From Acidobacteriota bacterium (GTDB taxonomy: Bacteria; Acidobacteriota; Thermoanaerobaculia; Gp7-AA8), in the NCBI GenBank assembly GCA_019244185.1, contig JAFATB010000023.1, positions 320,001 through 384,000 on the forward strand: a DNA stretch of 64,000 nucleotides. The letters run 5' to 3'. Position numbers and translations under genes: made by a program. Below are positions 1 to 64,000 of this stretch, piece by piece. Positions within the stretch are counted from its first letter, which is position 1. Each line of letters starts with the position of its first letter. The notes under the pieces are model-generated. The model searched no databases, was not told where the DNA came from, and saw nothing but the letters and a program-made list of their open reading frames with translations.

Positions 1-1308
1 TTCAGCGACATCACCGGCATCGCCGCGATTCTCACCGCGGTGGGCTTGCTGCTGTGGCGCGACGAGACGTTCCTCGCCGGCGCGGCGATGCTCGGCGTCG
101 CCGCGGCGATCCGTCCGCAGGCGATGCTCTTCGGCGTCGCACCGTTTCTGCTCGCGGCGTGGCGCGCGCGCCAGCGTCCCGGACGCGTCGTCATCGCGGG
201 CGTGCTTGCCGCGACGATCGTCGTCGCGAGCTACGCCGGCGCGGCCGCGGCGTCGTCTTCGTTCACCGGCTACCGCGACTCCGTGCGTGGCGTGAAGACG
301 TGGGTGCGCTCGGTCGATGCGTTCACGAATCCGGCGCGTCCGCAGCTGCTCTCGCTCGCCGCGGACTTTTTCGTGCACCCGATGGGCGGCGGCCGCATCG
401 CGTGGGTGCTCGTCGCGCTCGCGTGCATCGCGCTCGTCGACCGACGCTCGTGGCTCGTCGTCGCGATCTTCGCGCCGTTCGCGGGTTTCGCGTGGCTGAT
501 GCTCGATCACTACTCGATCCATCGCTATGCGACCGCGTACGTCGCGCTGCACGCGCTGCTCGCCGCGCGCGGCGCGCAAGTCGTGCTGCGCCGCCGCGCG
601 CTGCAGGTCGCGGCGATCGCGCTGATCGCGTTGCGGTACGCGTGGTGGACCGCGCCCGCGCTCGCAACGGCGCGCACGACGCCGTCGCCGACGTACGCGG
701 GGATGCAATGGTTGCGCGCGCAACGCGTCCCCATCTACGTGCACGGCTCGCTCGGTCCGTTCGCGAATTACTTCCTGTACGATCGCCCGGTGCTCGTGCT
801 GCGCGACCTGACGACGCTTCCGCCGGCCGCGCCGCCGCACGCGCTCGCCGCGACGGAAGGCCTCGTCGTCGGCGCGCGCGCCACGTTCGTGCGGCCGTTC
901 GGCCGCCTCTACGAGCTCGCACGGCAGCGCTACTTCACCGTTTCCGTGCTGCCGCTTTCGAACGTCTGGCAATTCGGCGACGGCTGGTACGACGCGGAAG
1001 AAGACCCGCCGCAGATGTGGCGCTGGATGAGCGCGCGCAGCGTGACCACACTTCCCGCCTTGCGCGCCGCACGCGGACGCTTGACGCTCGCGCTCGCGGC
1101 ACCGAAGCACGAGCAGGCCGACGTCGAGGTGCGCTTCAACGGCGTGCTGCTGGAGCGCTTCCACTGCACGGATATCGCGGTGCCGCGGTCGTGGAGCGTC
1201 CCGTCGCGCGCCTCGAATACGCTCGTGCTCGCGGCGTCGCCGGCGCGGCGCATGGGCAACGATCGGCGCGTGCTCTCCGTACAACTGGTCGGGCTCGGAT
1301 GGGAATGA
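1..1308 (+). CDS. GT-C-fold membrane glycosyltransferase-like protein (DUF2723-like), paralog 1, 5'-truncated by window edge
   Basis: Frame 1 is open from base 1 (FSDITGIAA..., matching GFSDIP/AFSDVP in the next two genes). Multiple TM helices. C-terminal FGDGWY..E...WRWM and D.R.L domain shared with the paralogs. Confidence 0.7.
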   Translation, partial: FSDITGIAAILTAVGLLLWRDETFLAGAAMLGVAAAIRPQAMLFGVAPFLLAAWRARQRPGRVVIAGVLAATIVVASYAGAAAASSSFTGYRDSVRGVKTWVRSVDAFTNPARPQLLSLAADFFVHPMGGGRIAWVLVALACIALVDRRSWLVVAIFAPFAGFAWLMLDHYSIHRYATAYVALHALLAARGAQVVLRRRALQVAAIALIALRYAWWTAPALATARTTPSPTYAGMQWLRAQRVPIYVHGSLGPFANYFLYDRPVLVLRDLTTLPPAAPPHALAATEGLVVGARATFVRPFGRLYELARQRYFTVSVLPLSNVWQFGDGWYDAEEDPPQMWRWMSARSVTTLPALRAARGRLTLALAAPKHEQADVEVRFNGVLLERFHCTDIAVPRSWSVPSRASNTLVLAASPARRMGNDRRVLSVQLVGLGWE

Positions 1309-3068
1309 CGGAACGCCAGCGGCGGATCCTGCTCGTCGTCGCGATCGCGGTGGCGCTGACGCGGTTCCTCGCCGTCGCGCACAACCTCTTCGACTGGGAC
1401 GAGGGACTTTTCTGCGGCGGCGTCGTCGAATACGACGTCGCGAACCATCATCCGCATCCGCCCGGCTATCCGCTCTTCATCGCCGCCGCGAAGCTCGTGC
1501 ACCTCATCGGCGTTCCGCCGTTTCGCTCGCTGCAGACGATCGTCGTCCTCGGCGCGCTCGCGCTGTTTCCGGCGACCTTCTTCTTCGCGCGAGCTCTCGG
1601 CTTCGCGTTCGCGACCTCCGTCGCCGGCGCCGCGATCTACTGCTTTCTGCCGAACGTCTGGATTTACGGCGGCACCGGCTTCTCCGACATTCCCGCGACC
1701 GCGATCGGCTTCGCCGCCTGCGCGCTCCTGCTGCGCGGACGCGGCGACCGCCGCGCGTACATTCTCGGCGCGATCGTGCTCGGCATCGCCGCGGGCTTTC
1801 GTCCGCCGAATCTCTTCATCGGCGCGGTGCCGGCGCTGGTCGCCACGTGGTCGCGCATCCGCGCGCGCGACTGGCGCGCCGTCGCCACCGCGCTCGTCCT
1901 CGGCGGCGCCATCGCCGGCGCGAGCTACGCCGGCGCCGCGCTCGCATCGAGCTCCATCGACGGCTATCTCGGCGCGCTCCGCTCGCAAAGCAAGTGGGTC
2001 CACGACATCGACTCGTGGCACAACCCGCATCGCGCGCCGCTCTCCGTCGTCGCGCGGATGTTCTTTCTCTGGCCGGTCGAACAGCACGCGCAGATGTTCG
2101 GCCTGGTCTGTCTCGCCATCATCGGCCTGCTCGGCGCGCTGTTCGCCGCGAACAGCCGCCGCGCGGCGCTCCTCGTCGTGGCGACGTTCGTGCCGCTCGC
2201 GATCACGACGTGGCTGAACCTCGACGTGCAGGCCGCGGGACGCTACGCGATTCCGTATCTCGTCGTGCACGCGCTGCTCGCCGCGGAAGGCTTGCGCTGG
2301 ATCACACTGCAACGCACCGGCGTGCAGGCGGCGCTCGCCGGCGCGATCGTGATCGTCTTCTGCGTCTGGACCTGGCCCGCGCTCACGCTGCAGCGCCGCC
2401 GCGACGCGCCGCCGGTCGCCGCGCTGAACTGGATTCGACGCAACGTTCCGCGCGACGCAAAGGTCTACGTCCACGGCGGACTCGGGCCGCTCGCCGACGT
2501 CGTGCTCCACGATCGCCTGCCGATGTACTTCGACTCGCTCGACCAGATCTCGCTGACGAACGGCGACGCGTGGGTGGTCGATCTCAACATCGCGCCGGGC
2601 GCGCACAACTTCGTCTGGCCGCGCCAGCAGCTCTGGAAGATTCTGCGGCGCCGCAACTTCGAGGCGTCGATCAGCCGCCTCTCCGCGCACCTCGTCTTCG
2701 GCAGCGGCTTCTATCCGCAGGAGGGGAGCGGGCTGGACATCTTTCAGTGGATGGGGAAAGAAGGGCGCATCGAGATGCCGGCGTTCCACGGAGACGGCCG
2801 GCTGCATCTCCGGACCTACGTGCCGATCAACACGCTGCCGGCGCATCCGACCATCGAGGTCTGGATGAACGGCAAATTGCTCGATCGCTTCCTCGGCGAC
2901 CGCGACGAGATCGACCGCAGCTGGATCGTGCCGTCGCGCGCCGGCGCGCCGAACGAGCTGCGCATCACCACCAGCGGCGTGGTCAATCCGAAAGCGCTCG
3001 GCAAGTCCGACGACGCGCGCGACCTCGGCCTGCGCATCGACGTGCTCTCATGGACGCCGGTGCGCTGA
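1305..3068 (+). CDS. GT-C-fold membrane glycosyltransferase-like protein (DUF2723/TMEM260-like), paralog 2
   Basis: ATG at 1305 overlaps the upstream TGA (ATGA). Motifs FDWDEGLF and HPHPPGYPLF, many TM helices, C-terminal soluble domain ending DARDLGLRI. Confidence 0.75.
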   Translation: MTERQRRILLVVAIAVALTRFLAVAHNLFDWDEGLFCGGVVEYDVANHHPHPPGYPLFIAAAKLVHLIGVPPFRSLQTIVVLGALALFPATFFFARALGFAFATSVAGAAIYCFLPNVWIYGGTGFSDIPATAIGFAACALLLRGRGDRRAYILGAIVLGIAAGFRPPNLFIGAVPALVATWSRIRARDWRAVATALVLGGAIAGASYAGAALASSSIDGYLGALRSQSKWVHDIDSWHNPHRAPLSVVARMFFLWPVEQHAQMFGLVCLAIIGLLGALFAANSRRAALLVVATFVPLAITTWLNLDVQAAGRYAIPYLVVHALLAAEGLRWITLQRTGVQAALAGAIVIVFCVWTWPALTLQRRRDAPPVAALNWIRRNVPRDAKVYVHGGLGPLADVVLHDRLPMYFDSLDQISLTNGDAWVVDLNIAPGAHNFVWPRQQLWKILRRRNFEASISRLSAHLVFGSGFYPQEGSGLDIFQWMGKEGRIEMPAFHGDGRLHLRTYVPINTLPAHPTIEVWMNGKLLDRFLGDRDEIDRSWIVPSRAGAPNELRITTSGVVNPKALGKSDDARDLGLRIDVLSWTPVR

Positions 3069-4723
3069 CGCCGCGCGAGCGGCAGGCGTTCGTGCTCGCG
3101 GCGCTCGCCGTCGCGGTCACGCGTTTCCTCGCGATCTCGAAGACGCTCTGGGACTGGGACGAGGCGCTCTTCGCGCTCGCTGTGCGCGACTACGACGTCA
3201 CGCGTTACCACCCGCAGCCGCCCGGCTTCCCGCTGTTCATCGGCGCCGCGAAGCTGCTCGTGCAACTCGCGCACGTCGACGGCTTCCGCGCGCTGCAGAC
3301 GCTGACCGTGCTGTCCTCGCTGTTCGTCTTTCCCGCGGCGTTTCTACTCGCACGTGCGCTGCGGATGCCGTTCTTCGCGTCGATGGCCGCGGCGCTGTTG
3401 CTCGCATTCGCGCCGAACGTCTGGTTCTACGGCGGCACCGCGTTCAGCGACGTGCCGTCGATGGTGCTCGTGCTCTTCGCCTGCGCGCTGTTGCTGCGCG
3501 GGTCGACGCTCGGCGGCGCGACGCTCCTCGGCATCGCCGCCGCGATTCGTCCGCAGAGCGTGCTCATCGCGTTCGTGCCGATGCTGCTCGCGTTCCGCAC
3601 GCGCCGACGCACGGCGTTACAGGGTGCGGCCATCGTCGCGGCGATCGTGATCGTCAGCTACGGCGCGGCGGCGTACGCGAGCGGCGGCTGGGACGCGTAT
3701 CGCGCCGTGCTCGCGCGGCACGAGCAGTACATCCGCGGCGTCGATTCGTTTCTCAGTCCGATCCGGCCATCGCTGCTGCGCGTCGCCGACGACTTCTTCT
3801 TCTGGCCGTATCGAGCGCCGCTGCTGAACGTCGCCATCGTCGCCTTGGCGCTCGCCGGACTCACGCGGCGCCGCGCGTGGCTCGCCGTGGCGATCTTCGC
3901 GCCGTTCGCGCTCTTCGCGTGGCTCTATCTCGACTTCCACAGCGTCAGCCGGTTCTCGATCGGCTACGCGCCGTTGTACGCGCTGCTCGCCGCCGAAGGA
4001 ATCGACCTGACGCGCCGCGCGCGCGGCTTCGTGCTCGCCGCGCTCGTCGGATATGCAGTCGTGCTGATGATGCCGGCGCTCGCGGTCGTGCATCGCACGC
4101 CGTCGCCGCCGGTCGCGGCGATGACGTTCGTGCGCGCGCGCGCGTCGCGGGCGTCGAGCGTGCTGCTCGTCGACGAACGGCTCGCCGCGCACGCGGAGCT
4201 TCTCCTCGCCGATTACGACCGCGAGCTTGTCGCGCTCGCCGCCACCGCCCGCCCGCCCGCGACGATGCACGCGCGCGCCGACGTGCTGGTCGTGCGCGAA
4301 GACGCTGCCGCCGGCGGCGTCGCGTTCATGCGCGCGCGGGCGCCGCTCGCGTCACTCGTGCGTCCGCGCTACTTCGAGACGTCCGTCGCGAACGCGCGAC
4401 GCATCACGTTCGGCGACGGCTGGTACGGCGAGGAAGGCGCGCCGCGCGCGCCGTGGCGGTGGATGGGGCGCGCGTCGCGACTCGAGATTCCCGCCGGCGC
4501 GTCGCGCATCGACATCCGCTTCGCGGTGCCGCTCCCGACGACGATCGTGATCCGCGCGGACGATCGCATCATCGACCACATCACGACGACGCCCGCGACG
4601 GTCGAGCGCACGTGGCATGTCGCGAACGCGCGCACGCTCACGATCGAGACGAGTGCAATCGCGCACGGCCCGCACGATCCGCGCGAGCTCGGGCTGCGCC
4701 TCGATGAGCTCGAGGCGCAGTGA
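3050..4723 (+). CDS. GT-C-fold membrane glycosyltransferase-like protein (DUF2723/TMEM260-like), paralog 3
   Basis: Starts MDAGALTPRER. Motifs WDWDEALF, HPQPPGFPLF, PNVWFYGGTAFSDVP, FGDGWYGEE, DPRELGLRL. Collinear with paralog 2. Confidence 0.75.
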   Translation: MDAGALTPRERQAFVLAALAVAVTRFLAISKTLWDWDEALFALAVRDYDVTRYHPQPPGFPLFIGAAKLLVQLAHVDGFRALQTLTVLSSLFVFPAAFLLARALRMPFFASMAAALLLAFAPNVWFYGGTAFSDVPSMVLVLFACALLLRGSTLGGATLLGIAAAIRPQSVLIAFVPMLLAFRTRRRTALQGAAIVAAIVIVSYGAAAYASGGWDAYRAVLARHEQYIRGVDSFLSPIRPSLLRVADDFFFWPYRAPLLNVAIVALALAGLTRRRAWLAVAIFAPFALFAWLYLDFHSVSRFSIGYAPLYALLAAEGIDLTRRARGFVLAALVGYAVVLMMPALAVVHRTPSPPVAAMTFVRARASRASSVLLVDERLAAHAELLLADYDRELVALAATARPPATMHARADVLVVREDAAAGGVAFMRARAPLASLVRPRYFETSVANARRITFGDGWYGEEGAPRAPWRWMGRASRLEIPAGASRIDIRFAVPLPTTIVIRADDRIIDHITTTPATVERTWHVANARTLTIETSAIAHGPHDPRELGLRLDELEAQ

Positions 4724-4735
4724 ACGCGTGCAAGC

Positions 4736-6703
4736 TTATGGGCGGAACTCGATCGACTGCGGGAACCACGTGCGCACGTGCTTCCCGTCCTTCACCGGCG
4801 GCGTGAAGCGTGTGGAGCGGATGGCGCGCATCGCGGCCTCGTTGAGGCCGAAGCGCGGCTCGCCGCGCAGCACCTTCACGTCCAGCACTTCGCCGTTCTC
4901 GCCGATGAACGCGCTGAGGATGATCGTCGCCGAGACCTTCTGCTGCGCGGCCATGGCCGGATACATCGGCCGGATCGCGCGCGTGGGACGCGGCAGCGTG
5001 TCGAGCGCCGAAACGTCGACGACGTCGCCCTCGTGGACGCCCGCCGTCTGCGCGGCCGGCGCCTGCGTCACGACCTGCTGCACCGGCGCGGACGACTGCG
5101 TCTGCGCGGGCGCGGCCGGCGTCGGGTCGACCGGCGTCGTGCGCGCGGGCGCCGATTCACGCCGCTGCTGCTGATCGAGCTGCGCCGCGGACAGCGACGG
5201 ACGGTCGTCGCTCACCGCCGGGGCGGGCGTCGACGATGCGACGCTGACCGGCGGCGCCGTGACCACCGGCGCGTTCTTCGACTGCTTCTGCCGCAGCTCC
5301 GCGTTGAACTGGTTCTGCAGCTTCATCATCTCTTCGTTCATCTTCCGCCGCACCGCGTCCTCGAACGCCTTCTTCTGCGCCTCGGCATCCGTGGTCGCCG
5401 GGGCCGCGGGCGTGGCGGTGGACGTCTGCGGCGACGCCGACGCGACGACCGGCTCGGAGATGATGCGGTGCTGCGCGGGCTGCTGCTGCGCGGTCACGCC
5501 CGGGAGCACCTGCGCGGTGCTGAGGGGCGCGGGGGCCGCGGCCGTCGTCGAGTGCTTCGACATCATGTAGTACGCGCCGAGACCGACGCCGGCGACCACG
5601 AGCGCGGCGGCGGCGACGAGCGGCAGCTTGCTCTTCGACTTCGGCGCGTCAGCCGAGGCGAACATCGACGGCGCGGGGGACGGTTCGTAGGCAGGCGCGG
5701 GAACGGCGACCGGCTTCGGCGCCTCGAGATACGGCAGGACGTTGACCTTCGACTCCTTGTCGCGGTCGAGCGCTTCGGCTTCCAATTCTTTCTTCAGCAG
5801 ATTGCTGAGATAGAACGCGAGATTGAACGTCGTCGCCGAATACTTGCCGCCGTGCGCGAGGCCGGAGATGGCTTGCTTCATCTCGCCGATCGACGCGTAG
5901 CGCATCGACGGATCGATGTTGAACGACTTGTCGAGGACGACGCGGATGTCGTCGGGCACCGGCGCGCCGGTGAGCGTCTTCGCCGCGCGCACGGCTGCGC
6001 CGAACGCGCTCGCCGTCGCCGCGTCGGGCGGCTCCTGGCCGGTGACGAGGAGGAACAGGATCGCGCCCATTGAATAGACGTCGGCGTTTTTCACCGGCTG
6101 GGCGGCATTGCGCGATTCCGGACAGAAGTAACGCCCGATCTCCGCCGCGACGCGCGCGTCCTGCAGCGAAGCGAGCATGCCGGCGCCGAGTTGCTGGCCC
6201 GCGACGCGGATCTCGCCGTCGTCGCTGATCCAGATCATCTGCGGCAGCAGCGCGCCGTGCGAGAGACGTCCGCCGCCGCTGCGCAGGTCCGCGGTCGTCG
6301 CGAGAGACAGCGCGACTTTCTCCGCGATCACGATGGCCTGATCGATCGGCAGCGGATTGGGAGGCGTGTCTTTGCCGCCGCGGCCGCGGTCGATGATGTG
6401 GCGCAGCGAACGTCCGCCCGCGTAATCCCACGCGACGAACGGCACGCCGTCGGCGACGCCCGCGACCTGCTCGCGCGCGAACGAAGTGCCGGTGAGCTGC
6501 GGCAGGATCTGCGCCGCCGCTTCCGCGCTCGCGGTGAGCGCCGCGCGGTTGCCGCCGGTGAGGCGCCGCAGCGCAACCGTCGGTCCGAGCTGCGCGCCGT
6601 CGATGCGCCCGGCGCGCCAAAGCTCGCCGATGGCGTCCGTTTCGAGTTTCTTGAAAAGGATGTACGGACCGAACGAATCGTACGGCTTGTTGCGCGCAGC
6701 CAT
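4736..6703 (-). CDS. Ser/Thr kinase-like (pseudokinase) domain + TM + Pro/Ala linker + TonB C-terminal domain
   Basis: Kinase-like start FGPYILFKKL..GELWRA, plus YFCPE and ADVYSMGAILF. HRD and DFG are absent. One TM (LPLVAAAALVVAGVGLGAYY). TonB_C signature PMYPAMAAQQKVSATIILSAFIGENGEV...LNEAAMRAI...FTPP..DGK.V. Confidence 0.8.
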   Translation of the reverse strand: MAARNKPYDSFGPYILFKKLETDAIGELWRAGRIDGAQLGPTVALRRLTGGNRAALTASAEAAAQILPQLTGTSFAREQVAGVADGVPFVAWDYAGGRSLRHIIDRGRGGKDTPPNPLPIDQAIVIAEKVALSLATTADLRSGGGRLSHGALLPQMIWISDDGEIRVAGQQLGAGMLASLQDARVAAEIGRYFCPESRNAAQPVKNADVYSMGAILFLLVTGQEPPDAATASAFGAAVRAAKTLTGAPVPDDIRVVLDKSFNIDPSMRYASIGEMKQAISGLAHGGKYSATTFNLAFYLSNLLKKELEAEALDRDKESKVNVLPYLEAPKPVAVPAPAYEPSPAPSMFASADAPKSKSKLPLVAAAALVVAGVGLGAYYMMSKHSTTAAAPAPLSTAQVLPGVTAQQQPAQHRIISEPVVASASPQTSTATPAAPATTDAEAQKKAFEDAVRRKMNEEMMKLQNQFNAELRQKQSKNAPVVTAPPVSVASSTPAPAVSDDRPSLSAAQLDQQQRRESAPARTTPVDPTPAAPAQTQSSAPVQQVVTQAPAAQTAGVHEGDVVDVSALDTLPRPTRAIRPMYPAMAAQQKVSATIILSAFIGENGEVLDVKVLRGEPRFGLNEAAMRAIRSTRFTPPVKDGKHVRTWFPQSIEFRP

Positions 6704-6771
6704 CGTGATTGAACCCCCGAGTTATTTGTGGACGGGGAAGGATACCACCAATTTGGGCGCGCGAGCGGGCG

Positions 6772-7215
6772 TCAACGCGCGGGCGAACGCGACTGTTCGC
6801 TCCACGTACAGAGCGTCTGCACGTCCGCGGGCGAGAGTTTCGCCTGGCGATGCACGAGCGTGTACGAGCCGATCGGCATGTCGCCGTGCTGCACCTGATC
6901 GCACACTTCCTCGAGCTTGCGACTCTGCTTCTTCGCCGTGTACGTCGCAAAGACCGACGCGTTCAGCTCGCGCCGTCCTTCGTTCACGTGATTGACGAGC
7001 CACCACGAGAGCGGCGAGATGTTCGTGTACCACGGCCAGCGCGTCTCGTTGGAATGGCAGTCGCGGCACGAGCGGTCGAAGATCGCCTGCACGTTCGCCG
7101 GCATCGTCAGCCGCTTCGCCGGATCGACGGGCGGATTCGTGCGCGCGGGGCGGATGAACTGCGCGACGACAACGAGAATCACGAGCACGAGCAGGATGCG
7201 TTTCAACATCGTCAT
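6772..7215 (-). CDS. Heme-binding domain protein (c-type cytochrome, Haem_bd-like)
   Basis: N-terminal membrane anchor, CRDCH heme motif followed by SNETRWPWY, and MP..Y...H distal motif. Confidence 0.8.
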   Translation of the reverse strand: MTMLKRILLVLVILVVVAQFIRPARTNPPVDPAKRLTMPANVQAIFDRSCRDCHSNETRWPWYTNISPLSWWLVNHVNEGRRELNASVFATYTAKKQSRKLEEVCDQVQHGDMPIGSYTLVHRQAKLSPADVQTLCTWSEQSRSPAR

Positions 7216-8300
7216 TTCGCCTGCGGCTGCTGCTGTTGTTGCTGTTGCGCGCGACGGCGGTCGCGGAAGTACTGGCGCTGATAGATCTCGACGTTGCGGT
7301 TGTGATCCGCGGCGTTCGTCGCGAAGACGTGCGAGCCGTCGTTGCGCGCGACGAAGTACAGATACGGCGAGGTCGCGGGTGCGGCGGCGGCGCGCAGCGA
7401 TGCAAGTCCCGGATTCGCGATCGGACCGGGAGGCAAGCCCGGAAAGCGGTACGTGTTGTACGGCGACGCGATCTGCAGATCCGCCTTGTGGATGTTTCCG
7501 TCCCAGCGTCCGGCGAGCTTGATCGCGTAGATCACCGTCGGGTCCGCGCCGAGGAGCATGTGGCGGTGGAGGCGGTTGACGTACACCGACGCGACGATCG
7601 GACGCTCCTGCGGCAGCCGCGCCTCGGTCTCGACGATCGACGCGAGCGTCACCGTCTGGTGCACGTCGAGTCCCGTCGCGATCAGTGCGAGCTCGCCGCC
7701 CCAGTGCTTGCGGAAGTTCGCGACCATCGCGCGCACGATCGTCGTCGCCGGCGTGCCGGGATCGAACTTGTACGTGTCAGGGAAGAGGTAGCCTTCGAGC
7801 GACTCCGCGTTCGGCGCGATGTCGCGGATGAGGTCCGGATCGCCCGTCGCCTTCTTCCACTCCGCCTCGGTGCCGAGCTTCTCGTCGGCGAAGAGCTTTC
7901 CGATGGCGAAGCGGTCGAGCCCTTCGCGCACGGTGACAGTCTTCAGGATCACGTCGCCGCGAATGAGCTTGTCGAGCACGTCGACCGGCGCGAGCGGTTT
8001 GTCGAACTGATAGACGCCCGCTTTCAGCGAGTCGCGCCCGCGGAATATCTTCATGTAGACGAGCGGGATCCACTCGTCGCGCACGACGCCGTCGCGCTGC
8101 AGTTGCTGCAGGATCGTCGCCGTGCGCTGGCCGCGCCGCACTTCGACGCGTTTCGCCGCGCCGGTCCAGCCCTGATACGGCGTGCGCAGCGCTCGCCAGA
8201 AGAACCAGCTGCCGGCGATGCCGAGGATGATCGCGAAGATGAGGATCGTGAAGAGCGACTGCGCGTATTTGCGGCAGCCGCGGCGCTGCCGGCGTGCTAT
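7212..8300 (-). CDS. mltG: Endolytic transglycosylase MltG (probable ATA start at 8300)
   Basis: LEGYLFPDTY, LASIVETE, VYVNRL, L.ADPTVIY, SPYNTY..PGLPPGPIANPG, YLYFVA. The frame extends 53 codons beyond the listed ORF to include the basic N-terminus and TM anchor. Confidence 0.9.
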   Translation of the reverse strand: MARRQRRGCRKYAQSLFTILIFAIILGIAGSWFFWRALRTPYQGWTGAAKRVEVRRGQRTATILQQLQRDGVVRDEWIPLVYMKIFRGRDSLKAGVYQFDKPLAPVDVLDKLIRGDVILKTVTVREGLDRFAIGKLFADEKLGTEAEWKKATGDPDLIRDIAPNAESLEGYLFPDTYKFDPGTPATTIVRAMVANFRKHWGGELALIATGLDVHQTVTLASIVETEARLPQERPIVASVYVNRLHRHMLLGADPTVIYAIKLAGRWDGNIHKADLQIASPYNTYRFPGLPPGPIANPGLASLRAAAAPATSPYLYFVARNDGSHVFATNAADHNRNVEIYQRQYFRDRRRAQQQQQQQPQAK

Positions 8301-8713
8301 GGCGTCCTCCGCTGCTCACGCGTGCGCGCGTCGAGCCACGACTGCAGGATCACGGCGGCGGCGTGCATGTCGATGTCCTTCTGTGCCTCGCGTCGATTGC
8401 GGCCCGCGGCGCGCAGTTGTTCCATCGCTTCCACCGTGGAGAGACTCTCGTCCCAGAGCACGACCTCTTTGCAGGTTCGCTGCCGCAGCGTGTCCGCAAA
8501 CGCGTGGAACTTCTCCTCGGACGACGACGCGTGCATGCGGCGCGGGATGCCGAGAACGAACGTCGCGGCGTCGAGCTCGCGCGCGAGACGCTCGAGCTTC
8601 GCCACGACGTCGCCTTCATTCCGCAGCACGGAATGCGGCGTGGCCACGACGCCGGAGTCGCTGACGGCGATGCCGATGCGGCGCGCGCCGAGGTCGATGC
8701 CGATCACGGACAC
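8297..8713 (-). CDS. ruvX: YqgF/RuvX pre-16S rRNA nuclease
   Basis: GIDLGARRIGIA, WDESLST, IDMHAAAVILQSWL. The ruvX-mltG order is typical. Confidence 0.9.
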   Translation of the reverse strand: MSVIGIDLGARRIGIAVSDSGVVATPHSVLRNEGDVVAKLERLARELDAATFVLGIPRRMHASSSEEKFHAFADTLRQRTCKEVVLWDESLSTVEAMEQLRAAGRNRREAQKDIDMHAAAVILQSWLDARTREQRRTP

Positions 8714-8721
8714 GAAGCGGG

Positions 8722-8738
8722 ATTGTAGCCGCTACAAT
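8722..8738. promoter_or_regulatory. Palindromic bidirectional -10 element (ATTGTAGC-C-GCTACAAT)
   Basis: Perfect 8-bp inverted repeat placing TACAAT on both strands between divergent ruvX and pilT. Confidence 0.65.
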
Positions 8739-8762
8739 GGCGCCGTCAGCGAGGCTTCCCTC

Positions 8763-9917
8763 ATGAAAAACTTCAACCTCGACGCGATTCTCGAGGCGAT
8801 GCTGAAGATCTCGGATCGCGTGTCCGATCTGAACTTCTCCGTCGGCCGGCCGCCGCAGGTCGAAGTCGACGGACAGCTCGCGCCGGTGAACTTCCCCGGC
8901 CTGCCGCGACTCACGCCGTTCCAGACGGAGATCATCGCCATGCACATGCTGCGCGGCGACCGCGAGCTGACGCGCACGCTGATGATGAACGGCAGCGTCG
9001 ACCTGTCGTACTCGATCCCGCAGAAGACGCGCTTCCGCGTGAACATCTTCTCGCAGCGCGGCACGTACGCGATCGTGCTGCGCGTGATCCCCGAGGGCAT
9101 TCCGACGCTCGAGTCGCTGAAGATGCCGCGCGAGCTGTTCAACGTCGGCAAGCTGAAGAACGGCATCGTGCTCGTCACGGGGCCGACCGGCTCCGGCAAG
9201 TCGACGACGCTCGCGGCGATCATCAACCAGATCAACCACGAGCAGGCCGTGCACATCATCACCATCGAGGATCCGGTCGAGTACATGCACCGGCACGTCA
9301 AGTCGACGGTGAACCAGCGCGAGGTCGGCTCCGACACGAAGACCTTCTCGCTCGCGCTGCGCGCCGCGCTGCGTCAGGCACCGAAGGTGATCCTCATCGG
9401 CGAGATGCGCGACGTCGAGACGATCGAGATCGCGATGGAAGCTGCGGAGACGGGACACCTCGTGCTCTCGACGCTGCACACGATCGACGCGGCGAAGACG
9501 ATCGACCGCATCGTGGGCGTCTTTCCGAAAGATCAGGAGCCGCAGGTGCGCACGCGGTTCTCGCAGTCGTTCCGCTACGTCATCTCGCAGCGCCTGCTGC
9601 CGAAAGTCGGCGGCGGACGCGTGGCCGCGCTGGAGATTCTCAAGTCGACGATGCGCACGCGCGACTACGTGCTGAAAGGCGAGACCGAAGGGCGCTCGCT
9701 CACCGACGCGATGCACGACGGCCAGGTCGACGGGATGCAGGCGTTCGACGACGAGATCGAGAAGCTGTGGAACGACGGCGTGATCTCGAAAGAGACCGCC
9801 CTTGCGTACGCGACGAATCCGACGAACCTCGCGCTGCGCATGACCGACGAGCCGACGGGGATTCCCGCCGCGGGTGCGAGCGACGACGGCGACTCGATGC
9901 TGTCGCTGCTGGAGTAG
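8763..9917 (+). CDS. pilT: PilT/PilU family type IV pilus ATPase
   Basis: SDL.F..G.PP, Walker [48 protein letters not shown]. Confidence 0.9.
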   Translation: MKNFNLDAILEAMLKISDRVSDLNFSVGRPPQVEVDGQLAPVNFPGLPRLTPFQTEIIAMHMLRGDRELTRTLMMNGSVDLSYSIPQKTRFRVNIFSQRGTYAIVLRVIPEGIPTLESLKMPRELFNVGKLKNGIVLVTGPTGSGKSTTLAAIINQINHEQAVHIITIEDPVEYMHRHVKSTVNQREVGSDTKTFSLALRAALRQAPKVILIGEMRDVETIEIAMEAAETGHLVLSTLHTIDAAKTIDRIVGVFPKDQEPQVRTRFSQSFRYVISQRLLPKVGGGRVAALEILKSTMRTRDYVLKGETEGRSLTDAMHDGQVDGMQAFDDEIEKLWNDGVISKETALAYATNPTNLALRMTDEPTGIPAAGASDDGDSMLSLLE

Positions 9918-9919
9918 CC

Positions 9920-10543
9920 ATGATCCGCATCACGTGCACGAGCTGTCAGAAACCGCTCTCGCTCGACGAGACCAAGCTGCCGATGCGCGAGGTCTCGTTT
10001 CCGTGTCCGGTCTGCAAGGCGAAGCTGACCGTCGACCGCAGCAAGCTCGAAGGCGCACAGCCGCCGAGCGGCGACGCGCCCGACACGCATGCCTCGCACG
10101 GCGCGCACGACGACGATCACGAGAACGACTTCGGCGCGAAGGCGGTGATCGTCGGCAAGGACGATCCCGCGCTGCGGCAGGCGGCGAAGCTGGTCGGCTT
10201 TCTGCCGATCGTGCACGCCGAGCCGGCGCGCGCGCGCGACTACCTCATGCAGGAGTCGCCGCAGCTGGTGTTCATCCATCCGCCGCAGCTCACGCCGCCG
10301 CCGCTCGACGGCATGGCGCCGGTCATCGCGCTGCCGCCGGTCGATCGCCGCAAGACGTTCCTGGTGCTGGTCGCCGACAACCTGCGCACGCTCGACGGCA
10401 ACGCGGCCTTCCTCTACGGCGTGAACCTCGTCGTGGCGACGAAGGACCTCGGGCAGTTCCCGCAGATCTACCGCGATGCGCACGCGCACCACGAGCGGTT
10501 CTATGCGAGCGTGAACGCGGTGACCCGCGAGAAGTCGGCCTGA
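9920..10543 (+). CDS. Zinc-ribbon domain protein with degenerate receiver-like C-terminal domain
   Basis: CTSC...CPVC at the N-terminus, alpha/beta C-terminal domain, starts 2 nt after the pilT stop. Confidence 0.65.
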   Translation: MIRITCTSCQKPLSLDETKLPMREVSFPCPVCKAKLTVDRSKLEGAQPPSGDAPDTHASHGAHDDDHENDFGAKAVIVGKDDPALRQAAKLVGFLPIVHAEPARARDYLMQESPQLVFIHPPQLTPPPLDGMAPVIALPPVDRRKTFLVLVADNLRTLDGNAAFLYGVNLVVATKDLGQFPQIYRDAHAHHERFYASVNAVTREKSA

Positions 10544-10571
10544 GGCGGGGAGGGGGCGACGGGCTGCCGAG

Positions 10572-11048
10572 TTACTGCGCCTGCAGCCCGTCGGGGTACT
10601 GCACGAACTGCCCGTTCATGAAGATGATGTCGCAGTCGAACTTGTGCGTGCCGCCGCCGGTGACGCTGGCATCGGGAACGCCGTCGCGGCCGTACGAGCG
10701 GATCATGTAGGACGCGCCTTCGGCGTCGACCGCGAACTGCAGGTCGTGGCGCCAGCCGTCGGTGCGGATCATTTCTTTGGAGAACGTCGGCACGAGGATG
10801 TTTTCCATCATTTCGATCGTCATGGGCGTCGTGCAGCAGATCGACAAGCCGGCGCCCGAGTACTTGCCGATGTCGGTCGCCCGCGCTTCCCACGCCGTCG
10901 CCGCGGCACGGATGTCGGCCATCGTGCGCTTCTGACGCGAACGCTGCATCACGGTGATGAGGTTCGGGATGGCGATCGCCGCGAGGATGCCGATGATCGC
11001 GACGACGATCAGCAGTTCGATCAGCGTGAAGCCTCGTGTTCTCTGCAT
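10572..11048 (-). CDS. Type IV pilin (prepilin N-terminal cleavage/methylation domain), paralog 2
   Basis: MQRTRG/FTLIELLIVVAIIGILAAIAIP class III signal peptide. Confidence 0.9.
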   Translation of the reverse strand: MQRTRGFTLIELLIVVAIIGILAAIAIPNLITVMQRSRQKRTMADIRAAATAWEARATDIGKYSGAGLSICCTTPMTIEMMENILVPTFSKEMIRTDGWRHDLQFAVDAEGASYMIRSYGRDGVPDASVTGGGTHKFDCDIIFMNGQFVQYPDGLQAQ

Positions 11049-11068
11049 GCGTGAGCTCCCGTCAAGTA

Positions 11069-11096
11069 CGACGGGCGCTGTCTCCAGCGCCCGTCG
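11069..11096 (-). terminator. Stem-loop between the two pilin genes
   Basis: CGACGGGCGCTG-TCTC-CAGCGCCCGTCG 12-bp stem with only a weak U tract. Confidence 0.55.
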
Positions 11097-11122
11097 CATC
11101 GCAGTTGCTGTTGCGAAGGTCC

Positions 11123-11608
11123 TTACTGGACCTGCACACCTTCCGGATACACGACGAAGCTGCCGTTCGAGAAGACGATGTCGCAGTCGAACTTGGTCGT
11201 CGGACCGGCGGACTCGGAATCGTTCGACTTGTTCTTGCCGTACGACTCGATCGAGTACGACTGACGGTCGGTGCTCACACCGCCCGCGTAGTTCGTACCC
11301 CAGCCGTCCTTCGTCGGGACCTGCTTGATGTAGGTCGGCGAGAGGATGCCCGGCAGGGTGTTGGCGACGTAGTCCGCCCCCGTGCTCGGCCACGTCACGG
11401 TCGCGCCGGCGGCGCCGTACTCGTTGACGTCCGTTGCACGCGCTTCCCACGCGGTGGCGCAGCTGCGCATGTCGGCCATCGTTCTCTTCTGACGCGAACG
11501 CTGCATCGCGGTCAGCAGGTTCGGAATGGCGATCGCTGCGAGAATGCCGATGATCGCGACGACGATCAGCAGCTCGATCAGGGTGAAACCTTTTTGCTTC
11601 CTGGTCAT
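11123..11608 (-). CDS. pilA: Type IV pilin, probable major pilin
   Basis: MTRKQKG/FTLIELLIVVAIIGILAAIAIP, strong RBS AAAGGAGG, sigma54 promoter upstream. Confidence 0.85.
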   Translation of the reverse strand: MTRKQKGFTLIELLIVVAIIGILAAIAIPNLLTAMQRSRQKRTMADMRSCATAWEARATDVNEYGAAGATVTWPSTGADYVANTLPGILSPTYIKQVPTKDGWGTNYAGGVSTDRQSYSIESYGKNKSNDSESAGPTTKFDCDIVFSNGSFVVYPEGVQVQ

Positions 11609-11638
11609 AGAAGCCCTCCTTTGAGGACTTCCACTAAG

Positions 11639-11654
11639 GCAATCGCAACGCCAA
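11639..11654 (-). promoter_or_regulatory. Sigma54 -24/-12 promoter of the pilin genes
   Basis: Minus strand TTGGCGTTGCGATTGC (GG-N10-GC). Confidence 0.7.
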
Positions 11655-11761
11655 GGCGCACCAGAACGCAACCGACTGACCGCGCAGAGTTTACTACCGG
11701 CCGGGGCGGTGCCGGAGGAGCGGTTCTGACACATTTGCGTACGGGTTGGTGACAAATATCG

Positions 11762-13186
11762 TCAGGGCTGCCGCGCCCACGCCCGCACGACCTCGCGCAG
11801 GTAGTCCACGCCCTGCATGAAAAAGTCGAGACGGATGCGCTCGTCGGCGTGATGAATCGCAATCGACTGGAAGTAGTCGATCGGATACGGCGCGATGCCG
11901 TAGCAGAGAATCCCGCGCGGCCGCAGAAAGCGCGCGTCGGTCGCGCTCTTGTACAGCACTTCGACCCCCGCTTCCGTGCGATAGCGCCTGCGTCCTTCCG
12001 ACGCGAGCAGCGCGAAGAACGGCGTGCCGTCGTCCGAGAGCGGCACCATCCCTTCTTTGCGCAGCACGCGATCGAGCCGCGCGCCGAACGGCTGCACGAC
12101 CGACAGCGCCCACGCGATGCGCGCGTCGGGATGTTCGTCCGGCAGATTCACGAGCCGCAGCTCCATGATCCACCGCCCGTTCTCCTGCCGCGGCGCCTCC
12201 ACCCACAGCGTGTTCTGCGTGAGATCGCGATAGCTGATCGGCAACTTCCAGAACGTGCCCTTCGCGATCGCGCCGTCGATGTCGGTGAGGATGCTGCGGT
12301 ATTGCGTGCGCGTCGGCGCGAGTCCGCGGAACATCTTCCGCACCGCGGGCAGCACGCGATAGGCATCGCGCTGCACGACCCACGGCTCGAGCGCGATGCG
12401 CGCGCGTTCGAGCTGCTCGCGCGAATCGGCGGTGACGGTGAATGCCTCGTATTGCTTGCCGCCGACCTCGATGCCGAAGTACGTCATGCGCTCGGAGAGC
12501 ATCTCGGTGATGCCGCCCTCGGTCACCCCGTACGCGATGTTCGCGAAGACGTCGGGACGATGCGCGAGCAGCCACTGCATGCCGAACTCGCTGCCGGTCT
12601 CCTCGTCCGCGGTCGCGAGAAACACGAGATCATGCTCGGGCGGTTCGCCGCTATGCGCAAGCTCGGCGAACGCCCAGAGCTGGCAGAGCGCGAGCGCCTT
12701 CATGTCGATCACGCCGCGGCCGTAGAGCTGATTGAGCTCGATGACGCCGGCGAACGGCGCGTGCGTCCAGCCATCGCCCGGCGGCACGACGTCGATGTGG
12801 TTGAACAAAAGCAGTCCGCCGCCCGGCTTGCGTCCGCGCAGCCGCGCGTAGACGTTGAACCGTCCCGGCGCGGACTCGATGAGCTCCGCGGCGACGCCGC
12901 GCGCGGCGAACTGCGCGACGAGCCAGCGCGCACCCGCGGCCTCGCCCCGCGGCGTCGAGGTGTCGATGCGCACGTAGTCGCGCAGCTGCAGCACTTCGCG
13001 CGTGATCGTCTGCTTCTTCGGCACATACACTTGCTCGTGCGCGATCCGCTCCTCCTCGGCGCGATTCCAGCGGAGGAACGCGACGACGCCGGCGCCCAGG
13101 ATGAGCACGAGCGCCGTCGCCGCGATACGCTCGTTGCGATGCCGCCGGCGTTTGCGCGCGGCGTCCGGCGACTCGTGCGCGTTCAT
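11762..13186 (-). CDS. Membrane-anchored M20/M25/M40 family metallopeptidase
   Basis: Start MNAHESP at 13186 (ATGA overlap). One TM. Metal-ligand motifs NHIDVVP, GRGVIDMK, ADEETG, TEGG, IHHADE. Confidence 0.85.
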   Translation of the reverse strand: MNAHESPDAARKRRRHRNERIAATALVLILGAGVVAFLRWNRAEEERIAHEQVYVPKKQTITREVLQLRDYVRIDTSTPRGEAAGARWLVAQFAARGVAAELIESAPGRFNVYARLRGRKPGGGLLLFNHIDVVPPGDGWTHAPFAGVIELNQLYGRGVIDMKALALCQLWAFAELAHSGEPPEHDLVFLATADEETGSEFGMQWLLAHRPDVFANIAYGVTEGGITEMLSERMTYFGIEVGGKQYEAFTVTADSREQLERARIALEPWVVQRDAYRVLPAVRKMFRGLAPTRTQYRSILTDIDGAIAKGTFWKLPISYRDLTQNTLWVEAPRQENGRWIMELRLVNLPDEHPDARIAWALSVVQPFGARLDRVLRKEGMVPLSDDGTPFFALLASEGRRRYRTEAGVEVLYKSATDARFLRPRGILCYGIAPYPIDYFQSIAIHHADERIRLDFFMQGVDYLREVVRAWARQP

Positions 13187-15549
13187 CGGCGACGCCGGAC
13201 CAATGCCGCGCCGAGGAGCAGGACCGCCGCGGCGATCGAGAGTTTTGCGCCGTTCGCGGCGAGATCGTTGCGGTAGCTCATCGTCACGCGATGCCGCCCC
13301 GCCGGAACCACGACGCCCTGGAAGCCGATGTTCGTCACGATCGACTGCGCGGGCTGCCCGTCGATCGCGACGCGCCAGTACTTGTGGGGCGTGACGCTCA
13401 TGACGAGGAACGCGCGGCCTGCGGCGGTGACGTCGATCGACGCGGTGTTCGCGGTTTCGACGTAGTGCGTAACGGCGCCGTTCGCGGGCACGAAGGAGGG
13501 CCCGGCGACGAACGCCACGCGGTCGGTGTAGCCGCCTTTCACGAGGCGCTGCACGAAGTCCTGGCGGTTGCGGATCGTCACGACCTGGTCGGCGAAGTAG
13601 TAGCGCGGGTTGTGCGCGATCTCGACGAAGTCGACCGCCTGCGCGTTCTTGAGATTGCCGCGCACGCGCTTCTGTTCCGGCTCGAACGGACGATAGACGA
13701 CGCGATACCAGACGTTCGCCATCGCCGTGACCGGACGCCACCAGTCCGTGCGTCCGTTGCGTTTGATGTCCCACACCGAGTCGGTGAAGTCGATCGTCGG
13801 CAGGAGCGCGGTCTTGTCGTAGTCGCGCTCCATCACCATGCGCAGGCCGTGGCCCGCGGGCGTCATCGGATAGAGGCCGTTGCGCACGATCCAATAGACG
13901 GCGTCGCCGCTCGAGAAGTATCTCCGCGCAATCGTGTCCTGGCCGTACCAGTCAGCCTCGTGGAAGATGCGGAACGGCTCGCGGTTGCGCGGCAGCGCGC
14001 GCGATGCGGGCGGCTCTTCGCGGAAGAAGCGCGCCGGCATGCGCGGGTTGAGCTCGTGCACGACCGGGAAGAGATCGGCGACGACGAAGATGCCGAAAAG
14101 AGCGATCCAGAGAGGGCGCCTCACCGCGCGCATCGAGCGCAGCAGCGCGATGAAGAGCGCGCCGCGCACGAAGGCGATGATCCAGCCGGTGCGCGCGAGC
14201 GACGTCATGCGATCGGCGGCGGCGCCTTTGCCGAGTCCCCACGTGTAGGTGAAGAGCTGGCCGAAGTAGTGCGTGAAGCCGGAGAGCGCGAGGATGCCGG
14301 CGACGAGCGTCGTCGCGAGCACGAAGCCGGTCGCCGCGTCGCGCAGCGCGTCGTCGCCGTCGAGCATCCGCTGCAGCACCTGCGAGGCGAGCAGGATCGC
14401 CGCGAAGCAGGCCATCATCGCGAACTTCTCGGGATAGCGGATCGACGTCGCGATGTGCGCGTCGTAGAGCCAGTGCAGCAGCGGCGTATGTCCGCCGAGG
14501 GCGAGGAGGAAGGAGACGGTGCAGACGAGCAGCACGAAGCCGCTGCCGCGCGGGCGGACGAACGCCGCCGCCATCGCCAGTGCCGTCACCGCGAGCCCGC
14601 AGTAGATGCTGAAGAGAAACGGCGAGCCCATGCCGGTGTAGAGGCCGCCGCCCCAGTACCACATCACGCGATCGATGGAGATGTGGCCGAGGAAGTTCGG
14701 GTAGATGAACTCCGCGAACTTCGCCCACGGGAAGCTCCACGCGCTGACGAGCGAGAACTCGAACGCGCGCGAGCGCGCGGACTCCGACGCGTGATCGATG
14801 GCCGGCATCATCTGCGCCGCGCCGACCGCGATCGCACCGAGGGAGATCAGCGCGATGAACGCGACGCGCGCGAACATCTCCGGGATCGCGTGGCGTCGCG
14901 GCAGCTCGGCGTCGCGCGTCGCCTGCCAGCCGCGGTACATCGCGTAGAGGCCGATGAGCAGGCCCGTCTGCACGATCGTCGTCGGCTCCGCGACGAGGAA
15001 CTGCAGGCCGAGAAAGAGCGACGCGAGCGCGAAGTCGCGCAGGCGCGGACGGAGCAGAAAGCGCCGCACGTACAGACACGTGAGCGGCAGCCACGCGGCG
15101 CAGAAGAGGATCGGCAACAGGTTGATGTACGAGAGGTACAGGCCGCCGAGTCCCCACGACAGCGCGCCGAACGCCGCGGGCACCGCGCGCAGTTCCATCG
15201 ACCGCAGCAGCGCGTACATGCCGAGGAGGCCGATGTAGATGTGAATGAGGATGTGCAGGCGGAAGCCGAGGTCGTAGCTCGGGAGAAGAATGAGCCACGT
15301 CAGCGGATAGAAGACCTCGTGCTCGGGATTCGCGGCGAGCGGCTGGCCGGCGGAGAAGTAGCGATTCCAGTACGGGAACTCGCCGTGCTGCACGATCTCG
15401 CGGAGGATTTGTTTGGCGGGGTAGTAGTAGCGCGTGAGATCGCGCATGTAGAAGTTCGCCGTGCCCGCGAGCACGTCGGCGAAAAGAAGAGTGGCCAGCA
15501 GCGCGAGGATCGCGACGGCGATGATGTCGTGGCGGCGGGCGTCGGTCAT
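13183..15549 (-). CDS. YfhO-family GT-C membrane glycosyltransferase
   Basis: RDLTRYYYP, PYWNRYFSAGQPLAANPE..VFYP, many TMs, C-terminal W.VAIDG...GFQGVVVPAGRHRV...Y plus a final TM. Confidence 0.8.
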   Translation of the reverse strand: MTDARRHDIIAVAILALLATLLFADVLAGTANFYMRDLTRYYYPAKQILREIVQHGEFPYWNRYFSAGQPLAANPEHEVFYPLTWLILLPSYDLGFRLHILIHIYIGLLGMYALLRSMELRAVPAAFGALSWGLGGLYLSYINLLPILFCAAWLPLTCLYVRRFLLRPRLRDFALASLFLGLQFLVAEPTTIVQTGLLIGLYAMYRGWQATRDAELPRRHAIPEMFARVAFIALISLGAIAVGAAQMMPAIDHASESARSRAFEFSLVSAWSFPWAKFAEFIYPNFLGHISIDRVMWYWGGGLYTGMGSPFLFSIYCGLAVTALAMAAAFVRPRGSGFVLLVCTVSFLLALGGHTPLLHWLYDAHIATSIRYPEKFAMMACFAAILLASQVLQRMLDGDDALRDAATGFVLATTLVAGILALSGFTHYFGQLFTYTWGLGKGAAADRMTSLARTGWIIAFVRGALFIALLRSMRAVRRPLWIALFGIFVVADLFPVVHELNPRMPARFFREEPPASRALPRNREPFRIFHEADWYGQDTIARRYFSSGDAVYWIVRNGLYPMTPAGHGLRMVMERDYDKTALLPTIDFTDSVWDIKRNGRTDWWRPVTAMANVWYRVVYRPFEPEQKRVRGNLKNAQAVDFVEIAHNPRYYFADQVVTIRNRQDFVQRLVKGGYTDRVAFVAGPSFVPANGAVTHYVETANTASIDVTAAGRAFLVMSVTPHKYWRVAIDGQPAQSIVTNIGFQGVVVPAGRHRVTMSYRNDLAANGAKLSIAAAVLLLGAALVRRRR

Positions 15550-15562
15550 CGCGCGCGGAACG

Positions 15563-16345
15563 CTACCGCACCGCCGCGACGGGAGCCGGCGTGCCGACCC
15601 GGTCGCGGAAGATCGGGTGGCTCCAGAGCCCCTTCTTGTGCAGCTTGTAGTAGATCATCGTCTTGAGGATCGCCAGGCCGTAGCGCGCGCCGCGCCAGAA
15701 GCCGACCTGCGAGGCCTCGTCGAAGTAGCGCGTCTGGATCGGCACCTCGCGGATGCGCATGCCCTTCGCGACGCCCTGCGCGATGATCTCCGTGTCGAAG
15801 ACGAAGTCGTCGGAGTTCGCCTCGAAGTTCACCGACTCGAGGAAGCGCTTCGAGTACGCGCGGAAGCCGGAGTGATACTCGGAGAGGTAGACGTAGAACG
15901 TCGCGTTCTCGACCATCGTCAGGAAGAGATTCGCGAAGTACTTCCACTTCGGCATCCCGCCTTCGATGGGGCGGCCGCCGAGCATGCGCGAGCCGAACAC
16001 CGCGTCCGCCTCGCCGCGCAGCAGCGGCTTCACGAGCTCGGGGATGATCTTCGGATCGTACTGATGGTCGGGGTGGACCATGACCATGATCTCGCCGCCC
16101 AGCTCGTCGATCGACGTGCGATAGCAGGTCTTCTGATTGCCGCCGTAGCCGCGGTTCTTCGCGTGCACGACCGTGCGCAGGCCGAGCTGGCGCGAGAGCT
16201 CGACGGTGCGGTCTTTCGAGCAGTCGTCGACGAGCAGGATCTCGTCGACCCAGTCCTGCGGGATGTCGTGGTACGTCGCCTCGAGCGTGCGCTCGGCGTT
16301 GTACGCCGGGAGGACGGCGATCACTTTCTTCTCGTGGAGAGGCAT
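15563..16345 (-). CDS. Glycosyltransferase family 2 (polyprenol-phosphate glycosyltransferase-like)
   Basis: VLPAYNAE, LVDDCSKDRT, NRGYGGNQK, VHPDHQYDP, VFGSR, SGFRAY, FDTE. Confidence 0.88.
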   Translation of the reverse strand: MPLHEKKVIAVLPAYNAERTLEATYHDIPQDWVDEILLVDDCSKDRTVELSRQLGLRTVVHAKNRGYGGNQKTCYRTSIDELGGEIMVMVHPDHQYDPKIIPELVKPLLRGEADAVFGSRMLGGRPIEGGMPKWKYFANLFLTMVENATFYVYLSEYHSGFRAYSKRFLESVNFEANSDDFVFDTEIIAQGVAKGMRIREVPIQTRYFDEASQVGFWRGARYGLAILKTMIYYKLHKKGLWSHPIFRDRVGTPAPVAAVR

Positions 16346-16347
16346 GG

Positions 16348-17061
16348 TCAGGCTTCTACTTTCTGCATTCTGCTTTCGACGCTCAGCGCCGCGCGGAGGC
16401 GATCGCTCACCGGCACGCCGCTCTCCTCGCAAGCCGCGGCGATCTGCTCGTACGCCTCGCGGCGGCGTCCCTGCCGCAGGAGGTCGAGGATGCCGCGGGC
16501 GAGAATGCCGTCGAAGAAACGCTTGCGATCGACGTCGCTCGGCAGCACCGCTTTCGCGCCGTCGCGCAGCGTGCCGAGAACGTCGTTGACTTCCGAGTAT
16601 TCCGGTCCGACGACGCGGAGGAGATCTTCCTTGAGCGTCCGCGCGATCGCCGGCGACTTGCCGCCGGTGGAGATGGCGATCGTGACTGAGCCGCTTTCGA
16701 CGATGGCCGGCACGATGAACTCGCAGAGCGGCGTGACGTCGACGACGTTCACCGGGATGCGGCGGCGCCGGCAGTCGGCAGCGATCTTCTCGTTGACGTG
16801 CTGGTTGTCGGTCGAGGCGATGACGAGGTTCGCGCCGTCGAGATCGCGCTCGTCGTAATGCTTGCTGCGGATGATGAGCTTTCCTTCGGCCGCCCACTCC
16901 TCGAGCTCGCGCGTGCATTCGGGCGAGACCACCGTGACGCGCGCGCCGTAGCGCAGCATCGTCTCCGCTTTGCGCGTGCAGATCTCTCCGCCGCCGATGA
17001 TGACGACGTCGCGGTCCTCGATGTCGAGGTAGATCGGATAGTACGGATACTGTTTGCTCAC
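16348..17061 (-). CDS. Precorrin-2 dehydrogenase / sirohydrochlorin ferrochelatase (CysG N-terminal/SirC-like)
   Basis: YYPIYLDI, IIGGGEICTRK, VNVVD....CEFIVPA, IAISTGGKSPAIAR. Confidence 0.88.
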   Translation of the reverse strand: MSKQYPYYPIYLDIEDRDVVIIGGGEICTRKAETMLRYGARVTVVSPECTRELEEWAAEGKLIIRSKHYDERDLDGANLVIASTDNQHVNEKIAADCRRRRIPVNVVDVTPLCEFIVPAIVESGSVTIAISTGGKSPAIARTLKEDLLRVVGPEYSEVNDVLGTLRDGAKAVLPSDVDRKRFFDGILARGILDLLRQGRRREAYEQIAAACEESGVPVSDRLRAALSVESRMQKVEA

Positions 17062-17065
17062 GGCA

Positions 17066-18349
17066 TCAGTAGATCGGGAACCGATCGCACAGCTCCTTCA
17101 CGTCGTGTTTCACTTCGGCGATGACGCCCGCGTCGCCTTTCGCGTCGAGCACGCGCGCGATGAGCGTCGCCAGCGTCTGCATGTCCGCCTCGCGCATGCC
17201 GCGCGTGGTGACCGCCGGCGTCCCGATGCGGATGCCCGACGCCACCATCGGCTTGTTCTGATCGAACGGAATCGTGTTCTTGTTGACGGTGATGTTCGCC
17301 GCCTCGAGCATGTTCTGCCCGTCTTTGCCGGTGATGCCCTTCGAGAAGACGTCGGTCATGAAGAGGTGATTGTCGGTGCCGCCGGAGACGATGCGGAAGC
17401 CGGTGTTCGCGACCGCCTGCGCGAGCGTTTTCGCGTTGCGCGCGACCTGTCCCTGATACTCCTTGAACTCCGCCGAGAGCGCTTCCTTCAGCGCGACCGC
17501 CTTCGCCGCGACGATGTGCACGAGCGGACCGCCCTGCACGCCGGGGAAGACCGATCGGTCGAGGTCCTTCGCGTACTTTTCCTTGCACAGCACGAGTCCC
17601 GCGCGCGGGCCGCGCAGCGTCTTGTGCGTGGTCGTGGTGACGAAGTCCGCATACGGAACGGGGGAGGGATGATGGCCCGTCACGACGAGGCCCGCGATGT
17701 GGGCGATGTCCGCCATCATCAGCGCGCCGACGCCGTCCGCGATCTCGCGGATGCGCTTGAAGTCGATGACGCGTGAGTACGCCGACGCGCCGCAGATGAT
17801 CATGCGCGGCTGCGCCTCTTCGGCGATGCGCTGCATCTCGTCGTAGTCGATGAGCTCATCCTCTTTGCGCACGCCGTACGCGACGACCTTGAAATCGCGG
17901 CCGCTGTACGAGAGCGGATGGCCGTGCGTGAGATGGCCGCCGTGCGAGAGGTCCATGCCCATGATCGTGTCGCCCGGCTTGAGCATGGCGAAGTAGACGG
18001 ACATGTTGGCCTGCGAGCCGGAGTGCGGCTGCACGTTCGCGTGCTCGGCGCCGAAGAGCTCTTTCGCGCGCTGGATGGCGATGGTCTCGACGACGTCGGT
18101 CGGTCCGCAGCCGCCGTAGTAGCGCTTGCCCGGATAGCCTTCCGCGTACTTGTTCGTGAACACGGAGCCCATCGCGGTCAGCACCGCTTTCGAGACGTGG
18201 TTCTCCGACGCGATCAATTCGACGGTGTCGTTCTGCCGCCGCGTCTCGGTCTCGATGGCCTGCGCGATCTCCGGATCGACCTCGGCCAGCGGGCGGTGGA
18301 GAAAATCGTGTCCCGTCGCGGCGAGACGCTCGTCATTGAGGATGGTCAT
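17066..18349 (-). CDS. glyA: Serine hydroxymethyltransferase
   Basis: [44 protein letters not shown]. Confidence 0.97.
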
Positions 18350-19530
18350 GGCTGCGCGATCTTATCGAAAAATGCGATGGCCGCGCCCGCGAGATAGAGC
18401 GATCCCGCGACGACCACCGACGCCTCCGGACCTTCCAGCGCCGCCGCGAATGCGTTCTCCGGTTCGGCGATGGCGGTGACGTTCGCGCCGCCGAGCTTCA
18501 CCAGCGCCTCCGCACGCATCGACCGCGGCGGATACGGCTCCGTGGCGATGACGCGATCGAACAGCGGAAAGAGCGCGGCCACGACGTCGTGCACATCCTT
18601 GTCGCTCATGATCCCGAACACGAGCAGCCGCGGACGCGGAATGCGTTCGAGAAACGGCTGGATCGCCGCGACGGCGTGCGCGTTGTGGCCGCCGTCGATC
18701 CAGATGTCTTTGTCGTGCACGCGCAAACGCTCGAGCCGTCCGCGCCAGCGCGTCGCGGCGACGCCGCGGTCGATCGCGTCTTCGTCGATGCGCGGCAGCT
18801 GCTTCACGAGCGCGCGCGCCGCGGCGACCGCGAGCGCGGCGTTGCGGCGCTGAAACTCGCCGGCGAGCGGCGTGTCGTGCGTCGTCGTCACGTGCACGAC
18901 CGGACTCCCGAACTTCCGCGCGCGGCGTTCGATGACGTCGAGGACTTCCGGATCGTCGTTCGTCGTCAGCACGATCGCGCCGCGATGGATGACGCCCGCT
19001 TTCTCCGCCGCGATTTTGCGGATCGTATTGCCGAGGTACTCCATGTGATCGAAGCCGATGGGCGTGATCAGCGCGGCCAGCGGACGCACGACGTTCGTGG
19101 CATCGAGCCGCCCGCCCATCCCGACTTCGAGCACGACGACTTCGCACTTTGCGCGCGCGAACGCGATGAAGGCGAGCAGCGTCAGCGCCTCAAAGTACGT
19201 CGGCGTGATGCCCGCGCGTTCCGCCGCTGCCTGCAAGACGTCGATCGCCTCGTCGAGCGCCGCCGGCTCGATCATCGCGCCGTCGATCGTCCAGCGTTCG
19301 CGCAGCTCGACCAGATGCGGCGAGGTGTAGAGACCGGTGCGATAACCGGCCGCGCGGAGAATCGACGCGAGCGTCGCGGACGTCGAGCCTTTGCCGTTCG
19401 TGCCCGCGACGATGATCGACGGACACGCGTGTTGCGGACGTCCGAGCGCGCGCAGCAACGCGCGCATGCGGTCGAGCCCTGGACGGATGCCCGAGCCTTC
19501 GAGCGACGCGAGCCAGTCGAGCGGCGTCAC
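18346..19530 (-). CDS. folC: Folylpolyglutamate/dihydrofolate synthase
   Basis: [45 protein letters not shown]. Confidence 0.95.
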
Positions 19531-19531
19531 G

Positions 19532-20377
19532 CTACTGCCCGCGGAAGATGCGGAGGAAACGGCCGATGGCCGGCTTCATCTCCGCGCGCGGCGTGATGAG
19601 ATCGACCATCCCGTGCTCGACGAGGAACTCCGACGTCTGAAATCCCTCGGGCAGCGTCTGGCGGATCGTCTGCTCGATGACGCGCGGTCCTGCGAAGCCG
19701 ATCAGCGCCTTCGGCTCGGCGAGGTTGAGATCGCCCAGCATCGCGTACGACGCCGTCACGCCGCCGGTCGTCGGATCGGTGAGCACCGAGATGAACGGCA
19801 GTCCCGCTTCGGCGAGACGCGCGAGCGCCGCGGAGATCTTCGCCATCTGCATGAGCGAGAGGATGCCTTCCTGCATGCGCGCGCCGCCGGAGCAGGAGAC
19901 GATGATCAGCGGTTCTTTTTTCTCGAGCGCGCGCTCGGCGGCGAGCGTGATCTTCTCGCCGACGACCGACCCCATCGAGCCGCCCATGAAGTTGTACTCC
20001 ATGGCGCAGATCACGACCGGAATGCCTTCGAGCTTTCCTTCCGCGCAGAGCACCGCATCGCCCTGGCCGACGCGCTGCTGATAGACGCGCAGCCGATCGG
20101 CGTAGCGCTTCGTGTCGCGGAAGCCGAGGGGATCGCCGGAGCGGATGTCGGTCGCGAACTCCTTGTACTTATCGTCGTCGAAGAGGATCTCGAAGCGCTC
20201 GCGCGCGGTGAGGCGGAAGTGATGGCCGCACTTCGGACAGGTGTTGAGGTTCGCCTCGACTTCCTTCCGGTAGACGATCTCCTTGCAGTCGTCGCACTTG
20301 AGCCAGAGGCCCTCCGGGATCGCGACCTGCTTTTCGACCGCCTCTTTCGGCTTTTTTTCTTTGCGGAACCAGGCCAT
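19532..20377 (-). CDS. accD: Acetyl-CoA carboxylase carboxyltransferase beta subunit
   Basis: WLKCDDC...CPKC zinc finger, FMGGSMGSVVGEK, SGGARMQEG, PTTGGVTAS. Confidence 0.97.
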   Translation of the reverse strand: MAWFRKEKKPKEAVEKQVAIPEGLWLKCDDCKEIVYRKEVEANLNTCPKCGHHFRLTARERFEILFDDDKYKEFATDIRSGDPLGFRDTKRYADRLRVYQQRVGQGDAVLCAEGKLEGIPVVICAMEYNFMGGSMGSVVGEKITLAAERALEKKEPLIIVSCSGGARMQEGILSLMQMAKISAALARLAEAGLPFISVLTDPTTGGVTASYAMLGDLNLAEPKALIGFAGPRVIEQTIRQTLPEGFQTSEFLVEHGMVDLITPRAEMKPAIGRFLRIFRGQ

Positions 20378-20395
20378 GGGCGAGGCGACTCTACC

Positions 20396-21454
20396 TCAGA
20401 TCTCCCGGAAGATGTGCGGACGCAGCACGTCCATCCGCTCGTCGACCTTCGACGCATCGAGGTAGCGCAGCGTGGCCGCGACCGACGAGAGCAGCGAGTT
20501 GCCGTCCTGCGGCGTGTAGCAGAAGCCGACGATCGTGCGCGCGTCGGGCATGGCGATGGTCGACAGCGGCACGACGGTCTGCGAGAGGATGCGGCCGTAA
20601 TAGCCGTGGTCGCGGCCGAACGAGAAGATCTGGTTGACGGAGCGCTTGTTCGTCGTCGCCACGCGCGCGTTGTTGCGCAGCAGCGTCTTCGCTTCCTCGA
20701 GCGTCGTCTCGTGCGCGAGACGCAGCGTGAACCAGAGCGTGTGCATGTACTGCGTGTTGATCTTGATGGCCGACGAGAAGAGGTTCAGCTTCTCGCCGAG
20801 GGTCTGGAAGATGTGGTACGCGTCGCGGGCGTGATGGGTGCCGAACTCCGGGTCGTCGTGCTTGCCGGCCTGCGGCGCGGCGAGGAACGACTTCGCGTCG
20901 GAGACGTCGTTCGCGCGGCGCATGCAGACGAACTGCGCGGCGTCGAGGCTCATCTTGCCGTCGACGGACGCGAGCGTCTTGAGCAGCACGGAGATGTTGT
21001 GCGTGTTGCACGAGACGATCTGCACGAACCGCTCGTCGGGACTCTGCACCTCGTCGTTGATTCCGAGCGCGTACGGCTTGCCGAAGCCGAACTCGGAGCC
21101 CTGCGCGAGAAAGCCTTTCGGTCCTTTGACGCGCTGATAGCACGTCACCTTGTTCTCGTTGCCGGCGGGCGTGCAGTCGACGACGACGGTGGCGCGTTCG
21201 ATCGCTTCGTCCGCGGTGTAGGAGACGCGGTGGCCGAAGCGCGCGAAATCGTCGCGGGCCTGCTCGTCGGCCACGAGGCGCGCGCCGCGCGCGAGCAGCG
21301 AGTTGATCATGGCGCGGTCGTCGCCGCTCGGCGTGCGCTTGTGAAACGTGACCTCGTCGATGCCCCACTTCTCGCGGAAATCGCAGAAGAGCGCGATGAG
21401 AGGCTCGCCGATGGTGCCGGTGCCGACGACGTGGACGATGTTCTTCTTCGTCAT
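20396..21454 (-). CDS. Archaeal-type (class II) glyceraldehyde-3-phosphate dehydrogenase-like protein
   Basis: VVGTGTIG Rossmann motif, VVDCTP, AQGSE, catalytic IVSCNTH, RRAND, THHARD, TQYMH. Confidence 0.65.
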   Translation of the reverse strand: MTKKNIVHVVGTGTIGEPLIALFCDFREKWGIDEVTFHKRTPSGDDRAMINSLLARGARLVADEQARDDFARFGHRVSYTADEAIERATVVVDCTPAGNENKVTCYQRVKGPKGFLAQGSEFGFGKPYALGINDEVQSPDERFVQIVSCNTHNISVLLKTLASVDGKMSLDAAQFVCMRRANDVSDAKSFLAAPQAGKHDDPEFGTHHARDAYHIFQTLGEKLNLFSSAIKINTQYMHTLWFTLRLAHETTLEEAKTLLRNNARVATTNKRSVNQIFSFGRDHGYYGRILSQTVVPLSTIAMPDARTIVGFCYTPQDGNSLLSSVAATLRYLDASKVDERMDVLRPHIFREI

Positions 21455-21505
21455 GACTGAAGTCCCTCTGGTGAAATCGGGCGCGGATTGTATGATCGCG
21501 CCCCC

Positions 21506-21976
21506 ATGGCCGCCAAGCCCGAGTCCGGCGAGAAGTTGATCGCCTCGAACAAGAAAGCGCTCCACGACTACTTCGTCGTGCAGAAGTTCGAGGCGGGGCT
21601 GATGCTGACCGGTACCGAGGTCAAGTCGCTACGAGACGGCAAAGCGAACCTCAAGGACGCGTACGTCATCTTCAAGAACGACGAGGCGTTTCTCTTCGGC
21701 GCGCATATCTCCCCTTATTCGCACGGCAACATCGAGAACCACGATCCCGAGCGCACGCGCAAGCTCCTCTTGCACCGCCGCGAGATCGACAAACTGCGCG
21801 CGCAGACGACGGAGAAGGGGATGTCCGTCGTGCCGCTGCGTCTCTACTTCAAAGGCAGCCGCGTGAAGACCGAAATCGCGGTCGTGCGCGGCAAGAAGCA
21901 GTACGACAAGCGCGAGACCGAGAAGAAGCGCGAGGCCGATCGCGAGGCCGCCGCGGCGATGAAGACGCGGCGCTGA
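21506..21976 (+). CDS. smpB: SsrA-binding protein
   Basis: NKKALHDY, EAGLMLTGTEVKSLR, RTRKLLLHRREI, GKKQYDKRE. Confidence 0.97.
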   Translation: MAAKPESGEKLIASNKKALHDYFVVQKFEAGLMLTGTEVKSLRDGKANLKDAYVIFKNDEAFLFGAHISPYSHGNIENHDPERTRKLLLHRREIDKLRAQTTEKGMSVVPLRLYFKGSRVKTEIAVVRGKKQYDKRETEKKREADREAAAAMKTRR

Positions 21977-21984
21977 CGCGCGAC

Positions 21985-22006
21985 ACTGTGGTTGCACAAC
22001 CACAGT
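21985..22006. promoter_or_regulatory. Palindrome upstream of lpxC (candidate activator site)
   Basis: ACTGTGGTTG-CA-CAACCACAGT: 10-bp arms with a 2-nt centre, about 110 bp upstream of a sigma54 box. Confidence 0.45.
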
Positions 22007-22115
22007 CGTGACCTCGCCACGCGACAGAAGTCATGCGTCCACGCACGCGGCGAAGAAGGCGTAAATTGCAGTAACAGAAGCTGTTTACGCCATGTAAGGC
22101 AGCCGCGGCAGCGCG

Positions 22116-22131
22116 TGGCACTTCCCTCGCT
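22116..22131 (+). promoter_or_regulatory. Sigma54 -24/-12 promoter of lpxC
   Basis: TGGCACTTCCCTCGCT (GG-N10-GC), 13 nt before the ATG. Confidence 0.55.
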
Positions 22132-22144
22132 CTTTCCGCGCGCA

Positions 22145-23035
22145 ATGTTCGTTCAACGCAGAACCATCAACACTGACGTCAGCATCACCGGGATCGGGCT
22201 GCACTCCGGCATCTACACGACCGTCGAGCTCCATCCCGCGCCCGCCGGCAGCGGCATCACCTTCGTCCGCGCCGATCTCAAAGGGCTGCGCATCCCCGCG
22301 CTGCAGGCGTCCACCACCGCGCTCGATTACGCGACCACCGTCGGCAAGGACGACGTGCAGGTCGGCACCGTCGAACACCTCCTCTCGGCGATCATGGCCT
22401 GCGGCATCACCGACGTCGACATCCACATCGACGGCCCCGAAGTCCCCATCATCGACGGCAGCGCGCTTCCCTTCATGCACCTCATCGACGCCGCCGGCGT
22501 CCGCGACCTCGGCAGCGAGATTCCGGTCCTCCGCCTCCGCGAGCCGATCGAGGTGACGCACGGCGACAAGTCGATCCGCATCACGCCGGCGAATCGCCTC
22601 ATCATCAAGTACCGCATCGACTTCGATCATCCGAGCATCGGCCGCCAGTCCGCGCACTTCGACTTCGGCCACGACAACTTCCTCCGCAAGATCGCGCCGG
22701 CGCGTACGTTCGGCTTCATGCGCGACGTCGAGAAGATGCGCGCCGCCGGCCTCGCGCGCGGCGGCTCCGTCGAGAACGCCGTCGTGCTCGACGATCGCGG
22801 CGTCGTCAACGGGCCGCTGCGCTTCCGCGACGAGTTCGTGCGCCACAAGGTGCTCGATCTCATCGGCGACCTCGCGCTCATCGGACGCCCGATCGCCGGC
22901 GAGATCACCGCGCATCGCGCCGGTCACGCGCTGCACTCGCGCTTCGTCGAGCAGATCCTCCAGGCTGCCGCGGCGCAGGAAGCCGAAGCGGAAGCGCCGC
23001 TCGGCCAGCGTTCGATCCAGCAACAGTTCGCGTAA
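22145..23035 (+). CDS. lpxC: UDP-3-O-acyl-N-acetylglucosamine deacetylase
   Basis: GIGLHSG, TVEHLLSA, EVPIIDGSA, ARTFGF, EFVRHKVLDLIGDL, AGHALH. Confidence 0.96.
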   Translation: MFVQRRTINTDVSITGIGLHSGIYTTVELHPAPAGSGITFVRADLKGLRIPALQASTTALDYATTVGKDDVQVGTVEHLLSAIMACGITDVDIHIDGPEVPIIDGSALPFMHLIDAAGVRDLGSEIPVLRLREPIEVTHGDKSIRITPANRLIIKYRIDFDHPSIGRQSAHFDFGHDNFLRKIAPARTFGFMRDVEKMRAAGLARGGSVENAVVLDDRGVVNGPLRFRDEFVRHKVLDLIGDLALIGRPIAGEITAHRAGHALHSRFVEQILQAAAAQEAEAEAPLGQRSIQQQFA

Positions 23036-23089
23036 GCAACCGTTTGTCGCGAGCTTGATTTACGCGCGGTGTGGTAAAAACGCCACACG

Positions 23090-23629
23090 GTGCGTGCGCT
23101 TCTCTTCACGTTGTGCGTTGCAGCGTTCGCGACGACGCTCGCGGCCGCACCGCGTCCCGACATCGAGAACCTCGCCGCCACCGCCGCGCGGGGCAAGGTC
23201 AGCGTGAAGTTCACACTGCGCGCGGCATTCTCCAACAGCGAGATGGTCGAGGCGCTCAAGAGCGGCCTGCCGACGACGTTCACGTACGTCGTCGAGGTCT
23301 TCCGCGATCGCCCGAACTGGTTCGACGACACGCTCGATCGCGCGCGCATCGAAGTCAGCTGCACGTTCAACTCGATCACGCGCGAGTACCTGCTCAGCTA
23401 TCGCCGCGACCGCCATCTCGTCCGCTCGGAGTCGTTCACCGATCTCGCCGCGCTGCAGCAGCGCATGACCACCGTCGACGAGCCGGACCTCTTCGACGTC
23501 GACGGCTACAAGCCGTACAAGCTGAAAGTCCGCGCGAAGGCCGACCTCATGCGCGGCTGGCTGTTCTACGTGATCCCGTGGGACGTGACCACGCGCTGGC
23601 GCGAGGCGCGCGTGAAGGCGGCGGAGTGA
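23090..23629 (+). CDS. DUF4390-like exported protein
   Basis: Signal peptide, EALKSGLPTTFTY.VEV.R.R..WFD. Position upstream of ntrYX-like genes is typical. Confidence 0.7.
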   Translation: MRALLFTLCVAAFATTLAAAPRPDIENLAATAARGKVSVKFTLRAAFSNSEMVEALKSGLPTTFTYVVEVFRDRPNWFDDTLDRARIEVSCTFNSITREYLLSYRRDRHLVRSESFTDLAALQQRMTTVDEPDLFDVDGYKPYKLKVRAKADLMRGWLFYVIPWDVTTRWREARVKAAE

Positions 23630-23633
23630 CGCG

Positions 23634-25727
23634 ATGAAGCTGCGCGACGCACTGCTGCGCTATCGCAAGGATCCGCGCTTCATCATCTCGGTGCCGCTGG
23701 TGATCCTCGCGGCGACGAGCCTCGTCTACTACGCGACGCAGCAGGCGAAAGAGCTGTCGCCCGAGGCGTTGAGCAGCCAAGTGCTGCTGTTCGTCTTGTC
23801 GAACATCAACCTGCTGCTGATCATCGGCATCCTCTTCGTGCTGCTGCGCGGGTTCGTCAAGCTCGTGCTCGAACGGCAGCGCGGCATCATCGGCTCGCGG
23901 TTCCGCACGAAGCTCGTCGTGACGTACGTCGCCACGTCGCTGCTGCCGGTCGTGCTGCTCTTCCTCGTCGCCACCGACCTTCTGCGCGTGTCGATCGACC
24001 GCTGGTTCGCGACGCCGGTGCGGAAGATCCTCGAGAACAGCGAGGCCATCGCGCAGCGCGCGCAGGATCAGGCCGCCGACATCGCCACCGGCGCCGCGCG
24101 CGAGATCGCCGCGAATCCCGCCGCGCGCGACGCGGCGCACATCGACGACGTGCTCGCGCACGTGCGGCAGTTCCACGGCGTGGACATGGTCGGCGTCTAC
24201 CGCGGCGGCATTCTCGTGAAGGCGCAGGCGAATCCGCGCGCGCCGATTCAGGAAGTCACCGATCCGTCGTCGCGCTTTCTCGAAGAGGTCGCCCAGAAAG
24301 GCCGCGCCGTGAAGATCGACGTCATCGCCAGCGGCAAGTGGATCCGCGCCGGCGTGCCCCTCGGCGGCGACGCGCAGGACGTCGCCATCGCCGGCGTGTT
24401 CATCCCCGCGTCCGTGTCGCGGATGATCGACGAGTCGATCATCGCCCACAAAAACTTCCAGCAGCTGCACTCGCAGCGGCAGACGCTGAAGGCATCGCAG
24501 ACGATGCTCTTTCTCGCGGTGACGCTGGCCATTCTCTTCGGCACGTTGTGGACCTCGATCTACGCGTCGCGGCGCATCACCGTGCCGATCAAAGCGCTCG
24601 CCGAGGCGACGTCGCTCATCGCCGAAGGCGGCGTCGGACATCGCATCGAGGTCGCGGCCACGGACGAAGTCGGACGCCTCATCGAATCGTTCAATGACAT
24701 GTCGTCGCAGCTCGCGTCGCAACGGCGCGAGCTCACGGATACGAACCGCTTCATGACCACCGTGCTCGAGAGCGTGAGCACCGGCATCCTCGCGTTCACC
24801 GACGAGCTCGAGCTGCTGTCGATCAACCGCGCCGCGCTGCAGATGCTGCAGCTCGATCCGCCGCTCCCCGGCACGCCCCTCGGCACGCTGCTGCGCGGCG
24901 AGCTCGCGCCGGTGGCGATGGCGCTGCAGGAGCTCACCGTCGGTCCGCCGCGCTCGCGCGAGGTCGCGCTCATCGTGCACGGCGAGCTGCACTACCTCGA
25001 GCTCTCCGCCGCGCGGCTCTCCGGCGGCGGCGGCTCCGGCTGGGTGCTCGCCATCGAGGAATCGACGCAGCTCGTGCAGGCGCAGAAGCTCGCCGCGTGG
25101 AACGAAGCCGCGCGCCGCATCGCGCACGAGATCAAGAATCCGCTGACGCCGATCCAGCTCTCCGCCGAGCGCATGGCCAGGAAATTCGGGAAGAACGAGC
25201 CGGCGATCGAAGAAGGTTGCCGCACGATCGTCACCGAAGTCAGCCAGCTCACGCGGATGGTCGACGAGTTCTCGCGCTTCGCGCGCATGCCGGCCATTCA
25301 TCTGCGGCACGCGCAGCTCGCGGACATCCTGCAGCAGGCCGCGAGTCTCTATCGCGACACGAAGCGCGGCGTGAGCATCGCCGTCGACGTCGCGCCGGAC
25401 CTCGAGCTGCTGATGGATCCCGAACAGATCCGCCGCGCGGTCGGCAACCTGCTCAAGAACGCGGTCGAGGCGACCGACGCCGGCGAGATCCGCGTCTCCG
25501 CGCGGCGCGCGCCGCACCGCGTCGTCATCGAAGTGGCCGATCCCGGCCGCGGCGTTCCCGACAACGACAAGGACAAGCTCTTTCTCCCGTACTTTTCGAC
25601 GAAAGGGCGCGGCACCGGACTCGGCCTCGCCATCGTCCATCGCATCGTCCGCGACCACGACGGACAGATTCACGTGCACGACAACCATCCGAAGGGAACG
25701 CGCTTCGAGATCGAGCTCCCCGCGTAA
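23634..25727 (+). CDS. NtrY-like sensor histidine kinase (HAMP, PAS)
   Basis: GSRFRTKLV, SIDRWF, AWNEAARRIAHEIKNPLTPIQLSAER, NLLKNA, GTGLGLAIV. Confidence 0.92.
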   Translation: MKLRDALLRYRKDPRFIISVPLVILAATSLVYYATQQAKELSPEALSSQVLLFVLSNINLLLIIGILFVLLRGFVKLVLERQRGIIGSRFRTKLVVTYVATSLLPVVLLFLVATDLLRVSIDRWFATPVRKILENSEAIAQRAQDQAADIATGAAREIAANPAARDAAHIDDVLAHVRQFHGVDMVGVYRGGILVKAQANPRAPIQEVTDPSSRFLEEVAQKGRAVKIDVIASGKWIRAGVPLGGDAQDVAIAGVFIPASVSRMIDESIIAHKNFQQLHSQRQTLKASQTMLFLAVTLAILFGTLWTSIYASRRITVPIKALAEATSLIAEGGVGHRIEVAATDEVGRLIESFNDMSSQLASQRRELTDTNRFMTTVLESVSTGILAFTDELELLSINRAALQMLQLDPPLPGTPLGTLLRGELAPVAMALQELTVGPPRSREVALIVHGELHYLELSAARLSGGGGSGWVLAIEESTQLVQAQKLAAWNEAARRIAHEIKNPLTPIQLSAERMARKFGKNEPAIEEGCRTIVTEVSQLTRMVDEFSRFARMPAIHLRHAQLADILQQAASLYRDTKRGVSIAVDVAPDLELLMDPEQIRRAVGNLLKNAVEATDAGEIRVSARRAPHRVVIEVADPGRGVPDNDKDKLFLPYFSTKGRGTGLGLAIVHRIVRDHDGQIHVHDNHPKGTRFEIELPA

Positions 25728-25730
25728 GTC

Positions 25731-27077
<1,347 letters not shown>

Positions 27078-27117
27078 CGTGAAATAGAGCCCGCGGGCGA
27101 CGCGTTAGCGGCGTTGC

Positions 27118-27146
27118 TTGACAGCGGACCAGTCGCTGACTAAAGT
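27118..27146 (+). promoter_or_regulatory. Sigma70 promoter of tRNA-Gly
   Basis: TTGACA-17 nt-TAAAGT. Confidence 0.75.
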
Positions 27147-27158
27147 TCGCCGTCCAAC

Positions 27159-27234
<76 letters not shown>

Positions 27235-27247
27235 AACACCGATGATC

Positions 27248-27286
27248 CGAAGGGCCGCGACACGCAAGTCGCGGCCCTTCGCGTTT
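27248..27286 (+). terminator. Terminator hairpin after tRNA
   Basis: CGAAGGGCCGCGAC-ACGCAA-GTCGCGGCCCTTCG followed by CGTTT. Confidence 0.65.
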
Positions 27287-27314
27287 CGGGAGGTGGTACC
27301 TTCATGCTGCCGCC

Positions 27315-29114
27315 ATGACGGAACGGGCGAGCGGTTCGCGCTCCCGCAGCCTTGCGCCGGGGTTTCTCGTCGACGGGAAGTACGAGATCGTCGGACTTCT
27401 CGGAGCCGGAGGCATGGGCGAGGTCTACAAAGCGCGCCACGTGCACCTCGGCGCGTTCCGCTGCATCAAGGTCATGAAGCCGAGCCTCATGGCCAACGAG
27501 ACCTACAAGCAGCGCTTCCTGCGTGAGGCGCGCCTCGCGACGCAGATCCACCATCCGAACGTCGCGGCGATGCACGACTTCTCGATCCTCGGCGACGGCA
27601 CGAGCTACATGGTCGCGGAGTTCATCGACGGCACGACCGTGCGCCAGTGGGAAACCGCGAACGGCCGCTTCCCGCTCGCGCTCGCCGTCGAGGTGGCCGT
27701 GCAGGTTCTCAGCGGACTCGATCACCTCCACCGCCGCGGTCTCCTGCATCGCGACATCTCCGCCGACAACGTGATGCTGTCGTTCGACACTGACGATCGC
27801 CTGCTCGTGAAGATCATCGACCTCGGCGTTGCGAAAGACGTCTCGCGCGGCCAGGATCCCGACGCGAACCCCGACACGACGCAGGCCGGCGTGATGATCG
27901 GCAATCCGAAGTACATGTCGCCCGAGCAGCTCGGCGAGCTCGAACCGGGCGAGACGCTCGACGGCCGCACCGATCTCTACTCCCTCGGCATCGTGCTGTA
28001 CGAGATGCTGACCGGCGTGCCGCCGTTCTCCGCGCGCACGTCGAACGGCTACATCATCAAACATCTCACCGAGGCGCCGCCGACGTTCGCGGATGCAAAC
28101 CCGGGCCTCGATCTTCCCGCGGGACTCGAGGCCGTCGTGCAGCGCGCGCTCGCGAAACATCGCAATCAGCGCTTTCCGAGCGCGCGCGCCTTCTCGGATG
28201 CGCTGTCGCGCTACGCGTCGCCGGCGCAGGAAGGCTTTCTGCGTACCGAAGTGCCGACGCCCGGCACCGGCGCGGAAGAGGCGTGGCACAAGGCGACCGC
28301 CATCGACACGTACAACGCGCTGCGCGACTTTCGCGCGCGCTTTCCCGCGCATCGCGTGGAGGAAGCGACGAACGCGCTCGCCGAGCGACTCGGCTTCGAC
28401 ACCGCCGCGGCGATCGACACCGAAGACGCGTGGCTCGACTATCTCGAACGCTGGGGCGAAGACCGGCACGCCGCGCAGGCGCGCGAGCGGCTCGAGCACG
28501 TGAAGGCGCGCGAGGCGACGGCGTACAGCGTCGCGGTGGAGATGAAGAGCGCCGCCGCGTGGCGCGCGTACCTCGAGGAGTTTCCCGACGCGCGGCGCAG
28601 CGGCGAGGCGGAGTCGCATCTGCGCGAGGCGCTCGCGTTCGAGGAAGCGCGCGGCGTCGACACCGTCGCGGCGTGGGGACTCTTCCTCCTCAACTATCCG
28701 GCGGGCCTGCACGAGTACGCCGCGCGCGAGCGGCTCGAAACGCTCGAAGCCGCCGACGAGCGCGCGTGGGAAGACGCAAAAGCGCAGACCACGCCGGCGG
28801 CGCTGCACGCGTATCTGCAGGGACGTCCTGGCGGCAAGTACGCGGGCGACGCGGCGCGCGCGCTGGGACGCATGGCCATCGTCGAAGGCGACTTCGACGC
28901 CGCGTGGGAGAAGGGCACCGTCGCCGCGTGGGACGAGTACATCGCGGCGCATCCCGACGGCGCGCGCATCGACGATGCACGCACTTGCCGTCAGGAAGCG
29001 CAGGAGTACGAGCTCGCCGCGAGCATGAACACGAAGGTGATGTGGCGCGCGTTCCTCAAGGCGTGGCCGCAAGGGCGGCATCGCCTCGACGCCGAAGTGC
29101 GGCTGCGCAGCTGA
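27315..29114 (+). CDS. Ser/Thr protein kinase with C-terminal helical repeats
   Basis: GAGGMGEVY, IKVM, HRDISADN, IIDLG, YMSPE, DLYSLG. About seven W..YL..YP.G-type repeats. No TM. Confidence 0.92.
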   Translation: MTERASGSRSRSLAPGFLVDGKYEIVGLLGAGGMGEVYKARHVHLGAFRCIKVMKPSLMANETYKQRFLREARLATQIHHPNVAAMHDFSILGDGTSYMVAEFIDGTTVRQWETANGRFPLALAVEVAVQVLSGLDHLHRRGLLHRDISADNVMLSFDTDDRLLVKIIDLGVAKDVSRGQDPDANPDTTQAGVMIGNPKYMSPEQLGELEPGETLDGRTDLYSLGIVLYEMLTGVPPFSARTSNGYIIKHLTEAPPTFADANPGLDLPAGLEAVVQRALAKHRNQRFPSARAFSDALSRYASPAQEGFLRTEVPTPGTGAEEAWHKATAIDTYNALRDFRARFPAHRVEEATNALAERLGFDTAAAIDTEDAWLDYLERWGEDRHAAQARERLEHVKAREATAYSVAVEMKSAAAWRAYLEEFPDARRSGEAESHLREALAFEEARGVDTVAAWGLFLLNYPAGLHEYAARERLETLEAADERAWEDAKAQTTPAALHAYLQGRPGGKYAGDAARALGRMAIVEGDFDAAWEKGTVAAWDEYIAAHPDGARIDDARTCRQEAQEYELAASMNTKVMWRAFLKAWPQGRHRLDAEVRLRS

Positions 29115-29120
29115 CCGACA

Positions 29121-29525
29121 TCACGCGCGCCAGACCCACGGCCGCTGCGCGTCCGCGATCGGGCGAAACGCGTCGGCGTAGTGCGTCACGCGAAAGCGCC
29201 GGCCGGTCCAGTAGAGCGACAGGATGTCGTAGCGCAACTGCAAGTCCGCGTACTTTGCGGCGTAGCGATCGCCGAGGCGGATGAGGCGCTCGCGTTTTGC
29301 ACGATCGACGGCTTCGTGTCCTTCGCCGGCACGCTCGGTCTGCCGCGTCTTCACCTCGGCGATGACGAGCGTCTTGCCACGGCGCACGACGAGATCGACT
29401 TCGCCCGCGTGCGAGCGCTCGTTCCGCGCGACGATCGCGTAGCCGCGGAAGCGATAGAACCACGCCGCGCGACGCTCGCCGCGCCGGCCGAGGATTGCGG
29501 GCGGAAGCGGCTTCGCGCCAAACAT
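29121..29525 (-). CDS. yraN: YraN (UPF0102) family nuclease
   Basis: LGRRGERRAA...GY.IVARN....GEVDLV......IAEVKTR, LRYDI. Confidence 0.88.
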   Translation of the reverse strand: MFGAKPLPPAILGRRGERRAAWFYRFRGYAIVARNERSHAGEVDLVVRRGKTLVIAEVKTRQTERAGEGHEAVDRAKRERLIRLGDRYAAKYADLQLRYDILSLYWTGRRFRVTHYADAFRPIADAQRPWVWRA

Positions 29526-29527
29526 GG

Positions 29528-31330
29528 CTACTTGCGGTGAAAGTGGCGCTCGATGTCGAGGTGCTTGATGTCGACGATGATCGGGCGTCCGTGCGGACAC
29601 GCGAACGGATTCGACGACTGCAGCAGCTCCGACACCACGCGCGCCATCTCTTCGCCGGACAGCGGACGATGCACTTTGATCGCCGCCTGACACGCGAGCG
29701 ACGCGGCGATGCGCTCGCGCACGCGCGTCACGTGCGACGCTTTCTCCTCGCTCGACGCGTCGATCAGCTTGTGCAGGAACGAGTCGACGTCGTTGCGCAG
29801 CAGCTCCGCCGGCAACGCCGTGATCGCGAACGCGTTGCCGGAGAAGCGCTCGATGTCGAAGCCGACGTCGCGCAGCTCGCCGACGTGCGAGTCGAGCACC
29901 GCGCATTCGGCGGCGCCCGTCTCGTAGAGGATCGGCGTGAGGAGCTGCTGCGACACCGGCGCTCGCGCTTCGACGCGCGAGAGGTAGCGGTCGTACAGCA
30001 CGCGCTCGTGCGCGACGTGCTGATCGACGAGCCGCAGTCCGCCCGGCGCGTCGATGAGGATGTAGCTCAGGCGGTACTGGCCGATGACGCGCCCCTTCAG
30101 ATCGCCGAGCTGCGGCGCGGGCGCTTCGTCCTCGATTTCCACGGCCGCGCGCGGCGGCTGCACGATCGCTTCTTTCTGAAAGAGCGGCGTGAACTCCGGC
30201 GTCCAGCGCGGACCGCGCTCGTCGTAGCGCTGCGCTGGAAAGAGCTGCGGCGCGTACGCGGCCGAAGTCTGCGACGCGCCTGAGCGCGGCGCCTGCATGT
30301 CGAACGGCGACGGCGCGCTCTCGCGCAGCAATGCCGCGCCTTCTTCCGCGCCGCCGAGCGCGCGCTTGATCGCCTGCTCGACCGCGACGTGCACCTGCGA
30401 CGAATCGCGGAAGCGCACTTCCGTCTTCGCCGGATGCACGTTGACGTCGACGAGCTCCGGCGGGACGTCGAGAAAAAGAACGATCGCCGGATGTCCCTCG
30501 AAGTCGAACTGCTCGGCCGCGCGATTCGCGGCATGCGTCAGCACGCGGTCTTTGACGAGGCGCCCGTTGACGAAGAAGAACTGGTGGCGCCGCGAGCCGT
30601 AGCGCAGGCCGCGCGTCACGAAGCCGCTCACGCGCGCGGCGCCGATCTCCGAGGCGATCTCCTCGAGGTGCGGCGCGGCGTCGTTGCCGAGGATCTGCAG
30701 GACGCGCTCGCGTCCATCGGCGGCGGGCGCGAGGTCGAGCACGACGCGGCCGTTGTGCTCGACGCGGAACGCGCGCGAGGGGAGGGGCAGCGCGTACGAC
30801 GAGACGACGCTGACGATCGCGCGGAACTCCGCGTCGGCGCCGCGCAGGAACTTCCGGCGCGCGGGTACGTTCTCGAAGAGCTCGCGCACGGAGATCGTCG
30901 TGCCGCGGTCGCGCGCCGCGGGACGCACGCCGCGCGCGGCGGTGAGCGGATCGCATTCGATCTCCACCGCCTCGCCGCGCTCGTTGTCGGACGTCGTCAG
31001 CGTGAAGCGCGAGACGCTGGCGATCGACGGCAGCGCCTCCCCGCGGAAGCCGAGCGTGCGCACGCGCGTGAGGTCGTCGAAGACGCGGATCTTCGAGGTG
31101 GCGTGGCGTTCGAGTGCGAGCAGCGCGTCGTCGTGTGACATGCCGCAGCCGTCGTCGCGGATCTCGATGCGTTTGCGGCCGCCTTGTTCGAGGAGGATGT
31201 CGATGGTCGTGGCGCCGGCGTCGATCGCGTTTTCGACGAGTTCTTTGACGACGGACGACGGGCGTTCGACCACCTCTCCCGCCGCGATCTGATTGACGAG
31301 ATCGGTCGGCAGGACGTGGATGCGGGGCAT
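29528..31330 (-). CDS. mutL: DNA mismatch repair endonuclease MutL
   Basis: NQIAAGEVVERP, HATSKI, GFRGEAL, DVNVHPAK, DQHVAHER, ACQAA, CPHGRP. Confidence 0.97.
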   Translation of the reverse strand: MPRIHVLPTDLVNQIAAGEVVERPSSVVKELVENAIDAGATTIDILLEQGGRKRIEIRDDGCGMSHDDALLALERHATSKIRVFDDLTRVRTLGFRGEALPSIASVSRFTLTTSDNERGEAVEIECDPLTAARGVRPAARDRGTTISVRELFENVPARRKFLRGADAEFRAIVSVVSSYALPLPSRAFRVEHNGRVVLDLAPAADGRERVLQILGNDAAPHLEEIASEIGAARVSGFVTRGLRYGSRRHQFFFVNGRLVKDRVLTHAANRAAEQFDFEGHPAIVLFLDVPPELVDVNVHPAKTEVRFRDSSQVHVAVEQAIKRALGGAEEGAALLRESAPSPFDMQAPRSGASQTSAAYAPQLFPAQRYDERGPRWTPEFTPLFQKEAIVQPPRAAVEIEDEAPAPQLGDLKGRVIGQYRLSYILIDAPGGLRLVDQHVAHERVLYDRYLSRVEARAPVSQQLLTPILYETGAAECAVLDSHVGELRDVGFDIERFSGNAFAITALPAELLRNDVDSFLHKLIDASSEEKASHVTRVRERIAASLACQAAIKVHRPLSGEEMARVVSELLQSSNPFACPHGRPIIVDIKHLDIERHFHRK

Positions 31331-31343
31331 GCCGCGATTCTAC

Positions 31344-31359
31344 AGGCACATCCGTTGCT
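31344..31359 (+). promoter_or_regulatory. Sigma54 -24/-12 promoter of small ORF
   Basis: AGGCACATCCGTTGCT (GG-N10-GC), 12 nt before ATG 31372. Confidence 0.6.
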
Positions 31360-31371
31360 GCCTCGGCACGC

Positions 31372-31521
31372 ATGCGCCGTCTTGCTGCCGCCGTCGGAAT
31401 CGTGCTCGTCCTCGCTCTCGCCCTGACACTGCTCTGGTGCGTCTACGTGCACCACTCGCGCGCCGAGCCGTTCGAGCACGAAGACCGTGCGGTCGTGGCA
31501 CTACCTTCGCGCGCCGCGTGA
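31372..31521 (+). CDS. Small single-pass membrane protein (49 aa), below the ORF-track cutoff
   Basis: MRRLAAAVGIVLVLALALTLLWCVYVHHSRAEPFEHEDRAVVALPSRAA. Fills an otherwise empty gap and has a sigma54 box upstream. Confidence 0.6.
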   Translation: MRRLAAAVGIVLVLALALTLLWCVYVHHSRAEPFEHEDRAVVALPSRAA

Positions 31522-31578
31522 ACAGCAAAAATTTCCCGCCGCTGCGCTAACTCTCTCGTAATCCTGATTCAGAAAAGC

Positions 31579-31594
31579 TGGCACGCTCGGTGCT
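31579..31594 (+). promoter_or_regulatory. Sigma54 -24/-12 promoter of BON protein gene
   Basis: TGGCACGCTCGGTGCT preceded by an AT-rich tract. Confidence 0.65.
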
Positions 31595-31622
31595 CTATAG
31601 GCGATCAGGAGATACGAATAAC

Positions 31623-32114
31623 ATGAAGCGCATGATCGTCAGAGCCGCCGCAGCCGCCGCCTTTCTCCTTACGCTGAGCAGCGTGGCGCTCGCAGCAGAG
31701 CCAACCGCTCCCGCCACTACCATCGATCTGACCGACTCGTTCCGTGACTCCGCCACGGTCGACGGTCTTCAGGTTTACCAGCTCGCCGGCATCCTCATCA
31801 TCCGCGGCCGTACGACCGATCCCGCGCAGGCCGCGCTTCTCGCCGACCGCGCCCAGCAACTCGGTTACGCCCGCGTCGCGAACCTCGTGCAGACCGTGCA
31901 TGAGAGCGACGACAGCGCGCTGACCCGCGCGGCCGAACGCGAGCTGGCCATCCACCGCGCTCTCGACGGCTGCCAGTTCACGGTGCACTCCGAAAAGGGT
32001 GTCGTGACGATCGCCGGCCGGGTGCGGCACGAACTGCAGAAGGACGTCGCGGTGCAGGTGCTTCGCGGCATCGACGGCGTGCGCGCCATCGAAACGGATC
32101 TCCAGAAGTTCTAA
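31623..32114 (+). CDS. BON domain-containing exported protein
   Basis: RBS AGGAG, signal peptide ...VALA, BON motif V.SEKGVVTIAGRV......AVQV.RGIDGVRAI. Confidence 0.85.
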   Translation: MKRMIVRAAAAAAFLLTLSSVALAAEPTAPATTIDLTDSFRDSATVDGLQVYQLAGILIIRGRTTDPAQAALLADRAQQLGYARVANLVQTVHESDDSALTRAAERELAIHRALDGCQFTVHSEKGVVTIAGRVRHELQKDVAVQVLRGIDGVRAIETDLQKF

Positions 32115-32143
32115 TCAGCCCAAACGAACGAACGAAGGCAGTA

Positions 32144-32180
32144 AGGAAAGGCAGGCCGCCGGGCCTGCCTTTCTCCTTTT
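32144..32180 (+). terminator. Intrinsic terminator (possibly bidirectional)
   Basis: AAAGGCAGGCC-GCCG-GGCCTGCCTTT followed by CTCCTTTT, between convergent genes. Confidence 0.75.
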
Positions 32181-32190
32181 GTCGAGATTT

Positions 32191-33480
32191 CTACCGAACC
32201 GTCCGGATGGAGAAGCGCACCTTGGTTCCGGCGTCGATGTCGTCGGGGTGTTTGAGCGTGTGCGCGACGATGAGGCTGAGGTAGATGTCGTAGTCGCGAA
32301 ACGCGAACGCCGACTCGGTGCCGAGGCCGACGTCCGCGACGAGGCGCTTGCTCTTGACCATGTCGGAGTAATTGAAGCCGACCGCGCCGGCGCCGAAGTA
32401 CCCGACGGCGTAGGCCGTGTTCCAGTAGAGCGAGCCGAGGTGATAGTCGCGATTGCGGAAGACCGGCACGAAGAGCTCGTGCGTCATGTGCGTCTCGTGC
32501 GTGCCGATCTCGAAGCCGTTCGTCGCGATCGAGCGCAACGCCTCGCGTCCGCCCAGGCGGAAGAGCTCGTACTGCGGGACGTCGTAGAACTCCCACGGCT
32601 CGAGCGGATCGATCTTCATGTCGCCGTCTTTGTCGGTCGGCACGGGCGGCGGCTCGATGAGGTCGCGCTTGAGGAACGCGCCGACGTGCAGGCGTGAGAA
32701 GACGAACGACGTCGGCGTCAGATCGAAGCGATGCAGGCCTTCCGCCTCGAGCTTCGTGTACTGATAGTCGCCGTTGGCGACGCGGCTCGACTGCGTGATC
32801 GCCGCCGCGAGGCCGGTCTTCTGCGGGCCGATGTCGCGGAAGGCGGTGAGCACCGGTGTAATGCGGCCGCGCTGTTCGCCGACGATGGCGTTCATGCGCT
32901 CGTCGAACTGCGTGCCGTACTGATAGCCGATCTTCGTGTAGATGTTGTTCTTGAGATTGTCGGGACGGTTGATGCCGAAGGTGAGGCGGTCGTCCTGCAG
33001 CAGGAGAAAGTAGCGGTTGTTGTAATCCTTCGGAATGCCGAAGAGCAGCAGGCCGCCGCGCACGCGCTCGAATTCCTTCTGATCGTCGGAGCCGACGTCG
33101 GGAAACGAGATCGAGTCGAAGACACCGAGGCGATAGGTGTAATTGCGCGCGTAATACTTGTAGCGGAGGAAGGTCGAGATGTCGCCGTTGACGAAGCGAT
33201 AATCGATCTGGCTTTCAAAGAGGACGTTGCGGATCAGTTTGCGCAGACGGATGGACGCCTGGCCCTCCGGAAGGTAAATATTGACTGCCGGAAGGGAGTC
33301 TCGCCGTTCGTACGTGGCGCTGGCGGCATCGGAGAGGACGGAGGGCTGCGTCGTCGTGACGGAGGTTGGAGGCGGCGCGGGAGGCGGTGTTTGCGGGTCG
33401 GTCGCCTGCGCGAATGCGAGGCGGCTGAGCGCAAGAATTGCCGTGATCGAAGCGAGAAAACGCGTTTTCGACATGTGCAA
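32191..33480 (-). CDS. Outer-membrane beta-barrel protein, Omp85/BamA-barrel-like, without POTRA domains
   Basis: Signal peptide (AFA/Q), amphipathic beta strands, YQYTKLEAE, and ELFRLGGREALRSI resembling the F.LGG..SLRG loop-6 motif. Confidence 0.55.
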   Translation of the reverse strand: MHMSKTRFLASITAILALSRLAFAQATDPQTPPPAPPPTSVTTTQPSVLSDAASATYERRDSLPAVNIYLPEGQASIRLRKLIRNVLFESQIDYRFVNGDISTFLRYKYYARNYTYRLGVFDSISFPDVGSDDQKEFERVRGGLLLFGIPKDYNNRYFLLLQDDRLTFGINRPDNLKNNIYTKIGYQYGTQFDERMNAIVGEQRGRITPVLTAFRDIGPQKTGLAAAITQSSRVANGDYQYTKLEAEGLHRFDLTPTSFVFSRLHVGAFLKRDLIEPPPVPTDKDGDMKIDPLEPWEFYDVPQYELFRLGGREALRSIATNGFEIGTHETHMTHELFVPVFRNRDYHLGSLYWNTAYAVGYFGAGAVGFNYSDMVKSKRLVADVGLGTESAFAFRDYDIYLSLIVAHTLKHPDDIDAGTKVRFSIRTVR

Positions 33481-33578
33481 AGTCCGTCCTTTTCGAGGGT
33501 GGCAGCTTATACCTCGTGACTCAAGCTATGGTAAAGTCAAGCACTTGAAGTCTTTACGGGAAAGGTTGTCCATCGCTC

Positions 33579-33594
33579 TGGCATATGTTTTGTA
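33579..33594 (+). promoter_or_regulatory. Possible sigma54 promoter of ompA-family gene
   Basis: TGGCATATGTTTTGTA. The -12 reads GT rather than GC. Confidence 0.4.
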
Positions 33595-33654
33595 GCGGCG
33601 CGAGCAACGTAGCCGCGAACCGTTACCGTGCGAAGCAGTTTAGGAGGTGTGATT

Positions 33655-35103
33655 TTGTTCAAGCATCGGCTGATGTTCCCACTGCTGTGCTTCCTGGTGG
33701 CAGGAGCCGCATTCGCTCAGGATGCGGCGATGACTGTCGCCCCAACCCGTGACGACCAGTTGCGGATGTTTGCCCCCACCGTCAGCGGTCCGACCGGACT
33801 GTTCGAGACCGTGGCCGCGGACACTCTGCACCGCGGTGACTGGTCGTTCGGCATCTACTACAACAACTACGACCTCGAAGCCGGCAGCGCGCCCGATCTC
33901 GCTCCGCCTTCGGCGCGCGATTACAAGGACATGGGGTACGACTTGTATCGCCTCAGCGCCTCGGTCGGCTACGGTCTGACGGACCGCTGGGAGTTCACGG
34001 CGATGGTCCCGTGGGACCGCATCGTCGCGCACGGCGGCGACCGCGTCGGCTTCATCAACGGGTACCTCTATCGGGGCTCGTTCACCGACAGCGGCATCGG
34101 CAACGTGCGCCTGGCCACGAAGTTCGGCCTCACGCCGAATGACGCGCCGACGCGCTTCGCCCTCTCGCTCTTTGCCGATCTGCCGACCGGCGACGACGAC
34201 GGCGGCATCGCCACCGGCGGTACGGACTTCGGCATCGCCGGACACCTCACGCACGGAATCGTGTCCGCGGATCTCGGCTACATCGCCCGCGGCGACCGCA
34301 GCAACAACTCGAGCGTCGTCACCGGCTTTCCCGAGGTCAGCATCCCGAACGAGGTTCGCCTCAACGCCGGTCTGAACATCCCGGTGGGCTTCTGGGCGAC
34401 CACGAACTGGATCAACGAAGTCAACACGATCTGGTACACCGGCGGCGATCGCACGCCGGACAATCCGATCTTCCTCGTCAGCGGACTGCGCCACTGGTTC
34501 GGCAACAGCGGCTGGGCGCTCAACGCCGCCGCGCGCTGGAACGTGACGAAGTTCGGCAACGACAACGACGAATGCCGCTTCACGGAGCTCGACGACTGCG
34601 GTCTGTCGGGTCTCGTCGGCCTGACGTTCGCGCCGCTCCATCTGGCCGCTCCCGCGCTGCCGCCGCCGGCCCCCGCGCCGGTGCCGCCGCCGCCGCCGGC
34701 TCCGGAGCCCGCTCCGGTTCCGCCGCCCGAGCCGCCGGTCGCGCCGCCCCGACAGCCGCAGGAGCTGCGCACGGACGAGATTCACTTCGAGCCGGGCTCG
34801 GCCCGCCTCACGAACATCGCCAAGGCCATCCTCGACGAAGTCGGCCTGCGCATGAAGCAGGAACCGACGGCGACGGCGCTCGTCATCGGCTACACCGATG
34901 ACCGCGAGCAGACCGGCGCAAACCGCGATCTCGATCGGCGTCGTGCCGAGGCCGTGCGCGACTACCTCGTGACGCGCCACGGCATCGATCCGTCGCGCAT
35001 CACGGTCGAAGGCCGCGGCACGCAGGATCCGGTCGGCGACAACACCACCGCGGAAGGCCGTCTGCGCAACCGCCGCGTGGTGATCCGCCTCATCCTGCCG
35101 TAA
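33655..35103 (+). CDS. OmpA family outer membrane protein (N-terminal barrel, Pro-rich linker, OmpA_C)
   Basis: AGGAGG RBS before TTG 33655 (start uncertain), signal peptide, IHFEPGSARL, IGYTD, RRAEAVRDYL, GRLRNRRV. Confidence 0.88.
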   Translation: MFKHRLMFPLLCFLVAGAAFAQDAAMTVAPTRDDQLRMFAPTVSGPTGLFETVAADTLHRGDWSFGIYYNNYDLEAGSAPDLAPPSARDYKDMGYDLYRLSASVGYGLTDRWEFTAMVPWDRIVAHGGDRVGFINGYLYRGSFTDSGIGNVRLATKFGLTPNDAPTRFALSLFADLPTGDDDGGIATGGTDFGIAGHLTHGIVSADLGYIARGDRSNNSSVVTGFPEVSIPNEVRLNAGLNIPVGFWATTNWINEVNTIWYTGGDRTPDNPIFLVSGLRHWFGNSGWALNAAARWNVTKFGNDNDECRFTELDDCGLSGLVGLTFAPLHLAAPALPPPAPAPVPPPPPAPEPAPVPPPEPPVAPPRQPQELRTDEIHFEPGSARLTNIAKAILDEVGLRMKQEPTATALVIGYTDDREQTGANRDLDRRRAEAVRDYLVTRHGIDPSRITVEGRGTQDPVGDNTTAEGRLRNRRVVIRLILP

Positions 35104-35126
35104 CGCTCATTCACGCTCTCTCCACC

Positions 35127-35160
35127 AGCCCCCGCGGACTTCGGCCGCGGGGGCTTTTTT
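35127..35160 (+). terminator. Intrinsic terminator
   Basis: AGCCCCCGCGG-ACTTCGG-CCGCGGGGGCT followed by a T run. Confidence 0.85.
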
Positions 35161-35180
35161 CTTGCTGTGAGCTTCTCGAC

Positions 35181-37439
35181 ATGCGCCGTCTTTCTTTCGT
35201 TGCCGTCGTTCTTCTCGTCCTCTCCGCCTGCGCGTCTTCGCAGTCGACCTCCACGTCGACGACGACCTCCGCGCAGCAGCAGACGCAGCCCGCGCAACCC
35301 GCGCACTCGCCGAATGCGCTGACGCCCGTCGCCGCGAACCCGCGCGCGATCGCCGAGCCGCGCATCCGCGTCGGACTCCTCATCGATCAGTCGACCGTCG
35401 CGTTTCCACGCACGACCGACGGCTACGTGCTCGTCGGCGAAAGGGGACCGATGACGCTGCGCCGCGGCTTCACCGCGACCGCGCCGCTCGCGAATGCGAC
35501 CGTGCGTTACGCCGTGCAGATGGCGGCGGTGTCGGATCAGTCATCGGCGGAAGCGCTCGCGCAGCGCGTGCGCAGCGAGACGGGCTTGCGCGTCGACGTC
35601 GTGTTCGATCCCGCCGGCGGTGCGTACCGCATCTTCGCCGGCGATTTCGCGACGTCCGATGAAGCGACGCCGACGCGCGCGCAGCTCACCGACCGCGGCT
35701 ACGGCAAAGACATGCTCGTCGTGCGGCGCCCGTCCGACGAGAAGTTCACGCCGCACATCGAGATCGTCGACGACGAAGGCGAGAGCGCGACGTTCAACTC
35801 CGCGACGCTCGACATCTTCCCCGCGAGCGGCGACACCGTCACCATCGACAAGCAGCCGTACCGCACGTCCGCGCGCCTCTTCGTCAATCCGCGCGGCCTG
35901 CTCAACGTGCTCAATGTCCTCAATCTCGAGGACTATCTGCTCGGCGTCGTCCCCGCGGAGATGGGACCGTCGATCTACGACGAGGTGGAGGCGCTGAAGG
36001 CGCAGGCCGTCGCCGCGCGGACGTACGCGGTCCGCAACCTCGGCCAGTTCGCGAGCGAGGGCTACGACATCTGTCCCGGTCCCGCGTGTCAGGCGTACAA
36101 AGGCTTCTCCGGCGAGGCGGATCTCTCGACGCGCGCCGTGCGCGGCACCGCGGGTCTCATCGCCACGTACGAAGGGAAGCCGATCGACGCGCTCTACACC
36201 GCGACATGCGGCGGCGAGACGAGCGACGTCGGCGTGATGTTTCCCGGACGCGACGAGCCGTATCTCAAGCGCGCGCGCTGCATCGAGCTCGACATGCTGA
36301 CGCTCGAAGGCCGCGCCGACTCCGGCCTTCTCAACGACGCGCAGGTGAACGCGCGCCTTTTCGCGGCGATGGCCGGATTGCCCGACACGTCGGCGGCGTG
36401 GGCGGCGGGCGACGTCGCGCGTGCGGTCGCTGCGGCGCTGCAGCTCGCCGGCGCACCGGCGCCGAGCGGCGCGCCGGCATCGTCGCGGCGCGGCGACGTG
36501 CTCGCGTATCTCGCCTCCACGCTGCAACTCGAGCGCTTCGGACGCGCGCTGACGTTTCCGGAAGATCGTGAATACTTCTTTCCGCAGACGCCGAATTCCG
36601 AAGATGCGGCGTATGCGGCCGCGGCGTTCCTCATCAAGTACGGCATCAATCCGTCGCAGTCGCTCGATCGCGTGAGCCTCGCGCAGCCGATGCCGCGCGA
36701 AGAGCTCTACGCGCTCCTCGGCTCGTGGGTCCGCGAGCACAATCTCGTCACCGACGCCGAAGGGAAAATCCTCCGCGTCGACGGCCGCAAGGTGACGCTC
36801 AAGCAGAAAGGGGAGACGTCTTCGTACACGCTTCCCGCGAACATCCCCATCTTCCGCCGCCTCGGCGACCGCACGCAGGAGTACGCGAGCGTGCCGGTGA
36901 TGCTCGGCGATCGCGCGACCGTCATCGTGGGACCGGGCAAGCGCGTCGCGGCGATGATCGTGCAGGCGAACTACGACGGCGCGGCGTTCGACCGCACGTC
37001 GAGCTTCTCGAACTGGACGCGCAGCTATCGCGCCGACGAGCTGGTGACGTCGATCAACCGCCGCAATCCGATTCGTCAACTCATTGACCTTCGTCCGCTG
37101 ACCGTCGATGCCTCGCAGCGCGTCGCGGAGCTGGAAGTGACCGCGGAGGGCGGGCGCAAGTTCACGCTGAAAGGCCTGCCCGTGCGTTGGTCGCTCAACG
37201 TGCCGGACAACCTTTTCGTGTTCGAGAAGACGAAAGATACCGATGGGATGGATCGCTACACGTTCTATGGCAAAGGCTGGGGCCACGGCGTCGGCATGTG
37301 CCAGACCGGCGCGTACGGCATGGCCTTCCGCGGCTGGACGTACGACCGGATTCTGAAGAACTACTACACGGGGATCGACATCCAGCCGATCGCCGCGACG
37401 GCGACGCCGGCAGCGACGACATCCGCGTCGACGCCGTAG
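35181..37439 (+). CDS. SpoIID/LytB-domain lytic transglycosylase lipoprotein with SPOR domain
   Basis: Lipobox LSAC, YLLGVVPAEM, EALKAQAVAARTYA, CQAY, TCGGET, GWGHGVGMCQ.GA, IL..YY.G. Confidence 0.9.
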   Translation: MRRLSFVAVVLLVLSACASSQSTSTSTTTSAQQQTQPAQPAHSPNALTPVAANPRAIAEPRIRVGLLIDQSTVAFPRTTDGYVLVGERGPMTLRRGFTATAPLANATVRYAVQMAAVSDQSSAEALAQRVRSETGLRVDVVFDPAGGAYRIFAGDFATSDEATPTRAQLTDRGYGKDMLVVRRPSDEKFTPHIEIVDDEGESATFNSATLDIFPASGDTVTIDKQPYRTSARLFVNPRGLLNVLNVLNLEDYLLGVVPAEMGPSIYDEVEALKAQAVAARTYAVRNLGQFASEGYDICPGPACQAYKGFSGEADLSTRAVRGTAGLIATYEGKPIDALYTATCGGETSDVGVMFPGRDEPYLKRARCIELDMLTLEGRADSGLLNDAQVNARLFAAMAGLPDTSAAWAAGDVARAVAAALQLAGAPAPSGAPASSRRGDVLAYLASTLQLERFGRALTFPEDREYFFPQTPNSEDAAYAAAAFLIKYGINPSQSLDRVSLAQPMPREELYALLGSWVREHNLVTDAEGKILRVDGRKVTLKQKGETSSYTLPANIPIFRRLGDRTQEYASVPVMLGDRATVIVGPGKRVAAMIVQANYDGAAFDRTSSFSNWTRSYRADELVTSINRRNPIRQLIDLRPLTVDASQRVAELEVTAEGGRKFTLKGLPVRWSLNVPDNLFVFEKTKDTDGMDRYTFYGKGWGHGVGMCQTGAYGMAFRGWTYDRILKNYYTGIDIQPIAATATPAATTSASTP

Positions 37440-37441
37440 CG

Positions 37442-38326
37442 CTACGGCTCGCGCCCGAGGATCAGCAGCGCGAGGGCGACGGCGACGCGGCGGTCGAGCG
37501 CGTCGCTCGTCAGCTCGAGGCGATCGACGGCGCCGCTCGCGGACGGGCGGCGGACGATCGCGCCGGCGGCGAGGCCGCCGAGCTCGAGGCGGAGATTCGA
37601 TTCGGAACGGCGACTGAACTTGCCGAAGAGCTTGCGGCGGACGGCGCGGACGAACGACTCCTCGACCGCCTGGCCGACGAAGCGGTTGTCCTGCACGATC
37701 CACCAGCGGTCGCGGCCGAAGCGGGACAGCGCGCGGTGGCGCAGCTCGGCGAGCCGCGTGCCGTTCGGCGTCGCGACCACGAACGTGCGCGGCAGCAGCG
37801 AGCGTTGCGCGATCGTGAGCGCGGGATGCGCGTCGTCGTAGAGCGTCACGTTCGTGCGCGGCACGAGCAGCGCGATCGCGCACGCGAAGAGGACCGTCAG
37901 CGCGAGCGCCGCGAACGCGCGGAACGGCGCGGCTTCGAGCGCGAGGAACAGCGTGGCCGCGAAACCGGTGAGCAGCACGATGCCTGAGACGAGCGCGGCG
38001 AGGATGCCGACGACGGACGCGAAGCTGCGATACGAAAGCAGAACCGCGCCGTTCGCATCGCGCACGTGCGCGAGCTCGCCGGCGCGCAGTCCGGTCGTGA
38101 AGCGATACGTCGTGCCGGCGAATGGACCCGTCGGCGGAGCGACAACGGGTGGCGCGGCAATCGCGGGCGCGAGCGGCGCGACGTCGAACGGCTTCGCATC
38201 GACCACCGGCTGCGCAGCTTCAGCGCGCGGCGCGGCGAGTGACGGCGTGAATGGCTCGGTCGGTCCTTCCGCGGGATCCGCCAGCGCGACCGCCGCGGCT
38301 TCCTCCGCTACTCCACTTTTTTTTTT
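37442..38326 (-). CDS. Downstream (-1 frame) part of FHA gene: Pro/Ala linker, 2 TMs, LURP-one/scramblase-like domain
   Basis: The frame of ORF 37442..38206 stays open upstream through the A10 run (AAA AGT GGA GTA GCG GAG...). It has no convincing start or RBS of its own. Confidence 0.6.
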   Translation of the reverse strand, partial: KKKSGVAEEAAAVALADPAEGPTEPFTPSLAAPRAEAAQPVVDAKPFDVAPLAPAIAAPPVVAPPTGPFAGTTYRFTTGLRAGELAHVRDANGAVLLSYRSFASVVGILAALVSGIVLLTGFAATLFLALEAAPFRAFAALALTVLFACAIALLVPRTNVTLYDDAHPALTIAQRSLLPRTFVVATPNGTRLAELRHRALSRFGRDRWWIVQDNRFVGQAVEESFVRAVRRKLFGKFSRRSESNLRLELGGLAAGAIVRRPSASGAVDRLELTSDALDRRVAVALALLILGREP

Positions 38327-38787
38327 AGCTCGGCGGAGAGCGCGGCCGCATCGAGCTTCTCGTGCGGCACGGTCTGCAGGTTCACGCGCTCGTGCGGCGA
38401 GGTGGGGCTCACGAGCTGGCTGAGATCTTCGGTGGGCGGCGGCGGCACCGGCTGATCGAACGGCTCGGCCAGCGGCGCGGCTTCGTTCTCCGTCGGCAGC
38501 TCCTCGGAGAAGCGCCCGTACGTGTTGCCCATGCGCAGCTTCGCGCCGTGCGTCAGCGGAGCGACGCGAATGCGTTTGCCGTTGACGTACGTGCCGTTCG
38601 CGCTCGCGAGATCGTGCAGGACGAAGAAGCCGCGCTCGAACACGATCTCCGCGTGATGGCGCGAGACCTTCGGGTCGCGGAGGATGATGTCGTTGCCGGG
38701 ATCGCGTCCGAGCGTGAACGGACGATGCGTCTGCAGCCGGTAGCTTTTCTCCGCGCCGTCGAGGCCGACGAAGAAGATTTTCGCCAT
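38308..38787 (-). CDS. FHA domain protein (stops just after an A10 run)
   Basis: LGRDPGNDI.L.DPKVSRHHA, DLASANGTYVNG. Ends ELKKKVE*. Confidence 0.88.
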   Translation of the reverse strand: MAKIFFVGLDGAEKSYRLQTHRPFTLGRDPGNDIILRDPKVSRHHAEIVFERGFFVLHDLASANGTYVNGKRIRVAPLTHGAKLRMGNTYGRFSEELPTENEAAPLAEPFDQPVPPPPTEDLSQLVSPTSPHERVNLQTVPHEKLDAAALSAELKKKVE

Positions 38788-38812
38788 TCGGCGGCGATTC
38801 TAGCGTACTTGA

Positions 38813-39187
38813 CTATTGCCCAGAGGCTTGGGCATGCGGGCGCGTGATCTCGCGCACCAGCTCGTCGACGGTCAGCGGCTTGGTCAGCCACGCGCGGACG
38901 CGCGGCGGCAGCGCCGGCGGCTCGGGCTGCCCGCTGATGACGATGATCTCGATCTCGGCGGTGCCGTCCTCGTGGTCGAGCCGCTCGACGACCTCGCGCC
39001 CGTCCATGAGCGGCATCATCCAGTCGAGGAGGATGTAGTCGGGGCGTTCGCTGGCGACGCGATCGACCGCTTCCGCGCCGTTGGCGGCCAGCTTGACCTC
39101 GAACCCTCGCTGGTTGAGGCCGATTGCGTACAGCCGCCGGACGTCCGCGTTGTCCTCGACCAGCAGCACTTTCGGCTTCATGCCCAT
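38813..39187 (-). CDS. Single-domain response regulator
   Basis: VLLVEDN, LLDWMMPLMDG, IIVISG, LTKP. Confidence 0.9.
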   Translation of the reverse strand: MGMKPKVLLVEDNADVRRLYAIGLNQRGFEVKLAANGAEAVDRVASERPDYILLDWMMPLMDGREVVERLDHEDGTAEIEIIVISGQPEPPALPPRVRAWLTKPLTVDELVREITRPHAQASGQ

Positions 39188-39201
39188 GAACGGGGCAAAA
39201 G

Positions 39202-39217
39202 TGCAGGTTGCAGGCCA
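39202..39217 (-). promoter_or_regulatory. Possible sigma54 promoter of response regulator
   Basis: Minus strand TGGCCTGCAACCTGCA (GG-N10-GC), 14 nt before the ATG. Confidence 0.5.
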
Positions 39218-39269
39218 CCTTCGTGGTATTCTGCGCCCGCCTTCGCGGACCCGCGCGGCCTTTCCGATT

Positions 39270-39806
39270 ATGAATGTGAAGAAGCGTTTGTTGGATGGCG
39301 CGCGGATGAACCGCGCCATTCGTCGCATGGCCATCGAAGTCGTCGAGCGCAACCGCGGTCTCGACGATCTGATGATCGTCGGCATCCGCAGCCGAGGGGT
39401 TCCCATCGGCGAGCGGATGGCGAAGGAGATCGAGGAGATGGAAGGGCAGCCGGTCGCGTTCGGCATCCTCGACATCACGCTCTATCGCGACGATCTCACC
39501 ACCATCGCGCCGCAGCCGGTCGTCAAGCCGACGAAACTCCCCGAGCCGATCGACGACAAGAACATCGTGCTCGTCGACGACGTGCTCTACACCGGCCGCA
39601 CCGTGCGCGCCGCGCTCGACGCGCTGATCGACTTCGGCCGCCCGCGCAGCGTCATGCTCGCCGTGCTCGTCGACCGCGGCCACCGCGAGCTTCCCATCCA
39701 CGCCGACGTGATCGGCAAGACCGTTCCCACCGATGCCGACGAAGTGATCAAAGTGAAGCTCGCCGAGACGGACGGCGAGGATGAAGTCCTGATCATGGAG
39801 AAGTGA
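39270..39806 (+). CDS. pyrR: Pyrimidine regulatory protein / uracil phosphoribosyltransferase
   Basis: [39 protein letters not shown]. Confidence 0.96.
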
Positions 39807-40759
39807 GGTTGCGCACCGAAAGCTCGGTCCTTCGCAGCAAAGACCTCCTCGGCATCGAGCCGCTCACTCCCGAAGAGATCACGCTGATCCTCGACACCGC
39901 CGAAGGGTTCAAGGAAGTCAGCGAGCGTCCGGTCAAGAAAGTCCCCGCGCTCCGCGGCCAGCTGGTGATCAACCTCTTCATGGAGGCCTCGACGCGCACG
40001 CGCGTGTCGTTCGAGATCGCCGAGAAACGCCTCTCCGCAGACACCCTCAACTTCTCCGCCTCCGGTTCCGCCGTCGAAAAAGGCGAGACGCTCATCGACA
40101 CGGCCGAGAACCTCGTGGCCATGCATCCCAACATGATCGTCATCCGCCACAAGCATCCCGGCTCGCCGAAGATGCTGGCGGAACGCTTCGAGAACATCGC
40201 CGTCATCAACGCCGGCGACGGCGCGCACGAGCATCCGACGCAGGCGCTTCTCGACGCCTTCACGATCCGCGAACGCCTCGGCCGCCTGCAAGGCGTCAAC
40301 GTGGCCATCGTCGGCGACATCAAGTACTCGCGCGTCGTCCGCTCGAACATTCATCTGCTCACGAAGATGAAGGCGAACGTGACGCTCTCCGCGCCGCCGA
40401 CGCTCCTTCCCGCCGAGATCGAGAAGATGGGCGTGCGCGTCGTGCACTCGCTCGATGAAGCGATCGAAGGGGCGGACGTCGTGATGATGCTGCGCATCCA
40501 GCTCGAGCGGCAGGGGAAGCTCAGCTTCCCGTCGCTGCGCGAGTACTACAACACGTTCGGACTCACGCGCGAGCGCCTGCGCCGCGCGAAGGAAGGCGTG
40601 CTGGTCATGCACCCCGGCCCGATGAACCGCGGCGTCGAGATCGCCTCCGACGTCGCCGACGATCCGCGCTACTCGGTGATCCTCGATCAGGTGACGAACG
40701 GCGTGGCGGTGCGGATGGCGGTTTTGTATCTTCTCGGCGGAGCGCACGCGAGCGAGTAA
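39803..40759 (+). CDS. pyrB: Aspartate carbamoyltransferase catalytic subunit
   Basis: [41 protein letters not shown]. Confidence 0.97.
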
Positions 40760-40765
40760 AAAAGA

Positions 40766-40860
40766 TGAATGAAGAACGCAGAACGCAGAATGAAGAATTG
40801 AGAAAGGGAGACCGTCCTCCTTTCTACGTTCTGCGTTCTGCGTTCTGCGTTCTTCATTCA
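40766..40860. repeat. Heptamer-array palindrome, copy A (pyrB-pyrC)
   Basis: TGAA-(TGAAGAA CGCAGAA CGCAGAA TGAAGAA TTGAGAA)-spacer-(TTCTACG TTCTGCG x3 TTCTTCA)-TTCA. Confidence 0.9.
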
Positions 40861-40871
40861 GCTTCTACGTT

Positions 40872-42185
40872 ATGAACCTTCTCATCACAAATGCGCGTGT
40901 AGTCGATCCGTCGCAGGACCTCGACGGCACGCTCGACGTGCTCATCGAAGGCGGCACGATCGCGCGCATTGACAAGCGCATCAAAGCGAACGACGTCGAC
41001 GTCATCGACGCGAGCGGTCTCGTCCTCGCTCCCGGATTCATCGATCTGCACACGCATCTGCGCGAGCCGGGGCAGGAGCATAAGGAAACGATCGCCACCG
41101 GCACGCGCGCCGCGGTCGCCGGCGGCTACACCGCCGTCTGCGCGATGGCGAACAGCGTTCCGCCGAACGACGAGCGCGCGGTCACGGAGATGGTGCTCGC
41201 CGAGTCCGCGCGCAACGGCTCGTGCCGCGTCTATCCCGTCGGCGCGGTGAGCAAAGGGCTCGCGGGCGAAGAGCTCGCGGAGCTCGCCGATCTCCGCGCG
41301 GCCGGCTGCGTCGCGGTCTCCGACGACGGCAAGCCGGTCTACAACGCGCAGCTCATGCGCCGCGCGCTCGAGTACTGCTCGATGCTCGGCATGCCGCTCA
41401 TCGCGCACGAGGAAGACGCGAACCTGAGCGACGGCGGCGTGATGCACGAGGGCTACTTCTCGACCCTCCTCGGCATGCGCGGCATTCCCGCGGCATCGGA
41501 AGAGACGCTCGTCGCGCGCGACGTCATCCTGGCCGAGCTCACCGGCGCGCACGTGCACATCGCGCATCTGTCGACCGCGGGCGCGGTCGAGATCATGCGG
41601 CAGGCGCGCGAGCGCGGCGTGCGCGTCACCGCCGAAGTCACGCCGCATCATCTCGCGCTCAGCGACGCCGACGTGCAGTCGTTCTCGACGTACCTCAAGA
41701 TGAACCCGCCGCTGCGCAGCGACAAGCACCGGCAGGCGATTCTCGAAGGCGTCGCCGACGGCACGATCGACGCCATCGCCACCGATCACGCGCCGCATCA
41801 TTTCGATGAGAAGAACGTCGAGTTCGACCTCGCGCCGTTCGGCGTCATCGGCCTCGAGACCGCGTTCGGCGTCTGCTACGAACAGCTCGTGCGCGAAGGC
41901 GTGATCGGACTGCCGCGTCTCATCGAGCTGCTCTCCACCGGTCCCGCGCGCATCTTCAATCTCCCCGGCGGCACGCTCCGCGCCGGCTCGCTCGGCGACG
42001 TGACGCTGCTCGATCTCGACGCGCAGCAGCACGTCACGAAGCAGTTCGCATCGAAGGCGGCCAACTCGCCGTTCATCGGACGCACGCTGCAGGGGCGCGT
42101 CGTCACGACGATCGTCGGCGGCGTGGTGAAGTACGACATCCGCGAGCCGAAGAAAGCCGCGGCACCGCAGCGCAAGCGCAAATGA
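40872..42185 (+). CDS. pyrC: Dihydroorotase
   Basis: PGFIDLHTHLREPG, AEVTPHHL, KMNPPLR, IATDHAPH, N.PF.G. Confidence 0.96.
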   Translation: MNLLITNARVVDPSQDLDGTLDVLIEGGTIARIDKRIKANDVDVIDASGLVLAPGFIDLHTHLREPGQEHKETIATGTRAAVAGGYTAVCAMANSVPPNDERAVTEMVLAESARNGSCRVYPVGAVSKGLAGEELAELADLRAAGCVAVSDDGKPVYNAQLMRRALEYCSMLGMPLIAHEEDANLSDGGVMHEGYFSTLLGMRGIPAASEETLVARDVILAELTGAHVHIAHLSTAGAVEIMRQARERGVRVTAEVTPHHLALSDADVQSFSTYLKMNPPLRSDKHRQAILEGVADGTIDAIATDHAPHHFDEKNVEFDLAPFGVIGLETAFGVCYEQLVREGVIGLPRLIELLSTGPARIFNLPGGTLRAGSLGDVTLLDLDAQQHVTKQFASKAANSPFIGRTLQGRVVTTIVGGVVKYDIREPKKAAAPQRKRK

Positions 42186-42571
42186 GCGACGCCCGCACCA
42201 AGCGCGTCGTCATCGTCGACGACTCCCCTTCGTACTGCGACCTCTGGTCGAACTTCATGCTCGAGCGTTATCCCGACATCGCCAAGGTGGAGACGTACAG
42301 CCATCCGTACGACGCGCTGCCGAAGATCGATGCGACGATCGACCTGCTCATCGTCGATCTCGAGATGCCGGGCATGGACGGGAAGAAGTTCGTCGACTAC
42401 GCGCGCGCGAAAGGACTCTCGCCGCGGCGCATCGTGGTCACGTCGTCGCATTCCGCCGACGAACTGCACCAGCGCTTCCGCATCGGCGAAACGATCGCCG
42501 TCATCAACAAGACCGAAGCGAAACAACAGGAGGCGTTCCTGATGATTCTCGATTCGGTGATGCGGCGCTAA
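42182..42571 (+). CDS. Single-domain response regulator
   Basis: VVIVDDS, IVDLEMPGMDG, VVTS, INK. Confidence 0.85.
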   Translation: MSDARTKRVVIVDDSPSYCDLWSNFMLERYPDIAKVETYSHPYDALPKIDATIDLLIVDLEMPGMDGKKFVDYARAKGLSPRRIVVTSSHSADELHQRFRIGETIAVINKTEAKQQEAFLMILDSVMRR

Positions 42572-42590
42572 CGTTCGTATAATCGCCGCC

Positions 42591-44045
42591 GTGACGGTCG
42601 CTCCCGAAGCGCATCAGGCCCCGGCGTTCTCCCTCAACGACCTGCTGATCTACATGGCCAAGCAGCAGGCGTCGGACCTTCATCTCAAGCCGATGCGTCC
42701 GCCGCTCGTGCGCGTGCAGGGGAAGCTGATCCCGATCAAGACCGACGCGCTCAAGCCGGCCGATCTCGAGAAGATGCTGCTGCCGATCCTCAATCGCGCG
42801 CAGCGTGAGAAGTTCGACGCGCAGATGTCGGTCGACTTCGGCTACGGCGTCCCGGGCGTGGCGCGCTTCCGCGCGAACATGTACATGCAGCGCGGCACCG
42901 TCGGCGCGGTCTTCCGCCGCATCCCGATCCAGATCTCGACGGTCGACGCGCTGGAGTTGCCGACCGCGGTGCGCGAGATCACGGAGATGCCGGACGGCCT
43001 CGTGCTCGTCACCGGCCCGACGGGCTCGGGCAAGTCGACGACGCTCGCGGCGATGATCCTCGAGATCGCCGAGCGCGAGCCGCTGCACATCGTCACGATC
43101 GAAGATCCGATCGAGTTCCTGTTTCAGGACCGCACCGCCGCGATCTCGCAGCGCGAGGTCGGCACCGACACGCCGACGTTCCGCGAGGCGCTGCGCAACG
43201 CCATGCGCCAGGACCCCGACGTGATCATGGTCGGGGAGATGCGTGACGTCGAGACGATGCAGACCGTGCTCACCGCCGCGGAGACGGGCCATCTGGTCTT
43301 CTCCACGCTGCACACCAACAACGCCGCGCAGACGCTCGACCGCATCGTCGACGCGTTCCCGCCCGAGCAGCACAAGCAGATCCGCGCGCAACTCTCGCTC
43401 GTCCTGCGCGGCATCATCTCGCTCAAGCTCGTCAAGACGAAAGACGGGCGCATGACCGCTGCGGTCGAGGTGCTGCGCAACTCGCCGCGCATGGCCAAGC
43501 TCATCGAAGACGGCCACACGAAGGACATCCTCGAGGAGATCGAGACCTCGGTCGGTCTCTATCGCATGCAGTCGATGAATCAGTCGCTCATCGCGCTGCT
43601 CGTGCACCAGAAGATCACGTATCAGGACGCGATGGCGCTGTCGAGCGATCCCGACGATCTCTCGCTCAAGTTGCGCAAGCTCTTCCCGCAGATCGAAGAG
43701 CGCGTCCGCCAGGGAGGAGACATGGCTCCGAGCTACTCCGATTTCTCGCAGATCACCGAGCTGATGGACATCAAACGGCTCTACGAAGAACAGGACGTGC
43801 AGTGGCGGCAGCGCCTGCTCGACAAGGACGAGGACATCCAGAACCTCCGCCACGACGTCGAGTACCTCCGCTCGCAGCTCCAGCAGTTCCAGGGCGGGCA
43901 GGGACAGAAGGACGAGGAGATCGCGCGGCTGCGCGGCGAGTCCGAGCGGTTGCGTGCGGACGCGCAGGCGAAGATCACCCAACTGCAGGAGCGCATCAAG
44001 GAGCTCAATCAGAAATTAATGGCGGCAGGCGCGGTTAAACGCTGA
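42591..44045 (+). CDS. PilT/PilU family ATPase with C-terminal coiled-coil extension
   Basis: [47 protein letters not shown]. About 100-aa heptad-rich tail. Confidence 0.9.
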
Positions 44046-44046
44046 C

Positions 44047-44406
44047 GTGGCCACGAAGCCGTCGAAAACAATCGAGACGTTCCCGAACCCGAACCCCGAG
44101 CGCGACTATGAGATCGCGTTCGAGGCGCCCGAGTTCACCTGCCTCTGCCCGATGACCGGGCAACCCGACTTCGCCACGATCCGCATCCGCTACACGCCCG
44201 ACACGACCTGTGTCGAGCTCAAGTCGCTGAAGCTCTATCTCTGGTCGTACCGCGACGAGGGCGCGTTCCACGAGGCCGTCACGAACCGCATCGCGAACGA
44301 TCTCATCGCCGCCGTCGACCCGCGTTTCCTCGAAGTGGAAGGCGACTTCTACGTGCGCGGCGGGATTTCGACGAAGGTGAAGGTTTGTCATCGAAAAGCT
44401 GAATGA
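44047..44406 (+). CDS. queF: PreQ1 synthase (7-cyano-7-deazaguanine reductase)
   Basis: [38 protein letters not shown]. Confidence 0.96.
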
Positions 44407-44509
44407 AGAACGCAGAACGCAGAATGAAGAATTGAGAACAGAGAACGTGCGCGCGCAGCGCGCCACCACAATTCTTCATTCTGCGTTCTGCGTTCTAAAT
44501 TCTTCATTC
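44400..44509. repeat. Heptamer-array palindrome, copy B (between convergent genes)
   Basis: Left arm TGAATGAAGAACGCAGAACGCAGAATGAAGAATTGAGAA is identical to copy A. Right arm is CAATTCTTCATTCTGCGTTCTGCGTTCTAAATTCTTCATTC. Confidence 0.9.
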
Positions 44510-45513
44510 GGTGTCCCGCGAAAAAGCCGCCACTGCTCGTTGACGTACCCCGCGAACCCCGCCTCTCCGCCGTTCAGCCATTCCGTCAAAATATCCACAC
44601 TGACGTCGTCGAGTCCGCCGACGATGCCGAGGCTCGCGGCTTCGGCAATGCGCGTCAGCGGCTTATCGAGATCGGCGACGGCGCGCGCGGAACGGGCGAT
44701 GAGGCCGGCGAGATCGAGGTCGTGCTCCATGGCGATCATGCGGGACGCGGTGAGCGTGAGCAGGATCGCGGCGTTCCAGTTCGAGCGCTCGTTCCAGCGC
44801 GGCGGCAGGATGAAGTCGTGCATACCGCGCGCGTGGGCCAGCGCGGCGATGTGGCGTTCGGTGGCGATGTGGATTGGCTCGACCGCGGCGTGAAAGAGCA
44901 GTTCGTAACGGTCGTCGTCGCCGGAGAGGTCGAGCATCCGCGCGAGCGCCTGCTTCGCGGTCGCTTCGACGTCGATCGCGACCGCCGCGAAGAACGACGC
45001 GCCGTGTTTCTGCGCGAGCTCCGCGAGCGCGTCGAGCAGCGCGAGATCCGTCGTCACGGGATAGATCACCGGCACGGCGACGCCCCACGTTCCGCGCGCG
45101 GTTGTGAAGAGCGCTTCGAGCCGCGCGAGATGGGGCGGCCACGCGGCGATGGCGACGGTCGCCGCATTCGAATCGGGCAGCGCGCCGTGGGTCGACGTGA
45201 GAAAGAGCGCGTCGCGTTCGCAGAACGCCAGCGCTTCCGCGCCGCGGCGGAAGACGACTTCCGCGGCTTCGGCCGCGTCGATGAGCACCGGCGGCGCGAG
45301 TTGTTTCGCGCGTTCGAGGTCGTCGCGCACGTGCTCCGCGACCGTTACCTCGAGCTTCTCCGCGCCGCTCGCGCGCAACGCGACGTAGTCGACGGCGATC
45401 GGCGTGGCACGTTTCGCCGCGTACGGCGCGATGGTCGTCGCGCACCAGAACGGCGGCGCGGGCGCGCTCGCGCGGCGGATGCGAAGCGGCGCCGCTTTGC
45501 GGTAGAGAATCAC
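44476..45513 (-). CDS. Hypothetical protein: radical-SAM-barrel-like middle plus PolX N-terminal HhH-like C-terminus
   Basis: GTG start overlaps the ribE stop. Segments WGVAVPVIYPVTTD..LLDALAELAQKHGASF and NWNAAILL...ARSARAVADLDKPL...LGIVGGL...ILTEWL. Confidence 0.55.
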   Translation of the reverse strand: MILYRKAAPLRIRRASAPAPPFWCATTIAPYAAKRATPIAVDYVALRASGAEKLEVTVAEHVRDDLERAKQLAPPVLIDAAEAAEVVFRRGAEALAFCERDALFLTSTHGALPDSNAATVAIAAWPPHLARLEALFTTARGTWGVAVPVIYPVTTDLALLDALAELAQKHGASFFAAVAIDVEATAKQALARMLDLSGDDDRYELLFHAAVEPIHIATERHIAALAHARGMHDFILPPRWNERSNWNAAILLTLTASRMIAMEHDLDLAGLIARSARAVADLDKPLTRIAEAASLGIVGGLDDVSVDILTEWLNGGEAGFAGYVNEQWRLFRGTPNEEFRTQNAE

Positions 45514-46115
45514 GACGAGAGCTTCGCGAGGTAGGGCGCGACGAGCTGCCGGATGTACTTGGCCACGACGTCGAACTCGAGGTTGACGCCGCCGCCGATG
45601 TGCGGATTGCCGAGGTTCGTGCGGCGGAGCGTCTCCGGAATCAGCGCGGCGCCGAACGAATTGGCGTCCGGCTCGACGACCGTGAGCGACACGCCGTCGA
45701 CGGCGACCGAGCCTTTGTCGACGAGGAGATCCGCGTAGTCGCGCGGCACGCTCCAGCGATACACCGCGAAGTCGCCTTCCTGCGTCACCGAGAGCAGCGT
45801 GCCCGTCGCGTCGACGTGTCCCTGCACGAGATGTCCGCCGAGGCGTTCTCCGACGGCGAGCGCGCGCTCGACGTTCACCTGCATCCCCGCGCGCACATTC
45901 GCCAGCGTCGTACGCGCGAGCGTTTCCTCGGATAAGTCGGCGACGAGCGCGCCGTCGTCGTCGGGCAGCACCGTGAGACAGACGCCGTTGACGGCGAGGC
46001 TCTCGCCGCGCGCGAACGGTTCCGGATCGGTCGTGCGCAGGCGCAGGCGCGCGCCGCCGCCGGCGCGCTCGAACGCCTCGATCGTGCCGCGATGAACGAT
46101 GATCCCGGTGAACAT
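45510..46115 (-). CDS. ribE: Riboflavin synthase
   Basis: MFTGII, AVNGVCLTV, NVERAL...RLGGHLVQGHVD, KGSVAVDGVSLTV, VNLEFD..AKY. Confidence 0.96.
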   Translation of the reverse strand: MFTGIIVHRGTIEAFERAGGGARLRLRTTDPEPFARGESLAVNGVCLTVLPDDDGALVADLSEETLARTTLANVRAGMQVNVERALAVGERLGGHLVQGHVDATGTLLSVTQEGDFAVYRWSVPRDYADLLVDKGSVAVDGVSLTVVEPDANSFGAALIPETLRRTNLGNPHIGGGVNLEFDVVAKYIRQLVAPYLAKLSS

Positions 46116-47177
46116 TCAGGAAGGGTAGGCGACGAGTTTCAGGTCGCCGCCTACGAGCTCCGCGCGATCAAACCGAAAGCGGTACGCGTCTGTCAATCGC
46201 GAGATCGGTTCGCCTTGCAGCAACGCAGGCGCGTCGCCGCCGCCCACGAGCATCGGCGCGACGAAGAGAATCATCTTCTGCCACAGCCCGCGGCGGATGA
46301 GCTCCGAGTGCACGACCGCGCCGCCTTCGACGAGCACCGATTGGATCCCGCGCGCGTGCAACTCGCCGAAGACGCGTTCGAGATCGGCCAGGCCGTCGAT
46401 GCGCACGATCTCGAGCTCCGGCGACGCGCTGTAACGATCGGGCGCCGACGTGAAGAGGATCGTGCGCGCGCCGTCGCGGAAGAGCTGCGCGTGCGGCGGC
46501 GCGTTGCCGTCGCCGTCGAGGACGACGCGTGTCCACGGCACGACGCCGTTTGCGATGCCGAGGCGGCGCGTGAGTCGCGGGTTGTCCGCCGCGACGGTGC
46601 CGCCGCCGACGAGGATCGAATCGTGTTCTTCGCGCAACGCGAGACTCGCCTCACGCGCCGCTTCCGCGGTGATCCATTGCGAGTCGCGCGTGACCGTCGC
46701 GAGCTTGCCGTCGAGCGTGATCGCCGCTTTCAGCACGACGAACGGCAGTCGCTGCGTGATCGCCCAGATGAAGACCTCGTTCATGCGTCGCGCGTCGGCT
46801 TCGCGAACGCCGGTCGTGACCTCGATGCCCGCCGCGCGCAGTTTGTCGATGCCGCGGCCGTCGACGACGTCGTGCGGATCGCGCATGGCGATGGCGACGC
46901 GCGCGATGCCTGCGGCGATCACGGCGTCGGCGCACGGCGGCGTGCGTCCATGATGCGCGCACGGCTCGAGCGTGACGTACATCGTCGCGCCGCGCGCGTC
47001 GCATTGGCGTAGCGCATCGATCTCCGCGTGCGGCTCGCCGGCGCGGCGGTGCCAGCCTTCGGCGAGCACTTCGCCGTCGCGCACGATGACGCAGCCGACC
47101 ATCGGGTTCGGGCTGACGGAACAGCGTCCGCGCTCCGCCAGCGCGAGCGCGCGCCGCATGAAGTCGTCGTCGGTCAC
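46116..47177 (-). CDS. ribD: Riboflavin biosynthesis deaminase/reductase
   Basis: PNPMVGCVIV, HAE, TLEPCAHHGRTPPC, TLDGK.A...SQWIT, LVEGG. Confidence 0.96.
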   Translation of the reverse strand: MTDDDFMRRALALAERGRCSVSPNPMVGCVIVRDGEVLAEGWHRRAGEPHAEIDALRQCDARGATMYVTLEPCAHHGRTPPCADAVIAAGIARVAIAMRDPHDVVDGRGIDKLRAAGIEVTTGVREADARRMNEVFIWAITQRLPFVVLKAAITLDGKLATVTRDSQWITAEAAREASLALREEHDSILVGGGTVAADNPRLTRRLGIANGVVPWTRVVLDGDGNAPPHAQLFRDGARTILFTSAPDRYSASPELEIVRIDGLADLERVFGELHARGIQSVLVEGGAVVHSELIRRGLWQKMILFVAPMLVGGGDAPALLQGEPISRLTDAYRFRFDRAELVGGDLKLVAYPS

Positions 47178-47201
47178 GGGCGCGATTGTATGCGCGCGCG
47201 C

Positions 47202-47234
47202 AAAAACAAACGGCGGACCCGAAGGTCCGCCGTT
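47202..47234 (-). terminator. Intrinsic terminator of degP-family gene
   Basis: Minus strand AACGGCGGACC-TTCG-GGTCCGCCGTT followed by TGTTTTT. Confidence 0.8.
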
Positions 47235-47255
47235 CGTCGTTCGATGCAGAAAGGC

Positions 47256-48824
47256 TTACGGCGTCTGCACGATGCGGTACGTCGACACCGGGCCCGTGCG
47301 CGTCGGCGTGGTGATGTAGATGCGGATGCGCTGGCCCGAACGCGCGGCGTCGACCGCGGTGCGGAACTGGTCGACGTTGTCGATGCGCTGCCCCTGCACC
47401 TCGCTGATCACATCGCCTTCGCTGATGCCCGCGTCGGCGGCCGCCGAGACGTTCTTCACGTCCGTCACGATGACGCCGTTCGTGGTCGCCGGGACGTTGT
47501 ACTGCCGGCGCAGCTCGGCCGTCAGGTTCTGCACGGACATGCCGAGCTTGTTGCGCGTCGGCTCGACCGTCGCGCCGCCGTTCTCCGTCTCATCCGGCTC
47601 GCCGTCCGGCGGCCGCTCGGCGGTCTTCGCCGTGACGGTCTGCCGCTGGCTGTTGCGGAGCAGCGTGATGTGCACCTCGGTGCCGACCGGCAGGTACGAG
47701 ATGTAGTCGATCAGCTCGCGGTTGTTGCGGATCGGGCGGCCGTCGATCTCGACGATGACGTCGCCGTGGCGGATGCCGGCGCGGTCGGCCGGTTTGTCGG
47801 GCGTGACGTCCTGCACAAGCGCGCCGCGCGCTTCCGGCAGGTTGAACGCCTCGCGGGTCTCTTCGGTCACGTCGGTGATCGACATGCCGAGGAAGCCGCG
47901 GGTGACCTTGCCCTTCTTCAGCTGCGGCAGGAGCGTGCGCGCCGTGTTGATCGGGGTCGCGAAGCCGATGCCCTGCGCGCCGCCGCCGCGGATGGCGGTG
48001 TTGATGCCGATCACCTCTCCGGCAATATTGAGGAGCGGACCTCCGGAGTTGCCGAAGTTGATCGCGGCGTCGGTCTGGATGAAGTTCTCGAACGAGCGGG
48101 TCTGCTCGCTGAGGCCGAGCGAGCGGCCTTTCGCGGAGATGACGCCGACGGTGAGCGTGTTCTCGAACGTGAACGGATGGCCGATGGCGATGGCCCAGTC
48201 ACCCTTGCGGATGCGGTCGGAATCGCCGAGGCGGATCGAGGGGAGCTCGTGGTTCACGTCGATTTTGAGAAGCGCGAGGTCGGTGGCGGGGTCGTGGCCG
48301 ACGATCTTCGCGTTCGTGGTCTGGCCGCCGTTGCCGTTCTCGTCGGCGCCGTAGTGCACGACGACGGTCGAGGCGCCTTCGATGACGTGGTTGTTGGTGA
48401 GGATGTAGCCGTCGGGAGAGATGATGAAGCCGGAGCCGCCGCTGACCTGGCGTTGTTCGTCGTCATCGCCGTTGTCGTCGTCGCCCTGGCCGCGCTGCTG
48501 CGGACGCTGTTGCTGCTGGCGCGGGTCGGGGAAGAAGAATTCGAACGGATCGATGCCGAACTGGCGACGGCGCTGATCGCTCACTTTGATGACTTCGGTC
48601 GAGCGGATCGATACGACGGCCGGCATGACGCGCGAGGCGACGTCGGCGAACGAGGGGACCATCACCGATCCCACGCTGCCGGCCGGTGCGGCCGCCATCG
48701 TGGAAGTGGTTTGAGCTTTCGACGTCTTCATCAAGCCGAGATCGGCGCTGATGAGCACGCCGAACGCCACTGACGCGATCACGATCGCGATCGTCGACAG
48801 AATGCGTTTGGTGGATTGATTCAT
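47256..48824 (-). CDS. Do/DegP/DegQ family serine endoprotease (2 PDZ)
   Basis: GSGFII..DGYILTNNHV, DLALLK, FIQTDAAINFGNSGGPL, two PDZ domains. Confidence 0.95.
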   Translation of the reverse strand: MNQSTKRILSTIAIVIASVAFGVLISADLGLMKTSKAQTTSTMAAAPAGSVGSVMVPSFADVASRVMPAVVSIRSTEVIKVSDQRRRQFGIDPFEFFFPDPRQQQQRPQQRGQGDDDNGDDDEQRQVSGGSGFIISPDGYILTNNHVIEGASTVVVHYGADENGNGGQTTNAKIVGHDPATDLALLKIDVNHELPSIRLGDSDRIRKGDWAIAIGHPFTFENTLTVGVISAKGRSLGLSEQTRSFENFIQTDAAINFGNSGGPLLNIAGEVIGINTAIRGGGAQGIGFATPINTARTLLPQLKKGKVTRGFLGMSITDVTEETREAFNLPEARGALVQDVTPDKPADRAGIRHGDVIVEIDGRPIRNNRELIDYISYLPVGTEVHITLLRNSQRQTVTAKTAERPPDGEPDETENGGATVEPTRNKLGMSVQNLTAELRRQYNVPATTNGVIVTDVKNVSAAADAGISEGDVISEVQGQRIDNVDQFRTAVDAARSGQRIRIYITTPTRTGPVSTYRIVQTP

Positions 48825-48889
48825 AGACTTGCTTGACTCCTCCTGGTGTGACCAATGGATGAAGCGGGGATCGACATTCCCGCACCGAT

Positions 48890-48917
48890 TCAGACGTGCA
48901 GCGCGGTGAAATGTTCC
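48890..48917 (-). promoter_or_regulatory. SigmaE(RpoE)-type ECF promoter of degP-family gene
   Basis: Minus strand GGAACAT-N16-TCTGA, matching the RpoE consensus GGAACTT-N16-TCTGA. Confidence 0.7.
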
Positions 48918-48946
48918 GCACCCGCGGCGTTACGTTTCGTCAAACG

Positions 48947-48973
48947 AAAAAAGGCCTCGCCACGCGCGAGGCC
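48947..48973 (-). terminator. Intrinsic terminator after glsB/yeaQ-family gene
   Basis: Minus strand GGCCTCGC-GCGTG-GCGAGGCC-TTTTTT. Confidence 0.75.
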
Positions 48974-49010
48974 GGGATGGAGAGGTCAGGAGAAGTCTCG
49001 CGGCGCGCCG

Positions 49011-49265
49011 TCAGACCACGCGGCGCCGGCCGACGATCAGCCGATAGATGAACAGCAGGACCATCGCGCCGATGATCGAGCCGATCCAGCCTGCTGTCTG
49101 CTGATCGCGGCCCATCAGCGTCGTGGCCAGGAAGCCGCCGACGAACGATCCGGCGATGCCGAGCAGAATCGTGACGATCCAGCCACCCGGGTCGCGGCCC
49201 GGCATGAGGAACTTGGCGATGGCGCCGACGACGAGACCAAACAGGATCCATCCAATGATGTTCAT
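49011..49265 (-). CDS. GlsB/YeaQ/YmgE family stress-response membrane protein
   Basis: MNIIGWILFGLVVGAIAKFLMPGRDPGGWIVTILLGIAGSFVGG...SIIGA.VLL. RBS GGAGG. Confidence 0.92.
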   Translation of the reverse strand: MNIIGWILFGLVVGAIAKFLMPGRDPGGWIVTILLGIAGSFVGGFLATTLMGRDQQTAGWIGSIIGAMVLLFIYRLIVGRRRVV

Positions 49266-49323
49266 GCGCTTTTTTCCTCCAGTTGAAACGGCCCCCCCGC
49301 GGGAGCCTCCGGCGTTACGGATG

Positions 49324-49339
49324 AGCAACAGGCATGCCG
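49324..49339 (-). promoter_or_regulatory. Sigma54 -24/-12 promoter of glsB/yeaQ-family gene
   Basis: Minus strand CGGCATGCCTGTTGCT. Confidence 0.6.
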
Positions 49340-49389
49340 TGCTCGGCGCGCGCCGGAGTTCGCGCGGAGTTGCGGTACTCTCCGCCGCC

Positions 49390-50454
49390 ATGAAACGCAT
49401 CGGGATCCTCACCGGCGGAGGCGATTGCCCGGGCCTCAACGCCGTCATCCGCGCAGCGGTGCGCACGCTGATTCGCGATCATGAAATGGAGGTCGTCGGC
49501 ATCCAGTCGGGCTTCGAAGGTCTGCTCACGAAACAGATCGTGCCGCTGACGCTCGACTCGATCCGCGGCATCCTGCCGAAAGGCGGCACGCTGCTGCGCA
49601 CCACCAACCGCGGCAACCCGTTCGAGTATCCGACCGGCGACGGCGGCTGCGAAGACCGCTCGCAGCTCGTCGTCGACAACGCGCGCGAGCTCGGCATCGA
49701 CGGCGTCATCGCCATCGGCGGCGACGGCACGCTCAAGATCGCGCAGCGGCTCTGCGACATGGGCATCCCGATGGTCGCGGTGCCGAAGACGATCGACAAT
49801 GACCTCGCCGCCACCGACTACACCTTCGGCTTTCACACCGCGGTCGCCGTCGCCACCGACGCCGTGGATCGCCTGCATTCAACCGCCGAGAGCCACGACC
49901 GCGTGATGATCCTCGAGGTGATGGGGCGCAACGCCGGCTGGATCGCGCTCTACGCCGGACTCGCCGGCGGCGCCGACATCATCCTCATCCCGGAGATGCC
50001 GTATCGCCCCGAGGTGATCGCGCATCAGGTGCGCGATCGCCAGGCCGAGGGCGCGAAGTTCGACATCATCGTCGTCGCGGAAGGCGCGAAGCGCGTCGGC
50101 GGCGAAGAAGCCTACCTCGACAAAGCGACGCGGCGCCTCGGCGGCATCGCGTATCAGGTCGCGGCCGACATCCAGCAGGAGATCGATCTCGAAATCCGCG
50201 TGACGGTGCTCGGCCACATCCAGCGCGGCGGCTCGCCGATTCCGTTCGACCGTATCCTCGCCAGCCGCTTCGGCAAAGTCGCGGCCGATCTCGTCGCGCG
50301 GCAACAGTTCGGCGAGATGGTCGCGCTGCGGCAGGAAGAGATCGTCTCCGTGCCGATCAAAGATGCAGTCTCCCGCCCGAAGTACGTCGACCCGCACGGC
50401 CAGGTCGTCTCCACCGCCCGCTCCCTCGGCATCTCGTTCGGCGACGGCCTCTAA
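49390..50454 (+). CDS. pfkA: 6-phosphofructokinase (mixed-substrate clade, GGDGT suggests ATP use)
   Basis: LTGGGDCPGLNAVIR, IGGDGT, PKTIDND, EVMGR.AGWIA, LGHIQRGG. Confidence 0.95.
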   Translation: MKRIGILTGGGDCPGLNAVIRAAVRTLIRDHEMEVVGIQSGFEGLLTKQIVPLTLDSIRGILPKGGTLLRTTNRGNPFEYPTGDGGCEDRSQLVVDNARELGIDGVIAIGGDGTLKIAQRLCDMGIPMVAVPKTIDNDLAATDYTFGFHTAVAVATDAVDRLHSTAESHDRVMILEVMGRNAGWIALYAGLAGGADIILIPEMPYRPEVIAHQVRDRQAEGAKFDIIVVAEGAKRVGGEEAYLDKATRRLGGIAYQVAADIQQEIDLEIRVTVLGHIQRGGSPIPFDRILASRFGKVAADLVARQQFGEMVALRQEEIVSVPIKDAVSRPKYVDPHGQVVSTARSLGISFGDGL

Positions 50455-50460
50455 CCTCGA

Positions 50461-52101
50461 ATGAAAAAACTGACGGCAGTCTTTTTTCTCACGTCCCTCG
50501 CTGTCTTCGCCGCCTCGCTCGTTTCCGTGGACGTGCACGTCACGCCGCCGCAGCCGGTCGCCGCCGGCGGAACGATCCACTACAACGCGACCATCAACAA
50601 CGAAGGTCCGGACGACGCGGCCGATCTGACGTTCACGTTCACGATCCCGTCGCAGGCGACGTTCGCCGGCCTCACCGCGCCCGCGGGCTGGACGTGCACG
50701 ACCGGCGCGACGGTCACGTGCACGAAGCCCGTGCTCGGCGTCGGCTCCGAGTCGTTCGTCATCGACGTCACGACACCGCCCGATCTGCCGCCGTCGACGA
50801 TCACCGCAACGGCGAACGTGTCGACGTCGTCGAGCGACCGCGATCTCGACGACAACACGCAGACGGTCCACGTGAACGTGACGCCGCAGAGCGATCTCTC
50901 CGTCACGCTCGCCGGAGCTCCCGATCCGGTCGTCGCGGGCGAGGACCTCGACTGGACGTTCGACGTCACGAACCACGGCCCGAGCACCGTCGCCGACGGC
51001 AGCGTGTCGCTTCCGATTCCGGCTGGACTCACGTTCGTCTCCGTGAGCGCACCGGCTGGGTGGAACTGCGACAGCAGCGTCACGTGCACGCAGACCGCGT
51101 CGCTCGCGCCGAACGGCGTCGCGCATTTCGTGGTCACGACGCACGTCGCGTCGTCGACGCCCAGCGGCACGACGTACACCGCGACTGCGACGGTGAGCTC
51201 CGCGCTCGACACGATTCCGGGCAATGACACCGCGAGCGATTCGGTGACGACGACCGCCAGCACGAACGTCACCATCACCAAGAGCACGACCACGACGAGC
51301 GCCACGCCCGGCAGCGCGGTGCATTACGACATCGACGTCGCGAACTCCGGTCCGAGCGACGCGGCGAACGTGACGATGATCGACACGCTGCCCGCGGAAC
51401 TGCAGTTCGTCTCGCTGACTCCGCCCGCGAGCTGGTCGTGCACGACTCCCGTCGTCGGTGCGAGCGGCACGATCACGTGCACCGCCGCGACGCTCGCCGC
51501 GAGCGCGACGGCGCACTTCGATCTGGAGACGACGGTCTCCGCATCCGCGGCGCCGGGCACCTCGATCGTGAACCGCGCCAGCGCCGGCGGCTCCTCCGAT
51601 GCGGCGGACGCGGTGACGATCGTCGGTCCGACGGACGTCACCGGCGTGAAGTCGGTCGAAGGTCCGTTCGGTCAGGGCGCGCTGATCACGTACACGATCG
51701 TCCTCGCGAACCACGGCGACGTCGCGCAGCCCGACAACCTCGGCGACGAGCTCGTCGACACGCTTCCCGCCGGGCTCACGCTCGTCGACGCGAGCGCGGA
51801 CAGCGGCACCGCCAGCGCGGATCTCGCGCTGAATCGCGTACGCTGGAACGGCGCGATCGCCGCGGACGGAAACGTCACGATCACCATTCACGCGCGCATC
51901 ACCGGCGGCGGCTCCGGAACGCAGATCGCGAACGTCGCGACGATTGCCTTCGACGCCGACGGCAACGGCACGAACGAGACCACGCGCAACACGAACGTCG
52001 TCAAGTTCGCGGTCGAAGCCGCGGTGCCGGCGCTCTCGCCGATGATGCTCGCGCTGCTCGCGGCGCTGCTCGCGTTCGTCGGCATCGGACGCCGCTTGTA
52101 G
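50461..52101 (+). CDS. DUF11-repeat surface protein with IPTL-CTERM-like sorting signal
   Basis: Signal peptide, about four Ig-like N.GP..A...P.G repeats with paired Cys, Thr/Ser rich. C-terminal VPALS + TM + RRL. Confidence 0.82.
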   Translation: MKKLTAVFFLTSLAVFAASLVSVDVHVTPPQPVAAGGTIHYNATINNEGPDDAADLTFTFTIPSQATFAGLTAPAGWTCTTGATVTCTKPVLGVGSESFVIDVTTPPDLPPSTITATANVSTSSSDRDLDDNTQTVHVNVTPQSDLSVTLAGAPDPVVAGEDLDWTFDVTNHGPSTVADGSVSLPIPAGLTFVSVSAPAGWNCDSSVTCTQTASLAPNGVAHFVVTTHVASSTPSGTTYTATATVSSALDTIPGNDTASDSVTTTASTNVTITKSTTTTSATPGSAVHYDIDVANSGPSDAANVTMIDTLPAELQFVSLTPPASWSCTTPVVGASGTITCTAATLAASATAHFDLETTVSASAAPGTSIVNRASAGGSSDAADAVTIVGPTDVTGVKSVEGPFGQGALITYTIVLANHGDVAQPDNLGDELVDTLPAGLTLVDASADSGTASADLALNRVRWNGAIAADGNVTITIHARITGGGSGTQIANVATIAFDADGNGTNETTRNTNVVKFAVEAAVPALSPMMLALLAALLAFVGIGRRL

Positions 52102-52111
52102 AATGCGCCCC

Positions 52112-52912
52112 ATGGCCGGAACTCTCGTCGACTATCGAGTCGAAAAAGGCGTGGCGATCTTCGAGCTGAATGATCCGCCCGCGAACACGTACACCTACGA
52201 GATGAACCGCGAGCTGGACGACTGCATCCTGCGCGCGCGCATGGACGACGAGGTGCACGTGATCGTCCTGCGCGGCGCGGGGGAGAAGTTCTTCTCCGCG
52301 GGCGCGAACATCCGCATGCTCTCGGAGGTCACGCCGCAGTTCAAGTACTACTTCTGCCTCCACGCGAACGAGACCATGAGCCGGCTCGAGCAGACGCCGA
52401 AGCTCGTCATCGCCGCGCTGAACGGCCACACCGTTGGCGGCGGTCTCGAGATCGCGCTGGCGGCCGACATCCGCATCGCGCTGCAGGGCGCGGGCAAGCT
52501 CGGACTGCCCGAGGTCTCGCTCGGCGTGCTGCCCGGCACGGGCGGAACGCAGCGCCTCTCGCGGCTCGTCGGCAAGAACAAGTCGATGCAGCTGATGATG
52601 GAGGGCGGCCTCATGACGTTCGAGGACGCGCGCGAGCTCGGCATCGTCAACTACGTCTGGCCGGCCGAAGAAGACGGGAAGAAGTGGTGGGAACGCGTGA
52701 TGGAGTACGCGTGGAGCTTCTGCCCGCCGAACAAAGCGTCGAAAGCGGTCGGCCGCATCAAGCGCGCGGTGCAGACGGGGTGGGAGATCCCGATCGAGAC
52801 CGGACTCGCGCTCGAGCGCGAGCTGCAGCAGCAACTCTTCCAGAGCGACGACGCGCGCGAAGGGCTCGCCGCGTACAACGAGAAGCGGAAGGCCAGCTTC
52901 TCGGGAAAGTAA
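52112..52912 (+). CDS. Enoyl-CoA hydratase/isomerase family protein
   Basis: FFSAGANI, VIAALNGHTVGGGLEIALAADIRIA, GLPEVSLGVLPGTGGTQRL. Confidence 0.93.
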   Translation: MAGTLVDYRVEKGVAIFELNDPPANTYTYEMNRELDDCILRARMDDEVHVIVLRGAGEKFFSAGANIRMLSEVTPQFKYYFCLHANETMSRLEQTPKLVIAALNGHTVGGGLEIALAADIRIALQGAGKLGLPEVSLGVLPGTGGTQRLSRLVGKNKSMQLMMEGGLMTFEDARELGIVNYVWPAEEDGKKWWERVMEYAWSFCPPNKASKAVGRIKRAVQTGWEIPIETGLALERELQQQLFQSDDAREGLAAYNEKRKASFSGK

Positions 52913-52926
52913 ACAGGTTGACCACC

Positions 52927-54036
52927 ATGCGCTACCGCAAACTGCACGGCACCGAGCTCTCGCTCTCCGAGCTTGGGTTCGGGACGTGGACGCTCGCCAC
53001 CGGCTGGTGGGGGACGTACACCGATGACGAGGCGCGGCGCCTGATCTCGATCGCCGTCGACCGCGGCGTCAACTACATCGACACCGCCGACGCGTACGGC
53101 AACGGCCGCGGCGAGACGATGCTCGCGCCGCTGCTGCGCGAACATCCCGAGCTCATCGTCGGCACGAAGTTCGGCTACGACTTCTACAACAACCCCGAGC
53201 GCCCGCGCGGCCAGCGCGAGCTGCCGCAGGACTTCACGCCGCAGTTCATCCGCTTCGCCTGCGAGCAATCGCTGCAGCGCCTCGGCGTCGACCACATCGC
53301 CATCTACCAGCCGCACAACCCGCGCGTCGTGACGCTGCTGCAGGACGAGCATTGGGAGACGCTCGAAACGCTCAAGAGCGAAGGCAAGATCTCGTCGTAC
53401 GGCCCGTCGCTCGGCCCCGCCATCGGCTGGCGCGACGAGGGCATCTACGCGAACGCCGTGCGCCACGCGCCGGTGACGCAGATGATCTACAACCTCCTCG
53501 AGCAGGATCCGGGACGCGAGTTCATCCTCGCGGCTGAGCGCGGTCCGTCGTACGCCGGCGTCGACGAAGCGCGGCGCGGCGAGGCGAACAAGAAGCTGTG
53601 CGCGCCGAGCAGCGCGTTCGAGCACGAGTTCCGCGCGTGGAAAGCGCATCCCGCGCCGCAGTTCCTCATCCGCGTCACGCATTCCTCGGGCATGCTCGAA
53701 GGGAAGTACACGCTCGACACGAAGTTCGATGAGAACGATCACCGCTCGCACCGTCCGCGCGCGTGGCTCGTCGAAGGCGTGCAGAAAGTCGAGAAAGTCG
53801 AGCCGCTCTGCCGCGAGCGCGGCGTCACCATCGGCCAGCTCGCATTGCTCTGGCTCTACGCACATCCGTCCATCGTCTCCGCGCTGCCGAACATCTACGA
53901 CGAAACGCAGCTCGACGAGTTCCTCGGCGCCTCCGAGCACGCGCCGCTGAATGACGGCGAGATGGAGCGGATTCACGCGCTGTACGAGCGCAACTTCGAC
54001 GTCGTGCCGTACGTGGAAGAGCGCGTGACGGCGTAA
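52927..54036 (+). CDS. Aldo/keto reductase
   Basis: LSELGFGTW, IDTADAYG.G..E, VGTKFG, EQSLQRLG.DHI.IYQ.HNP, YNLLEQ. Confidence 0.92.
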   Translation: MRYRKLHGTELSLSELGFGTWTLATGWWGTYTDDEARRLISIAVDRGVNYIDTADAYGNGRGETMLAPLLREHPELIVGTKFGYDFYNNPERPRGQRELPQDFTPQFIRFACEQSLQRLGVDHIAIYQPHNPRVVTLLQDEHWETLETLKSEGKISSYGPSLGPAIGWRDEGIYANAVRHAPVTQMIYNLLEQDPGREFILAAERGPSYAGVDEARRGEANKKLCAPSSAFEHEFRAWKAHPAPQFLIRVTHSSGMLEGKYTLDTKFDENDHRSHRPRAWLVEGVQKVEKVEPLCRERGVTIGQLALLWLYAHPSIVSALPNIYDETQLDEFLGASEHAPLNDGEMERIHALYERNFDVVPYVEERVTA

Positions 54037-54042
54037 AGACGT

Positions 54043-54864
54043 CTACCGCGCCGGCTGAAACAGCGCACGCCACGCGGCCGGCGTGAAGCCCGTCTCGGCG
54101 CGAAAGCGGTTCGTCAGATGCGACTGGCTGGAGAAGCCGGCGTCGAGCGCGATGTCCGCGATCGGCTTGTTGCCACGTGCGAGCTCGCGCTGCGCGCGCT
54201 CGACGCGCAGCGTCTGCACGTAGTCCGTGATTGTGACGCCGAAGCGGCGGCGGAACGCGGCCGACAGATGCACGGGATGCACGCCCGCGCTGGCGGCGGC
54301 GATGTCGGCGAGGCGCACGTTCGCGGTGTAATGCGCGTCGAGATACGCGCGAGCGGCGTCGAGCCACGTGCTGCGCAGCATGGGGGCGACCGTCTCGCGC
54401 GTGCGCGTGGCTTCGAGCACGAGGAGTTGTGTCAGCGTGGCGGCGTCGTTCGGCGAGAGCTCGTGCTGCGCGGCGAGGTAAAGCCGCGCGGCGATGCTCC
54501 GCGCGCGGCCGCGCACGGCGAACGACGCGTTCGCAGGCAGCGACGCGCCGAAGCGCGCGAGCGCGTCGCGTCCCAGCTCGACGGAGAAGAGACGTCCGCC
54601 CTCCGCGCCAAACTGTTCGCTGTGCGGCTCGCGCGCGGGATGAAAGAACACGCTGCCCGGACGCCGCATGCGCTCGCCGCTCACGGAGCGCTGGCGGCTC
54701 TCGCCGCCGAGGACGAGGCAGAAGTACGCCTGCTCGTGCGCGTGGGGACGCGTGGCGTGATGCGCGTCGAACCGCACCGTGCGGTAGCGCACCGCATCAA
54801 CTTCCGCCTCGGCCACCGTCGTTCCGTGAAAGCTCACGCGCGCGCCGCCTCGCTCATCGTCCAT
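54043..54864 (-). CDS. AraC family transcriptional regulator (cupin + HTH)
   Basis: PHAHE...HSE cupin, GVHPVHLSAAFRR..G, IADIALDAGFSSQSHLT..FR..TGFTP. Confidence 0.92.
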   Translation of the reverse strand: MDDERGGARVSFHGTTVAEAEVDAVRYRTVRFDAHHATRPHAHEQAYFCLVLGGESRQRSVSGERMRRPGSVFFHPAREPHSEQFGAEGGRLFSVELGRDALARFGASLPANASFAVRGRARSIAARLYLAAQHELSPNDAATLTQLLVLEATRTRETVAPMLRSTWLDAARAYLDAHYTANVRLADIAAASAGVHPVHLSAAFRRRFGVTITDYVQTLRVERAQRELARGNKPIADIALDAGFSSQSHLTNRFRAETGFTPAAWRALFQPAR

Positions 54865-54932
54865 AGGACCTCTGCACTCGTGCAGAGGTTCCGCAGCATC
54901 GCACGGCTGCGGCTTGCGCTAGAATCCGCCTC

Positions 54933-56216
54933 ATGCGCAACAAAGCTCTGATTCTTTCCACCGCGATTCTCTCCCTCGTGCTCATGGGCTGCCCGCCGAA
55001 AACGGGAGAGACCGGAGGCGCGGCCGCCACGACAGACGCCGGCGGCGAGATCCTCGTCGGCGAGTTCGGCTCGCTCACCGGTTCCGAAGCCACGTTCGGA
55101 CAGTCGACGCACAACGGCATCATGCTCGCGATCGACGAAGTCAACGCCGCGGGCGGCGTGAACAACCGCAAGATCCGCGTCCTCACCGAAGACGACCAGT
55201 CGAAGGCCGAGGAAGCCGCGAACGCGGTGACGAAGCTGATCTCGCAGAACAACGTCGTCTCGATCCTCGGCGAAGTCGCGTCGTCGAACTCGCTCGCCGC
55301 CGCGCCGATCTGCCAGCAGAACAAGGTGCCGATGATCACGCCGTCGTCGACGAACCCGCGCGTCACCGAAGTCGGCGACTACATCTTCCGCATGTGCTTC
55401 ATCGACCCGTATCAGGGCGAAGCCATGGCGAACTACCTCACGAAAGAACTGAAGCTCAAGCGCGCCGCGATCCTGATCGACGTCAAGAGCGACTACTCGA
55501 CGGGACTCGCGCAGTACTTCGAGCGCACGTTCACCGCGAACGGCGGCCAGATCGTCGGCAAGCAGAGCTACTCGAAGGGCGACAGCGACTTCCGCTCGCA
55601 GCTCACCGCGATCAAAGCCGCGAACCCGCAAGTGATCTTCGTCCCGGGCTACTACAACGACATCGGCCAGATCGCCATCCAGGCGCGCGACCTCGGCATG
55701 TCGCAGCCGCTCGCCGGCGGCGACGGCTGGGAATCGCCGAAGCTCATCGAGATCGGCGGCAAGGCGCTGGAAGGCTGCTTCTACTCGAACCACTATCACG
55801 TCGACGATCCGGCGCCGGCCGTGCGCACGTTCGTGCAGAAGTATCAGGAGCGCTACGGTGCGAAGCCGGACGCGCTCGCGGCGCTCGGCTACGACAGCGC
55901 GAAAGTGCTCGCCGAGGCGATCAAGCGCGCGGGCAAGACCGACGGTCCGGCGCTGCGTGACGCGATCGCGCAGACGAAGGGCTACCTCGGCGTGACCGGT
56001 CTCATCAACCTCGGGCCGGACCGCAACCCGGTCGGCAAGAAGCTGGCGATCCTCGAGATCCGCAACGGCCAGACCGCGCTCAAGGGCATCGTCGATCCGA
56101 ACGCATCGGCCGGAGCCGCCGCGGGAGCGACCGATACGACCGGCACGACCGCCAGCGCGGCGACGACCGGCACGACCGGCTCGACGCCGACGACCGGCAC
56201 CACGCGCACGCAGTAA
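54933..56216 (+). CDS. livK: Branched-chain amino acid ABC transporter substrate-binding lipoprotein
   Basis: Lipobox LMGC, SLTG..A.FG, EDDQSK, PMITPSSTNP, YIFRMCFID..QG, ALGYD. Confidence 0.9.
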   Translation: MRNKALILSTAILSLVLMGCPPKTGETGGAAATTDAGGEILVGEFGSLTGSEATFGQSTHNGIMLAIDEVNAAGGVNNRKIRVLTEDDQSKAEEAANAVTKLISQNNVVSILGEVASSNSLAAAPICQQNKVPMITPSSTNPRVTEVGDYIFRMCFIDPYQGEAMANYLTKELKLKRAAILIDVKSDYSTGLAQYFERTFTANGGQIVGKQSYSKGDSDFRSQLTAIKAANPQVIFVPGYYNDIGQIAIQARDLGMSQPLAGGDGWESPKLIEIGGKALEGCFYSNHYHVDDPAPAVRTFVQKYQERYGAKPDALAALGYDSAKVLAEAIKRAGKTDGPALRDAIAQTKGYLGVTGLINLGPDRNPVGKKLAILEIRNGQTALKGIVDPNASAGAAAGATDTTGTTASAATTGTTGSTPTTGTTRTQ

Positions 56217-56242
56217 GCGCTACATTCCTCTTTACATTACGG

Positions 56243-56274
56243 GGTCCGGCGAGTAGTTTTCGCCGGACCTTTTT
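56243..56274 (+). terminator. Intra-operon hairpin/terminator after livK
   Basis: GGTCCGGCGA-loop-TCGCCGGACC-TTTTT. Confidence 0.7.
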
Positions 56275-56280
56275 CTTTGC

Positions 56281-57186
56281 ATGCAGACTCTGCTTCAGAA
56301 CCTGCTGAACGGGATTGCCTCCGGCTCGATTTACGCGCTGATCGCCCTCGGCTACACGATGGTGTACGGCATCCTGAAGCTGATCAACTTCGCCCACGGC
56401 GACATCTTCATGCTCGGCTCGTTCGTCGGCTTCTACGCCGGCAACTTCATCGCCAAACAGAACGGCGGAGGCTCTTCGCCGCTCAGCGCCGCGCTGGTCA
56501 TGCTCCTCTCGATGATCGTCTGCGGCGCCTTCGGGTACCTCAACGAGCGCATCGCCTACCGTCCGCTGCGCAACGCGCCGCGCATCGCGTCGCTGATCAC
56601 GGCGATCGGCGTGTCCTTCTTCCTCGAGTTCGGCGGCCAGTTCGTCTTTGGTCCCGATCCGAAGTTCTTCCCGACGCTGATCGACAAGCACGTCATTCAG
56701 TTCGCGGGCGTCGTGACGACCAACTACCAGCTCATCGTGCTCGGCGTCGCCATCGCCTTCATGGCGCTGCTGCAGTACATCGTCTACGGCACGAAGTACG
56801 GCCGCGCCATGCGCGCCGTCTCGTACAACTTCGAGACCGCGTCGCTGATGGGCATTCCCACCGATCGCGTGATCTCGACGACGTTCGTCATTGGCTCGAT
56901 GCTCGCCGCGGTGGCCGGCATCCTCTACGGCCTGTCGTATCCGAAGATCGATCCGCTGATGGGCGTCATGCCCGGCCTCAAGGCGTTCGTCGCCGCGGTG
57001 CTCGGCGGCATCGGCAACGTCCCGGGCGCGGTCGTGGGCGGGCTGCTGATCGGCATCATCGAGTCGTTCGTCGGCGGCAGCGCGTACTCGAACTATCGCG
57101 ACGCGATCGCGTTCGTGATCCTCATCGTGATCCTGTTGTTCCGGCCGAGCGGCTTGTTTGGGAAGTATCAGGCGGAAAAAGTCTGA
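56281..57186 (+). CDS. livH: BCAA ABC transporter permease
   Basis: GSIYALIALGYTMVYGILKLINFAHGD, GLKAFVAAVLGGIG. Confidence 0.95.
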   Translation: MQTLLQNLLNGIASGSIYALIALGYTMVYGILKLINFAHGDIFMLGSFVGFYAGNFIAKQNGGGSSPLSAALVMLLSMIVCGAFGYLNERIAYRPLRNAPRIASLITAIGVSFFLEFGGQFVFGPDPKFFPTLIDKHVIQFAGVVTTNYQLIVLGVAIAFMALLQYIVYGTKYGRAMRAVSYNFETASLMGIPTDRVISTTFVIGSMLAAVAGILYGLSYPKIDPLMGVMPGLKAFVAAVLGGIGNVPGAVVGGLLIGIIESFVGGSAYSNYRDAIAFVILIVILLFRPSGLFGKYQAEKV

Positions 57187-57279
57187 ATGAAGAACGCAGA
57201 ACGCAGAACGAAGAATGAAGAAATGGGCCCGGCGTGCTCATTTCTCAATTCTTCATTCTGCGTTCTGCGTTCTTCATTC
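57184..57279. repeat. Heptamer-array palindrome, copy C (livH-livM)
   Basis: TGAATGAAGAACGCAGAACGCAGAACGAAGAATGAAGAA-spacer-TTCTCAATTCTTCATTCTGCGTTCTGCGTTCTTCATTC. Confidence 0.9.
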
Positions 57280-57302
57280 CGCCTCCCCGGAGGCGGGTTC
57301 TA

Positions 57303-58403
57303 ATGTTCCGCCGCTGGTATCTCCGCGACTTCATCCTGCTCATCATCTACATCGCCGTGCTGTACGGCGCGTGGGTCGCGCTCGAATACGCGGCCGTGTA
57401 CTGGCCGTCGATGCGCTACTACAACCGCATCCTCGTGATGATGGGCATCAACATCACGCTCGCGGTGTCGCTCAACATCATCAACGGCCACGCCGGACAG
57501 TTCTCGCTCGGCCACGCCGGGTTCATGGCCGTCGGCGCGTACAGCGCGGCGTATCTCTCCGTCTACTACTTCGGTCCGTACGTCGCGAAGATGCCGGACG
57601 GCAGCGCGCAGCAGATCGTCTGGCAGAACCTTCTGCTGATCGTGGCCGTGCTCGCGGGCGGACTCATGTCCGCGATCGCGGGCTACATCGTCGGTCTGCC
57701 GTCGCTGCGCCTGCGCGGTGACTATCTCGCCATCGTCACGCTCGGCTTCGGCGAGATCATCCGCGTGCTGATCCTCAACATCGAAGCGATCGGCGCGGCG
57801 CGCGGTCTCAGCGGCATCCCGGCGTGGAGCAGTTTTTTCTGGGTCTTCTTCTTCTGCGGACTGACGATCCTGATCTCGAACCGCCTCGTGAGCTCGTCGG
57901 TCGGCCGCGCGTTCCTAGCCATCCGCGAGGACCAGATCGCGGCCGAGTCGATGGGCATCGACACGACGCGCTACAAGGTGAAGGCGTTCATCATCGGCTC
58001 GTGTCTCGCCGGCGTCGCGGGCGGGCTCTTCGCGCACTACACGCCCGCGTATCTGAATCCGACCGGCTTCACCTTCATCCGCTCGTTCGAGGTCGTGGCG
58101 ATGGTGGTCCTCGGCGGACTCGGATCGATCTCCGGCTCGATCGTCGCGGCGATCATCCTCACGCTGCTCCCCGAGGCGCTGCGGCCGGTGAAGGACTACA
58201 TGCCGGGCGGCCGCGATCCGCGCATGGTCATCTACTCGATCATGCTCATCGTGCTGATGCTCACGCGGCCGCAGGGACTCTTCGGCCGCAAGGAGCTGTG
58301 GCAGTTCCTGCCGCGCCGCAAGGACTCGCTTCCGAACGAGGCGCGTGATGAAGGCAACGCGGACGACAAGCTCGATCGCGACGCCGCGCCGCCGGTGACT
58401 TAG
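57303..58403 (+). CDS. livM: BCAA ABC transporter permease
   Basis: GQFSLGHAGF, LRLRGDYLAIVTLGFGEI, AIRED.IAA..MGI, MVVLGGLGS. Confidence 0.95.
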   Translation: MFRRWYLRDFILLIIYIAVLYGAWVALEYAAVYWPSMRYYNRILVMMGINITLAVSLNIINGHAGQFSLGHAGFMAVGAYSAAYLSVYYFGPYVAKMPDGSAQQIVWQNLLLIVAVLAGGLMSAIAGYIVGLPSLRLRGDYLAIVTLGFGEIIRVLILNIEAIGAARGLSGIPAWSSFFWVFFFCGLTILISNRLVSSSVGRAFLAIREDQIAAESMGIDTTRYKVKAFIIGSCLAGVAGGLFAHYTPAYLNPTGFTFIRSFEVVAMVVLGGLGSISGSIVAAIILTLLPEALRPVKDYMPGGRDPRMVIYSIMLIVLMLTRPQGLFGRKELWQFLPRRKDSLPNEARDEGNADDKLDRDAAPPVT

Positions 58404-58409
58404 ACGCTC

Positions 58410-59198
58410 ATGGCCAACGACGCTTTGCTGCAGGCGAATCACGTCACCATCCGCTTCGGCGGACTGACGGCGGTCTCCGACTTCAATCTCGACGTTCAGC
58501 CGCGCGAGCTCCTCGGCCTGATCGGTCCGAACGGCGCCGGCAAGACCACGATCTTCAACATGCTCACCGGCGTGTACAAGCCGACCGAGGGCGACATCGC
58601 CATCGGCGGCGTGTCGACGCGCGAGATGAAGCCGTACCAGATCACGAGCCTCGGACTCGCGCGCACGTTCCAGAACATCCGCCTCTTCAAAGAGCTGACC
58701 GTGCTCGAGAACGTGAAGATCGGCGGCCACATCCACTACAAGTACTCCAGCACCTCCGCGGTGCTGCACACGAATCGCTTTCACGAGGCGGAAGCGGAAG
58801 CGGAAGCGCAGGCCATGAAGCTGCTCGACATCTTCGACCTCCGCACGCGCGCCGATCACGCCGCGAAGAACCTGCCGTACGGCGATCAGCGCCGCCTCGA
58901 GATCGCGCGCGCGCTCGCCGCGCGTCCGAAGCTGCTGCTGCTCGACGAGCCCGCGGCGGGACTCAACGACAGCGAGACCCGCGCGCTCATGGGCACGATC
59001 CACGACATCCGCGACCGCTTCCAGATCGCGATCCTGCTCATCGAGCACAACATGGAACTGGTGATGGGCATCTGCGAGCGGATCGTCGTGCTGAACTTCG
59101 GCAAGACCATCGCCGTCGGGACGCCCGCCGAGATCCGCTCGAACGACGCGGTCATCGAGGCTTACCTCGGCGAGCCGGTGTCGGAGGCGCACGCATGA
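58410..59198 (+). CDS. livG: BCAA ABC transporter ATP-binding protein
   Basis: GPNGAGKTT, ARTFQNIRLF, LPYG.QRRLEIARAL, LDEPAAG, EAYLG. Confidence 0.95.
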   Translation: MANDALLQANHVTIRFGGLTAVSDFNLDVQPRELLGLIGPNGAGKTTIFNMLTGVYKPTEGDIAIGGVSTREMKPYQITSLGLARTFQNIRLFKELTVLENVKIGGHIHYKYSSTSAVLHTNRFHEAEAEAEAQAMKLLDIFDLRTRADHAAKNLPYGDQRRLEIARALAARPKLLLLDEPAAGLNDSETRALMGTIHDIRDRFQIAILLIEHNMELVMGICERIVVLNFGKTIAVGTPAEIRSNDAVIEAYLGEPVSEAHA

Positions 59199-59905
59199 CG
59201 TCGATCCTCTCGATCCGCAACCTCGAGGTCGGCTACGGCACGATCGCCGCGCTGCACGGCATCGGCCTCGACGTGCAGAAGGGCGAGATCGTCACGCTGA
59301 TCGGCGCGAACGGCGCGGGCAAGACCACGACGCTGCGCACGATCTCGGGCTTGCTCAAGCCGCGCAAAGGCGAGGTCACGTTCAACGGCCAGAACATCAG
59401 CGGCGTGAAGCCGCACATCATCACCGGCAAAGGCGTGTCGCACGTGCCCGAGGGCCGCGGCATCTTCGCGAACCTCAGCGTCGCCGACAACCTCGAGCTC
59501 GGCGCGTATCTGCGCAAAGACAAGATTCAGAAGTCGGAGTACGACCGCATCTTCTCGCTCTTCCCGGTGCTGAAAGAGCGCATCAAGCAGAACGCGGGAA
59601 CATTGAGCGGCGGCGAACAGCAGATGCTCGCGATCTCGCGCGCGCTGATGGCCAAGCCGACGGTGCTTCTCCTCGACGAGCCGTCGCTCGGCCTCGCGCC
59701 GCAGATGGTGCAGACGATCTTCCGCGTCATCCGCGAGATCAACGCCGAAGGCACGACGATCCTCCTCGTCGAACAGAACGCGCACATGGCGCTCGTCACC
59801 GCGCACCGCGGCTACGTCATGGAAACCGGCCGCATCGTCGTGAGCGACGAGACGAAGGCGCTGCTCGCCAGCGACCGCATCAAGAAGGCGTACCTCGGCG
59901 GCTAG
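59195..59905 (+). CDS. livF: BCAA ABC transporter ATP-binding protein
   Basis: GANGAGKTT, VPEGR.IF, LSGGEQQMLA, DEPSLGLAP, VEQNA. Confidence 0.96.
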   Translation: MTSILSIRNLEVGYGTIAALHGIGLDVQKGEIVTLIGANGAGKTTTLRTISGLLKPRKGEVTFNGQNISGVKPHIITGKGVSHVPEGRGIFANLSVADNLELGAYLRKDKIQKSEYDRIFSLFPVLKERIKQNAGTLSGGEQQMLAISRALMAKPTVLLLDEPSLGLAPQMVQTIFRVIREINAEGTTILLVEQNAHMALVTAHRGYVMETGRIVVSDETKALLASDRIKKAYLGG

Positions 59906-59916
59906 CCGCGCGCGCG

Positions 59917-60711
59917 TTACTCTCCCGCCGTCTTCCGCGCCACCGCGTTCTGCAGCGAAAGCCACTCGTCCATCTCGCCGGCGCCCCGCGGGATCTCGCC
60001 GAGGCGCTGGGAGATTTCGAGCGCGTTCTTCGCGCAGTCCCAGTTCTCGAGGCGCACGTGCGAGCGCGCGATGTGAAAGTACGGGTAGTAGTCGATGAGC
60101 CACATGCCGTACATGCGCGCCTGCTTCTGCGGATTCGGGCGGCGGGCGACGGCGTCGAGGAAGCGCGCCAGCGCGCGCGGATAGTCGCCCTTGCGCTCGA
60201 GCTCGAGTCCGAGCTCGTAGTTCGCGTACCACGGCGCATCGCCGAGCTTCGTGCTCGCGGGAAGGTTGCACTTCTCCAGCACGTCGTCGCGCAGCCGCTG
60301 GAACTCCGCGTCGCTGAGCACGGGCGGCTTCTTCTCGAAGCGCGCATATCGCGGCGAGCGCGCGGTGGGATCGCCGCGCAGCAGCAGCTGATAGGCGACG
60401 AGCAGCGGACGTCCGACTTCGCTCTTCGCCGCGACGCCCGACGTTTCCGCGAGCGCGAGCTCGCGGCGCGCGCCGTCGACGTTGCCGGTCATCTGATGGG
60501 CGATCGCGAGATAGAGATGCGGCAGATAGTCGAGGTACTGCTGCGGCGCGGCCGGCACCTGCAGCCCTTCCTCCGCGCGCCCCGCGAGCGCGGCCTCGAG
60601 CTCCGGCTTCGCCTCCGCGGCGCGTCCCTGTTCGATGAGACGGATGCCTGATTCGTAGTGGCCGAACCACGAGCTGGCCGCGAGCAGCGAGACGGCGAGA
60701 AGGATGTGCAT
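59917..60711 (-). CDS. Exported TPR-like protein with internal duplication
   Basis: Two homologous modules W...YE.G..L...G....A......A......DY.P....A..H, and a short signal peptide. Confidence 0.7.
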   Translation of the reverse strand: MHILLAVSLLAASSWFGHYESGIRLIEQGRAAEAKPELEAALAGRAEEGLQVPAAPQQYLDYLPHLYLAIAHQMTGNVDGARRELALAETSGVAAKSEVGRPLLVAYQLLLRGDPTARSPRYARFEKKPPVLSDAEFQRLRDDVLEKCNLPASTKLGDAPWYANYELGLELERKGDYPRALARFLDAVARRPNPQKQARMYGMWLIDYYPYFHIARSHVRLENWDCAKNALEISQRLGEIPRGAGEMDEWLSLQNAVARKTAGE

Positions 60712-60719
60712 GGCGGGAT

Positions 60720-60747
60720 GCTAACTTTCGGCGCGCGCCTTCGTCTA
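60720..60747 (+). promoter_or_regulatory. Possible ECF-sigma promoter of DUF4097 gene
   Basis: GCTAAC-N16-CGTCTA (AAC/CGTC pattern). Confidence 0.4.
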
Positions 60748-60770
60748 TCGCGGTGAAAGGGGACCTCGTC

Positions 60771-61643
60771 ATGCGTCGCATCGCACTCGCTCTTGCCCTC
60801 GCCTCCCTCGCCACCGCGGCCTACGCGCGGGGCAACCATTACGGCAGTCACGTCCGTTCGGACGCCGACCGCTGTTCGGCCGACGACATCCAGTTCGACG
60901 ACGGCGACACCTACGTCGAGAAACAGGTCATCGACGCGGGAACTCTGCGCTCGCTGAAGATCGCCGGCGACCGCTCGCCGATCAGCGTGACCGGCGGCAG
61001 CGGTTCCGGCTACACCGTCACGGTCTGCAAGGCGGCGAACAGCCCCGAGAAACTGCGCGACATCAACGTCTCCGTCGTCGGCGGCGAAGTGAAGACGAGC
61101 GGTCCCTCGTCGACGCACAACTGGACGGTGCTGTATCACATCACCGTGCCGCGTGGCGCGAACGTCGACGTCTCCACCGAGAACGGTCCGCTCGCGCTGA
61201 GCGACGTCGACGGCACCGTCGTCGCGCGCGCGGAGAACGGTCCGCTGTCGCTTGCGAACGTCTCCGGCGAAGTCGACGCGCAGACGATCAACGGTCCGAT
61301 CAGCATCGACGGCGGCGCCGGCCGCATGACGGTCAAGGCGTCGAATGGTCCGCTGTCGATCGCGCTCGACGGCGACGGCTGGAACGGCTCGCTCGAGGCA
61401 TCGACCAAGAACGGTCCGCTCAGCATCAGCGTCCCGCGAAACTTCAACTCGGGGGTCGTCGTCGAATCAGACGGACGCGGGCCCATTTCTTGCCGGGCCG
61501 AGGGATGTGACCGCGGCTGGCGCATGACGCGCGATGGTGGTGACGACGGCGATGAGCCGCGCCGCATCGAGCTCGGTCACGGCGCCACGGCAGTGCACGC
61601 AACCACGGTCAACGGCCCAATCACGATTCGCGATACCCAGTAG
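60771..61643 (+). CDS. DUF4097 family beta-strand repeat (adhesin-like) exported protein
   Basis: Signal peptide AYA/R, ITVPRG, repeated T.NGP(L/I)S motifs. Confidence 0.85.
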   Translation: MRRIALALALASLATAAYARGNHYGSHVRSDADRCSADDIQFDDGDTYVEKQVIDAGTLRSLKIAGDRSPISVTGGSGSGYTVTVCKAANSPEKLRDINVSVVGGEVKTSGPSSTHNWTVLYHITVPRGANVDVSTENGPLALSDVDGTVVARAENGPLSLANVSGEVDAQTINGPISIDGGAGRMTVKASNGPLSIALDGDGWNGSLEASTKNGPLSISVPRNFNSGVVVESDGRGPISCRAEGCDRGWRMTRDGGDDGDEPRRIELGHGATAVHATTVNGPITIRDTQ

Positions 61644-61728
61644 CCACTCGGCGAAAGTGGCGTAGTCCCCCGGCGGGTTGGGAGATGGCGGGCACCGGCT
61701 CCCAACCCGCGGTGGCGCGGGCAAAAGC

Positions 61729-61837
61729 GAATTGAGAATGCAGAACGCAGAATGAAGAATTTAGAAGTGCGGTGGGCCGCCTTTGGCGGCCGCGCCTCTT
61801 TCTGAATTCTTCATTCTGCGTTCTGCATTCTGCATTC
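61729..61837. repeat. Heptamer-array palindrome, copy D
   Basis: GAATTGAGAATGCAGAACGCAGAATGAAGAATTTAGAA-spacer-TTCTGAATTCTTCATTCTGCGTTCTGCATTCTGCATTCA. Confidence 0.9.
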
Positions 61838-61870
61838 ATCGTCCCTTGGTAGACTGTGCGCGCCGCGAAA

Positions 61871-63205
61871 ATGCCGGTCTCCACCGACACGCCCGAACCG
61901 CTCCCCCCACGCGGGCAACTGCTCGCGGTCCTCGGCGTCGGCTTCGGGCTCGCGGTCACGATCGGCAACGCCATCGGCGCCGGCATTCTCCGTACGCCGG
62001 GCGACATCGCCACGCACCTGCAGACCTTCTGGCCGTTCATCCTGGTCTGGCTCGGCGGCGCGCTCTACGCGTTCCTCGGCGCGAACGCGCTGGCCGAGCT
62101 CGCGACGCGCGTGCCGCGCTCCGGCGGGCAGTATGTTTTCGTTCGACACGCGCTCGGCGACTACGCGGGCTTCGTCGTCGGCTGGAGCGACTGGATCTCG
62201 ACGTGCGGCACGACCGCGGCCGTGGCCATCGTGGTCGGCGAATACACCGTCGCGCTGATTCCCGCCGCGCGCACGCAACAGGTCATCGCGCTCGCCGTCG
62301 TCGCGATCCTGACGATCGTGCAATGGCTCGGCGTGCGCGCCGGCAGCGCCGTCCAGAACGTCACCAGCGTGATGAAAGCGCTGGCGCTGCTGTTCTTCAT
62401 CGGCGCGTGCCTGTGGCTCGGCGCGCGGAATCCGATGGCGCCGACGGTGGTGAACGCGGAGCGCGAAGGCTCGCTCTTCCTGCCGTTCGTGCTCGCGCTG
62501 CAGTCGGTCATCTACACGTACGACGGCTGGTCGGCCGTCATCTACTTCTCCGAGGAAGTGAAGGACTACGCGCGCAGCATTCCGCGCGCGATGTTCTCGG
62601 GACTCGCGTCGGTGACGGCGATCTATCTTCTGATCAACATCGCCATCCTGCGCGTCGTCTCCGTGCCGACGATCGCCGGGGAAAAATTCGCGGCGGGCGT
62701 GGTGATGGAGCGCCTCTTCGGCGCGAACGGCTTCAACGTGTTGCGCGCGCTCGTCGTCGTGCTGCTCCTCAGCGCGGTCAGCTCGAACGTGCTCATGGCG
62801 CCGCGCGTGCTCTACGCGATGGCGAAGGACGGCCTGTTCTGGCGTGGGGCGCGTGAAGTGAATCGCGGTGGCACGCCCGACATCGCGCTGCTGATCAGCA
62901 GCCTTCTCGCCGGTGCGTTCATCGTCACCGGCACGTTCGAGACCGTCATCGCCAAGCTCGCGTTCTTCTTCGTCGCGAACTACACGCTCTCCTTCGCCGC
63001 GCTCTTCGTCTTGCGCCGCCGCGAGCCCGGCGCGCCGTTCCGCGCATGGGGACATCCGTTCACGACCTGCCTCGCGCTGCTCGCCTCGCTCGCGTTCCTC
63101 ATCGCCGCGACGCTCGGCGATCTCGCGAACAGCCGCTGGTCGCTGGGACTGCTCCTGCTCACGGTTCCGGTATATTTCGGGGCGAAACGGTTCTCCCGAC
63201 GATGA
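61871..63205 (+). CDS. APC family amino acid permease
   Basis: IGNAIGAGIL, AELAT.VP.SGG.Y, YTYDGW, EEVKD, PRVLYAMA.DG. About 12 TMs. Start is 61856 or 61871. Confidence 0.92.
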   Translation: MPVSTDTPEPLPPRGQLLAVLGVGFGLAVTIGNAIGAGILRTPGDIATHLQTFWPFILVWLGGALYAFLGANALAELATRVPRSGGQYVFVRHALGDYAGFVVGWSDWISTCGTTAAVAIVVGEYTVALIPAARTQQVIALAVVAILTIVQWLGVRAGSAVQNVTSVMKALALLFFIGACLWLGARNPMAPTVVNAEREGSLFLPFVLALQSVIYTYDGWSAVIYFSEEVKDYARSIPRAMFSGLASVTAIYLLINIAILRVVSVPTIAGEKFAAGVVMERLFGANGFNVLRALVVVLLLSAVSSNVLMAPRVLYAMAKDGLFWRGAREVNRGGTPDIALLISSLLAGAFIVTGTFETVIAKLAFFFVANYTLSFAALFVLRRREPGAPFRAWGHPFTTCLALLASLAFLIAATLGDLANSRWSLGLLLLTVPVYFGAKRFSRR

Positions 63206-64000
63206 TCGATCCGCGCCTCGAATCCGCCTCCACGCTCTCTGCCCGCTACTACACCGACGCGGCGGTGCTGGAGGAAGAGAACCGCCGCATCTTCGCGCGC
63301 ACGTGGCAGCTCGCGGGGCGCAGCGAACAGGTGGCGGAGGCGGGACAGTTCTTCACGACGACGATCGCGGAAGAGCCGGTGCTCGTCGTGCGCGGCAACG
63401 ACGGCGAGCTGCGCGCGCTGTCGAACGTCTGCCGCCATCGCGCCGGTCCCGTCGCGACAGGCGAGGGAAAGCGCCCGGTGCTGCAATGCGGCTATCACGG
63501 CTGGACGTACTCGCTCGACGGCCGCCTCGCGCGCACGCCGGAGTTCGACGGCGTCCGCGACTTCGATCGCGAGCATTGCGCGCTGCCGCGCTTTCAGGCC
63601 GCGGAGTGGAACGAGCTCGTGTTCGTGAATCTCGATCCGCGCGCCGAGTCGTTGCGCGACTTCCTCGGCACGCTCCTCGACGACATGCCGCGCCACGACT
63701 ACCGCGGCTTCCGTCTCGCGCACCGCAAGGCGTGGGAGCTCGACTGCAACTGGAAGGTCTACGTCGACAACTACCTCGAGGGCTACCACATCCCGATCGT
63801 GCATCCGGGACTCTTCCGCGAGCTCGACTACGCGAACTACCGCACCGAAGTGAAGCGGACGTACTCGATTCAGTTTGCGCCGACGAAGAAAGCGGAGCGC
63901 ATCCGCACGAGCGGCGGCGACGACGAGGTGCGCTACTTCTGGATCTTCCCGAACCTCATGCTCAACGTCTATCCCGACAATTTCTCGACGAACCTCATCC
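63202..64000 (+). CDS. Rieske non-heme iron oxygenase alpha subunit (choline monooxygenase/CntA-like), 3'-truncated
   Basis: ATG 63202 (ATGA overlap). Rieske ligands NVCRHR and CGYHGW, mononuclear Fe motif NWK...DNYLEGYHIPIVHP. Not in the ORF track because the stop lies outside the window. Confidence 0.92.
   Translation, partial: MIDPRLESASTLSARYYTDAAVLEEENRRIFARTWQLAGRSEQVAEAGQFFTTTIAEEPVLVVRGNDGELRALSNVCRHRAGPVATGEGKRPVLQCGYHGWTYSLDGRLARTPEFDGVRDFDREHCALPRFQAAEWNELVFVNLDPRAESLRDFLGTLLDDMPRHDYRGFRLAHRKAWELDCNWKVYVDNYLEGYHIPIVHPGLFRELDYANYRTEVKRTYSIQFAPTKKAERIRTSGGDDEVRYFWIFPNLMLNVYPDNFSTNLI

Follow-up and report, generated by a model that had tools for sequence, protein, structure and literature searches.

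A protein predicted to cross the membrane once, encoded in the window (the whole 64,000-nucleotide stretch of acidobacterial DNA analysed here), joins a cytoplasmic pseudokinase domain to a periplasmic TonB C-terminal domain (TonB_C), and belongs to a conserved family that, by tree reconstruction, is the sister clade of a family of active REC-Pkinase-TM-TonB_C kinases. As judged from structure prediction and sequence comparison, its cytoplasmic domain keeps the kinase fold and cannot phosphorylate in the canonical manner. The protein is read here as a non-catalytic trans-envelope adaptor, a reading that includes pairing with the active kinase, docking through TonB_C, independence of ExbB-ExbD as a source of power, and origin by gene duplication; taken as a whole, we hold its chances of being correct to be evenly balanced. 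Acidobacteriota count among the most abundant phyla in soil, bacterial pseudokinases have, to our knowledge, hardly been studied, and a literature search retrieved no report of a kinase or pseudokinase fused to TonB_C.

Domain architecture

The features of the region are collected in Table 1. Of 8000 candidates scored, 843 are homologs of the pseudokinase frame at E <= 0.001, and the best 120 of these are full length, so that the frame represents a real gene and not a chance open reading frame of high-GC DNA; the reading frame of the family is unbroken in all loci listed. The protein would thus be laid out as a single-pass adaptor of the inner membrane, with the kinase-fold domain in the cytoplasm and TonB_C in the periplasm.

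Table 1. Genes of the region and parts of the pseudokinase protein (positions in the window; residue numbers refer to the pseudokinase protein)
Feature	Positions	Strand	Basis or remarks
ruvX, at the head of the ruvX-mltG-(haem_bd)-pseudokinase string	8297..8713	-	PF03652, E 5.4e-33
mltG (YceG family)	7212..8300	-	PF02618, E 7.2e-80
Haem-binding-domain gene, between mltG and the pseudokinase gene	6772..7215	-	PF14376, E 3.5e-42
Pseudokinase-TM-spacer-TonB_C gene	4736..6703	-	655 codons + stop; open reading frame and translation
Cytoplasmic Hanks-type pseudokinase domain, residues 1-325	5729..6703	-	AF2, Foldseek, NCBIfam; catalytic motifs replaced
Juxtamembrane helices, residues 286-317, family signature TTFNLAFY	5753..5848	-	Conservation and AF2
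Single TM helix, residues 361-381, without the canonical TonB His	5561..5623	-	AF2 and hydrophobic window
Conserved helix of the Ala/Pro/Thr/Gln-rich periplasmic spacer, residues 440-477	5273..5386	-	AF2, pLDDT 83-90
Periplasmic TonB_C, residues 556-655 (Pfam match 578-654)	4739..5038	-	PF03544, TIGR01352; AF2 pLDDT > 90

The initial annotation had described one TM helix, a linker with a short coiled coil, and a C-terminal TonB domain. AF2 and Pfam support the TM helix, the linker and TonB_C, and for the coiled coil only a helix is predicted. TonB_C is matched strongly by both PF03544 (E 1.7e-15, 57.7 bits, with a cut-off of 24.6) and TIGR01352 (E 2.2e-12, 47.1 bits, with a cut-off of 27.1), and it is kept in 65 of 66 distant representatives and in all 11 homologs from outside the class Thermoanaerobaculia. 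The spacer that separates it from the TM helix measures approximately 175 residues and is read as disordered, the linkers being of low confidence in the full-length AF2 model. The helix itself, 38 residues in length, carries five positions that are invariant in 18 close relatives (E448, E458, K461, L462 and Q463), and can be aligned to helix-like sequence in the active paralog described below. On the cytoplasmic side of the membrane, the juxtamembrane region is modelled by AF2 as two helices (292-302 and 304-317); in 104 sequences F293 is invariant and L295, A296 and L302 are at least 90% conserved, and alignment identifies SADLAIYM as the related motif in the active paralog.

A kinase fold without catalytic residues

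That the N-terminal domain adopts a kinase fold, as proposed initially, is borne out by prediction: the AF2 model of residues 1-330 has a pLDDT of 96.2 and a pTM of 0.94, and its best Foldseek matches in the PDB are PknB, PknA and PknI, with a probability of 1.00. Sequence profiles recognize the domain less readily, the Pfam models PK_Tyr_Ser-Thr (E 0.0077) and Pkinase (E 0.065) remaining below threshold on the window protein, and the NCBIfam model PknB_PASTA_kin matching residues 82-397 with an E of 1.4e-14 over its kinase part only (54 bits, with a cut-off of 450); among distant relatives, 62 of 66 match a kinase Pfam model at E <= 0.001. No PASTA domain is matched by Pfam in the window protein, which falls outside the PASTA-kinase (PknB/Stk1) class.

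Every degenerate and structural motif quoted in the initial annotation was found in the translation. When the protein is aligned to an active kinase that its own genome encodes, ETDAIG (residues 21-26) lies under GxG, VALRR (43-47) under VAIKK, HGALLPQM (149-156) under HRDVSPQN and AGQ (168-170) under DFG, while the structural motifs YFCPE (192-196), DVYSMG (208-213) and R268 lie under APE, D-x-x-x-x-G and R, respectively. The Gly-rich loop GxGxxG is thus replaced by LETDAIGE, the beta3 Lys by Arg, and the aligned alphaC Glu is also gone from the family.

These substitutions are shared far beyond the window genome. The approximately 125 representatives tabled, down to approximately 25% identity, and the 11 out-of-class homologs are all devoid of GxGxxG loop, HRD Asp and DFG motif; close orthologs do not retain HRD or DFG. 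The HRD position is occupied by H-G-x in all representatives tabled (HG[AFL]), the DFG position by GQx or GFE in most relatives, and the beta3 Lys position by Arg in most members, with Lys surviving in a few lineages (L122, L123, L124, L129). Since Gly loop, HRD Asp and DFG are missing throughout the relatives examined, the family is one of conserved pseudokinases without recent decay. The notion of a kinase gene that was recently inactivated and is heading for loss draws on the missing catalytic residues and on nothing else, and is given practically no credence: the same substitutions recur across the phylum, the family is a single old clade whose frames are unbroken at every locus listed, and conservation within the protein is highest in the N-terminal domain, with 76-78% identity compared to 65-66% for the whole protein in the same three relatives. 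Recent decay is rejected on these conservation data. The family comprises 141 clusters at 50% identity (E <= 1e-30), and its N-terminal domain is matched in 86 of 401 sampled Acidobacteriota genomes, approximately one fifth.

A number of proteins that were first called pseudokinases, such as SelO, SidJ, WNK and ULK4, possess non-canonical binding or activity. The domain could likewise bind ATP or another ligand non-canonically and catalyze a different reaction, or switch conformation as a nucleotide sensor. Across 104 sequences R30 never varies and H149-G150 hardly do, and the position of R30 and H149 near the former active site leaves room for nucleotide binding or another chemistry; the beta3 position holds Arg in most members and Lys in some, and alternative modes of binding are described for the DLHK, DYD and ULK4 families in a review of which the family descriptions are drawn on here (PMC12599244). 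The Gly-rich loop, the HRD Asp, the DFG Asp and the aligned alphaC Glu are however all gone, most of the other invariant residues (the APE Glu, R268) are structural, and families that lack all three motifs are nearly always devoid of ATP binding, according to the same descriptions (PMC12599244), which makes an atypical enzyme or sensor improbable.

An active sister family

The genome that harbors the window also encodes, at G000:C26:478820-481696 and 153 kb from the pseudokinase gene, an active paralog with an N-terminal REC domain and intact VAIK, HRD and DFG motifs. The active REC-Pkinase-TM-TonB_C kinases share with the window protein the kinase fold, the kind of juxtamembrane motif, the single TM helix, the periplasmic helix and TonB_C, and differ from it in their VAIK/HRD/DFG motifs and their receiver domain, neither of which the window protein has. 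The TonB_C of the active paralog is the nearest in the genome to that of the window protein (41.6% over 101 aa). In a tree obtained by a quick search, with kinases of the window genome alone as outgroup, 19 pseudokinases and 17 active TonB_C kinases group together to the exclusion of 25 other kinases from the genome (SH-aLRT 100), and the pseudokinases form a single clade (SH-aLRT 100) on a long stem (0.91). The pseudokinases may have originated in one ancient duplication of an active REC-Pkinase-TM-TonB_C kinase.

Orthologs of the active kinase were detected in 137 of the 401 sampled Acidobacteriota genomes at E <= 1e-83, a cut-off that was set after the gap had been seen, the next match being at 1.7e-66. 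Both families are present in 84 of the 86 genomes that bear the pseudokinase, and the active kinase occurs without the pseudokinase in 53; this co-occurrence is confounded by shared descent, both families being found in the same lineages. In none of the loci inspected do the two genes lie side by side. In family f41, REC and TonB_C have been lost from all three active orthologs sampled, which terminate in a membrane helix; in two of the genomes concerned, the pseudokinase (L125, L126) keeps TonB_C.

The initial annotation had proposed two partners within the window, and neither withstood scrutiny. The active kinase at 27315 belongs to a set of approximately 35 Hanks kinases that the genome encodes (40 Pfam matches), lies more than 20 kb away, and is placed by the tree among the ordinary kinases, away from the pseudokinase; the FHA protein at 38787 (window ~38527-38715) is one of 17 FHA matches and is also more than 20 kb distant. 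With no linkage, no shared clade and many equivalents of each, both were rejected. The active paralog, located outside the window, is the better candidate and probably the partner. The pseudokinase would most likely serve this kinase as a regulatory or scaffolding subunit, coupling events in the outer envelope to cytoplasmic Ser/Thr phosphorylation. The ligand of TonB_C, the partnership with the active kinase and the direction in which signals travel are given here as we infer them, and the relay of outer-membrane receptor state to the cytoplasm that was suggested initially would be one form that such coupling could take.

TonB_C and the question of energy transduction

In TonB, coupling to ExbB-ExbD requires a His within the N-terminal TM helix (the S-x3-H motif). 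The window protein has the N-in single-pass topology of TonB, a long periplasmic spacer and a canonical TonB_C, and could be envisaged as a true TonB, i.e. a transducer driven by ExbB-ExbD for TonB-dependent transporters that merely carries a regulatory cytoplasmic domain; the TonB-like length of its spacer, the 20 Plug-domain (receptor) frames of the window genome, and the name 'TonB family protein' that is among those given to homologs in databases are all in keeping with this possibility. It is nevertheless regarded as highly improbable. The TM helix of the window protein contains neither His nor Asn; only 1 of 222 family members has a His in the TM window and none of the 222 has an Asn, whereas six TonB_C frames of the window genome have a TM His, including those of two TonBs whose genes adjoin exbD. 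Within the family the TM sequence is not conserved, and the seven ExbD matches of the genome all lie away from the pseudokinase gene, whereas the two other TonB genes sit beside exbD pairs. The window protein also departs from TonB in its 325-residue cytoplasmic domain, and in a spacer that is Ala/Thr/Gln-rich and contains a helix where TonB has a Pro-Glu/Pro-Lys rod. The label 'TonB family protein' inflates TonB counts in databases, and hides what is read here as a signalling protein.

As a non-catalytic adaptor, the protein would not be powered by ExbB-ExbD. Its spacer of approximately 175 residues should be long enough for TonB_C to reach the outer membrane, where the domain would most likely dock by beta-strand pairing on the TonB box of an outer-membrane barrel, the cell wall being a less likely docking site.

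Comparison with known systems

The reading of receptor state across the envelope has an example in FecR, a single-pass inner-membrane protein that monitors a TonB-dependent receptor and relays its state to the cytoplasm (FecA-FecR-FecI). FecR differs from the window protein in that it binds the N-terminal signalling domain of the receptor, is without TonB_C, and exerts its control on an ECF sigma factor and not on a kinase. Receptor kinase-pseudokinase pairs are known in eukaryotes. A more specific form of the pairing proposed here, in which the dead kinase and its active sister constitute a heteromeric trans-envelope receptor, is considered decidedly unlikely; in such a receptor the TonB_C domains would capture a TonB box exposed by a substrate-loaded transporter, occupancy would be converted into Ser/Thr phosphorylation, and the pseudokinase would be the allosteric half, making it a kinase-based counterpart of FecA-FecR-FecI surface signalling. 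The active member repeatedly precedes a Peripla_BP_2-FecCD-ABC importer, and in one lineage TonB_C is retained by the pseudokinase alone; both observations would fit. In its general form, pairing with the active kinase offers a concrete hypothesis as to how the Gram-negative outer membrane could be connected to Ser/Thr phosphorylation without ExbBD energy or sigma/anti-sigma factors.

Among pseudokinases, the domain of MviN (MurJ-like) of Mycobacterium tuberculosis is membrane-bound, connected with the synthesis of the cell wall and under the regulation of an active Hanks kinase, with PknB and FhaA as participants. It differs from the window protein in being carried by a lipid II flippase-like protein of Actinobacteria, with other substitutions (VALT, no HRD) and without TonB_C. 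The MviN type is listed as family ActPs3 among the family descriptions of PMC12599244, where the GLW pseudokinases also appear; these resemble the window protein in being membrane-associated, with a TM helix that follows the kinase domain and with none of the three motifs kept. As described there, however, GLW proteins are mainly proteobacterial and carry G-L-W at the HRD position and L/W where the beta3 Lys would be, features that are not found in the window family, which is acidobacterial and has H-G-[A/F/L] and mostly Arg at these positions. GLW and six others make up the seven bacterial pseudokinase families of the STK atlas and review (bioRxiv 10.1101/2025.01.12.632604; PMC12599244); none of the seven is described with a TonB domain in the main text of these two sources, which mentions neither TonB nor Acidobacteria.

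That a TM-TonB_C protein can bear cytoplasmic interaction domains has a precedent in GltJ (AgmX) of the Agl-Glt gliding machine of Myxococcus xanthus, which, in the accounts of its domain organization in PMC11135422 and PMC8262864, combines such domains with one TM helix and a C-terminal TonB-like domain, and couples a trans-envelope machine to cytoplasmic regulators. The cytoplasmic domains are different, being ZnR and GYF in GltJ and a kinase fold here; the window protein has no Pfam match to ZnR or GYF, and no Glt genes were seen near its gene.

Genomic neighbourhood

The location of the gene directly downstream of ruvX, mltG and a haem-protein gene, as reported initially, is confirmed by Pfam matches to RuvX, YceG/MltG and Haem_bd, all on the minus strand; neighbours include pilT and glycosyltransferase-like genes as well. 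Linkage to ruvX-mltG is conserved within the class Thermoanaerobaculia and not outside it. In a set of 80 close loci, which consists only of Thermoanaerobaculia and unclassified Acidobacteriota records, mltG adjoins the pseudokinase gene on the same strand in 73 (five of the seven exceptions have fewer than 600 bases upstream) and ruvX is present in 71; mltG lies at most 3 kb away in 8 of 9 class-level loci with 33-38% identity. Neither ruvX nor mltG is found within 8 kb in any of the 11 loci outside the class, where the neighbours include BamD and a LysM protein (L124, L129), FadL (L122, L123), PEGA (L121) or ComEC (L125, L126, L127, L131), with GroEL also among the neighbours in other classes. 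Since neighbours differ between classes (mltG, ComEC, BamD-LysM, FadL, GroEL), no single pathway is indicated. The haem-binding gene has no tblastn match in any of the 80 related loci and is particular to the window genome, and a functional link between it and the pseudokinase was rejected on account of this absence.

The adjoining genes bear on the possibility that the protein is an envelope tether or cell-wall coordinator. Its TonB_C would then bind, as a static strut, either peptidoglycan or a protein of the outer membrane, and the whole protein would work with MltG in coupling the processing of glycan strands to the outer layers, with no involvement of the active paralog. This would agree with the ruvX-mltG pair that precedes the gene on the same strand within the class, and with neighbours outside it that are often envelope genes, BamD with LysM, FadL, PEGA and ComEC being the cases in point. 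It is rendered unlikely by the fact that linkage to mltG ends at the class boundary, and it leaves the strict retention of a kinase fold unexplained. In addition, ruvX-mltG is an old gene pair in many bacteria, and the pseudokinase gene as third member may therefore simply be a passenger. For an adaptor paired with the active kinase, putative co-expression with ruvX-mltG in Thermoanaerobaculia would point to envelope growth as one context. The only promoter-like site of the region, a consensus match only, is located at 8749-8722 (-). The first canonical start of mltG is at 8141, and its membrane anchor is encoded in frame upstream of this position.

Architecture of the window protein

Because DNA of approximately 70% G+C gives long open reading frames in several frames, as is the case here, the frame of the window gene required outside support. 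Such support is found in a 90%-clustered protein collection, where 843 proteins matched at E <= 0.001 among 8000 candidates scored; the best 120 of these 843 are all full length, with 61-87% identity, and homologs are mostly named 'TonB family protein', the organism given being Thermoanaerobaculia. The initial annotation had described a pseudokinase followed by one transmembrane (TM) helix, a linker and a TonB C-terminal domain (TonB_C), a build that is borne out both by the Pfam TonB_C match and by a full-length AlphaFold2 model.

Coordinates of features of the window protein, its gene neighborhood and its active paralog
Feature	Position	Strand	Remarks
Window gene	window 4736-6703	-	ORF of 655 codons
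Two juxtamembrane helices	residues 292-317		follow the kinase fold; full-length AlphaFold2 model
Single TM helix	residues 361-381		full-length model
Ala/Pro/Thr/Gln-rich linkers			disordered; full-length model
38-residue helix	residues 440-477		pLDDT 83-90; full-length model
TonB_C domain	residues 556-655		confident; full-length model
TonB_C, Pfam match	residues 578-654		57.7 bits; cut-off 24.6
Three tandem membrane-protein genes	window 1-4723	+	paralogous; large multi-pass proteins
Haem-binding-domain gene (PF14376)	window 6772-7215	-	4-base overlap with mltG stop
mltG, putative start to first canonical start	window 8141-8300	-	first canonical start at 8141
Putative mltG start, ATA	window 8300-8298	-	conserved; overlaps ruvX stop (ccATAG)
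ruvX stop, TAG	window 8299-8297	-
Stop upstream of mltG anchor	window 8318-8316	-
ruvX	window 8297-8713	-	first of string ruvX, mltG, haem-binding-domain gene, pseudokinase
PilT-type ATPase, zinc-ribbon and two type IV pilin-like genes	window 8766-11755
Active paralog	contig C26 of the window genome (G000), 478820-481696		958 aa; outside the window

Motifs were assigned by alignment of the window protein with the active kinase from the same genome: ETDAIG falls under the Gly-rich loop, VALRR under VAIKK, HGALLPQM under HRDVSPQN, AGQ under DFG and YFCPE under APE, and both DVYSMG and R268 lie under their usual counterparts. Every motif quoted in the initial annotation was located in the translation, in its expected place. 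Pfam kinase models remained below threshold on the window protein (E 0.0077 and 0.065); despite this, a kinase fold is supported by the NCBIfam PknB model, which matches residues 82-397 at E 1.4e-14, by kinase Pfam matches (E <= 0.001) in 62 of 66 distant family members, and by an AlphaFold2 model of residues 1-330 (pLDDT 96.2, pTM 0.94, 104 sequences in the alignment) which, among PDB entries, is most similar to the PknB, PknA and PknI kinase domains, with a Foldseek probability of 1.00. The aligned motifs and the fold evidence together uphold the proposal of a kinase-like domain devoid of canonical catalytic motifs.

An old family of pseudokinases

Had the catalytic motifs decayed recently, close orthologs could be expected to keep HRD or DFG; instead, the degenerate motifs are invariant across 18 close relatives, as exemplified by H149-G150, P154-Q155 and G169-Q170-Q171. 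An exhaustive search of residues 1-330 against 1.84 billion cluster representatives identified 141 representatives at E <= 1e-30, among 19168 at E <= 0.001. Motif columns were tabled for approximately 125 listed representatives of at least 400 aa, and none of these carries GxGxxG, the HRD Asp or the DFG motif; their catalytic loop reads H-G-[A/F/L], the DFG place is occupied by GQx or GFE in most, and most retain APE, D-x-x-S-x-G and the Arg. The family has a nearly invariant juxtamembrane signature, TTFNLAF[Y/F], in which F293 is one of only four invariant columns (104 sequences). Because the losses are common to relatives and conservation within the protein is highest in the N-terminal domain (76-78% identity versus 65-66% over the full length, in the same three relatives), the window gene is a long-lived pseudokinase and not a case of recent decay.

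Across 401 Acidobacteriota genomes, sampled evenly over the phylum, the N-terminal domain was matched at E <= 1e-20 in 86 (50 of 228 genera), mostly in frames of 550-840 aa. Eleven homologs from other classes, at 24-32% identity, all carry TonB_C at the C-terminus and share the loss of Gly loop, HRD Asp and DFG motif; the beta3 Lys is kept in four. The structure-nearest rows of the ESM Atlas correspond to two clusters, commonest in Acidobacteriota, with TonB_C in 97-98% of members.

Bacterial Ser/Thr pseudokinases have been sorted into seven families (bioRxiv 10.1101/2025.01.12.632604; review PMC12599244), and neither 'TonB' nor 'Acidobacteri' occurs in the main text of either work, whose supplements could hold the family under another name. 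The nearest of the described families in the review text is GLW (PMC12599244), which is membrane-associated and mainly proteobacterial, with G-L-W in place of HRD, a definition that does not fit the window protein. A precedent for a TM-TonB_C protein with cytoplasmic interaction domains is GltJ of Myxococcus, described as linking an envelope machine with regulators in the cytoplasm (PMC11135422, PMC8262864). Literature searches returned no paper on a kinase-TonB_C fusion.

An active sister kinase

Of the 13 TonB_C frames of the genome, a paralog encoded 153 kb from the window gene comes closest to the window protein in its TonB_C (41.6% over 101 aa, the best canonical TonB reaching 35.9%). This paralog comprises a receiver domain, a Pkinase domain (148 bits) with intact VAIKK, HRDVSPQN, DFG and APE motifs, one TM helix, a periplasmic helix-like stretch and TonB_C. 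The two proteins can be aligned from the TM helix onward, through to the C-terminus (E 1e-22), and the juxtamembrane stretch SADLAIYM of the active paralog is akin to TTFNLAFY of the pseudokinase.

Orthologs of the active kinase domain are set apart from other kinases by a gap, with matches down to 1.1e-83 and the next at 1.7e-66; with a threshold picked after this gap was seen, the match table gives an ortholog in 137/401 genomes. This tally and that of the pseudokinase include one unpublished genome (G024), and that of the active kinase also a second (G152); no other result draws on these two genomes. HRD and DFG are retained in all 16 active orthologs sampled across the phylum, and in 12 of the 16 a receiver domain and TonB_C are each matched at E <= 0.001. 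Kinase domains were placed in a maximum likelihood tree (61 rows, LG+C20, quick search), where 19 pseudokinases group with 17 active TonB_C kinases in a clade (SH-aLRT 100) that excludes 25 other Hanks kinases of the genome, and the pseudokinases form a single clade within it (100) on a long stem of 0.91; the outside group consists of kinases of the window genome only, and long branches can mislead. The simplest history would be that a kinase-TM-TonB_C gene was duplicated once, long ago, and that one of the copies then lost catalysis.

Genes for Peripla_BP_2, FecCD and ABC_tran proteins lie directly downstream of the active paralog on the same strand (locus L132:11821-14697 is the same gene), and upstream, in divergent orientation, are Rho and a CarboxypepD_reg outer-membrane barrel that matches Plug weakly. 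In 3 of the 16 genomes sampled from other families (loci L134, L137, L138), the active ortholog is likewise followed by a Peripla_BP_2 gene. The Peripla_BP_2-FecCD-ABC_tran neighborhood hints at a link between the active paralog and TonB-dependent uptake.

Both copies occur in 84 of the 86 pseudokinase genomes (the exceptions being G041 and G151), and 53 genomes hold the active kinase without the pseudokinase, so that the range of the latter is almost nested inside that of the former; since both families are lineage-bound, this co-occurrence is weak evidence for joint function. A second hint comes from one acidobacterial family (f41), where each of the three active orthologs sampled (L139, L140 and L148, from genomes G139, G036 and G311) has neither receiver nor TonB_C and terminates in a membrane helix, and where the pseudokinases of two of these genomes (L125 of G139, L126 of G311) still carry TonB_C; there, only the dead copy reaches into the periplasm. 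The two genes are adjacent in none of the loci inspected. The best present hypothesis is that of a non-catalytic trans-envelope adaptor working with the active sister kinase; its character as a dead scaffold is well supported, and a relay of outer-membrane receptor state may reasonably be inferred. The partners originally named, a kinase at window position 27315 and an FHA protein at 38787, found no support.

A TonB-like end, probably without TonB power

In the membrane helix of E. coli TonB, this histidine is the only side chain known to matter for function: an S/A-x3-H signature containing it is present in the TM helix of both exbD-adjacent TonBs of the genome (contig C18 and C26:40 kb) and in four further TonB_C frames; neither the window protein nor the active paralog has it. 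Within the most hydrophobic 19-residue window, His occurs in 1 and Asn in 0 of 222 full-length family members. None of the 7 ExbD matches of the genome lies near the window gene; this, and a TM helix without His, speak against a powered TonB. Since its TonB_C looks ordinary and the genome encodes 20 Plug-domain receptors, docking on a TonB box without force transduction is plausible.

Gene neighborhood

The window gene had been placed directly downstream of ruvX, mltG and a haem protein gene, and the four indeed form one string on the minus strand, with the region's single promoter-like site just upstream of ruvX; pilT, a zinc-ribbon gene and two pseudopilin genes are divergent from ruvX. The association with mltG holds inside Thermoanaerobaculia but not in other classes: of 80 close loci (49-67% identity, all titled as Thermoanaerobaculia or unclassified Acidobacteriota), 73 have mltG upstream in the same orientation, fewer than 600 bases being present upstream in 5 of the remaining 7; 8 of 9 more distant same-class loci (33-38% identity) have it within 3 kb; and in none of the 11 loci of other classes does ruvX or mltG occur within 8 kb. 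This linkage is, as far as gene order indicates, confined to one class. The haem-binding gene is without a match across the 80 close loci and is, for this reason, a recent insertion into the ruvX-mltG-pseudokinase string of the window genome. Outside the class, neighbors differ among the 11 loci, with ComEC in 4, BamD with a LysM protein in 2, FadL in 2 and GroEL in 2; by these raw counts, envelope genes often adjoin the pseudokinase gene.

The membrane anchor of mltG (QSLFTILIFAIILGIAGSWFFW) is in frame upstream of its first canonical start, and ATG, GTG and TTG are absent between the anchor and the upstream stop. The codon at the putative start is ATA in 65 and ATC in 1 of 66 loci of relatives, and a canonical start upstream of the anchor is missing in 48 of 66, which suggests a non-canonical start or termination-reinitiation coupling.

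The last of the three tandem membrane-protein genes is convergent with the pseudokinase gene, their stops being 12 bases apart, and 66 of the 80 related loci have homologs after the pseudokinase gene; the two scanned have no Pfam match at E <= 0.001, and by eye these proteins resemble glycosyltransferase family 39/83 enzymes. On the other side of the string, the PilT-type ATPase, zinc-ribbon and pilin-like genes are kept beside ruvX in 55-67 of the 80 related loci.
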